This document shows, piece by piece, positions 1-44,174 of a stretch of 44,174 nt of DNA. Position numbers and translations under genes: made by a program. The stretch comes from Deltaproteobacteria bacterium. GTDB taxonomy: Bacteria; SAR324; NAC60-12. The stretch spans positions 1 to 44,174 of the forward strand of contig JAYOTF010000029.1 of assembly GCA_038150265.1 (NCBI GenBank). Direction: 5' to 3'. The notes under the pieces were generated by a model, which saw only the letters and a list, made by a program, of their open reading frames with translations, was not told the origin of the DNA and did not search any database. How positions within the stretch are numbered: the stretch's first letter is position 1; every line of letters begins with the position of its first letter.

Positions 1-143
1 AGGGGGCAATTTGCGGTCAAAACGAAGGGGGGCTCCCTCCCTGGAGGCGCCTCCGGAACGTCGGTCTGGAGGGTTCGGATGCAGCCAGCCCGGCCTGAAG
101 TCAAGGAAGGCTGAGCCCTGGCGGGTGCCCCTTCCGGGTCTGA

Positions 144-1211
144 TCAGAACCAGTTCTTGCGACGCAGGAGCGCAATGATGCCGAGGACCACCAGCCCCAT
201 CACGATCAGGACGGCCGGATACCCCCACCGCCACGTCAGTTCAGGCATGAAGGTGAAGTTCATCCCATAGATTCCCGCGAGAAACGTCAGGGGCATGAAG
301 ATCGTGGAGATGATCGCCAGCACCCGCATGCGCTCATTGGTCCGGAACCCGATCAGCGACACATTGAGGTTGATGAGCCCAATCAAGCCCTCCTGCAGGC
401 TGCTGAGCGCCTCGGTGACCCGCTGGGCATGATCCCGGAGGTCTCGCAGAAAGGGGACGGTGTCTTCAGAGATCCACTCGCAGTACTCCGGATGGAGGTC
501 GTCACAGATGTCCTGAACCGGCAGGGCCTCGCGGTACAGCCGCTGCACCCGCTGGTGGAAGCGGTAAATGCGTTCCAGGACCTCCTCAGACGGCTTCCCC
601 AGCACCTCTTCCTCCAGCTCGCCTACCGCTTCCTGCAGCACCTCCAGCACCAGGAACCCCTTGTCCACGACCAGGTCAAGCAGGGCATAAAGCAGGTAGT
701 CGCCCACGGGTTTGCGGATCCGTCCATTTCCGCGACGGAGGCGTTCCCGGACGGGCTCAAACGGCTCACACCCCGAAGGCTGAAAGCTCACCACCACCTG
801 ATTCCGGAGGGCAAAGCTCACCTGCTGCGAGTGGACCTCGGAACCCGCCTCGTCCACCTGCATCTCCTTGAGCGTCACCATCAGCCACTCGCCATGCTGC
901 ACGGCCTTGGGACGTTGCCGGGCGCTCACCACGTCTTCCAGCAGCAGCGGTGGCAAGTCGAGGACGGTTCCCAGCTCCTGCACCAGCTCGGCATCCTGAA
1001 CGCCTTCCAGCTGAATCCACAGCCCCTTTGGCTCCACCAGCAGGTCCTTGACCTGGGACGCGGTCAGGGTGCTGTACTCCGTGTAACTGCTGGCGTCAAA
1101 GAGGATGGCGGAAAGCTGGCCCTGCTGATGCGGCACGTCCCACCCTTCTGGAATCAGGGTTCCCGGCGGCAGGCCATATTTCGGGAAGGCGGAGGGGGCA
1201 GCAAGGGACAC
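144..1211 (-). CDS. corA: Magnesium/cobalt transporter CorA
   Basis: 355 aa; C-terminal 'IFMPLTFLAGIYGMNF' (GMN signature) followed by 'MPELTWRWGYP' and two TM helices; 'QRPKA' and 'DYLLYALLD' motifs. Confidence 0.95.
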   Translation of the reverse strand: MSLAAPSAFPKYGLPPGTLIPEGWDVPHQQGQLSAILFDASSYTEYSTLTASQVKDLLVEPKGLWIQLEGVQDAELVQELGTVLDLPPLLLEDVVSARQRPKAVQHGEWLMVTLKEMQVDEAGSEVHSQQVSFALRNQVVVSFQPSGCEPFEPVRERLRRGNGRIRKPVGDYLLYALLDLVVDKGFLVLEVLQEAVGELEEEVLGKPSEEVLERIYRFHQRVQRLYREALPVQDICDDLHPEYCEWISEDTVPFLRDLRDHAQRVTEALSSLQEGLIGLINLNVSLIGFRTNERMRVLAIISTIFMPLTFLAGIYGMNFTFMPELTWRWGYPAVLIVMGLVVLGIIALLRRKNWF

Positions 1212-1247
1212 GGGTTTCGACCACTTCTGAGTTGGGAAGGACGCTTC

Positions 1248-1276
1248 ATGCTAGCGGAAGTGCTGCGGGACTTCAA
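1248..1276 (-). promoter_or_regulatory. Putative sigma70 promoter of corA
   Basis: Minus strand TTGAAG-17 nt-TAGCAT, about 37 nt upstream of the corA GTG start. Confidence 0.5.
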
Positions 1277-1367
1277 TGCCGGAAGCCGACCGGAGCCGCC
1301 GCCGCAGGGGCGTGGGAGACCCGAGCCTGACTCAACGCCAGGCCCGGTAACGGTGGCTCGCCTGAGG

Positions 1368-1820
1368 TCAGGAGGCGGCTTGCAAAGACGCCAGGTCCTG
1401 CAGCACCTCCTCGGCATGAGTCGCAGGGGAGACGGAGTCATAGATCTTGCGCAAGATCCCTTCCGGATCAATCAGGAAGGACTTGCGGTTGGCAAAGCCA
1501 ATGAGGTTCTTGACCCGGTACTGATGCACCACCTTCTTTTCAGCATCAGAAAGCAGGGTCACGGCCAGGTGGTACTTGTCCGCAAACTTTCGGTGGCTCT
1601 GAACCGAATCCGTGCTGATTCCCAGCGGCACCGCCTGAATGGCTTCAAACGCTTTGAGGCTTTCTCCAAAAGCCTTGGCTTCCTTCGTTCAGCCAGGGGT
1701 GTCGTCCTTGGGGTAGAAGAACAGGAGCACCCACTGGCCTCGGTAATCGGCAAGCGCCCGCTCGGTGCCGTCTTGATCCGGCAAGGTAAACTCAGGCGCC
1801 GGTTGATTCACGTCCAACAT
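1368..1820 (-). CDS. bcp: Selenocysteine-containing peroxiredoxin (Bcp/PrxQ, AhpC/TSA family), Sec at codon 44
   Basis: ATG at 1820 with a GGAGAG RBS. Reads MLDVNQPAPEFTLPDQDG...VLLFFYPKDDTPG-TGA(1691-1689)-TKEAKAFGESLKAFEAIQAVPLGISTDS in frame with track ORF 1368..1631. The TGA occupies the peroxidatic Cys position of PxxxTxxC; 150 aa with readthrough. Confidence 0.93.
1657..1675 (-). promoter_or_regulatory. Bacterial SECIS-like hairpin
   Basis: mRNA AGGCUUU-UGGAG-AAAGCCU: perfect 7-bp stem with a G-containing apical loop, starting 13 nt 3' of the in-frame UGA. Confidence 0.8.
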
Positions 1821-2317
1821 GAACTTTCTCTCCAAAGTGTCAGGAATGAAGGGGGAGCAGAAAACAGACGATTCCCCCTCCTGCTCAAAAGCCCCCTAAC
1901 CAGATTCTCACGAATCCTTTCAGATGCAAGAATTTTACGCCAGTGTGGGGCGCCCCCTTTTTTTCCGAACACACTCCGGAGCCTTCTCCCAGAAAAATCA
2001 TGGACTTGCTGGAGGCCCCGGTTCAAGGAGCGGCCCAACCAGCAGAGGTGGACTCCAATTTTGTCCCAGGCCCCTGTCCAGGTGAACAGAGGGACCTGCT
2101 TTCTTCAGAAAGATATTTTTTTATGATGGATTCTTACAGAAAAATTCGATAGAGCTAATCCTTCCAGTTGCTCAATTGGTTTTTCCCCCTGAGCCAGAGA
2201 ATGATCATGGATGACATGCGTGCTGCCCTTCCTCTTCATGGAGCGACCTTCTCTTCTGCCGACAGGGAGCCCGGAGGCTCCTCTTTTTTCCAGCATCGGC
2301 CCCTCAGACCTCGTTCC

Positions 2318-3949
2318 ATGACTCACCCCCCAGGCCTTGAGCAGAATCTGGAGTTCCTCACTCACGCGCTCCAGGAGGACTCCCTGCAACCCGAACAGGT
2401 CCTCCAGCATCCGGAGTTGGCCCCGCATGCAGCGCTCTTCGAGGCTGCTCGCCTGCTGACGGAGCAGGTGCAGGAAGAGAGGGAGCAGCAGCGGCAGGAG
2501 GTTCAGATCCTCCAGACGGCCCTCCGGGAGGCGGCGGTGGCGGTGTGGAACTGGGACCTGGAAACGCAAGAAGGCTGGTGGTCTCAAGAGCTGCTGGACC
2601 TGTTTGAGGTTCCGGAGGGCGCCCCGCTTCCAGAAACCCTGCACGCCCGCATCCGGCACAAGGACTTCAAGAGGATGCAGGAGGCGCTGAGGGGGATCCG
2701 CCGCGGAGAAGCCTTCCCCAAACTCGTGATGCCCCTGCAGCTTCCCTCTGGCACCCGGCGGATCCTGGCGATGACCGGCGTGGTGCTGGAAGGGCGTTCC
2801 GGGAGGCAACTGGCGGGACAGGTTCAGGACATCACGACCCTGGCCGATCTGCACGAGGAGCAGCACCACCTCAGCTCGTTGCAGGAGCAGCTCGGGGCCA
2901 TGGGCATTTCCGTGATGCGCTACGACCCGAAAACCCGACGGTATCAGCTCACCCCTCACCTGCTGGAGACCGGGCTGTTTGGCGCCACCGCCACCCTGAC
3001 CCCCGAGGAGTTTCAGCGCTTCTTCCGAAACTCGGTTCATCCGGAAGATCAGGGGGTGCTGCTTCGTTATGAAGAAGAGCTGGCCAGCCGGGGAGAAGGC
3101 TATCAGGTCCGCTTCCGTTGCTGGCTCCACCAGCACTGGAACTGGCTGGAGCTTCTGGCACAGCAGGTGGAAGCCGGCGGAGCCAGCGAGCACCGCCTCT
3201 ACCTCATCCGGGACATTGATGAAGAAGTGGCGCTGCAGCATGAGTTCGAGCGACAGGAGCGGGAGACCTCCCTGTGGTTGATTGGCCAGCAGTTTCTGCA
3301 TGAGCTTTCCACCCCACTCACCTCCATCTCCATGGCCCTCGAGTTCCTCCAGAGCAAGCGTCCGGAAGGCGTCGAGAAGCCGCTGCAGCAGGCCCTTGCC
3401 GCCAGGGATCAGATTCACCTGCTCCTCTCCAACCTCCGCAAGCTGATGCGGGCCACCCGTTTTGATGAACTCTACGAGATCAATACGGTGGAGATGGCCA
3501 CCCGCGTTTCCAGCTTCCTCGGGGGACTCGCCCGGCACTGTGGTGCTGCTGTGGAGCTGGAAATCGAGCCCAACCTTCCGTGTTTCCGAGGCCGCGAACT
3601 GGGGGTGCTGCAAGCCCTGCTCTGCCTCATTGAAAATGGCTGTGAGGCCCAGCAGTCCGTTTCGGTCCAGAAGCCCCTTCAGGTCCGCTTCCGCTGTGGA
3701 GAGCAGGAGCTGCTGATTGAGGTGGAAGATTTTGGCCCAGGCATTTCCAGGGAGCTGCAGCCCCTGATCCTCTACCGGGGCTTCACCACCAAATCAGAGG
3801 GGACGGGTTATGGGCTGAGCATGATCCAGAACATTGTTGACCAGCACCAGGGCTCCCTGGAACTCCTCACCCAAACGCCGGAGCACCCGGGGACGCTCTT
3901 TCGCATCCACCTCCCTGAGCTGCCCCCCACCGCATCAAGTTCGTCCTAG
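2318..3949 (+). CDS. PAS-domain sensor histidine kinase (cytoplasmic, orphan)
   Basis: PAS-like segments ('VWNWDLETQEGWWS', 'VHPEDQ'), H-box FLHELSTPLTSI, N-box LIENGCEA, G1 EDFGPGI, F-box FTTK, G2 GTGYGL. ATG 2318 preferred; the frame is open from 2168. Confidence 0.9.
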   Translation: MTHPPGLEQNLEFLTHALQEDSLQPEQVLQHPELAPHAALFEAARLLTEQVQEEREQQRQEVQILQTALREAAVAVWNWDLETQEGWWSQELLDLFEVPEGAPLPETLHARIRHKDFKRMQEALRGIRRGEAFPKLVMPLQLPSGTRRILAMTGVVLEGRSGRQLAGQVQDITTLADLHEEQHHLSSLQEQLGAMGISVMRYDPKTRRYQLTPHLLETGLFGATATLTPEEFQRFFRNSVHPEDQGVLLRYEEELASRGEGYQVRFRCWLHQHWNWLELLAQQVEAGGASEHRLYLIRDIDEEVALQHEFERQERETSLWLIGQQFLHELSTPLTSISMALEFLQSKRPEGVEKPLQQALAARDQIHLLLSNLRKLMRATRFDELYEINTVEMATRVSSFLGGLARHCGAAVELEIEPNLPCFRGRELGVLQALLCLIENGCEAQQSVSVQKPLQVRFRCGEQELLIEVEDFGPGISRELQPLILYRGFTTKSEGTGYGLSMIQNIVDQHQGSLELLTQTPEHPGTLFRIHLPELPPTASSSS

Positions 3950-3960
3950 CACGACCCGGC

Positions 3961-6900
3961 TCAGTTCATCAGCAGGTAGGCGGCAAAGTGCTGACGGGCA
4001 AACTTCTCCATCCGCCGGGCCGAGATGGGAAACGCGGTCCGGACCTCTGGGGCAAAGACCGAGATCCGCAGCTCTTCCAGCATCCACCGCAGCTCCTCCA
4101 GCGCCCGCTGGGCGTCCCGCTCCAGCTCGGTGTGCCGCAGCTGCTGGACCACGCTGGGCCACGGCTCCAGCTGTTCCGCCTTCGCTTCATCCTTTTGGGG
4201 GTCCAGCTCCAGCCGTTCGGCCCGAATGCGCAGGGCCTTGAGGTAGCGCAGCAGGTCGTTCCAGCGAGGGTACGGCACCTGTTGCGGAAAACGGGGCGGC
4301 ATCAGCTCCCGCAGGTGAGCGTCAAGGGGCTTGCTGAGCGCTCCGCGCTTGAGCGCCAGGGTCCGGAGCACCTGCTGCGTCTCCTGATGCGCCTCCAGCA
4401 GCCGCTCCACCATCTCAATCACCCGAGGCGAAAGGGTCCGGAGCTTGATCCGCGCCTCCTTGGCCCGTTGCTCGAACTGCTCGCGATTGGAGATCCAGGG
4501 GCCGTCAAACAGGAACGCGTACACGCACTCCCGCACATCGGCCTTGAACTCCGGAACCTTCCCAAACGGCGAAAGGGCATCCCGCAACTCCCGAAGCTCG
4601 GCCAGGTCCTTCTCCAGCCACGCCAGGTCTGGCCCAGTCGCCAGCGCCAGCAACTCCCGAAGCCCCTCCGGGGTCGCCTCTCGCGCCTCCTCGCGACTCG
4701 CAAACAGCCGCCGGTGCACCCCATGTGCATCCTTGAAGAGTCCGGGGTAGGCATAAATCGGAACACCGGCCACGGTGTCAAGCTGCACCCGGTCCGGAAG
4801 CGCCTCAAAGCTCCAGCTCGAGAGCTGATCCAGGTGCCACTCGCGCTCGGCCAGCTTGAGCACATCCAGTTGCTGATCCTGCGCCTGACGCTTGGCCAGC
4901 TCCTTCAGCTCGGCCCGACGCTTCGCCAGCAGGGCCTCCACGTCGCGTCCCTGCCCCACCACCTGATTGCTGTTGTCCCGCAGCTCCATCCGTGGCTTGA
5001 GGTGATCCGGCAGGCGTTCCCAATCCCACTGTTCCGGAGGCAGGTGGACGCCATACTCCTGCCGCACGACCCGGCTCAGGGTCGGAAGAAAGCGCTCCTC
5101 CCCCGGACTCATCAGGGCCACCAGCCGCTTGGCGGCCTCCGGAATGGGCACAAACCGGCGACGCTCCGCCTTGGGCAGACTCCGGAGCAGGTGCTGAATG
5201 CGCTCTTCCCACTGTCCCGGCACCATCCAGTCCAGCAGCGGCGCCCGGAGGTGCGGGACGATCACGTCACTCACCCGGAGGGTCGCGCCGTCGTGTTCCT
5301 TTCCGGGAGCGTAGACATACCGCAGTGAGAGCCGCTCGGTGCCCACGGCCCAGTGATCGGGAAACGCCTCCGGATCCGGACGCTCTTCATCGGCCCGCTC
5401 CAGCAAGTCGGACTCCTCCATGAAGAGGAAGCGGGCCTGCTGCTGACTCCGTTGGTGCCGGATCAGGCGGTTGAGGTCATGAACCGACGAGACCCCGCGG
5501 CGGTCTCCCTTCTGAGCCGGAACGGTGGCCTGTGCAAGCTGCTCCGTGTAAAAGGCTTCAATGGCGGCCTCAATCGCATACTGCCGGTTGCGCCGCAGCT
5601 TGGCGTCTTCGTCCATCAGCTTCTGGCGCAACGCTCGGTTGTGCCGCAAGAAGGGCAACCGGGCGCGCAGGCGGTCTTCCACCAGTGCCTCCCGGATGAA
5701 CAGCTGGGTTGCTTCTCCGGGGTTGACGCGTCCGTAGGCAACCCGTCGCCGGGTCACAATCGGCAACCCGTGCAGCGTCACCCGCTCATAGGCCTGCACA
5801 ATGCCCGACTCTTCATTGAAAAACGGGTCGGCGTAACTTCGCTTGCACAGGTCTCCCCCCAGCTCCTCCAGCCAGCGGACGTCAATGTTGGCCACCTTGC
5901 GGGCAAACAAGCGGGAGGTTTCCACCTGCTCTGCAGCCAGCACCCACGGCCCGCCCTTCCCGTTGAGCGCCGACCCCGGAAAGATGAACACCTCTTTCCC
6001 TCCGCCAGTCCGGTACTGGTTCTTTTCCAGCTTCTGACCAATCTGACTGAGCAACCCGGAGAGGATGGAGCAGTGCACCGCCTTGTAGTCCGCCGGCTGT
6101 TCGTTGAGCGTCAGCAGGCCGGAATCCTTCAGCAACCGCTCAAGCTGCCGGTGGATGTCGCGCCACTCGCGCATGCGGACAAACGAAAGGAAGTGCGCCT
6201 TGCAGAACTTCCGGAGCTTGTTTTCGCTGCGGAGGGTGTCCCACTCGTCGTGGTAGGCATTCCAGATGTTGAGGAGGGTCAGGAAGTCCGAGTCCGGATG
6301 CACAAAGTTCTTGTGCATGGCCCGGGCTTCCGCCTGCTTCTCCTGAGGGAACTCCCGGGGGTCCTGCACCGAAAGCCCGGCAGCGATCACCAGGACCTCC
6401 TGCATGGCGTTCTCCTCCTGAGCCTGCAGGAGCATCCGGGCGGTGGTCGGCTCAATCGGAAGCCGTGCCATCTGCCGACCCTTCGCCGTGAGGCGATGAT
6501 CGTCATCGACTGCCCCCAGCTCCCGGAGCAGCCGGAAGCCTTCCTTGATGGCCGGGGTGCCGGGTGGGTCAATGAAAGGGAAGTTTCGGATGCGGTCGAC
6601 GCCGCTGGCCTTGGTGTCCCCAAGCCGCAGGTGGAGCATCTGCAGAATGACCCCCGCCAGGTTGGAGCGGAGGATTTCGGGCTCAGCAAACTCCCGGAGT
6701 TGCTGAAAGGTGTCCTCGGAGTAGAGGCGGATGCAGGTTCCCGGAGCCACCCGTCCCGCGCGTCCCGCCCGCTGCAGGGCATTGCTCTGGGCAATCAGCT
6801 CCACCGGCAGGCGCTGAATCCGCTGGCGGGGGCTGTAGCGTGCGACCCGCTGGAGTCCGGAGTCAATGACGGTGGTGATGCCGGGAATGGTGAGGGACGT

Positions 6901-7974
6901 TTCCGCCAGGTTGGTCGCCACAACGACCTTGCGGCGTCCGGTACGCTGGAAGATGCGGTTCTGCTCGGCGGCCGTCAGGCGTCCGAACAGCGGAAGGATG
7001 TCCACCGCCTGCTTCCGGGCGCCCCCGGACAGGCGCTCCACGACCTCTCGAATTTCCTGCTCTCCGGGCAAAAACACGAGCAGGTCGCCGCCGTGGGGCT
7101 GTGCCAGGGCGTCTCGGGTGGCCTCCACCGCCGCATCCAGCACCGTGCGGTCCCCGGTTTCCTCATCTCGCGGATCCAGCGGCTGCCACTGGATCGTCAC
7201 CGGGAAGGTCCGTCCGGAAACTTCCACAACCGGCGCCCCGCCAAACGCCTGGGAAAAGCGCTCGGTGTCAATGCTGGCCGAGGTGATGACCACCCGCAGG
7301 TCCGGACGCTTCGGCAGAAGCTGCTTGAGGTACCCCAGGAGGAAGTCGATGTTGAGGGAACGCTCATGGGCCTCATCCAGGATGAGGACCTCGTAGGCGT
7401 TGAGGAAGCGGTCGTGCTGCGTCTCGGCCAGCAGCATCCCGTCAGTCATGAACTGGATCAGCGTCTGCGGCGACGTCTTTTCTCCAAAGCGGATGCGGTA
7501 CCCGACGAGGTCTCCCACTTCAGTGCCGACCTCCTGCGCCACCTGCCGGGCAATGGAGGTGGCGGCCACCCGACGGGGCTGCGTGCAGGCGATCTTTCCC
7601 GCCCGTCCGAAGCCGGCCTGCCAGCAAAGCTTGGGCAGCTGAGTGGTTTTGCCAGAGCCGGTTTCGCCAGCCACCACGATCACCTGCTGCGTCCGGAGGA
7701 GGTCGATGATCTCCTCGGCATGCTCGGCAATCGGAAGCTCCAGGGGCAGGTCCACCTGAGGGGTCTGCGCGGTGCGTTCCGCTCGGAGCTTCGCTGAGGC
7801 TTCGGCTTGCAGGAGGAGCTGCAGGTAGGCTTCTTCCCGGGCGGCTCCCGGGGGCTGCTGGTCCAGCTTGCGGATCCGGGACCGAAGCGGGAAGCGGTCC
7901 TTGGTCAGAACCTGGTCCAGCAGCAACCGGAGCTGCTGGAGTTCTTCAGCCGTGGGAGATGGCGGCGTGCTCAT
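3961..7974 (-). CDS. hrpA: ATP-dependent RNA helicase HrpA
   Basis: GETGSGKTTQLPK, TQPRRVAA, DEAHERSLNIDFLLGYL, QRAGRAGR and a C-terminal DUF3418-type region ('WMLEELRISVFA'); about 1340 aa. ATG 7974 preferred over TTG 7989. Confidence 0.95.
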   Translation of the reverse strand: MSTPPSPTAEELQQLRLLLDQVLTKDRFPLRSRIRKLDQQPPGAAREEAYLQLLLQAEASAKLRAERTAQTPQVDLPLELPIAEHAEEIIDLLRTQQVIVVAGETGSGKTTQLPKLCWQAGFGRAGKIACTQPRRVAATSIARQVAQEVGTEVGDLVGYRIRFGEKTSPQTLIQFMTDGMLLAETQHDRFLNAYEVLILDEAHERSLNIDFLLGYLKQLLPKRPDLRVVITSASIDTERFSQAFGGAPVVEVSGRTFPVTIQWQPLDPRDEETGDRTVLDAAVEATRDALAQPHGGDLLVFLPGEQEIREVVERLSGGARKQAVDILPLFGRLTAAEQNRIFQRTGRRKVVVATNLAETSLTIPGITTVIDSGLQRVARYSPRQRIQRLPVELIAQSNALQRAGRAGRVAPGTCIRLYSEDTFQQLREFAEPEILRSNLAGVILQMLHLRLGDTKASGVDRIRNFPFIDPPGTPAIKEGFRLLRELGAVDDDHRLTAKGRQMARLPIEPTTARMLLQAQEENAMQEVLVIAAGLSVQDPREFPQEKQAEARAMHKNFVHPDSDFLTLLNIWNAYHDEWDTLRSENKLRKFCKAHFLSFVRMREWRDIHRQLERLLKDSGLLTLNEQPADYKAVHCSILSGLLSQIGQKLEKNQYRTGGGKEVFIFPGSALNGKGGPWVLAAEQVETSRLFARKVANIDVRWLEELGGDLCKRSYADPFFNEESGIVQAYERVTLHGLPIVTRRRVAYGRVNPGEATQLFIREALVEDRLRARLPFLRHNRALRQKLMDEDAKLRRNRQYAIEAAIEAFYTEQLAQATVPAQKGDRRGVSSVHDLNRLIRHQRSQQQARFLFMEESDLLERADEERPDPEAFPDHWAVGTERLSLRYVYAPGKEHDGATLRVSDVIVPHLRAPLLDWMVPGQWEERIQHLLRSLPKAERRRFVPIPEAAKRLVALMSPGEERFLPTLSRVVRQEYGVHLPPEQWDWERLPDHLKPRMELRDNSNQVVGQGRDVEALLAKRRAELKELAKRQAQDQQLDVLKLAEREWHLDQLSSWSFEALPDRVQLDTVAGVPIYAYPGLFKDAHGVHRRLFASREEAREATPEGLRELLALATGPDLAWLEKDLAELRELRDALSPFGKVPEFKADVRECVYAFLFDGPWISNREQFEQRAKEARIKLRTLSPRVIEMVERLLEAHQETQQVLRTLALKRGALSKPLDAHLRELMPPRFPQQVPYPRWNDLLRYLKALRIRAERLELDPQKDEAKAEQLEPWPSVVQQLRHTELERDAQRALEELRWMLEELRISVFAPEVRTAFPISARRMEKFARQHFAAYLLMN

Positions 7975-7998
7975 AAAGCCCGGGGGCAAGCGAAGGGG

Positions 7999-8964
7999 TT
8001 AAGCCGGAACTCGGGAGGCGGACGGTTTCCAGAACGACGACAGCACCCCCAACAGCACCAGGGTGCCTCCGCCCAGTTCCCACAGTCCGGGAATCCGTTG
8101 GAAGACGAGGACGTCAATCAGCAGCGTCAGCACAGGCGCGCAGGTGCCAATCGTCATGGCCTGGGCAATGGTGAGGGACCGCAAGGCGTAGGTGTAGGAG
8201 ACCCGCCCGATGAACGGTCCACTGAAGGCCGCCATGCCCAGCAGCATCCACGTGTGCCACGACATCGTCTGCACCGTTTCCAGCACCCCCGGAAAGAAGG
8301 CCATGATCACCAGTGCCAGCCCCAGCCGAATGACGTTCAGGGCCTGCGGATCGATCTCATGGACAATCGCCTTCGACAGCACCTGCATGGAGGCAAACGA
8401 GAACGCGGTCAGCAGCGCCCAGAGGACCAGGCTCCAGCTTCCGGACGCATGGGAAAGCCCTTCCAGGCGCATGACCACAATGCCGGTGAGGATCACCCCC
8501 ACCGCGACCCAGACCCGCCGCGTGACGTACTCCTTCAGGAAGACCCACCCCAGCAGCATCGCAATGACGATCTCGGAGCGGGTGATGATGATGACCAGGC
8601 TCGGCGCATTGCCGTCCAGAGCCTGACAGACCGCGTAGTTTCCCACCACCCCCACAATGGCCATGACGACCGAGATGTACAGAATCCGGGGACGGAACCG
8701 CGTGTTGCGTCGCAACCGCCAGGCACCTGGCGCCGAAAACAGCATGGCCCAGCAAAACACGCCAAACACGGAGGGCAGCGCACCCACCTCATGCACCGCC
8801 TGCTGGTAGGGAAAGGAAAACAGCGCTGCGCCCATCATGGCCATGAGCGCAAAGATGTACCCACGCTGGCGGTCACTCAGGAGCTTCCAGCGCTGCTGAA
8901 AGAAATTCCCGGGCGGCGGCAGCAACTCCGGAGTCGCCGGTTCAGGGCAGCAGGGAACAGTCAT
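7999..8964 (-). CDS. DMT/EamA family transporter
   Basis: About 10 hydrophobic helices in two repeats ('LLGWVFLKE', 'GGTLVLLGV'); ATG 8964 overlaps the paaZ stop (ATGA). Confidence 0.85.
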   Translation of the reverse strand: MTVPCCPEPATPELLPPPGNFFQQRWKLLSDRQRGYIFALMAMMGAALFSFPYQQAVHEVGALPSVFGVFCWAMLFSAPGAWRLRRNTRFRPRILYISVVMAIVGVVGNYAVCQALDGNAPSLVIIITRSEIVIAMLLGWVFLKEYVTRRVWVAVGVILTGIVVMRLEGLSHASGSWSLVLWALLTAFSFASMQVLSKAIVHEIDPQALNVIRLGLALVIMAFFPGVLETVQTMSWHTWMLLGMAAFSGPFIGRVSYTYALRSLTIAQAMTIGTCAPVLTLLIDVLVFQRIPGLWELGGGTLVLLGVLSSFWKPSASRVPA

Positions 8965-11060
8965 GCCAGCGGCTCCGGTTGGGGGAGAGAAGAACGCGGC
9001 TCCGGTTTTTGAGCCACCAGCGTCAAGATCGTGTACACCGCCACCGGCTCCTGGTGCTGGTTGAAGACCTCGACATCCCATGCCACCACCCCTTGCGGCA
9101 CCTCCCCTTCCCGAGGAGGCTTGGGCGCCTTGCGCTTGCAGGTGAGGCGGACCTGAATGGTGTCTCCCAGGTAAACCGGTTGAATGAAGCGGAGGTGGTC
9201 GAGTCCATAATTGGCCAGTACGGGACCAGGGGCGGGGTGCACAAAAAGCCCTGCAGCCGCCGAGAGGATGAAGTAACCGTGCGCCACCCGCTTTTCAAAG
9301 ACCGGAGACTCCTGCACCGCCAGCTCATCAACATGCGCATAAAACCAGTCTCCAGACAGGCCTGCAAAGTTGACCACATCTGCTTCCGTGATCGTCCGCC
9401 GGTGCGTCCAGAGGGTTTCCCCAACCACCAGCTCGTCAAAGTACTTCCGGAAAGGATGAATGCGGTCTTCATGCTGCTCAGCGCCTCGGATCCACTCTCC
9501 GGTGATGCGGGTGAGGGTCTCCGGAGCCCCCTGCAGCGCCACCCGCTGCATGTAAAACAGCACCCCGCGGACGCCTCCCAGCTCCTGTCCGCCCCCGGCC
9601 CGTCCGGGTCCCCCATGCACGAGCTGAGGCATCGGCGAACCGTGTCCGGTGGACTCTGGAGCGCTGTGCCGATTCAGCACCAACAGCCGTCCGTGGTAGG
9701 GGGCGAGCCCCAGCACCAGCTTCCCGGCAATGGCATCCTCTGCCGTGACCACTGTGGCCACCAGGCTTCCCTTGCCACGAGCGGCAATCTCAATGGCGTC
9801 CTCCAGCGTCTGGAACGGCATGAGGGTGCTGACGGGGCCAAAGGCTTCCACCTCATGAACCTTCTCACTCTCCAGCGGCTGGACGCAGCGGAGCAAGACG
9901 GGCTCACAGAAGGCACCCGTTTGCGGAGCCGCCGGAGCCTGGTAAACCACTTCGGCCTCCTCCTGAAGCTCCGAGATGCGTGCTCGGGTGACCGCCACCT
10001 GCTGGGCATCCACCAGCGCGCCGATGCGCACCCCCTCTTGCTCCGGATCTCCCAGCGTGAGGCGACTCAGCCGCTCCTTGAGCGCGTCCACTACGGCGTC
10101 CATCTGCGCCTCAGGAACCAAGACGCGGCGGATCGCCGTACACTTCTGGCCCGCCTTCGCCGTCATCTCCCGGACCACTTCCTTCACGAAGATCGCAAAC
10201 TCCGGCATCGTTGGGGTCACATCTGGCCCAAGGACAATGCTGTTGAGGGAGTCGGCTTCGAGGTTGAAGCGGACATTCTCCTGCAACACCGTCGGGTGCG
10301 ACTTGAGTCGCAGCCCTGTGGCCGCCGAGCCGGTAAAGGTCACCACGTCCTGCGCCGTGAGGTGCTGAAAGAGATCCCCCGAGCCCGAAGGGTGGCACAC
10401 GCGGTCCACCTCGGTGTTGCTGAGGCAGAGCAGCTGCAGGGAGCCTTCAGGCAGCAGGCCGGAGTCGATCATCACCCGGGCCATGGCCTCGGTGACGTAT
10501 GCGGTCTGCGGAGCCGGCTTGATGAGGGAGGGCACCCCGGCGAGGAAGGTGCAGGCGAACTTTTCCAGCATCCCCCAGCAGGGAAAGTTGAAGGCGTTGA
10601 GGTGCAGCGCCGCGCCCTGAAGGGGCACACAGAGGTGCCGCCCCAGGAAGGTGCCGCTCCGCGAGAGCGGAGCCAGGTCACTTTCCACATGAAAGGGCTG
10701 GTCCGGAAACTCGCGGCGCCCCAGGCTGGCATACGTAAAGAGGGTGCCAATGCCTCCTTCGATGTCAATCCACGAGTCGGCTCGGGTGGCTCCGGTCGCT
10801 TTGGAGATTTCGTAAAAGGCTTCCTTGTGTTCCATCAACAGCCGTGCGAGGGACCGCAGGGCGAGTGCGCGCTGGTGAAACGTCAGAGCCCGAAGAGCCG
10901 GGCCTCCGGTGGCACGAGCGTACTGCAGCACCCGGGGGAGGTCGATCCCGGAGCCGTCAATTTCAGCCACCGGGGCGCCCGTAATCGCGTGATGCACCAC
11001 TTGACCGGAGCCGCTTCCCTGATGCCAGGCGCCACAAACGTAGCTGGCTGTTTTCTCCAT
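8961..11060 (-). CDS. paaZ: Bifunctional aldehyde dehydrogenase / oxepin-CoA hydrolase PaaZ (MaoC fusion)
   Basis: ALDH domain with [39 protein letters not shown]-terminal MaoC domain [10 protein letters not shown]...SGDWFYAH...RVAHGYF. Confidence 0.93.
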
Positions 11061-11080
11061 TTCACACCTGATCACAGCGG

Positions 11081-12517
11081 TTAAAGCAAGGGTTCCGGAC
11101 GCAAGGCGGCGGCCTCTGGAGCCTGAGCCAAACGCTCGCGCACTTCCGCCACAAACCGGTCGGCCTGCTCCGGTGCAAAGGCAACAAAGCGGCTCGGGTC
11201 CTTGAGGATGTCCTCGATTTCAGAGCCCTCCAGCGGAAACCGCTCATCTGCTGCCAGCCGTTCCGGAAGGTCGTTGTGGGGCTGTGTTCCATTCCGGAGG
11301 GCTTCGGCAACGGCCACCGCGTGTTCCTTGATGACCTCGTGGGTGCCCTCGCGTCCGGCCCCACGCTTGACGGCTTCCATCAGCAAGGTGGTGGTGGCCA
11401 GGAAGGGCAGCACCTGGCGGACCTCCTGGTTCAGAGCCGCTTCATAGAAGCCCATCTCGTGCAAGACGGTCATCCACGCCTCCAGCTGTCCATCCAGGGC
11501 AAAGAAGGCGCCCGGAAGCGCCACCCGCCGGACCACGGAGCACGCCACATCCCCTTCGTTCCACTGGTCGCCACTGAGGCCCATGAGCATGTTGAGCTGT
11601 CCATTGAGGATGTGGTGGAAGCCATTGATGCGTTCACAGGTCCGGGCATTCATCTTGTGGGGCATGGCCGAGGAGCCGACCTGTCCCTTCTGAAAGCCTT
11701 CGGTCGCCAGCCCCTGTCCGGCCATCAGGCGCAGCGTCTTGGCAAAGCTGGAGACTCCGGAACTGATGGCAAAGAGCGCATGGACCGCCTCTGTGTCCAG
11801 CCCACGGGGATAGACCTGCCCAACGGCATTGAGGGTTTGCGGACAGTTGAGGTGGGCCGCCACGCGGTCCCCCAGCTGCTGCACCCGGTCCTCATCGCCA
11901 TCGAAGAGCACGCTTTGGTCGAGGCGGGTGCCAATCGCGCCCTGCAGCCCCCGCATCGGGTAGTGCGCCATCAGGTCTTCCAGTCGACGCAGGGCGATCA
12001 GGACCTCCTGTCCGAACATGGCCAACCGCTTCCCGACGGTGGTGGGCTGCGCCGGAACGTTATGGGTCCGGCCGACCAGCATCCAGTCTCGGGTACGCTC
12101 CGACCAATCGGCGAGCAAGCCAAGCGCGGCAAGGGTCTTCTGCTGAACCAGCTGCAGCGACCGGAGCACCTGAAGCTGCTCCACGTTGTCCGTGAGGTCT
12201 CGGCTGGTCATGCCCTTGTGCAGGTGCTCCACTCCGGCGAGGTCGCAGAACTCCTCAATCCGGGACTTGACGTCATGCCGGAGTTGCTTCTCTCGGTCGG
12301 CAATGCGTGCCAGGTTCACGTCGTCCTTCACCCGCTCATACGCGGCAATCGCATCTTCCGGAATCGCCAGCCCCAGCTCACGCTGAGCCTTCATGACCGC
12401 AATCCAGAATTCTCGTTCCAGCCGAATCTTTCCGGCCGGCGACCAAAGGGCAGCCATGGCTGTGCTGGCATAACGAGAGGCAAGGATGTCGGGAATGTCC
12501 GGTTTTACTGAGGTCAT
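11081..12517 (-). CDS. purB: Adenylosuccinate lyase
   Basis: RHDVK, HKGMTSRD, GRTHNVPAQPTT and the SSAMPHKMN fumarate-lyase signature; start at MTSVKPDIPD. Confidence 0.95.
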   Translation of the reverse strand: MTSVKPDIPDILASRYASTAMAALWSPAGKIRLEREFWIAVMKAQRELGLAIPEDAIAAYERVKDDVNLARIADREKQLRHDVKSRIEEFCDLAGVEHLHKGMTSRDLTDNVEQLQVLRSLQLVQQKTLAALGLLADWSERTRDWMLVGRTHNVPAQPTTVGKRLAMFGQEVLIALRRLEDLMAHYPMRGLQGAIGTRLDQSVLFDGDEDRVQQLGDRVAAHLNCPQTLNAVGQVYPRGLDTEAVHALFAISSGVSSFAKTLRLMAGQGLATEGFQKGQVGSSAMPHKMNARTCERINGFHHILNGQLNMLMGLSGDQWNEGDVACSVVRRVALPGAFFALDGQLEAWMTVLHEMGFYEAALNQEVRQVLPFLATTTLLMEAVKRGAGREGTHEVIKEHAVAVAEALRNGTQPHNDLPERLAADERFPLEGSEIEDILKDPSRFVAFAPEQADRFVAEVRERLAQAPEAAALRPEPLL

Positions 12518-12616
12518 GCGCTGATGCAGGAAAAAGGGAGGGGAAAAGAGACCAAACCAGTACCTTAGCACCGGTTGACGCCACAACCAAGCAAACAACA
12601 GGTGCTGCGGTGGGCG

Positions 12617-15180
<2,564 letters not shown>

Positions 15181-15184
<4 letters not shown>

Positions 15185-15495
15185 CGACCGGGAGGCCTGG
15201 TCAGGTCCCGGGGGGTGGGCGCAAAGTAACGGGTGAATCGATCCGGGGCAATGCGTCCGTTGTACTGCTTGACCGTCCGCTTCAGCCACCAGTACGGAAG
15301 CGTCTCGTTCTCTTCATCCTGCTTTTTCTCGGCGGTGGCCTGAATTTCCGCCACTTCTCGGGCATTAAAGGAGGTCCCATGCTTGAAGTGGCGCGTAGGT
15401 TGCTTGGACGGTTTACCAGTTGCTGAAACCTGAGTGGCCACCAGCAGCACGCTTCCGGTGAGCAGCCACCGGCACCAGGTTGAGGTCAGTTTCAT
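15181..15495 (-). CDS. Small secreted basic hypothetical protein
   Basis: 104 aa; signal peptide ending 'QVSA'; fills the gap upstream of guaB; no recognised domain. Confidence 0.65.
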
Positions 15496-15759
15496 CGAAT
15501 CAGGATGGGGAGTGAGGGTTCAGACCCGCCCAGAGGGCGCTCCAGCCAAAAACAAGTTTGTGGTCAGGGAACGCAAGTTTTATTCCCGGGAGCCCTGACC
15601 CTTCCGAGAAGGAGCCGCTTTCCCTCTGGTGGGAAAACCCTGCCGGAAAAATCACATCAGGCCGTTGAAACTTGATCAATCCCCGGGAACACGATAATCT
15701 TCGAGAATCAACGCACCCTACTTAAAAGTTTCATCTTCAATTAGGTAACAGGAAGGCCC

Positions 15760-16224
15760 GTGTATCAGATCAAACTGGATGAAGAGTTTGTGTCGAAGCT
15801 GACAATGGAAGGCAAGGTGTGGCTGGCCAAGGCCATGGTTGCCGTGCTGATTGTGGACAAGCAACTCGACGCCACGGAGCTTCATTACATGAAGGAAGCC
15901 TTCGACCTGTTGCAGGACAACGAAGAGGAGCTGAACAAGCTCATGGAGTGCGCCAAGCAGCGCGAGACTCCGGACATGCCAAATCTGCTTTCCGACCGCG
16001 AGTACGCAGGGGAATTCTTTTACTACCTGGCCACCCTGGTCGCTGCCGACGGAAAGGTAAAGACCTCGGAGGTCAACCTGCTGATGACCATCTGCGGCAA
16101 GCTTGGGTTTGCCCCTCGGTCGGCCAAAGAGGTGCTCCGCTGGGCCTCGGATCTGGTGAAGCTCAACAAGGAAAAGGAGCTGATGGTCGACGCCCTTTCC
16201 AAAGTGCCCCCTGTCTACTCCTGA
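15760..16224 (+). CDS. TerB/DnaJ-N-like (tellurite resistance TerB family) protein
   Basis: Two TerB-type motifs, 'VDKQLDATE' and 'AADGKVKTSE..LL..IC..LG'; GTG start with upstream GGAAGG. Confidence 0.75.
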   Translation: MYQIKLDEEFVSKLTMEGKVWLAKAMVAVLIVDKQLDATELHYMKEAFDLLQDNEEELNKLMECAKQRETPDMPNLLSDREYAGEFFYYLATLVAADGKVKTSEVNLLMTICGKLGFAPRSAKEVLRWASDLVKLNKEKELMVDALSKVPPVYS

Positions 16225-16230
16225 TCGACC

Positions 16231-18726
16231 TCAGTGGATGTCAAAGCGGAACACGTTTCCCACGGCATCCACGTGCACGCGGCTTCCCTCCCGAATTTCT
16301 CCTGAAAGCAACTTGGTGGCCACCACCTCCTGAATTTCCCGCTGGATGAGCCGTTCCAGCGGATGAGCCCCTGCTCGGGGGTCCTGCCCACGCTGCGCCA
16401 GGTTCATCAGCACCGCCTCACCATAGCCAAAGTCCACCCGCCGGGCTTGCAGCTGCTGCCGGATCTGGAGCAGGTGCGCCTCCACCACCTGCCGCATCTG
16501 GTTCCCCTCCAGCGGCTGATAGATCAGCACCTCGTCCAGACGCTCCCGCAGCTCACTGGGAAAATGAGCGTGCGCCTGAGCGTTCAGTTGGGCAGCGCAC
16601 TCCTCCGCCTCAGGAGCCTCTTCCTCGCCCCAGGGCACAGGGAGGTGCAGGGTGAAGAAGAAGATCATGTCCTGAAAATCCACCCCGTTGAGTTCTCCAA
16701 GCCGCCCATCGCTCAGAATCTGCCCAAGCCGGTGGAGGACCTCCGGATGCGCACGATGGGCGTCTTCCAGCAGCAAGACGCCATACCGCTGACGTCGCAC
16801 CAGAGAGGCCAGCGAGTTGGGGCTGCTTCCAAAGAGGCGCTGCCCTGCAGAGGCATCGCTGTACTCCGAGAGGTCAAAGCGCAGGGGCATGCTCCGGAAG
16901 AGCAACTGAGACAGCGCCTTGGCCGTGGTGTGCTTGCCCACGCCGGAGCCGCCTGCCAGCAGAAATGCCCCGGCTGGACGTGCAGAAGCGTGCAGTCCGG
17001 CCCGGTTGCGACGCAGGGTCGATGCCAACCGCTCCAGGGCCCCTTCCTGACCAAACACCCGGCGCCCCAGCTGGGCCTCGAGCTGCAAGAGGGTGTCTTT
17101 GCCCTGATCCAGCAATTGGTTGAGGTCCACGCCACACCGGTGACTGATCACCCGCGCAATCTCTTCCTCATCGACCTCCTCCTTGAGAAGCCGTCCCGGA
17201 CGCTCCTTGAATCGCTGAAGGGCCGACTGCTGTTCCTGCTCCAGCTGGACAATGGTTCCAAAGTGAAGCTGAGCCGCACGTTCCAGGTCTCCGGCCCCCT
17301 GGGCCTCCTGTTCTTCCATCCGAGCGGCATCAATGCGTCCCTGAAGTTCATCCAGTTGCTGCAGCAGCATCCGCTCTTCCTGCCACCGTTCCTTGAGGTC
17401 CTGCAGCTTTTGCTGAACCTGCGGCAGCTCCCGCTGCACTTCCAGAAGCCGCTGGCTGGAGGTGGGTTCGTAACGCAAGGATTCCTGCTCGAGCTCCAGC
17501 TGACGGAGCTGACGCTCCAGCACCTCCACTCCGTCCGGAACCGAATCAAACTGCATCCGGACGGAGGTCGCCGCCTCGTCCAGCAGGTCCAGCGCCTTGT
17601 CGGGCAGAAACCGGGTCGGCAAGAACCGAGTGGACCAACGGACGGCGGCTGAAAGGGCAGAGTCTCGGATCCGGACCTGATGATGCTCCTCGTAGCGGTG
17701 CTTGGCGCCCCGGAGGATCGCCAGGGCTGTTGCTTCATCGGGCTCTTCCAGCAAAATCGCCTGGACGTGCCGCATCAGGGTGGTGTCGGCTTCGAGGTGT
17801 TCTCGGAACCACGACCGCACACAGGTCGCAATGAAGGGGGCCTGGTGTTCCTGCAGCAACTGGAAGAGGAACCGCACCGTCTCGGCCGGCAGTTGATGGA
17901 GGTCCTCAATGACCAGCAGAAACGGAGGCTCCGACGGAAGCTGCTGCAAAAACGACTTCAGGCGAGCCTCATGTTCCAGGTACCCACGGGCTCCGACCAA
18001 AAGCTTGGGCGCTGGAAAACGCTGCAGCGTCACGCCCTGGAGGCGCTCGGGGACACTGCCCGCCGCCATCCGTGCCGCCAGTCCGTGAACCACCATCGTC
18101 TTGCCCACCCCCGGCTCTCCGACCAGCAGCGCGTTGGAATGCGTCCGGCGGCAAAGCACCTGAATGAGCTCGCGCAGCTCGCTGTCTCGGCCAATGGGCT
18201 GATGCTCCAGGGGGGCAAGCGGTGTTGGAGCCGCCACTTCCGGAGCCGTTTGGGGCAAGGGATCGGCCGATGCCGCTTCTGCAGGAGGATCGTCCAGGGC
18301 CACCTCTTCAGGAGGATCCGGAGGAAGCTCTGGCTCCGGAAGCTCCGGGAACCAGGCCCCAAGGGGAGTGGCGTGCCGCAGGGCCAGAAGCAGGTGTTCG
18401 GGCGCCACCGGGAAGCCGGCGTTCCGGAGCGCCGTGTGTTCCGCTGCCAGGAGCAGGGCCTTCAGCTCCTGAGAGATGTAGGCCTGTTGCAATTCCGGCT
18501 GTTGCGGTTCGTGCTGAAGCAGACCGGCCACCTGCTGGGGCAAGGCCTCAGCCTCTTCCAGCTCCGTCCGCAGGGAAATCAGGACTTCATTGTTCGCGTC
18601 CTCCAGCAGGCTCTGCAGGAGGTGCGACGGCTTGACCAGCTCGTGTCCAAGGCGGGTGGCCCGTTCCACGCTCAAGCGAAGCCAGGCCTCCGCATCCGGA
18701 GAGAAGTTTTCCAGGGAAATGCTCAT
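16231..18726 (-). CDS. ClpB-like AAA+ protein with degenerate ATPase motifs
   Basis: Clp N-domain, 'PIGRDSELR', GEPGVGKT, 'RYEEHHQVRIRDSAL', 'LPDKALDLLDEAA', middle coiled coil ('GDLERAAQLHFG') and a second AAA domain; many catalytic residues are substituted. Confidence 0.85.
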   Translation of the reverse strand: MSISLENFSPDAEAWLRLSVERATRLGHELVKPSHLLQSLLEDANNEVLISLRTELEEAEALPQQVAGLLQHEPQQPELQQAYISQELKALLLAAEHTALRNAGFPVAPEHLLLALRHATPLGAWFPELPEPELPPDPPEEVALDDPPAEAASADPLPQTAPEVAAPTPLAPLEHQPIGRDSELRELIQVLCRRTHSNALLVGEPGVGKTMVVHGLAARMAAGSVPERLQGVTLQRFPAPKLLVGARGYLEHEARLKSFLQQLPSEPPFLLVIEDLHQLPAETVRFLFQLLQEHQAPFIATCVRSWFREHLEADTTLMRHVQAILLEEPDEATALAILRGAKHRYEEHHQVRIRDSALSAAVRWSTRFLPTRFLPDKALDLLDEAATSVRMQFDSVPDGVEVLERQLRQLELEQESLRYEPTSSQRLLEVQRELPQVQQKLQDLKERWQEERMLLQQLDELQGRIDAARMEEQEAQGAGDLERAAQLHFGTIVQLEQEQQSALQRFKERPGRLLKEEVDEEEIARVISHRCGVDLNQLLDQGKDTLLQLEAQLGRRVFGQEGALERLASTLRRNRAGLHASARPAGAFLLAGGSGVGKHTTAKALSQLLFRSMPLRFDLSEYSDASAGQRLFGSSPNSLASLVRRQRYGVLLLEDAHRAHPEVLHRLGQILSDGRLGELNGVDFQDMIFFFTLHLPVPWGEEEAPEAEECAAQLNAQAHAHFPSELRERLDEVLIYQPLEGNQMRQVVEAHLLQIRQQLQARRVDFGYGEAVLMNLAQRGQDPRAGAHPLERLIQREIQEVVATKLLSGEIREGSRVHVDAVGNVFRFDIH

Positions 18727-18750
18727 GGGGTCGAGACGAAGCGGTCAGGC

Positions 18751-19245
18751 TTAGCGAAAGGGGTTGCGTTGCTTCGTCATCACTTCCCGCAGGCGAAGCT
18801 GAATCTGAGACTCCGAGGTAACCGTCGAGGTGGGGTACTCCTTGGAGCCCACCAAGGCCTTGTCTGCCGTTGGGAGGGTCCCAAAGGGGTTGGCGGTGCC
18901 CTTCACATTGACCACAGGCAGGGGCTCTGCTTCCTCAATGGTGGGAGTCTTGTAGTGCTCTTCCTTGCGACCATCAATGGAGGTGATGATCGGAGCCTTG
19001 GCCTCCTTGATCCCAAACTTCTGTTCCTTGAAGTCGATCTTCGATTTCGGAAGTGAGCGGAGCCGGTCGGCCTGCTGGCGGACCACTTCCTGCTCATAAG
19101 GCGACAGGTTCTGGGGCAGGTTCCGGCCCATGATCAGGCGCAACCGAAGATCGGTGGTGCGGATGGTTTGCTCATCCTGCGCCCACCCGTGGGCGCTCAG
19201 AAGGACCAGGCACAGCAAGATTCCGATGGATTTGATTCCGCTCAT
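18751..19245 (-). CDS. Secreted hypothetical protein
   Basis: 164 aa; signal peptide ending 'AHGWA'; GAGGAG RBS upstream. Confidence 0.7.
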   Translation of the reverse strand: MSGIKSIGILLCLVLLSAHGWAQDEQTIRTTDLRLRLIMGRNLPQNLSPYEQEVVRQQADRLRSLPKSKIDFKEQKFGIKEAKAPIITSIDGRKEEHYKTPTIEEAEPLPVVNVKGTANPFGTLPTADKALVGSKEYPTSTVTSESQIQLRLREVMTKQRNPFR

Positions 19246-19278
19246 GATCGACTCCTCGTCATGATGAGAGCCCAGGGC

Positions 19279-20682
19279 TCAACTGAGAAAGGCCTCGTGG
19301 ATCACCTGCAGGGCCTTCTGGGCATCCGCTTGCCCAATCACACAGGAGATGTTGATCTCAGAGGCACCTTGGGTAATCAACTCGAGGTTGATGCCCGCGT
19401 TGGCAAGGGTGGAAAACATCTTCCCCGAGACCCCAACCGTGGAGTGCATGCCCTCACCCACCAGGCTCAGAATGGCCCGGTCCTTTTCCAGGGTCACGTC
19501 TCCCAATTCACGCAGGTCCACCAGGAGCTCCGTGAGCCGATCGGACGCCTCAACGGTGCAGGAAATGTTCACTTCCGAAGTGGAAATGAGGTCAATGACG
19601 ACATTGTGCCGGCGAAACGCATCAAACACCTGCGCAATGAATCCGGAGGCATGGAGCATGCGGTTGGAGTGAATGTTGAGCACGTTGACGTGGTTCTTGG
19701 TCGTCACGGCCACCGCGACGCGGTTCTGTTCACGACGCAGGTTGCGCTCCGCCTCTCCCAGCCCTTCCGGAACAATCACCGTGCCGGGTTTTTCCGGGGC
19801 AAAGGTGTTCTTGATGCGGATGGCCACCTGGTTCTTGATGGCGCGCTCCATGGTAAACGGGTGAATCACTTCGGAGCCAAAGTAAGTCAGCTCCGCCGCC
19901 TCGGCAGGCGAGATTTCATCCAGCACCTGGGCCTGAGGCACCTTCCGGGGGTCCGCTGAAAAGATGCCGTCCACTTCCTTCCAGATCTGAAGCTCCTGCG
20001 CCTTCAGCTCCGCGGCAATCAACGCGGCCGTCAGGTCCGTGTAGCCGCGGCCAATGCGCTCCAGGATGCCTCCATTGACGAAGCCAAAGAACCCCGTGAC
20101 CACCGGAATGCGCCGCTCCTGCGGAAGCAGGTCCACAAAATCACGCTGCAGGTTCAGGTAGAAGGCGTCGTCGTTCACCTCGCTGTCTGTCTGCACACAC
20201 TCGGAAAGGTTCACATACACCGCGTCCACCCCCATGCCTCGGAGGACACCGGCCAGCAGCCGGGCAGAAAGACGCTCGCCGGTTCCCACAATCAGGTCCT
20301 GAGAACGGGGCGAGATTTCGCGAATGACGTTGATGGCTTCCAGGAAGGACTTGAGGCCCCGGAGTTCCTGCTGAATGCCCTCTTGAATCTCCGCCCGGAT
20401 GTCCGAGTCCGGAATCGCCTGCTCCAGCGCCTCAAGGTGCGTCTGCTCCACCAGGTCCAGAATGCGGAAGAAGGGACCTCCCAACAGCGCTTGCTGCCCG
20501 GCTTCCAGGAGGCGGCTCGTGGTGCCTTCAGCCTTGGTGTAACTGCTCATGGCGCTGACCACCACCACGGGCCAGGCCGCTTGCTGAGACTGTTTGATGA
20601 TCCGGGCGACGTTGAGCAACCGCTCCGCGTTTCCCAAACTCGTGCCACCAAATTTTTGAACGACAAAAGGAGCCGCAGACAT
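19279..20682 (-). CDS. lysC: Aspartate kinase (Hom3/fungal-type) with two ACT domains
   Basis: VVQKFGGTS, GRGYTDLTAA, WKEVDGIFSADPRKVP, TYFGSEVIHPFTME, C-terminal ACT repeats ('DLISTSE', 'ITQGASEINISCVI'). Confidence 0.93.
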   Translation of the reverse strand: MSAAPFVVQKFGGTSLGNAERLLNVARIIKQSQQAAWPVVVVSAMSSYTKAEGTTSRLLEAGQQALLGGPFFRILDLVEQTHLEALEQAIPDSDIRAEIQEGIQQELRGLKSFLEAINVIREISPRSQDLIVGTGERLSARLLAGVLRGMGVDAVYVNLSECVQTDSEVNDDAFYLNLQRDFVDLLPQERRIPVVTGFFGFVNGGILERIGRGYTDLTAALIAAELKAQELQIWKEVDGIFSADPRKVPQAQVLDEISPAEAAELTYFGSEVIHPFTMERAIKNQVAIRIKNTFAPEKPGTVIVPEGLGEAERNLRREQNRVAVAVTTKNHVNVLNIHSNRMLHASGFIAQVFDAFRRHNVVIDLISTSEVNISCTVEASDRLTELLVDLRELGDVTLEKDRAILSLVGEGMHSTVGVSGKMFSTLANAGINLELITQGASEINISCVIGQADAQKALQVIHEAFLS

Positions 20683-20831
20683 AATCAGAGGGTCCAAAGG
20701 AAATGGGGGTTGTGAGAACAACAAATAAAACAGCTAACCTAGCACCTTTCCCGAAAAAACGGAAACCTCAACCGAGCAGAAGTGGACCCGATGGGGAGGG
20801 CTCTGCAGAAGGAGCTGCAGCAGGAATCGGC

Positions 20832-21335
20832 TCAGGACTCGGAGGAATCCTGGTGCAGGAGCGCGGTGAGGCACGACATGGGGGGAGACGGTGCCAGCTT
20901 GATGGGCTTGGTGACCACGTAGGTGTAGTATCGGCTCAGCCCGATCTCCCGGCTCAACAGCCCCTCCACCAGTTGCTGATACGACTCAATGGAGGGGCAG
21001 ATGAACTTGAGGAGGTAGTCAAATCCGCCTCCCAGGGCCCAGCACTCAACCACTTCCGGAAGCTGCACCACTGCAGCTTCGAACTGCCGAAAGTCCTCCG
21101 CCTGGTGCCGGTTCAGCTCCGCCAGCATGAAGATCGAGGTCAAGGACCCGAAGGCCTTCATGGAGATCTGCGCTCCGTAGCCTTCAATGATGCCGTGGTC
21201 CTCCAGGCGTTTCAGGCGCTCCCAGCACGGGGAGACGGAAAGGTGAATGCGGGCCGCCAGGTCGGTCTTGGAGATGCGCCCTTCCTTTTGAAGGACCGCC
21301 AGTATCTGCAGGTCGCGCTCATCCAGTTTCAACAT
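20832..21335 (-). CDS. Lrp/AsnC family transcriptional regulator (DoeX-like)
   Basis: 'LDERDLQILAVLQKEGRIS..DLA..IHLSVSPCWERLKRLE..GIIEGY' HTH plus a RAM domain 'VVECWALGGGFDYLLK...RYYTYVVTK'. Confidence 0.92.
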   Translation of the reverse strand: MLKLDERDLQILAVLQKEGRISKTDLAARIHLSVSPCWERLKRLEDHGIIEGYGAQISMKAFGSLTSIFMLAELNRHQAEDFRQFEAAVVQLPEVVECWALGGGFDYLLKFICPSIESYQQLVEGLLSREIGLSRYYTYVVTKPIKLAPSPPMSCLTALLHQDSSES

Positions 21336-21395
21336 TCCATTCCGTTTTGCGTGCGCCGGCCCCTTGTGAGGAGGGGACCCGGTGACCGATCGCGC

Positions 21396-21773
21396 TCAAT
21401 GCAGAAGGGGCTGCGGCGCGTTGACCTCTCCCAGCAGGGAGCTGATCTCATCCAATTCGCTGATCCAGGGAAGGGGCTGGCCACTCCGGATTGCTGGGGG
21501 GCCCGGGTGCAGCGTCGGATCATTCAGCAGCTGCGTCACCTCTCCTGAAATCTGCCGGGTCAGCTCCTCTTCCACCAACTGATTCAGCCCAAACCAGTCT
21601 TCTGGCACCGCGGTGGCCTCCGGTTCCTGAGCAGCCAAGGCAAACGGGGCCTGCTCTGCTGCCGCCTGCAGCGACACCTGCGCCCGCTCTTCCCGCAGTT
21701 GCCGGAGCATCAAGACAATTTCCTGAACGCTGACGCGTTGGTTGCGGTCAATGTGAATTCGTACTTTGGACAT
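21396..21773 (-). CDS. Hypothetical protein
   Basis: 125-aa ORF filling the gap between the TPR and Lrp genes; ATG preceded by GAAGGT. Confidence 0.6.
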   Translation of the reverse strand: MSKVRIHIDRNQRVSVQEIVLMLRQLREERAQVSLQAAAEQAPFALAAQEPEATAVPEDWFGLNQLVEEELTRQISGEVTQLLNDPTLHPGPPAIRSGQPLPWISELDEISSLLGEVNAPQPLLH

Positions 21774-21852
21774 GGGAACACCTTCCAGAATAAGGATCAA
21801 GCAGACAGATCAGAACTGCTATAGCCTTTTTCAAAAGGCATGCCGTGTTGCC

Positions 21853-22185
21853 TTAGCGCGAACACACCTCCCGGGCTTCCATGAAGACGCGGCCCCGGCA
21901 CCAGGAGGCATTGGCCTCACACGCCTTTTGCCAGTACTGGCACGCCTGGGGGTAATCTCGGGACTGATAGTACGCCGTCCCCAAGCGGTGCAGGGCTTCC
22001 GGATCATCCGGGACCAACTCCACGGAACGTCCCAGGAAGTCGATGGCCTTGTCCAGCCGCCCAATGTGCAGGTAGCGCTTTCCGGTCTCCCGCAGCACCT
22101 GCGCCTGCAGTTCCGGACGAATGCCCTCCGCGCCAGCCAGTTGAGCCCACCAGCACAGGCAGCCCAGCAGGAATCCATACCGCAT
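21853..22185 (-). CDS. Small exported TPR protein
   Basis: Signal peptide, then two TPR units ('GRLDKAIDFLGRSVELVPDDPEALHRLGTAYYQSRDYPQA'). Confidence 0.8.
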   Translation of the reverse strand: MRYGFLLGCLCWWAQLAGAEGIRPELQAQVLRETGKRYLHIGRLDKAIDFLGRSVELVPDDPEALHRLGTAYYQSRDYPQACQYWQKACEANASWCRGRVFMEAREVCSR

Positions 22186-22188
22186 GGG

Positions 22189-23568
22189 CTAGCTCTGCAA
22201 GAGGTGCTCAAGGCAGGAACACAGCTCCGGAACCTCATCAGGGAGCAGCGTCCGGAAGTCCAGCCAGAGCGTGTGATCCACAATTCGCCCAATGACGGGC
22301 AGGGGGCCCTCGCGCCGGAGGCGCTCCTGAAGGTCGTGGGCCGAAGCCGTTTCATGCTGGAGCACCAGCCCCCAGGACGGCAGCTGAAGCTCCGGAAGCG
22401 CGCCGCCTCCCGTCAGAGACGTCATGGGCTGCGACTGAAGGGACCAGGCTGGGCCGGGCACAAGCGACTCCCGCACCCCTTCCACCGTTGCTCGGATTCC
22501 CTCCGGAGTGCGTTCCAGCAGGTGAGGCGTCAGCAGGTGTTCCGGAACCTGCTCCGGATTCCAGTAGGTCTGCAGCACGGCTTCCAGCGTCGAGAGCGCC
22601 AGCTTGTCGAGCCGAAACGCCCGGTAGAGCGGGTGCTTCCGGATCTGATCCAGCAGCGGCTGCCTGCCCAGCATCAGGCCGGCCTGCACTCCGCCGAGCA
22701 GCTTGTCTCCACTGAAGGCGACCACATCCACGCCAGAGGCCAGAACCTGCTGCGCGGTCGGGTACTCCCGGAGGCCCTGCTGCTGAAACGCGTAAAAGGA
22801 GCCGCTTCCCCAGTCGTAGAGCGAGTGCAGGTTGCGCTGGCGAGCCAGCTGGGCCAGCTCCGGAAGCGCAACTTCTTCCGTGAAGCCCACCAGGCTGTAG
22901 TTGGAAGGGTGCACCTTGAGGAGCGCAGCGGTTCGCTCCGTAATCGCAGACTCGTAGTCTGAAAGCCGGGTCCGGTTGGTGGTCCCCACTTCCACCAGCT
23001 CGCATCCGGCTTCCCGCATGATGTCTGGAATCCGGAAGGAGCCTCCGATCTCAACCAGTTCTCCGCGGGACACAATCACCTCGCGCCCTGCTGCCAGGGT
23101 CCGGAGCATGAGAAAGACTGCCGCTGCGTTGTTGTTGACGGCCAGGGCGGATTCGGCACCAGAGAGCCCCCGAAGCAACTGCCGGAGGGCGGTGTCCCGG
23201 TGTCCCCGTTTTCCGGTTGCCAGGTCAAACTCAAGGGGGGTGTAGTGGCTCCACTGAGACAGCAGGGGTTCCAGTAAGGCGCGGGGAAGAGGAGAGCGTC
23301 CGAGGTTCGTGTGGACCACCACGCCGGTCAGGTTGAGGACCTTCTCGGCGCGTTGAGGAAGGGAGTGCTGGACAACGGAGGCGACCCACTCCAGAGCCTC
23401 TTGACGAGACTCCGGAGGCGACGGGTCCTCCTGAAGTCGGGCACGGCAGTGCTGCAGGGCCTGATGCACCCAGTGCCGGACGGGTTTCCCATGCGGCAGC
23501 CCCTGCTGGGCCAGGAAGTGATCGACCTCCTGAACCGAAGGGAGGGTACGAAAGCGCCCCGCGCTCAT
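22189..23568 (-). CDS. selA: L-seryl-tRNA(Sec) selenium transferase
   Basis: NLTGVVVHTNLGRS, VNNNAAAV, SRGELVEIGGSFRIPDIM, EVGTTNRT, KVHPSNY, PLP-lysine motif FSGDKLLGG. Confidence 0.97.
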   Translation of the reverse strand: MSAGRFRTLPSVQEVDHFLAQQGLPHGKPVRHWVHQALQHCRARLQEDPSPPESRQEALEWVASVVQHSLPQRAEKVLNLTGVVVHTNLGRSPLPRALLEPLLSQWSHYTPLEFDLATGKRGHRDTALRQLLRGLSGAESALAVNNNAAAVFLMLRTLAAGREVIVSRGELVEIGGSFRIPDIMREAGCELVEVGTTNRTRLSDYESAITERTAALLKVHPSNYSLVGFTEEVALPELAQLARQRNLHSLYDWGSGSFYAFQQQGLREYPTAQQVLASGVDVVAFSGDKLLGGVQAGLMLGRQPLLDQIRKHPLYRAFRLDKLALSTLEAVLQTYWNPEQVPEHLLTPHLLERTPEGIRATVEGVRESLVPGPAWSLQSQPMTSLTGGGALPELQLPSWGLVLQHETASAHDLQERLRREGPLPVIGRIVDHTLWLDFRTLLPDEVPELCSCLEHLLQS

Positions 23569-26159
23569 CAGCCCTCTGAAGACTCAGGAGTCACGGCTTC
23601 CGACTCCTTCTTCTTGGCGGTACTGCGTCGCCGAGGCTTGGGTTTGACCTCACTGCCTTCGGCAGCGTCGGCGCCTTCGGTTGCTTCAGCCGGAGCATCC
23701 GCCTTCCGGGCCCGGGGCTTTCGGGTCGCTTTGGGCTTGGCGTCAGTGGCTTCAGCAGCCTCGTCCGCCGGAGCATCTGCCTTCTTGGCCCGGGGCTTTC
23801 GGGTCGCTTTGGGCTTGGCAGGGGCTTCCGCCTCTTCGGTTTCGGCAGTTTTTGCCTCACCTTCTGAAGCCTCGGCAGTTTCTGCCTTCCGGGCCCGAGA
23901 TCGCGTCCGGGAAGCCGGTTTTTTCTTGGGCTTCTCGTCAGCAGGTGCTTCGCTTTCGGCGTCGTTGGAAGACGCTTCCGTTACGGTTGCGTCGCTTTCG
24001 GCGCCAGCCGTCTCTGTTTCGGACGCACTTGCGGTCTTTTTGCGTGACCGTGGGGCGCGTTTCGGTTTTTCTGGAGCGGCTTCAGCAACCGGAGCCACAT
24101 TTTCCGCTGCCGACGCCTCGGCCTGTCGCGCTTCGTCAATGGCAGGATCTCCGGTGGGCAGGTGGGTGCTGCTGAAGATGATGCGATTGATGGGCGCATC
24201 CTGGTTCCGCCGACGCCACTCCGGAATGGGAGGAGGCGCCCAGGGGAGACCGTCATCGACGACGCCCTCGTGAATGCTGCTGAAGAGGGCTCCCTCAAAC
24301 GGCTTGCGCTTCGGACGGACCGGAGCCGGTGCCGCAACTGGGGCCGCTTCGGCAGCAGGAGCTGCTGCAGGTGCTTCATCTTCTTCAGGTGCGTCTTCTG
24401 CCTCTTCCGAACGACTGGAATCCCCGTCCTCGGCAGACACCTCCTGGTTCTCTTCTGAAGAAGAGCGGCGGCGACCACGGCGGCGGCGGCGAGTCGGTCG
24501 GGACTCCTCCTCATCCGAGCCTTCTGCCTCAGGGGTGACCTCGGTTTGAGATTCGGTGTCTTCAGAATCGGCGTCATCCACGTCAGAAGCCGATCCGGAA
24601 TCGTTGGCATCCGCCGCAGTTTCATTTTCCGGGCGACGGCGACGGCGACGGCGACGACGGGAGCGGTCATCCTCAATTTCCACTTCCCACGCAGAGTAGA
24701 TGGACGTTTGCGGATCACCATCCTTTTCAATCAGAACTTCCATGTCCGGGACCTCATCCGGATCCTGCAGCGGATCTGGAATGATGACAATGCGGACTCC
24801 GAAGTCGACTTCAAGCTGGTGCAAGCGCCGGCGTTTGGCGTTGAGCAAGTGTACCGCCAGTTCCGGAACCAGCGAGCAGCGGATTTCCTGCACCGTGTGC
24901 TCGGCACACAGGTCCTGAATGCGCCGGACAATGCGGTTGGCAATGGAAACCGTCGGAGAGTTGGTGGAGAGGCTGCTGGCAATGCGTTGCCGGCTCATCT
25001 CCAGAAGGCCAAAGCGGGAGATCTCGCCCAGCGCCCAGCGAGCCTTGTCGTCAACCAGCGCCTCTTCCATTTGAGACACCACCAGCTGCCGGTTCTTGGC
25101 AGAGTCCATGTCGATGAAGTCGATGACCACGAGGCCCCCCAGGTTCCGGAGCCGAAGCTGCCGGGCCACTTCATCGGCGGCTTCCAGGTTGGTGCGGACG
25201 GCGGTTTCCTCAATGTTGCGTTCCTGGGTGGAGCGTCCGGAGTTGACGTCAATCGCCACCAGGGCTTCCGTGGGGCTGATCACCAGGCTGCCGCCCGAAG
25301 GAAGCGGCACCTTGTGACTGTTGAGGGCGCCGATCTGGCTTTCAATGCTGTGCGCACTGAAGAGCGAGTGTTCCCCGAGGTAGAGGTGCAGGCGTTTCTG
25401 ATCCGTGGGCATGTTGGCCTGAAAGAACTCCAGCGCCTGCTGAAAGGCGTTGGGGTCGTCAATGATCACCTCAGAGATCTTGTCGTTGAAGTAGTCGCGA
25501 AGCATGCGGACCACCGCGCCTTCCTCCTGGTAGAGGAGTCCGGGTTTGCTGCGCTTCTCATAAGATTCCTCAATGCGCTTCCAGACACGACGGAGGTTCA
25601 TGTAGTCGCGCTTGAGTTCATCCAGGCTGCGCCCCACGCCAGCGGTCCGGATGATGACGCCAGCGTCTTCGCTGTCGAGGCCCTTGAGCAGGTGCTTGAG
25701 CCGCTCCCGGTGGGCCGAGTCTTCAATCTTCTTCGAGACGCCCCCTTTGTCGCTGTCGGGCATAAAGACCATGAACCGTCCCGGCAGGGAAAGGTTGGTG
25801 GTCAGCGAGGCGCCTTTGTGCCCGATTTCATCCTTGAGGACCTGCACCAGCACCTTGTCGCCATTGCGGAGGAGTTGGGTGATGTTCGGGCGGCCCTTGA
25901 GGCCCTTGGAGTCTTTGAAGAGCTTCGGATTGAGATCGGAAGCAGCCAGGAAGCCATTCCGGTCGGCGCCATAATCGACAAAGGCCGCCTGAAACGACGG
26001 TTGGACTTTGGTGACCACGCCGCAGTAGATGTTTCCGACGTTTTGGGTCCGTTGGTTTTGTTCAATGAACAGGTTATCGAGTTGCTTTCCCCGAACCAGA
26101 GCGATTCGGGTCTCATCTTCCTCGACGTTGATGAGCATCTTCATGGTGTCTTCAGGCAT
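23568..26159 (-). CDS. rne: Ribonuclease E (Rne/Rng family) with long disordered C-terminal tail
   Basis: S1 domain (GNIYCG, AAFVDYG), LPGRFMV, IIRTAG, AIDVNSGR, VIDFIDM, ISRFGLLEMSRQR; R-rich, acidic and K/A/P-rich tail. ATG 26159 has an AGGAG RBS, and the stop overlaps the selA ATG. Confidence 0.93.
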   Translation of the reverse strand: MPEDTMKMLINVEEDETRIALVRGKQLDNLFIEQNQRTQNVGNIYCGVVTKVQPSFQAAFVDYGADRNGFLAASDLNPKLFKDSKGLKGRPNITQLLRNGDKVLVQVLKDEIGHKGASLTTNLSLPGRFMVFMPDSDKGGVSKKIEDSAHRERLKHLLKGLDSEDAGVIIRTAGVGRSLDELKRDYMNLRRVWKRIEESYEKRSKPGLLYQEEGAVVRMLRDYFNDKISEVIIDDPNAFQQALEFFQANMPTDQKRLHLYLGEHSLFSAHSIESQIGALNSHKVPLPSGGSLVISPTEALVAIDVNSGRSTQERNIEETAVRTNLEAADEVARQLRLRNLGGLVVIDFIDMDSAKNRQLVVSQMEEALVDDKARWALGEISRFGLLEMSRQRIASSLSTNSPTVSIANRIVRRIQDLCAEHTVQEIRCSLVPELAVHLLNAKRRRLHQLEVDFGVRIVIIPDPLQDPDEVPDMEVLIEKDGDPQTSIYSAWEVEIEDDRSRRRRRRRRRPENETAADANDSGSASDVDDADSEDTESQTEVTPEAEGSDEEESRPTRRRRRGRRRSSSEENQEVSAEDGDSSRSEEAEDAPEEDEAPAAAPAAEAAPVAAPAPVRPKRKPFEGALFSSIHEGVVDDGLPWAPPPIPEWRRRNQDAPINRIIFSSTHLPTGDPAIDEARQAEASAAENVAPVAEAAPEKPKRAPRSRKKTASASETETAGAESDATVTEASSNDAESEAPADEKPKKKPASRTRSRARKAETAEASEGEAKTAETEEAEAPAKPKATRKPRAKKADAPADEAAEATDAKPKATRKPRARKADAPAEATEGADAAEGSEVKPKPRRRSTAKKKESEAVTPESSEG
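23689..23819. repeat. 78-bp-period tandem duplication in the rne tail
   Basis: GGCCCGGGGCTTTCGGGTCGCTTTGGGCTTGGC at 23709 and 23787, and GCCGGAGCATC at 23689 and 23767; encodes AKPKATRKPRA(K/R)KADAPA twice. Confidence 0.85.
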
Positions 26160-26340
26160 CTTGCTCCTGAGAGTGTCAACAGAGAGACGCGGGGTGGCAA
26201 GGACGCAAGCAGGGAGCCCAGTGGGCGATGGTCCCGCTTGCCCTTCACGGGCCAATCCAGGTCTATTTTGTACCGTTAAATCGACAGAGGGCGTTGGAAG
26301 GACGCCTCCAAGGGAGCATCCTGCGAACGTTCGGGCTCTG

Positions 26341-26574
26341 CTATTCTTCGACGCCGAGTCCCAATGCTTCAGGCATGGGCTCCCCTTGCTCGTTCTTGAG
26401 AATCACTTCGATGCGCTGCTCGGCTCGCTCCAGAAAGCGATGGCACTCTCGGCTCCAGCGGACCCCTTCCTCAAAGGCCTGAAGGGCCTCCTCGAGGGGA
26501 AGCTCTCCGGCTTCCAGGCGGTTGACGCTGTGCTCCAGCTGCTTGAGGGCGGTTTCGAAGGTATTCTGTTCCAT
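26341..26574 (-). CDS. xseB: Exodeoxyribonuclease VII small subunit
   Basis: 'TFETALKQLEHSVNRLEAGELPLEEALQAFEEGV...C...LERAEQRI'. Confidence 0.95.
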   Translation of the reverse strand: MEQNTFETALKQLEHSVNRLEAGELPLEEALQAFEEGVRWSRECHRFLERAEQRIEVILKNEQGEPMPEALGLGVEE

Positions 26575-26592
26575 GGTTTCGGTGGCAACCGG

Positions 26593-27090
26593 TCAGAGGT
26601 TGCGGATGATTTCGGTTGCGGTTTGTGAGGGAGTCAGCCCCTGGGAGAGGATGATGAGTTCTGCCTCATCATAGAGGTGCCGGCGCACCTGCATGAGTTC
26701 ACTGACTCGTTCTTCCGGGGTCTTTCCATCGTGCATGAGGGGGCGCTTGTAGTCCTTGTGGAGGCGCCGAATGAGTTCTTCGTCAGAGACCTTGAGGTAA
26801 ACGACCTTGCCCATGGACCGCATCAGCTCGCGGTTTTCCGGGCGGACGATCATGCCGCCTCCCGTTGAGACCACCGTGTTCTGACGGCCTCGAAGGCGCT
26901 TGAGCAGCTGCGTTTCCAGGTCTCGGAACGACTGTTCCCCGCCGAAGGAGAAGATTTCGGCAATGGTGCAGTTCTGTTCCTTTTCGATGATGCTATCGGT
27001 GTCGAGGTAGAAGTACCCCAGCCGTCGAGCCAGTTGGCGGCCCACCGTGCTCTTTCCGCACGCCATGAACCCCGTCAAGAAGAGCATCAT
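26593..27090 (-). CDS. aroK: Shikimate kinase
   Basis: GFMACGKSTVG P-loop, DTD, GEQSFRDLE, STGGG, RPLM; ATG overlaps the mnmA stop. Confidence 0.95.
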   Translation of the reverse strand: MMLFLTGFMACGKSTVGRQLARRLGYFYLDTDSIIEKEQNCTIAEIFSFGGEQSFRDLETQLLKRLRGRQNTVVSTGGGMIVRPENRELMRSMGKVVYLKVSDEELIRRLHKDYKRPLMHDGKTPEERVSELMQVRRHLYDEAELIILSQGLTPSQTATEIIRNL

Positions 27091-28169
27091 GCGGGAGGCG
27101 CCTCCGCAATCCATCCGCCCCCCAGCACCCTTCCGGTGAGGTCATAAAAAACAGCCGCCTGCCCCGGTGTCACGGCGCGTTCTGGCTCATCAAGCTCCAC
27201 CTGCAGCGTGTGGTCGTCCTGCGGGTGCAACCACCCCCAGCAGCCCTGATGGGTGTAGCGCAGGCGCACCAGCGCCCGCAGGGGCTCCTGAATGGGGTCG
27301 ATGGATACCCAGTTCACGGCCTGAACCGGGACCTGAGCCTGATACAGGCTCGACTCCGGACCCAGCACCACCTGGTTGGTCTCGCGGTGCAGCCGAATGA
27401 CGTAAAGAGGCTCGCTGCTGGTGAGGCCCAGTCCGCGTCGCTGACCGATGGTGAAGAACGCCACGCCCTGGTGCTCGCCCAGAACCTGCCCGGCCTCATC
27501 AACAAAGACTCCGGGCTGAACGAGGTCTTCCTTTTGCGCCTGGAGGAAGGTCCGGTAGTCCTTGGGAACAAAGCAGATTTCCTGACTTTCCTGCTTGAGG
27601 GCCGAGTCCAGCTCCAGCTGTTCGGCAACCGTCCGGACCTTGGGTTTGATCCAATCGGCAAGCGGGAAGATCATCCGGGCCAGCTCTTCCTGCGGGACCC
27701 CGAAGAGGAAGTAGGTCTGGTCCTTGCGCTTGTCTGCAGCCTGGTGCAGTTCGGTGCGTCCGGAATCGGGATTGTGGTGCAAGCGAGCGTAGTGCCCGGT
27801 TGCCAAGAGGTCACACTCCAACTCGTCGGCCTTTTCCAGCAAGAAGCGGCTCTTGATCTTGCGATTGCACATCACGCAGGGATTGGGCGTCCGTCCGGAG
27901 GCGTACTCGTCGACAAAGTAGTCGATCACCTGGGTCCGGAATTCTTCCTGGAAGTCGAGGACGTAGAAGGGGATGTCCAGTCGGTGGCAGACCGAGCGGG
28001 CATCCATGGCTTCATCAAGGGAACAGCAACTCTTGGGACGGGAGTCGTTCTCAGGGCCATGATAGAGCTTCATGTGGAGGCCGATGACCTCGTGGCCCTG
28101 CTCCTTGAGGAGTGCGGCGGCCACTGAGGAATCAACTCCTCCACTCATGGCCATGGCAATGCGGCTCAT
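27087..28169 (-). CDS. mnmA: tRNA 2-thiouridine(34) synthase MnmA
   Basis: AMSGGVDSS, TPNPCVMCN, ATGHYA, KDQTYFL, ESQEICF, TIGQRRGL, AVTPGQAAVFY. Confidence 0.97.
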   Translation of the reverse strand: MSRIAMAMSGGVDSSVAAALLKEQGHEVIGLHMKLYHGPENDSRPKSCCSLDEAMDARSVCHRLDIPFYVLDFQEEFRTQVIDYFVDEYASGRTPNPCVMCNRKIKSRFLLEKADELECDLLATGHYARLHHNPDSGRTELHQAADKRKDQTYFLFGVPQEELARMIFPLADWIKPKVRTVAEQLELDSALKQESQEICFVPKDYRTFLQAQKEDLVQPGVFVDEAGQVLGEHQGVAFFTIGQRRGLGLTSSEPLYVIRLHRETNQVVLGPESSLYQAQVPVQAVNWVSIDPIQEPLRALVRLRYTHQGCWGWLHPQDDHTLQVELDEPERAVTPGQAAVFYDLTGRVLGGGWIAEAPPA

Positions 28170-28208
28170 GCGGAAGGCGTCAGGGGGTAATGAGCAGACA
28201 CTTGTCGT

Positions 28209-28718
28209 TCAGCGTCGGCTGATGGGTTGGTAAATGTCATTAAACGAGGCAACATCCGTGGGACGCGGGCTGGAAGACACCATGGGGGCGTAGCGTTTTT
28301 CCTGAAACGCATCAAACCGCTTTTGGGTCTCCGCATTGCGGTTCTTGTTGACCTGATCAAAGATCACATCGGTAGACGCCCGGGCCCGTGCGTGCCAGGC
28401 GACTATGCCGAGGTCAACAACAGGGGGTGCCGGTTGTTGCTTGGCCATGTCTAAAATTTGTGGAGCGACTGTGGCGAGGTCGCCAAACATCTGCGCCGCC
28501 TGGGCCGACTGTCCGCTGGACTGGGCTTTGGCAACGGCTTGAATCTGCTGGGCCAGGGCCTCTGTTGTCGGAGCTCCTGCTTGTGTTGCCGGAGCGGCAG
28601 TGGCATTATCGGTGCTTTGAGCCCAAGCATCTGTTGCAAGTAGGCAACCCATTCCCAGCAAGGTTATGATTCCCCATCGCTTCCAGTTTCGTGTGCTGCG
28701 TCTCGTGCTGCTATCCAT
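28209..28718 (-). CDS. Secreted hypothetical protein (Ala/Gln-rich)
   Basis: Basic N-terminus, hydrophobic core and 'DAWA|Q' cleavage site; co-oriented upstream of mnmA; start uncertain. Confidence 0.55.
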   Translation of the reverse strand: MDSSTRRSTRNWKRWGIITLLGMGCLLATDAWAQSTDNATAAPATQAGAPTTEALAQQIQAVAKAQSSGQSAQAAQMFGDLATVAPQILDMAKQQPAPPVVDLGIVAWHARARASTDVIFDQVNKNRNAETQKRFDAFQEKRYAPMVSSSPRPTDVASFNDIYQPISRR

Positions 28719-29073
28719 GGCATACGGTTGCGCTAGTACGGTACTTGCCCAGGCTCCAGCGGGCAAGGAGGCTTGCTTCAGCTCCTCCGAAAATCGCTAC
28801 AAGTGCTTCATGTCCTTCTACGACTACGCTCAGGAGCGTGGTGACGTCCGCAAGCAGGTCCAGCAGGAGCGGGAAGCCATTGTGGCCGAACGTCAGGCTC
28901 AAGCAGAAGCCGAGGGTCCGCCGCTTTCCGAGGGACGGATCCGGGAGTTGCAGCGCATGCAGATGCAGCTCGACTACTCACGGTCCCGAACCGGAGTTTC
29001 CTACTCCGGCCAGCCCTATTCCCGGACGTACGGCGTGTTTCCAGAGCCGGGGCCTGACTACTCGGGTCAGTAG
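28666..29073 (+). CDS. Secreted hypothetical protein
   Basis: Signal-like N-terminus ending 'TVLA|Q', a Cys pair (ACFSSSENRYKC) and a coiled stretch; start uncertain (28666, 28693 or 28717). Confidence 0.6.
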   Translation: MIPHRFQFRVLRLVLLSMAYGCASTVLAQAPAGKEACFSSSENRYKCFMSFYDYAQERGDVRKQVQQEREAIVAERQAQAEAEGPPLSEGRIRELQRMQMQLDYSRSRTGVSYSGQPYSRTYGVFPEPGPDYSGQ

Positions 29074-29084
29074 CCCCCGGTTCC

Positions 29085-29618
29085 TCAGACGGGCAGATCC
29101 GGAGGACGGATGTAGTCTTCCATGTGGGTCTGCTTCAGCTCCTCCACGTCAAACTCCTTTTCTTCTGTCTGCTGACGCGAGAAGGCTTCCACGGCCTTCC
29201 AGAGCAACTGGGCTTCCGTCTGGTCCTGCTCACCGGGAAGCGACAGGCCCTTGAGCTGCTGCTGCACCGGCTCAGACACCTCCCAGAAATCCACTTCCTT
29301 CAAGCCCTGAATGTGGAGAACTTCCTCAAGGCTGGAGCTGGCGGAGAGTCGGCTGGAGGGACGGTTGAAGTAGTGCAGCACCCCCTCCTGGTCCAAAAAG
29401 GCATAGATCCGGGTGTGCTGATCCTGAAGAAAGTGATCAGGCTCATTGATGCGGTAGCAGCGGTGGATCGCCTGGACGGCATAAAATTGGCCGCTCCGCA
29501 AAACAGTCGCTTTGGGACAGTCCAGTTGGGCCAGCAGGGTCATGGGGATCAGGTCGTAGAGAGTGTTTAGACGAAGAAAATGAGAGGCAATGGTTTCAGG
29601 TGCCGTGTGGTTTGCCAC
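29085..29618 (-). CDS. Hypothetical protein
   Basis: 177-aa ORF with protein-like composition; upstream AT-rich promoter-like region (TTGAAA-16-TATATT on minus). Confidence 0.65.
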   Translation of the reverse strand: MANHTAPETIASHFLRLNTLYDLIPMTLLAQLDCPKATVLRSGQFYAVQAIHRCYRINEPDHFLQDQHTRIYAFLDQEGVLHYFNRPSSRLSASSSLEEVLHIQGLKEVDFWEVSEPVQQQLKGLSLPGEQDQTEAQLLWKAVEAFSRQQTEEKEFDVEELKQTHMEDYIRPPDLPV

Positions 29619-29773
29619 CCCCGGGTTCAGGAAACCCCGGTCGTGTCAGGAGGCCGAGTGACAAAGCATTCGCTAAATATAACGGAATCCTGCTCGATTT
29701 CAATACTATTTCCGCAACGGTTTTTTCCGGCCCCCTTCATAAAAATCAAAAAAGAAGCCCGGAGCGAGAAGGC

Positions 29774-31192
29774 TTAGGGGAGGCTGGCAGCAAAACGCTG
29801 GACCTGGCGTTCGACATCCTCTTCAAAAATCCAGAAATCCGGAAGGTGCCCGGTGGGAGCAACAGGCTGAAGCCGGTGGTCGAGGTGCATGTAGTGACTG
29901 AAGGAAAGCAGGATTTTTGAGTTCCGGAGCTGATACATCGGCAGAATCGACCGGTTGGGAAACGGCCCGGTCTCAGACCCGAGGAAATAGGCCTGATTGA
30001 GCTGCCGGGCCAGCGCAACGAGGAACTGGCAGCCGTCACCACAGTGCCGGTTGGCGACCACAATCAGCCGCCGGTTCCAGGTGGGCGCATCCGGACTTCC
30101 CGAAAAGAGAAACTTGGTCTCCACCCACTTTGCAGGCAGATCGTTTTCCGCGTTTCGCCGGATCAGGGCCTGGAGCTGCTGCTGCTTCTGCTGCAAGGCC
30201 AGCCGGACCGACTGCGGGCTCCGGTCATTTTGCTGCTCCAGCCAGCTGATGCGGTTGACCAGCCCCTGCAGGGTCTCCGGAGACTGCCACTCGCGGACCA
30301 CCACATTTTGCCAGTCCGCCTGCGTCAACTCCCGCAGCCACTTCTCAATGAAGCCAAACGAGCCCGAGTGGTTGCCCCGGACGTCCAGAATGAGGGTTTT
30401 GCTGGACCGCAGCTCCTTGGCCAGCCGCCGAAAGTTGAACGTGGCCTGCTCATCCAGCGCCCCATCCCGGAACCAGCGGATGTAGTCGACACGTCCCTTT
30501 TGGTAGGTGTAGACGGGCACCTCCGGACCATTGCGCAGCATCGCAGGCAAGCTGAGCGGCAGCTCCAGGGTTTCCGGACGCCCCAGGTCGTCTTCCAGGG
30601 CACACTTCAGGGGAGGAGGGTTGTGTTGCGCCCGGACCCCCAGCATGAAGCGCTCCTCGCCTGCACGCTCCGGAGGCGTGGGAAAGAGCTCATGGCGGTT
30701 GCCTTCGCAACCGATGAGCCACTTGTTGGCCGCCTGCGGTACCGGACGGTTGGGCAGCACGCGGTGCCGTCCCTCTTGCAGCACCAGTGAGACGCCAGAC
30801 ACAAACGGCACCCGTGGCTCGACCTGAAACGCATAGTGCCGCTTCTGAACCGTCAGGTCCGTCTCGATCTGAATGTCCTCGGTGACCGCCAGCGCATCCG
30901 TGAACTGCTCCTGAAAGTGATGGGTCAGCACCGGATTGGGCTTCGAGGTCAGCTGCAGTTCCAGCCCCCGGAAGACCTGATCCCACTTCACACCACTTTG
31001 GGCCAGGACGGGGTAGCGGACGTAATTCTCCCGGAGCAGTTCCTGAGCCTGCTGCAGGTCCTCTTGCATCTGAGCCGCATTGAGAAACAGGGGGCCGTTC
31101 CCACTGAGGTCAAACGGCTCTGCCGCCGAGGACCGGTTCAGGGTGCCGAAGAGGCAGAAGGCGATGACGAGGAGGGTGTGTTTTGAAAGCAC
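29774..31192 (-). CDS. Exported S41-peptidase-like protein (catalytic Ser motif altered)
   Basis: Signal peptide; 'QMQEDL', 'TLILDVRGNHSG', 'RLIVVANRHCGDGCQ', 'FLGSETG', 'TGHLPD' follow the S41 family layout. Confidence 0.7.
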   Translation of the reverse strand: MLSKHTLLVIAFCLFGTLNRSSAAEPFDLSGNGPLFLNAAQMQEDLQQAQELLRENYVRYPVLAQSGVKWDQVFRGLELQLTSKPNPVLTHHFQEQFTDALAVTEDIQIETDLTVQKRHYAFQVEPRVPFVSGVSLVLQEGRHRVLPNRPVPQAANKWLIGCEGNRHELFPTPPERAGEERFMLGVRAQHNPPPLKCALEDDLGRPETLELPLSLPAMLRNGPEVPVYTYQKGRVDYIRWFRDGALDEQATFNFRRLAKELRSSKTLILDVRGNHSGSFGFIEKWLRELTQADWQNVVVREWQSPETLQGLVNRISWLEQQNDRSPQSVRLALQQKQQQLQALIRRNAENDLPAKWVETKFLFSGSPDAPTWNRRLIVVANRHCGDGCQFLVALARQLNQAYFLGSETGPFPNRSILPMYQLRNSKILLSFSHYMHLDHRLQPVAPTGHLPDFWIFEEDVERQVQRFAASLP

Positions 31193-31980
31193 CGGTATTC
31201 CTTAAAGAGTTCCAGCCAGTTTTCAAAGGTCAGGTTTTCCGGGCGTTGCTGTCCCACCCGCTCCTGCAGTCCTGGTTGCTGCCGCCACTCCGGAAAGGCG
31301 GACTGAATGTTGTTCCACAGGGTTTTGCGACGGGACTGAAACAGCCGGCGCGACCAGTTGAGGAAGGCGGCTTCTTCAGCAGGCTCCAGTCCAGACTCCC
31401 GTGGGATGAGGTGCAGGACCGCCGAGTCCACCTTGGGTGGAGGACGAAAGGCCGAGGGCGGCACCCGAAACGCCAGGGTCGCCTGAAACCCCAGGGCGCC
31501 CAGTAACGACAGCGGTCCATACGCCTTGCCGTCTTGCGGCGTGGCACAGAGTCGCTCGGCGACCTCCAGTTGCACCATCAGGGTGAGGGACTGCCAGCGT
31601 TGACGGTGCTGAAAGAGCCGTCCGAGCAAAGGCGTGGCGATGTTGTAGGGCAAGTTGGCCACCACCCGGGCCCCGGAGGGAACACGATCGACGATGTCCG
31701 CATCCGACCACTCCATGACATCTCCCTCGTGCAAAATGAGTTCCGACCGGTGGCCAAAACGGGCCCGGAGCAACGAACACGCCCGAGGATCCACTTCTGA
31801 AGCCACCACCCGGCACCCTGCCTCCAGCAGCATCGCCGTCAGAACGCCCTCGCCGGGGCCGATTTCCCAGACGGTCTCTCCTGCCTGCCCTCCGGAGGTG
31901 CGGACGATCTCCTCCACCACGTCTGGGCGAATGAGGAAGTGCTGGCCCCATTTTTTCTTGGCGTACAAGCGAGTCTTCAT
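31138..31980 (-). CDS. rsmA: 16S rRNA (adenine-N6)-dimethyltransferase RsmA/KsgA
   Basis: AKKKWGQHFL, EIGPGEG, VANLPYNI, LMVQLEVAERL, FRPPPKVDS, RRKTL. Confidence 0.96.
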   Translation of the reverse strand: MKTRLYAKKKWGQHFLIRPDVVEEIVRTSGGQAGETVWEIGPGEGVLTAMLLEAGCRVVASEVDPRACSLLRARFGHRSELILHEGDVMEWSDADIVDRVPSGARVVANLPYNIATPLLGRLFQHRQRWQSLTLMVQLEVAERLCATPQDGKAYGPLSLLGALGFQATLAFRVPPSAFRPPPKVDSAVLHLIPRESGLEPAEEAAFLNWSRRLFQSRRKTLWNNIQSAFPEWRQQPGLQERVGQQRPENLTFENWLELFKEYRCFQNTPSSSSPSASSAP

Positions 31981-32047
31981 CAACAAACCATGGGACAACA
32001 ATCAGGACCACCGCCGAGGGCATCCAACCAAAGGGGACTGCGCCTCA

Positions 32048-32076
32048 ATGGTAGGGAGGCCGCTGGGGGATCGCAA
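32048..32076 (-). promoter_or_regulatory. Putative sigma70 promoter of rsmA
   Basis: Minus strand TTGCGA-17 nt-TACCAT. Confidence 0.5.
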
Positions 32077-32225
32077 GCTTTCTGCATCGGCTTGTGGAAG
32101 CCGCAGGAGTCGGCTGGGAGCGTTGCTTCGATTTTCAACATCCCCCTGTGGATGTGTCGCATTCTTGGGCAGTTGTCAATTTTGCCAATCCCGGACCGCC
32201 TCAACAAAATCAATGATTTTAGTGA

Positions 32226-32642
<417 letters not shown>

Positions 32643-32657
32643 CGAAAAAGGGGGGCA

Positions 32658-34955
32658 ATGATGGCTCCCCTCCCCCGCGCCCTCCTCCCGGCGGAGCTGT
32701 TCGCCGAGATCAGCCAGATCATCACCTCCTCCCACGATGCGGACGAAACCCTCGGCCGCACCGCCCAGATGATTGCCGAGCAGATGCAAGTGGACGTCTG
32801 CTCCATCTACAGCTACGACGCCAACACCGCTGAGCTGCTCCTCACTGCCACCTTTGGGCTCAACCCTGAAACCGTGGGCAGCGTCCGGATGCACCGAGAG
32901 GAAGGGCTCGTCGGCCTCGTCGTCGAAGAAGGCCGGGCGATCCAGTTTGCCGAGATGCACACCCACCCACGCTTCAAGGCCTTCCCCCAGACCAACGAAG
33001 ACGCCTACCTGTCGTTCCTCGGCGTTCCCCTCATTGAGCATCGGCACCTGTTTGGGGTGCTGGTGCTGCACACGATTGAAGCCCGGGTCTTTCAGGATAC
33101 CGAAGTCCAGGTCCTCACCACCATCGCGGCGCAGATTTCCAGCCTGGTCTCCAAGGCGCTCCTCATTCAACGGCTCGACGAAAAGGCCCGGAGCGAGAGT
33201 GGGCTTCCGCTGGAAGACGTTTGCAGCCAGCGGCACAACGGAACCGCTGTTGCGCCCGGAGTGTCGGTCGGCAAGGCGGTGGTGCTGAAGCAACGGACGC
33301 TGGAGGAGCCCACGCATCGCAGCACCCGGATGGTGGCGGAAGAGGTGAAGTTCTTTCAAGATGCCCTTCAGCACGCCCTGCACGACACCCTGGAGCTGGC
33401 CGACAAGGTCGCCGGCTATGTCGGGCCTGAGGAAGCATCGATTTTCCACGCCCACCTGATGTTTTTGGAGGACCACACCTTTCAGGACAAAATTGAGCGC
33501 TACATTCAGAGCGGCGCCACGGCGGCCTGGTCCGTCTACCGAACGGTCGAGGAGTACCTCGCGGCATTTGATGCGCTGGCCGACCCGTACCTGCGGGAAA
33601 AGGGAGCAGACCTGAAGGATGTGGGTTACCGGTTACTCAACTACCTTGGGCACGAGATCCAGGAAGTCAGTGAGAAGCAGGGAATTTTGGTGGCCAAGCA
33701 GCTGCTTCCGGGTGACCTGGCCCGGCTGGATCCTCAGAAGGTGCAGGGCATTGTGACCAGCAGCGGTGGTGTGGTCTCGCATGCCGCCATCCTGGCGCGC
33801 TCGCTGCTGGTGCCCGCCATCTGCATTCCGGATGCCGACCTGGAGCGCATCCACGAAGGCGATCTGCTCGCCCTGGACGGACACTCCGGTTTTGTGGTCC
33901 GCAAGCCCAACCCGGAGGTGGTGGAAGAGTTCCAGCGCATGCTCGTCTTGCAGGAGCGTCACCGGGAACACCTGGCCAGCTTCCGCGACGTGCTCTGCCA
34001 GACGGAAGACGGAACGCGCATTGAGATTCTTGCCAACATTGCGCTCGAGAGCGACGCGTTTCAGCTCGAACAGTTTGGCGCAGAAGGCATTGGGCTCTAC
34101 CGAACGGAAATTTACTTTCTGTCCCTGAACCGCTACCCGGAGATTGCGGAACAGGCCGAGGTGTATGGAAAGATCATCCAGAATGTGAACCCTCAGCACC
34201 CCGTGATCTTCCGGACGCTGGACGTAGGGGCCGACAAGGCTGCGCCGTACATGGGCTTCCAGCCAGAAGAAAACCCGTTCCTTGGCTACCGGGCCCTGCG
34301 CCGGCAGCTCCGGCAGCCGGAGATGCTGAAGAACCAGATCAAGGCGCTGTTTCTCGCTGCTCGGGAGCACACCAACGTCCGGCTGATGTTCCCGATGATC
34401 ACGGAGCTGCAGGAGCTGCGGGACGCGAAGAAGTTGGTGCTGGAGTGCCGGGCCGAGCTGGAAGCCCAGGGCATTGATCCTCCGGAATTGCCGATTGGGA
34501 TGATGTTTGAGGTGCCGGCGGCCACCCTGGTTTCGGAACAGTTCCTGCCTGAAATCGACTTCTGCTCGGTGGGCAGCAACGACCTCACGCAGTATGTGCT
34601 GGCCGTCGACCGCAACAACCCGCACACCGCCTACCTCTACGATCCGGTCCACCCGGCGGTGCTGCGCCTGCTGGCCGACCTGATCCGGAACTGTGCGCAC
34701 TTCCAGACCCCCATTGAGCTTTGCGGCGAGATGGCATCGGATCCCGACGGCTGCATCCTGCTGGTCGGACTCGGCATGCGGCAGCTCAGCATGAATCCGC
34801 CTCTGATTCCGGTTGTCAAGGAGCGGCTGGCCCAGGTGTCCACGGAAAAGGCGCGGGTTCTTGCGCAGGAAGCCCTCCAGCTCAGCTCCGCCCGGGAAGT
34901 CCGGCACCTGCTGGCTGAAGCCATGGGCCCCACCTCGGTGCCTCTGCGCGTATGA
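32658..34955 (+). CDS. ptsP: Phosphoenolpyruvate-protein phosphotransferase EI-Ntr (GAF + EI)
   Basis: N-terminal GAF domain, phospho-His motif SHAAILARS, GIGLYRTE, RTLDVGADK, EENPFLGYR, VGSNDLTQY, LCGEMASDP. Confidence 0.95.
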   Translation: MMAPLPRALLPAELFAEISQIITSSHDADETLGRTAQMIAEQMQVDVCSIYSYDANTAELLLTATFGLNPETVGSVRMHREEGLVGLVVEEGRAIQFAEMHTHPRFKAFPQTNEDAYLSFLGVPLIEHRHLFGVLVLHTIEARVFQDTEVQVLTTIAAQISSLVSKALLIQRLDEKARSESGLPLEDVCSQRHNGTAVAPGVSVGKAVVLKQRTLEEPTHRSTRMVAEEVKFFQDALQHALHDTLELADKVAGYVGPEEASIFHAHLMFLEDHTFQDKIERYIQSGATAAWSVYRTVEEYLAAFDALADPYLREKGADLKDVGYRLLNYLGHEIQEVSEKQGILVAKQLLPGDLARLDPQKVQGIVTSSGGVVSHAAILARSLLVPAICIPDADLERIHEGDLLALDGHSGFVVRKPNPEVVEEFQRMLVLQERHREHLASFRDVLCQTEDGTRIEILANIALESDAFQLEQFGAEGIGLYRTEIYFLSLNRYPEIAEQAEVYGKIIQNVNPQHPVIFRTLDVGADKAAPYMGFQPEENPFLGYRALRRQLRQPEMLKNQIKALFLAAREHTNVRLMFPMITELQELRDAKKLVLECRAELEAQGIDPPELPIGMMFEVPAATLVSEQFLPEIDFCSVGSNDLTQYVLAVDRNNPHTAYLYDPVHPAVLRLLADLIRNCAHFQTPIELCGEMASDPDGCILLVGLGMRQLSMNPPLIPVVKERLAQVSTEKARVLAQEALQLSSAREVRHLLAEAMGPTSVPLRV

Positions 34956-35989
34956 CCGCCCGTGTGTCCTTGCTGTACGGCAACCAGCAGCTGCTGATTG
35001 ATGAAACCCTGGCGCAGCTGATTCCACAAATCCTGGAAGACCGGGATCCGGAGTGGGTGCTGGAGCGCTTCAATGCGGAAGAGCTGATCAAGCCCGGAAT
35101 CGAAGCCGAGTCTCGTCTGGAAGCGTTTGCAAACAGCTGCGAATCGCCTTCGATGCTCGCAGATCGCAAGCTGATCCGCGTGGACAATGCGCAGGTGCTG
35201 AAGCAGCCCCGCAAGGAAGAAGCCACTCCTGCCGCCCAGCTCTTCCGGATGCTCCAGCGCTTGCTGGAGGCACTTCCGGAGCACCTGTTCCTGATCTTCA
35301 CCAGCTCCGCCACCCGGGAAGGCGACTTCAGCAAACCTCTCCTGAACCTCATCCGCAAGCACGGCAACCCCCAGAAATTTGTTGCTTACGACAACAACAA
35401 CCCCGTCCGCTGGACCCAGCAGCGCGCTGCCGCCAAGGGGCTTCAGTGCTCACAAGAGGCCGCACAGCTGTTGATCGACCTGGTGGGCAATGACCTCTCT
35501 GACCTTGATCAGGAGCTCGAAAAGCTGTCTCTGCTCGCGCCCGGCATGGCCCTGCACCCGGAGACGTTGCTGCAGCAGGTTGCAGGACACAAGCACCACT
35601 CGGTGTTCTTCATGACCGAATCGCTGGCCCAGCGGAACCTGAAGGCAGCACTGGAGACGCTTGGGCAACAGCTTGAGGAAAGCCCGCGTGAGCACGTCCG
35701 CTTGTACATGCTGGTTGTCCAGCAGGTCCGGAAGCTGCTGCTGATCCACCTGCTCAAGGCCCAAGGGGTGGCAGAAGGAGCCCTGCTGGGCAAGCTGGGC
35801 ATGCCGCCGTTTCTTGGCAAGCAGCTGGTTGCTCAGGCCCGGGGCTTTCGTCGAGAAGACCTGGAGCAGTGGCTGGGGCAACTGGCAGAAAACGACCTGC
35901 GGGTGAAGTTCAACGCCCACCTTGCTCCGGTTCTGCTCAAGGACTTCTTCCAGCAGGTATGCCGCCAACCATCCCGCCGCACCTCCTGA
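34952..35989 (+). CDS. holA: DNA polymerase III subunit delta
   Basis: 'SLLYGNQQLLI', 'SMLADRKLIRV', 'AAQLLIDLVGNDL..LDQELEKLSL', 'SVFFMTESL'; 345 aa. Confidence 0.85.
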   Translation: MTARVSLLYGNQQLLIDETLAQLIPQILEDRDPEWVLERFNAEELIKPGIEAESRLEAFANSCESPSMLADRKLIRVDNAQVLKQPRKEEATPAAQLFRMLQRLLEALPEHLFLIFTSSATREGDFSKPLLNLIRKHGNPQKFVAYDNNNPVRWTQQRAAAKGLQCSQEAAQLLIDLVGNDLSDLDQELEKLSLLAPGMALHPETLLQQVAGHKHHSVFFMTESLAQRNLKAALETLGQQLEESPREHVRLYMLVVQQVRKLLLIHLLKAQGVAEGALLGKLGMPPFLGKQLVAQARGFRREDLEQWLGQLAENDLRVKFNAHLAPVLLKDFFQQVCRQPSRRTS

Positions 35990-36004
35990 AACCAGAACCC
36001 CTTC

Positions 36005-36928
36005 ATGCCCGTTACCCTCCGTCCGTATCAGCCGGACGATGCTGCAGCGATGACCGACCTGTGGCTCCAGTGCCAGCTCACACGTCCCTGGAATGACCCC
36101 ACCCGCGACCTCATGCGCAAGCTTCAGGTCCAGCCCGAGCTGTTTCTGGTGGGGGTGGACGGAGCGCGGCTCGTGGGCTCGGTGATGGCAGGATTTGATG
36201 GACACCGAGGCTGGCTGAACTACCTTGCCGTGCATCCGGATGTTCAGAAGCAGGGCATTGGCCGCCTGCTGGTACAGGCTGCCGAAGAGAAGCTGCTGGC
36301 GCTCGGATGCCCGAAGGTGAACCTGCAGATTCGCTGCTCCAACGAAGCGGCTCAGGCGTTTTACCGGAAACTGGGGTACGCCGAGGATGCCGCCCTGAGT
36401 TTTGGAAAACGGCTGGAGTTTGACTCCGAGGCATCAGCGGCACAGGGAGGCACCGGAACGGGTGGGTGCGAGGTCCGGACGGTTGGAAAGCTCGGAGACC
36501 TCGGAGGGTTGCTGCACCTGCACAGCCGGCTTCTCGTGACCGAGTTGGGCGCCGACCCCACCCTTGAAGCCGAGCTGGCCCTGGAGCTGGGCCGATTTCT
36601 TCAGGCATCGCAGCCACGGGAACGCCTCTGGCTGGCTGAGAAGGAAGGGCAAGTCCGGGGCTCGCTGGGGCTGGTGCAGGTTGCTGAGGCGCAAGCGGCA
36701 CTCAAGTGGTGGGGCCTGCACCTGGACGAGCGCGGGAAGGGGCTGGGACGGCAATTGCTGGAAGCCGCCCTGCAGTTTGCCCAGCAATCCGGATTCCAGA
36801 CGGTACAGGCCGAACTGCCTCCCGCCGCAACCACTGCGGCTCGCCTGCTTCAGCATCAAGGATTCAAAGAAGTACCGGTAACCAGCCCAGGTTCTTCAGC
36901 AACTGGTTGGATGATTCAATGGGAATGA
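36005..36928 (+). CDS. Tandem GNAT acetyltransferase (YpeA-like N-domain plus second GNAT domain)
   Basis: 'RPWNDP..D..RKL', 'MAGFDGHRGWLNYLAVHPDVQKQGIG', 'CPKVNLQIR'; second acetyl-CoA loop 'ERGKGLGRQLL'. Confidence 0.88.
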   Translation: MPVTLRPYQPDDAAAMTDLWLQCQLTRPWNDPTRDLMRKLQVQPELFLVGVDGARLVGSVMAGFDGHRGWLNYLAVHPDVQKQGIGRLLVQAAEEKLLALGCPKVNLQIRCSNEAAQAFYRKLGYAEDAALSFGKRLEFDSEASAAQGGTGTGGCEVRTVGKLGDLGGLLHLHSRLLVTELGADPTLEAELALELGRFLQASQPRERLWLAEKEGQVRGSLGLVQVAEAQAALKWWGLHLDERGKGLGRQLLEAALQFAQQSGFQTVQAELPPAATTAARLLQHQGFKEVPVTSPGSSATGWMIQWE

Positions 36929-38013
36929 AAGCACTCCGTTTGTATGCCGGTCCTGCGGCACAGAGGCACCTGGAACACGAAGGAATCCGCCCGCAAGACA
37001 TTGCGCTCATTCCCGGAGCTGCCGGGGGCCCCAAGGGCCTCATTCTGGGACCACTGGACCGGTACCTGTTTGGGCGCTGGCTTCCGCAAAGCTCACAACC
37101 GGTGGACCTGGTTGGCGGCTCCATCGGAGCATGGCGCATGGCTGCAGCGGTTCGCCCAGATCCGGAGGCGGCCTTGCTGGAACTCGCTGATCGGTACATC
37201 CACCAGCACTACCCTCCGGAGCCGGGGCGCCGGATGCCGACTCCACGCTCGGTCAGCCAGAGCTTTCAGCAAACCCTGGCCGAGTTGTTTCCGGGGCCAC
37301 AAACCGACGCGTTGGCCCACCCGCGTTACCGCCTGCACTTTGTCACCTCCCGAGGACGGCACCTGTTGGCCAGGGAGACCCGGCCTCGAAGCGTGCTCGG
37401 ATTCCTCGGAGCGTATGCGACCAACGCCTTGTCCCGGACTGCTCTTGGAGCCTGGATGGAGCGGGTGCTGTTTTCAGTCAACGGAACGCCGCCACCCGTG
37501 GACCTGAGCGACTTCCCAACCCAGACTGTTGCGCTCACAGAGGCCAACTTCCTTCCGGCCCTGCTGGCGTCCTGCTCCATTCCCTTTGTGCTGGAAGCGG
37601 TTTCCGGAATTCCGGGGGCACCGGCTGGAGCGTATTGGGACGGCGGGGTGACCGATTACCACCTGCACTGGAACTATGCCTCGCTCCGGAGGGTTCCGGA
37701 GTCACCGCCGCTGGTGCTCTACCCGCACTTCCAGCAGGCTGTGATTCCGGGATGGATGGACAAGGCCTGGCGGTTGAGGCACCAGGCAACGTCGTTTCTG
37801 GAAAATGTGGTCGTGCTGGCCCCACGTCCGGAGTGGGTCGCCACCCTGCCCAACGGCAAGCTTCCGGACCGCAAGGATTTCAAACGCTATGGGGAGGATG
37901 TCTCGGGGCGCGTGAAGGCGTGGGGGCAAGCCATTGCCGAAAGCGAACGCTTGGCGGAAGAGTTTGAGGACCTGTGTTCCGGAAGAGCGCCTTTGACGTG
38001 CCACCCGCTTTAG
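36925..38013 (+). CDS. Patatin-like phospholipase family protein
   Basis: GAAGGPKG oxyanion loop, GGSIG nucleophile, ASCSIP and DGG motifs; ATG 36925 overlaps the GNAT stop (ATGA). Confidence 0.88.
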   Translation: MKALRLYAGPAAQRHLEHEGIRPQDIALIPGAAGGPKGLILGPLDRYLFGRWLPQSSQPVDLVGGSIGAWRMAAAVRPDPEAALLELADRYIHQHYPPEPGRRMPTPRSVSQSFQQTLAELFPGPQTDALAHPRYRLHFVTSRGRHLLARETRPRSVLGFLGAYATNALSRTALGAWMERVLFSVNGTPPPVDLSDFPTQTVALTEANFLPALLASCSIPFVLEAVSGIPGAPAGAYWDGGVTDYHLHWNYASLRRVPESPPLVLYPHFQQAVIPGWMDKAWRLRHQATSFLENVVVLAPRPEWVATLPNGKLPDRKDFKRYGEDVSGRVKAWGQAIAESERLAEEFEDLCSGRAPLTCHPL

Positions 38014-38047
38014 GCGCCTCCGGAGTTCCTCAGAGCCGACCCACGGC

Positions 38048-38587
38048 TCAGGAATCGTGGTCGAGCAGCTTCTCCAGCTGCGTGGTGATTTGAGGGTGAG
38101 TGGGACGCATGGAAGAGTCGAACCGGCCCACGGGACGTCCGTCCTGATCGACCAGAAACTTCTCAAAGTTCCAGCGCACCTCGCCCTGCTTGCCCGCGGG
38201 AGCGGCTTCCGTCAGGTACCGGTAAATGGGATGCTTGCTTCCGCCCCGAACACGTGTGGAAGCAAAAAGCGGGAAGGTCACCTGATACCCTTCACAGAAT
38301 TCCTTGATCTCCTCATTATCCTGATACTCCTGATTGAAATCGTTGCTGGGAAACGCCAACACCGTGAAGCCCTGGTCCTTGTACTGGCGGTAGAGCGCCT
38401 CCAGATCCTTGTACTGCGGGGTGTAGCCACACATGGACGCCGTATTGACGACCAGGGTGACCGTTCCTCGGTACGCGTCGAGCGCGAGTTCCTCTCCATC
38501 AATGTCTGGAGCCTTGAGGTCGTAAAGCGAAGGAGCGGCCCAAGCCGTTGAGGCCATGAGCAGGAGGCCCAAGCAGAGGTAGCGCAT
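38048..38587 (-). CDS. gpx: Exported glutathione peroxidase family protein (Cys type)
   Basis: Signal peptide, VVNTASMCGYTPQY (Cys = TGT), LAFPSNDF.QE, WNFEKFLVD. Confidence 0.93.
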   Translation of the reverse strand: MRYLCLGLLLMASTAWAAPSLYDLKAPDIDGEELALDAYRGTVTLVVNTASMCGYTPQYKDLEALYRQYKDQGFTVLAFPSNDFNQEYQDNEEIKEFCEGYQVTFPLFASTRVRGGSKHPIYRYLTEAAPAGKQGEVRWNFEKFLVDQDGRPVGRFDSSMRPTHPQITTQLEKLLDHDS

Positions 38588-38638
38588 GATGAATTTCCCG
38601 AATGAGGTGAATGCCGAAGACTGCAAACCGCCTTCCCG

Positions 38639-38655
38639 CTTCAGGTTCTGTGCCG
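38639..38655 (-). promoter_or_regulatory. Sigma54-like -24/-12 promoter (GA variant) of gpx
   Basis: Minus strand CGGCAC-AGAAC-CTGAAG, about 51 nt upstream of the gpx ATG. Confidence 0.45.
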
Positions 38656-38826
38656 CTTGCCAACGCTGCGATTTATTGGGAATCCGTAAGAAAGTTGGAA
38701 CGAAAGAGTGAAGGGTTTTCTAATTTCATCAGGAAAAGCTTAAAAAAAGAAAGAATTTTGTCATGATAACACCCAGAGGAAGGGAGCGTTCCCGGTAAAA
38801 GGGCGGATTCCGGGGCTCGGCGCTTC

Positions 38827-38843
38827 TGGCACGCTCTCTGAAG
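38827..38843 (+). promoter_or_regulatory. Sigma54-like -24/-12 promoter (GA variant) of queD-folE
   Basis: TGGCAC-GCTCT-CTGAAG, 35 nt upstream of the queD ATG. Confidence 0.55.
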
Positions 38844-38878
38844 CAGGGGGGAGGACATCTCAACACCTGAGGAGAGAA

Positions 38879-39319
38879 ATGACCTACACCTGCACCAAGC
38901 AGTACTACAACCTACCCTGCGCGCACCGGCAGCATAAGCACGAGGGGCACTGCTCCAAAATTCATGGCTACTCCCGGAGCTTCAAGTTCTACTTCGCCTG
39001 CAAAGAGCTGGACGCCAACGGGTTTGTGTTTGACTTTGGGGACCTGAAGGAGCTGAAGCAGCACCTGGATTACATGTGCGACCACACGTTGCTGATCAAT
39101 GAAGAAGACCCGCACCTGGACCTGTTCAAGGAGATGGACCGCAAGGGGCTGTGTCAGCTCCGGGTCGTGAAGCACTGCGGCGCCGAGGGCATGGCCCAGT
39201 ACTTCTTTGACTATGCCAACGACCTGGTTCGTCGTCAGTCCAGGGGGCGTGCCTGGGTGTACCGTGTGACCATGTGGGAGAACGACAAGAACTCCGCAAC
39301 CTATGAAGAGAACGTCTGA
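38879..39319 (+). CDS. queD: 6-carboxytetrahydropterin synthase / PTPS family
   Basis: 'CAHRQ...HCSKIHGY', 'FVFDFGDLK', 'DHTLL', 'GAEGMA', 'WENDKNSA'; GAGGAG RBS. Confidence 0.88.
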   Translation: MTYTCTKQYYNLPCAHRQHKHEGHCSKIHGYSRSFKFYFACKELDANGFVFDFGDLKELKQHLDYMCDHTLLINEEDPHLDLFKEMDRKGLCQLRVVKHCGAEGMAQYFFDYANDLVRRQSRGRAWVYRVTMWENDKNSATYEENV

Positions 39320-39942
39320 TGTATCGAGAACCAGGAGAAATGATGGCCAAGCCGAGGAAACAGAACGTGGACCGCGCCAAAGTGCATCAGGCGATTGAGC
39401 TGCTGCTGGACGGGCTCGGTGTGGACCTGCAGGGGAAGCACTTTGCCGAGACCCCGGAACGGGCCTCCAAGGCTTGGGTGGAGGAGCTCTGCAAGGGGCT
39501 GGGCGAAGAAGATTTTTCGCTGACGACCTTCCCGGTGGAAGAGGACTATGAGGCGAGCATGATTGTGCTGCAGCGGATTCCGGTGAAGTCCATGTGTGCG
39601 CACCACTTGCTTCCCTTTGTCGGAGAAGCGACGGTGGCCTACATTCCGGACCAGCTGCTCTGCGGGCTGTCGAAGCTGTCGCGGATCGTGGACTACTTTG
39701 CGCGTCGCCCCCAGGTTCAGGAGGAGTTGACCTCACAGGTGGCGCAGTACCTGTTTGACCAGCTGAAGCCTCAGGGCGTGGGAGTCATCATGAAGGCCTC
39801 CCACATGTGCATGGAAATGCGTGGCGTCAACCACAGTGGCCTGATGACCACCAGTTCGCTCAAGGGCATCTTCCTCAAGGACCCGAAGGTGCGGGAAGAG
39901 TTCATGGCGCTGGCTCATGCTCAGACGCTGAACCGCCTGTAA
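39319..39942 (+). CDS. folE: GTP cyclohydrolase I
   Basis: ETPER, SMCAHHLLPF, GLSKLSRIVD, RRPQVQE, HMCMEMRGV; the start may be 39340 or 39343. Confidence 0.95.
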   Translation: MYREPGEMMAKPRKQNVDRAKVHQAIELLLDGLGVDLQGKHFAETPERASKAWVEELCKGLGEEDFSLTTFPVEEDYEASMIVLQRIPVKSMCAHHLLPFVGEATVAYIPDQLLCGLSKLSRIVDYFARRPQVQEELTSQVAQYLFDQLKPQGVGVIMKASHMCMEMRGVNHSGLMTTSSLKGIFLKDPKVREEFMALAHAQTLNRL

Positions 39943-39955
39943 CCCCTGCCGCTTT

Positions 39956-39991
39956 GCTCCCGGAGGTCATTCCCGCCAGACTTCCGGGGGC
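39956..39991 (+). terminator. Hairpin between the convergent folE and Ig-repeat genes
   Basis: GCTCCCGGAGGTC / GACTTCCGGGGGC 13-bp stem (2 G-U pairs), 10-nt loop, followed by pyrimidine-rich GCTTTCCTCTT. Confidence 0.5.
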
Positions 39992-40039
39992 GCTTTCCTC
40001 TTCTCGAACACCCCCGAAAAACGAGACGCGTCGCCGGGC

Positions 40040-41839
40040 TTACTCTCCGGATTCGATGATGAACCGGATGGTCTTGCTGGCCAGGTTGCCGACGTTGTCT
40101 TCGGCCTCAATTTCCAGCTCATAGGCCCCGGGCTTCTGCAGGGTCAGGGCCTGCTTGTACGGAACCATCTGTGTGCCGTTGCGGTAACGGACTTCCTTGA
40201 GGTTTGCAGAGTCATCAAGCGCAGAGAGGAAGAGCACCGTATAAGGTGGATACGCCTGAACCTGCTCCCCCGAAACCTGATAGGTCCGGACCGGTGCAAT
40301 GCTGAAACGCTCCTGAATGGACGGAGGGGTGTTGTCCACAATCAGCAACACGGGGGTGGGCACCTCTTCATTGCCAACCTGGTCAACTGCGCGGTACTGG
40401 AAGGTGTAGCGTCCTTCTTCATCAATGTTGATCGGTTCGTTGTAGGGCTGGAAGTTCCCCTGCCCCAGGTCATAGCCGATTTCCCGGACCCCCGAGAGGC
40501 GGTCCTGAGACTTGAGCTGGATCGAGGTGTCGGAACGGACCCAGAGGGCATTCATCCCTCGACGGTAGCTCGGACCAATCGCCTGCAGCGTGGTCTCCGG
40601 GGGAGTGCCATCGAGGATGAAGTCGGCCCGCTGGATCAGAGAGCGGTTGTTGAGTGTATCCTCGGCTTCATACTCCAGGCGGAAGGCTCCTTCACTGGCG
40701 GGAATGAGGAAAGGCTCGTTGTAGTCACCGTAAGAGAGCCCATTGATGCGGTAGGTGATGCGTTGGATGTCCACGTGGGCGTCTTCTGCCATGAGGCGGA
40801 TTTTGCTCCGGGCCGAGACGTAGGAGCGGCTGCCTTCTTCGTAAAAGTCGCCCTCAATCGCATGAGACGCTTCCGGACCCGTGCTGTCGAGGAAGTACTG
40901 GACTTCCTGCAGCGGCTCCAGGTTGCCCACGCGGTCTTCCGCCTGAAACCGGAAGGTGTGGTTGCCTTCCTCGAGCCCAGTGAAGTTCACACTGCTATTG
41001 AGGGCCACCTCTCGGAGGGGCTCCTCATTCCACTGGTACCAGGTTCGCTGAACTCCAGAGAGTTCGTCATCACTGCGGATGATGAGCGTGGTCTGCGGTC
41101 CGACAAATCCGGAGGAGGTCACGCCCCCGACTTCTGGCTCGCTGACGGGAGGCGTCTGGTCGAGAATGAGATCGCTGATGCCCACGTCAGAGACCCAGCC
41201 CACGCGATCCAAAGCGTAGTAACGGAGGTGGTAGCGGCCTTCTTTCGTGAGGTTGAGATTGCTTGCAGCCGTGAAGGGCTGCCCGTTGATGGACTGGAAG
41301 ACCTGCTCCACGCTGGAGCCCTCGTCAGAGGCCTGAAGACTGGTTTGGATGCGCTGGGCGAAGTAGCTCCTTCCCCCGGACTCGTAGCGGTTCTTGCCCT
41401 CAACGTCGAGCTGAACGGTGGGGGGAACGCCGTCGGAGAAGAAGCGGTAAAGGGTCTCTTCCTTCGTGAAGTAGTGGAGCCAGCGGACGTACTGGTTCCC
41501 GGTAATTTCCAGACGGATGCCCTGAGTGCGGTAGCGCTCCGACTCCTCCGGAGTGCTGCCGGGCATGCCTTTGAGGAGCAGGTTGTCCTCATTGTTGTCC
41601 GGAGAGGTGCCGAGCCAGATCCAGACGGCTTTGTCCTGAGGCCAGTAAATGTCGCCCTTGCTGTCAACAAAGGGTTTGTGAGTGTGCTGGGGCACCGGCG
41701 CCAGTTGCAGGGAGGCTTCCGGACGGATGGGATCGGCGGATTGCGTGTCAAGCGTCCGGAAGCGTTCCTGGGCGTGAGGGGTGCCGAGCGAAAGTCCGAG
41801 GAACAAGAAGGGGAGCCAGCGAGCAGGGGTGAAGGTCAT
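40040..41839 (-). CDS. Secreted protein with tandem Ig-like (OmpL47-type) beta repeats
   Basis: Signal peptide ('PHA|Q'); about five ~90-aa units of the form D.TPP...L.S.D..SGV..I.Y......Y......EG.Y...Y.A.D.VGN.E. Confidence 0.8.
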   Translation of the reverse strand: MTFTPARWLPFLFLGLSLGTPHAQERFRTLDTQSADPIRPEASLQLAPVPQHTHKPFVDSKGDIYWPQDKAVWIWLGTSPDNNEDNLLLKGMPGSTPEESERYRTQGIRLEITGNQYVRWLHYFTKEETLYRFFSDGVPPTVQLDVEGKNRYESGGRSYFAQRIQTSLQASDEGSSVEQVFQSINGQPFTAASNLNLTKEGRYHLRYYALDRVGWVSDVGISDLILDQTPPVSEPEVGGVTSSGFVGPQTTLIIRSDDELSGVQRTWYQWNEEPLREVALNSSVNFTGLEEGNHTFRFQAEDRVGNLEPLQEVQYFLDSTGPEASHAIEGDFYEEGSRSYVSARSKIRLMAEDAHVDIQRITYRINGLSYGDYNEPFLIPASEGAFRLEYEAEDTLNNRSLIQRADFILDGTPPETTLQAIGPSYRRGMNALWVRSDTSIQLKSQDRLSGVREIGYDLGQGNFQPYNEPINIDEEGRYTFQYRAVDQVGNEEVPTPVLLIVDNTPPSIQERFSIAPVRTYQVSGEQVQAYPPYTVLFLSALDDSANLKEVRYRNGTQMVPYKQALTLQKPGAYELEIEAEDNVGNLASKTIRFIIESGE

Positions 41840-42072
41840 GGTCGGTTCTTACTTGTGTGAGTAGATCTGGAAGGGGAGCATGCGGTGTCGAATTCCCCTA
41901 CAGGTTGTCCCTTATTTTTTCCGGATTGTCAAACACTCCAGCAGCAGGAGTCGGCTGGCCTCCGGAAGCGAGCGCGGCTTCTGCTGAAGAATGCCTGGCG
42001 CCAGGCGGACCGTTGGGATGAGAGGACACTCAAGAAATGGGCAAAAAACCGGATTTGTTTGGTTTTTTTATG

Positions 42073-42100
42073 TTGAATCGATTTAGCAAACGCCTAAAAT
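42073..42100 (+). promoter_or_regulatory. Putative sigma70 promoter of eno
   Basis: TTGAAT-16 nt-TAAAAT, preceded by an AT-rich UP-like tract. Confidence 0.5.
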
Positions 42101-42115
42101 GAAGCGTTTCCTTGA

Positions 42116-43411
<1,296 letters not shown>

Positions 43412-43414
43412 TCG

Positions 43415-43849
43415 TCACTCTGCAGGGACCAGCGTTCCTGCAGAGGTGATCTGAAAGGAGGCTCCTCCGATTTGGATCACCTGTCCTTCCGGAGCGCGGA
43501 CCTGGAGTTTCTGCTTCAGGGTCTCGGCGCTCCACCCTTCACAGTCGACCTCTTGAGTCCCTGCCTCCACAACCAGTAGATCCCTGGCTGCCAACGCGGC
43601 ATCCAGCGACTCAAAGGGCCCTGCCAGTTCCTCACTCATTGACGTGTACCAGTACTGACCCGCCCACTCACACACCAGCTCGATTTCCGCTTCGAGGGCT
43701 GAGGATCCGGAGTAGCGGCGAAATACGGGATTTCCCTCTTCCAGAATTGCTTCCAATGCTTCAAACTGGAGGCCTTCTTCATCCGCCAGCACCTCTGGTG
43801 GCACCTCCTGAAGAAAAGACGGCGGGAGGGTGTCTCTGAGGTTTTTCAT
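43415..43849 (-). CDS. Acidic hypothetical protein
   Basis: 144-aa ATG ORF convergent with eno; protein-like composition; no recognised family. Confidence 0.6.
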   Translation of the reverse strand: MKNLRDTLPPSFLQEVPPEVLADEEGLQFEALEAILEEGNPVFRRYSGSSALEAEIELVCEWAGQYWYTSMSEELAGPFESLDAALAARDLLVVEAGTQEVDCEGWSAETLKQKLQVRAPEGQVIQIGGASFQITSAGTLVPAE

Positions 43850-43861
43850 GATTCAACCAAA

Positions 43862-44174
43862 ATGAAAGTACTCTTAATTAGCGTAAGAGATGATGGAGGA
43901 GGGGCGAAGCACCTTCTTCAAATTCTGACTCATCACCAAAGCGAGATTGAGTTTTATGTCGCTGCTCCTCTCAGGAACCCACTTGGCACTCAGATTCAGG
44001 AGCATGCTGATTGCTTTATTGAAATCCCCTTCCGTCGCTTTTCCCTGCTTGCCTTTTTGAAACTGGCTTTTCTCTGCAAACGGGAGGGAATCACAACGGT
44101 TCACTCTCACGGAAGAGGAGCCGGATGGTACTCTCGGGGCTTGAAGCTGTTTGGCCTACGGGTGATCCATACGT
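43862..44174 (+). CDS. Glycosyltransferase family 4 (GT-B), 5' partial
   Basis: Not in the ORF track because it runs off the window. Reads MKVLLISVRDDGGGAKHLLQI...ITTVHSHGRGAGWYSR...RVIHT, a typical GT4 N-domain; visibly lower GC. Confidence 0.8.
   Translation, partial: MKVLLISVRDDGGGAKHLLQILTHHQSEIEFYVAAPLRNPLGTQIQEHADCFIEIPFRRFSLLAFLKLAFLCKREGITTVHSHGRGAGWYSRGLKLFGLRVIHT

Follow-up and report, generated by a model that had tools for sequence, protein, structure and literature searches.

A predicted cysteine-free selenocysteine form of the BCP/PrxQ peroxiredoxin in a SAR324 bacterium

Selenocysteine (Sec) occupies the peroxidatic position of PrxU of Eubacterium acidaminophilum, reportedly described by Sohling in 2001, and is predicted to do so in the protein considered here, although the latter is a different type of peroxiredoxin (60.6 bits against the 233-position PrxU model NF040737, cut-off 270). 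Peroxiredoxin (Prx), corresponding to COG1225 (Bcp) and carrying a TxxU motif, is a listed family of prokaryotic selenoproteins (PMC9312934 Table 1; PMC13188914). Sec-containing Prx is recorded as 43 genes (PMC1088965), as 12 proteins with 5 Cys-to-Sec events (PMC1794560), as 91 proteins in 78 organisms (PMC5029168) and, in the GOS survey of 2008, as 253 sequences (PMC2398784). The selenoprotein Prx entries in Dataset S1 of the GOS survey include 13 sequences with the AFGESL motif of the clade to which our protein belongs, and one Cys-free entry differs, by eye, at a single residue from a clade member (L027) that is 54% identical to our protein; predictions of Sec-containing proteins from this clade without any Cys have been in print since 2008 (PMC2398784). 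The literature searched, in which subscription journals were thinly covered, yielded no biochemical work on a BCP that has Sec and lacks Cys.

Around one third of PrxQ proteins are without a resolving Cys, and a 1-Cys route with an external thiol has been described for PrxQ (PMC4749874). The 1-Cys BCP of Burkholderia cenocepacia (Clarke et al., cited in PMC8945050 and PMC6590489) shares with our protein the PrxQ fold and active site, the lack of a resolving Cys and the need for an external thiol, but has a peroxidatic Cys where ours is predicted to have Sec. The selenoprotein MsrA of Clostridium oremlandii, which likewise has one catalytic Sec, no Cys and a dependence on an outside thiol, is a mechanistic analogue differing in fold and substrate (PMC4479559). 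In contrast to the 2-Cys BCP/PrxQ proteins such as Sulfolobus Bcp1 (3drn) and Xanthomonas PrxQ (the 5iiz series), with a resolving Cys in alpha-2 or alpha-3, our protein has Lys49 in place of the alpha-2 (+5) resolving residue and Ala80 in place of that in alpha-3.

Here we describe a bcp/prxQ gene on a contig of 44,174 nucleotides (JAYOTF010000029.1 of assembly GCA_038150265.1), the whole of which was analysed and is referred to as the window. The gene has in common with the Prx selenoprotein family (COG1225/PF00578) its domain, the PxxxTxxU motif and a UGA followed by an in-frame downstream hairpin, and is a further member of this long-known bacterial selenoprotein family, not a new family.

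Reading frame, family and predicted decoding of UGA44

For bcp/prxQ the standard-code list of open reading frames contains only an 87-aa fragment starting at GTG (1368..1631). Translation with TGA read as U agrees with the frame proposed in the preliminary description, namely 150 codons from ATG 1820 interrupted by a single TGA at the peroxidatic site, in the context FYPKDDTPG-U-TKEAK, with Lys at +5 and 0 Cys (Table 1). The bcp genes of the congeners end in TAA at the position of the terminal TGA, for which reason readthrough of that codon was rejected. A promoter scan of the bcp strand returned 0 sites and also failed to detect a terminator there. RNA run X13 contained one contig of 232 nt (1639-1870) that is possibly DNA and no proof of expression.

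Table 1 Features of the bcp/prxQ locus and of the selenocysteine machinery (positions in the window unless a contig is named)
Feature	Position	Strand	Basis or detail
bcp/prxQ coding sequence, predicted selenoprotein, 150 aa, no Cys	1368..1820	-	ATG 1820; terminal TGA 1370-1368; translation with TGA=U
Active-site motif P37xxxT41xxU44; Sec codon TGA at 1691-1689	1689..1712	-	translation, 40-row alignment, solved BCPs
Predicted bacterial SECIS: 8-bp stem 1675-1668/1664-1657, loop GGA 1667-1665	1657..1675	-	21 nt after UGA, -7.6 kcal/mol
Codon 49 (AAG, Lys), +5 position; overlaps SECIS stem foot	1674..1676	-	sequence, homologue comparison
Catalytic Arg112 codon, 3′ of UGA	1485..1487	-	invariant in 40-row alignment A3
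Shine-Dalgarno-like GGAG, 9 nt 5′ of ATG 1820	1830..1833	-	sequence
Histidine kinase, divergent from bcp	2168-3949	+	HATPase_c over cut-off, HisKA weak
selA, Sec synthase	22189..23568	-	TIGR00474 513.8 bits, cut-off 267.9
selB	C7:62700-64589		387.1 bits, cut-off 242.25, model positions 2-578 of 581
selD	C4:115413-116336	-	362.4 bits, cut-off 125; in-frame TGA, CxU, SECIS-like hairpin
selC, tRNA-Sec	C2:106399-106497		65.5 bits, cut-off 47; anticodon TCA

The product matches Pfam AhpC-TSA (PF00578) at 134.8 bits (cut-off 26). Modelled by AlphaFold with C for U it has a mean pLDDT of 96, and Sulfolobus Bcp1 3drn is its best match both among solved structures (TM 0.90-0.92) and by sequence (E 7e-29), with U44 aligning to the peroxidatic site of the solved BCPs. 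P37, T41, C/U44 and R112 are invariant in the 40-row alignment A3, in which the loop before Arg112 is ~7 residues shorter in our protein than in most BCPs. Its top NCBIfam matches are PrxQ and PRK09437, at scores below the equivalog cut-offs (105.7 against 140 for PRK09437 and 120.8 against 260 for PrxQ NF053650); judged by sequence, the protein is a BCP/PrxQ at the subfamily level and a member of neither named equivalog.

Codon 44 is TGA in both congeneric genomes. Across 88 genomes of the phylum we identified 29 loci at E<=1e-22, with TGA at this codon in 24 and Cys in 5, and a selA match was present in 23 of the 24 genomes with a TGA-containing BCP (baseline 75/88), the exception being a genome that is 61% complete. 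Outside the phylum the best 80 of 553 genome loci comprise 50 TGC, 20 TGT and 10 TGA, and the best 80 of 552 metagenome loci 55 TGC, 15 TGT and 10 TGA, the codon alternating in these best-80 sets only between Cys codons and TGA. The Cys/Sec pairs at codon 44 that the preliminary description had proposed to look for in an alignment with Bcp/PrxQ homologues were found.

The bSECIS model specifies a loop of 3-9 nt, a stem of 4-16 bp, G in the first two loop positions, a spacing of 16-37 nt and a minimum free energy <= -7.5 kcal/mol (PMC13188914), and the hairpin downstream of UGA44, its spacing counted from the UGA to the start of the loop, lies within these limits (Table 1). In 9 rows of the clade 97.2% of stem cells are paired and 2/8 pairs are changed on both sides, a level of pairing reached by 1/500 shuffles and compared with a maximum of 66.7% for slid structures, although the relatedness of the rows inflates these covariation figures. 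Among the congeners the SECIS codons 49-55 carry 0-1 synonymous changes over ~4.4 sites, compared with a dS of 0.88-1.45 in codons 56-150. A hairpin at -5 kcal/mol or better follows the codon in 24/35 TGA homologues, the 35 including three broken copies, compared with 3/75 Cys homologues; as the homologues are mutually related, this and the other TGA-versus-Cys contrasts are not independent. The stability of the hairpin relative to shuffles is not significant alone (z = -0.74), 1505/5000 synonymous recodings fold as well, the peptide itself favouring the stem, and a looser hairpin rule matches 2618/38521 genomic TGAs. Since stability alone is not significant, the case for the hairpin rests on position, conservation and covariation.

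The selA gene recognised in the preliminary description scores over its TIGR00474 cut-off, and selB, selC and selD, for which it had proposed a search, were all found on other contigs of the window genome (completeness 97.8%), so that all four genes are present. SelD is itself a predicted selenoprotein. A scan of all genomic TGAs by coding score plus hairpin kept 57 candidates. First to third in rank came a UxxC protein resembling TlpA, a probable false positive in antisense and a UxxC protein that is presumably PrdB-like, with bcp 4th; the scan missed SelD. Scan candidate C28:36105 was rejected, its translation reading by eye like an antisense frame. The two UxxC proteins are candidate selenoproteins: G000:C26:23760-24272 (-) is TlpA/ResA-like with a signal-peptide-like N-terminus and a downstream hairpin, and G000:C3:66654-67484 (-), which by its motif is presumably the PrdB-like protein, has a strong hairpin with a GGTCG loop.

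UGA44 of bcp/prxQ is very likely decoded as Sec. By established bacterial Sec biology, SelB with Sec-tRNA(Sec) would bind the hairpin 21 nt downstream and insert Sec at UGA44; in the absence of selenium, translation would end with the 43-aa truncation.

Absence of other cysteines and recycling of Sec44

Most Cys-type BCPs have an alpha-2 resolving Cys at the codon 49 position. Among the sampled BCPs this +5 Cys is kept in 5/35 TGA forms compared with 57/75 Cys forms, and the domain has no other Cys in 25/35 TGA forms compared with 11/75 Cys forms. A quick tree of 108 rows, which excluded the broken copies L033 and L034 and also L037, identical to L024, required 10 Cys/Sec changes, at least 4 of them forced, and placed Sec forms, most of them lacking any other Cys, in several separate branches. 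Codon 49 overlaps the stem at its foot, and the SECIS may thereby have contributed to the displacement of the resolving Cys.

Further Sec-BCPs were observed in families f2 and f7. In family f2, 14 Sec-BCPs (L117-L119, L122-L127 and L130-L134) form a further clade, set apart from the first but within the same order (quick-tree support 99); none has the +5 Cys, and their hairpin is mostly different, with a GGATTC stem and a 7-nt loop. Sec forms L121 and L128 and Cys forms L120 and L129 of family f7 fall in one fully supported branch and are all without any other Cys, a branch that by sequence appears to represent a recent Cys/Sec switch and would be useful as a natural pair.

We consider it very probable that bcp/prxQ is an intact gene in which UGA44 is read as Sec to give a Cys-free enzyme, predicted to reduce peroxides and most likely to be recycled directly by thioredoxin. 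As known for peroxiredoxins, Pro37, Thr41 and Arg112 would position the selenolate of Sec44, which would reduce H2O2 or organic peroxides and be converted to a selenenic acid; selenenic intermediates are elusive (PMC10298544). Since a resolving Cys is absent both at +5 (Lys49) and in alpha-3 (Ala80), an outside thiol must resolve oxidised Sec44, and would do so via a mixed Se-S bond. The only complete reductant route found in the window genome consists of a single WCGPC thioredoxin (Trx) on contig C31 and TrxB on C43 (395.9 bits, cut-off 343), and direct reduction by Trx has been reported for a 1-Cys BCP (PMC8945050). We tentatively assign the role of resolving donor to this pair, with slightly less than even confidence.

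It is possible, though less probable, that the same selenoenzyme is instead recycled by glutathione (GSH), its selenenic acid being glutathionylated and then released by a glutaredoxin (Grx) domain such as the CGHC Grx of the Prx5-Grx hybrid. For the 1-Cys BCP of B. cenocepacia, Trx is an accepted reductant but GSH/Grx is the better one (PMC8945050, PMC6590489), the C. oremlandii 1-Sec MsrA is reduced by Grx and not by Trx (PMC4479559), and the window genome encodes a GCS2-type ligase (160.5 bits, cut-off 21), a glutathione synthetase (NF009110, 419 bits, cut-off 408) and three Grx-domain proteins. None of these three is however a stand-alone dithiol Grx, E. coli-type GshA was not found in the window genome, and no glutathione reductase exceeded its cut-off there (best TIGR01424 match 248.5/606), the three top matches proving on rescanning to be two dihydrolipoyl dehydrogenases and one protein without a family assignment. 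The PF08886 profile had no match anywhere, controls included, and is uninformative. The presence of one Trx with TrxB, set against the lack of a glutathione reductase over cut-off and of an E. coli-type GshA, favours Trx over GSH/Grx, although both precedents point towards GSH/Grx.

A donor other than Trx/TrxB or GSH with a Grx domain is unlikely. The Sec-TlpA-like protein on C26 was rejected as reductant on the grounds that its N-terminus looks by eye like a signal peptide. The window also encodes a glutathione peroxidase-like protein (38048-38626, minus strand; PF00255, 119 bits) with an active-site Cys and not Sec.

Fused relatives and a possible sensor role

The Prx-PP2C fusions among the relatives of the window protein suggest a role as a peroxide sensor and not a scavenger, a reading we regard as improbable. 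The stand-alone Cys-free Sec-PrxQ would then be the unfused form of a Prx-PP2C relay, with oxidised Sec44 passing its oxidation in trans to a Cys of a signalling partner such as the divergent histidine kinase, the resolving Cys having been lost and its codon taken over by the SECIS stem. Among 36 protein matches PF00578 and PF07228 occur together in 12 and the DCTGHG Cys in 21, and two are 64% identical to residues 47-146 of the window protein; some of the nearest Prx domains detected beyond the genus, at this level of identity, are fused to PP2C phosphatases with the DCTGHG Cys. One fusion, L028 (G031:C118:7226-8554, open to the contig end), joins an SRPBCC-like domain, weak and scoring below cut-off, to a Sec-Prx (ADETFAU) and SpoIIE/PP2C, and groups in the quick tree inside the 8-row clade of the window protein; broken fusion copies occur in G030, G033 and G034, and that genus has many SpoIIE paralogues. 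The window gene itself stops at residue 150, where the congeners have TAA, and so is not such a fusion. The canonical PKDDTPG motif is complete in its protein but altered in several fusions, and the only SpoIIE phosphatase of the window genome has DVTGHG without Cys, no in-trans PP2C partner with the DCTGHG Cys being found there. The histidine kinase divergently adjoins bcp here and, judged from translation, in G028, but is not adjacent to it in G027 or in the other clade loci read.

The SRPBCC-SecPrx-SpoIIE fusion of G031 was rejected as a new arrangement since a Prx-PP2C fusion selenoprotein is described in the GOS paper, in whose dataset an ADETFAU-type read also occurs; the N-terminal SRPBCC-like domain is not named in the available part of that description (PMC2398784). 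Two Prx-PP2C fusions, P0020 and P0021, have Trp where the clade has Sec, so that either the active site has truly been lost or the gene caller has translated TGA as Trp. In a single sequence, P0034, a 2-Cys BCP is predicted to be fused to a domain for DNA-alkylation repair (PF01035), which may be a gene-calling artefact.

Integrity of the TGA codon and of the downstream frame

Twenty sequencing runs were listed, mostly estuary, aquatic, mangrove and salt-marsh metagenomes, and 6 were compared with the locus. The TGA codon was crossed unchanged by contigs of five studies, this support consisting of assembled contigs and not raw reads, with one of the five possibly being the source of the assembly. 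Outside the codon, the X7 contig has 0 differing letters, the X1 and X13 contigs have 1 each (at 1937 and 1770 respectively) and the X3 and X5 contigs have 1 each within 1600-1780, at position 1770; the X9 contigs did not span the codon. TGC or TGT at 1689-1691, which the preliminary description had named as evidence against its reading, was not seen.

A pseudogene in which a Cys codon has mutated to a stop would require one base change from TGC or TGT to TGA, broken copies do occur in the clade (L033, L034 and the fusion copies noted above), and other peroxidases are encoded in the window genome. This explanation is nevertheless very improbable, as the TGA is retained down to 36% identity and across families, the hairpin is conserved and the Sec machinery is complete, and the dN/dS of 0.074-0.085 in codons 45-150 of the three congeners (~0.08 3′ of the TGA) argues against it. 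The further possibility raised at the outset, that only a truncated product is made, is likewise opposed by the purifying selection, catalytic Arg and SECIS-like hairpin that all lie 3′ of the TGA. On computational grounds, conservation of the TGA, the machinery, the hairpin and purifying selection support the original inference of a 1-Sec PrxQ.

A genome-wide reading of TGA as another amino acid, or an assembly error at the TGA base, has a negligible probability and no support was found for either, reassignment being ruled out by the use of TGA as terminal codon in 15/23 long window genes, none of which has an internal TGA except bcp. ARAGORN detected a single tRNA with a TCA anticodon, namely tRNA-Sec, and assembly error is opposed by the TGA in contigs of five studies.

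The mis-call by automated annotation that had been anticipated was borne out: the protein collection records a 43-aa N-terminal truncation for the window gene and for two relatives, and contained no full-length record of the 150-aa product when queried with C for U, a search in which a U-bearing record is undetectable. For this gene the result is mainly a correction of annotation, gene callers having cut at codon 43 both here and in relatives. A Cys-free Sec-PrxQ is useful but not surprising, given the existence of 1-Cys BCPs and of a 1-Sec MsrA. At 150 aa, soluble-looking, and with one Sec and no Cys, the protein would offer a clean test object for the resolution of a lone selenenic acid and its protection from over-oxidation.
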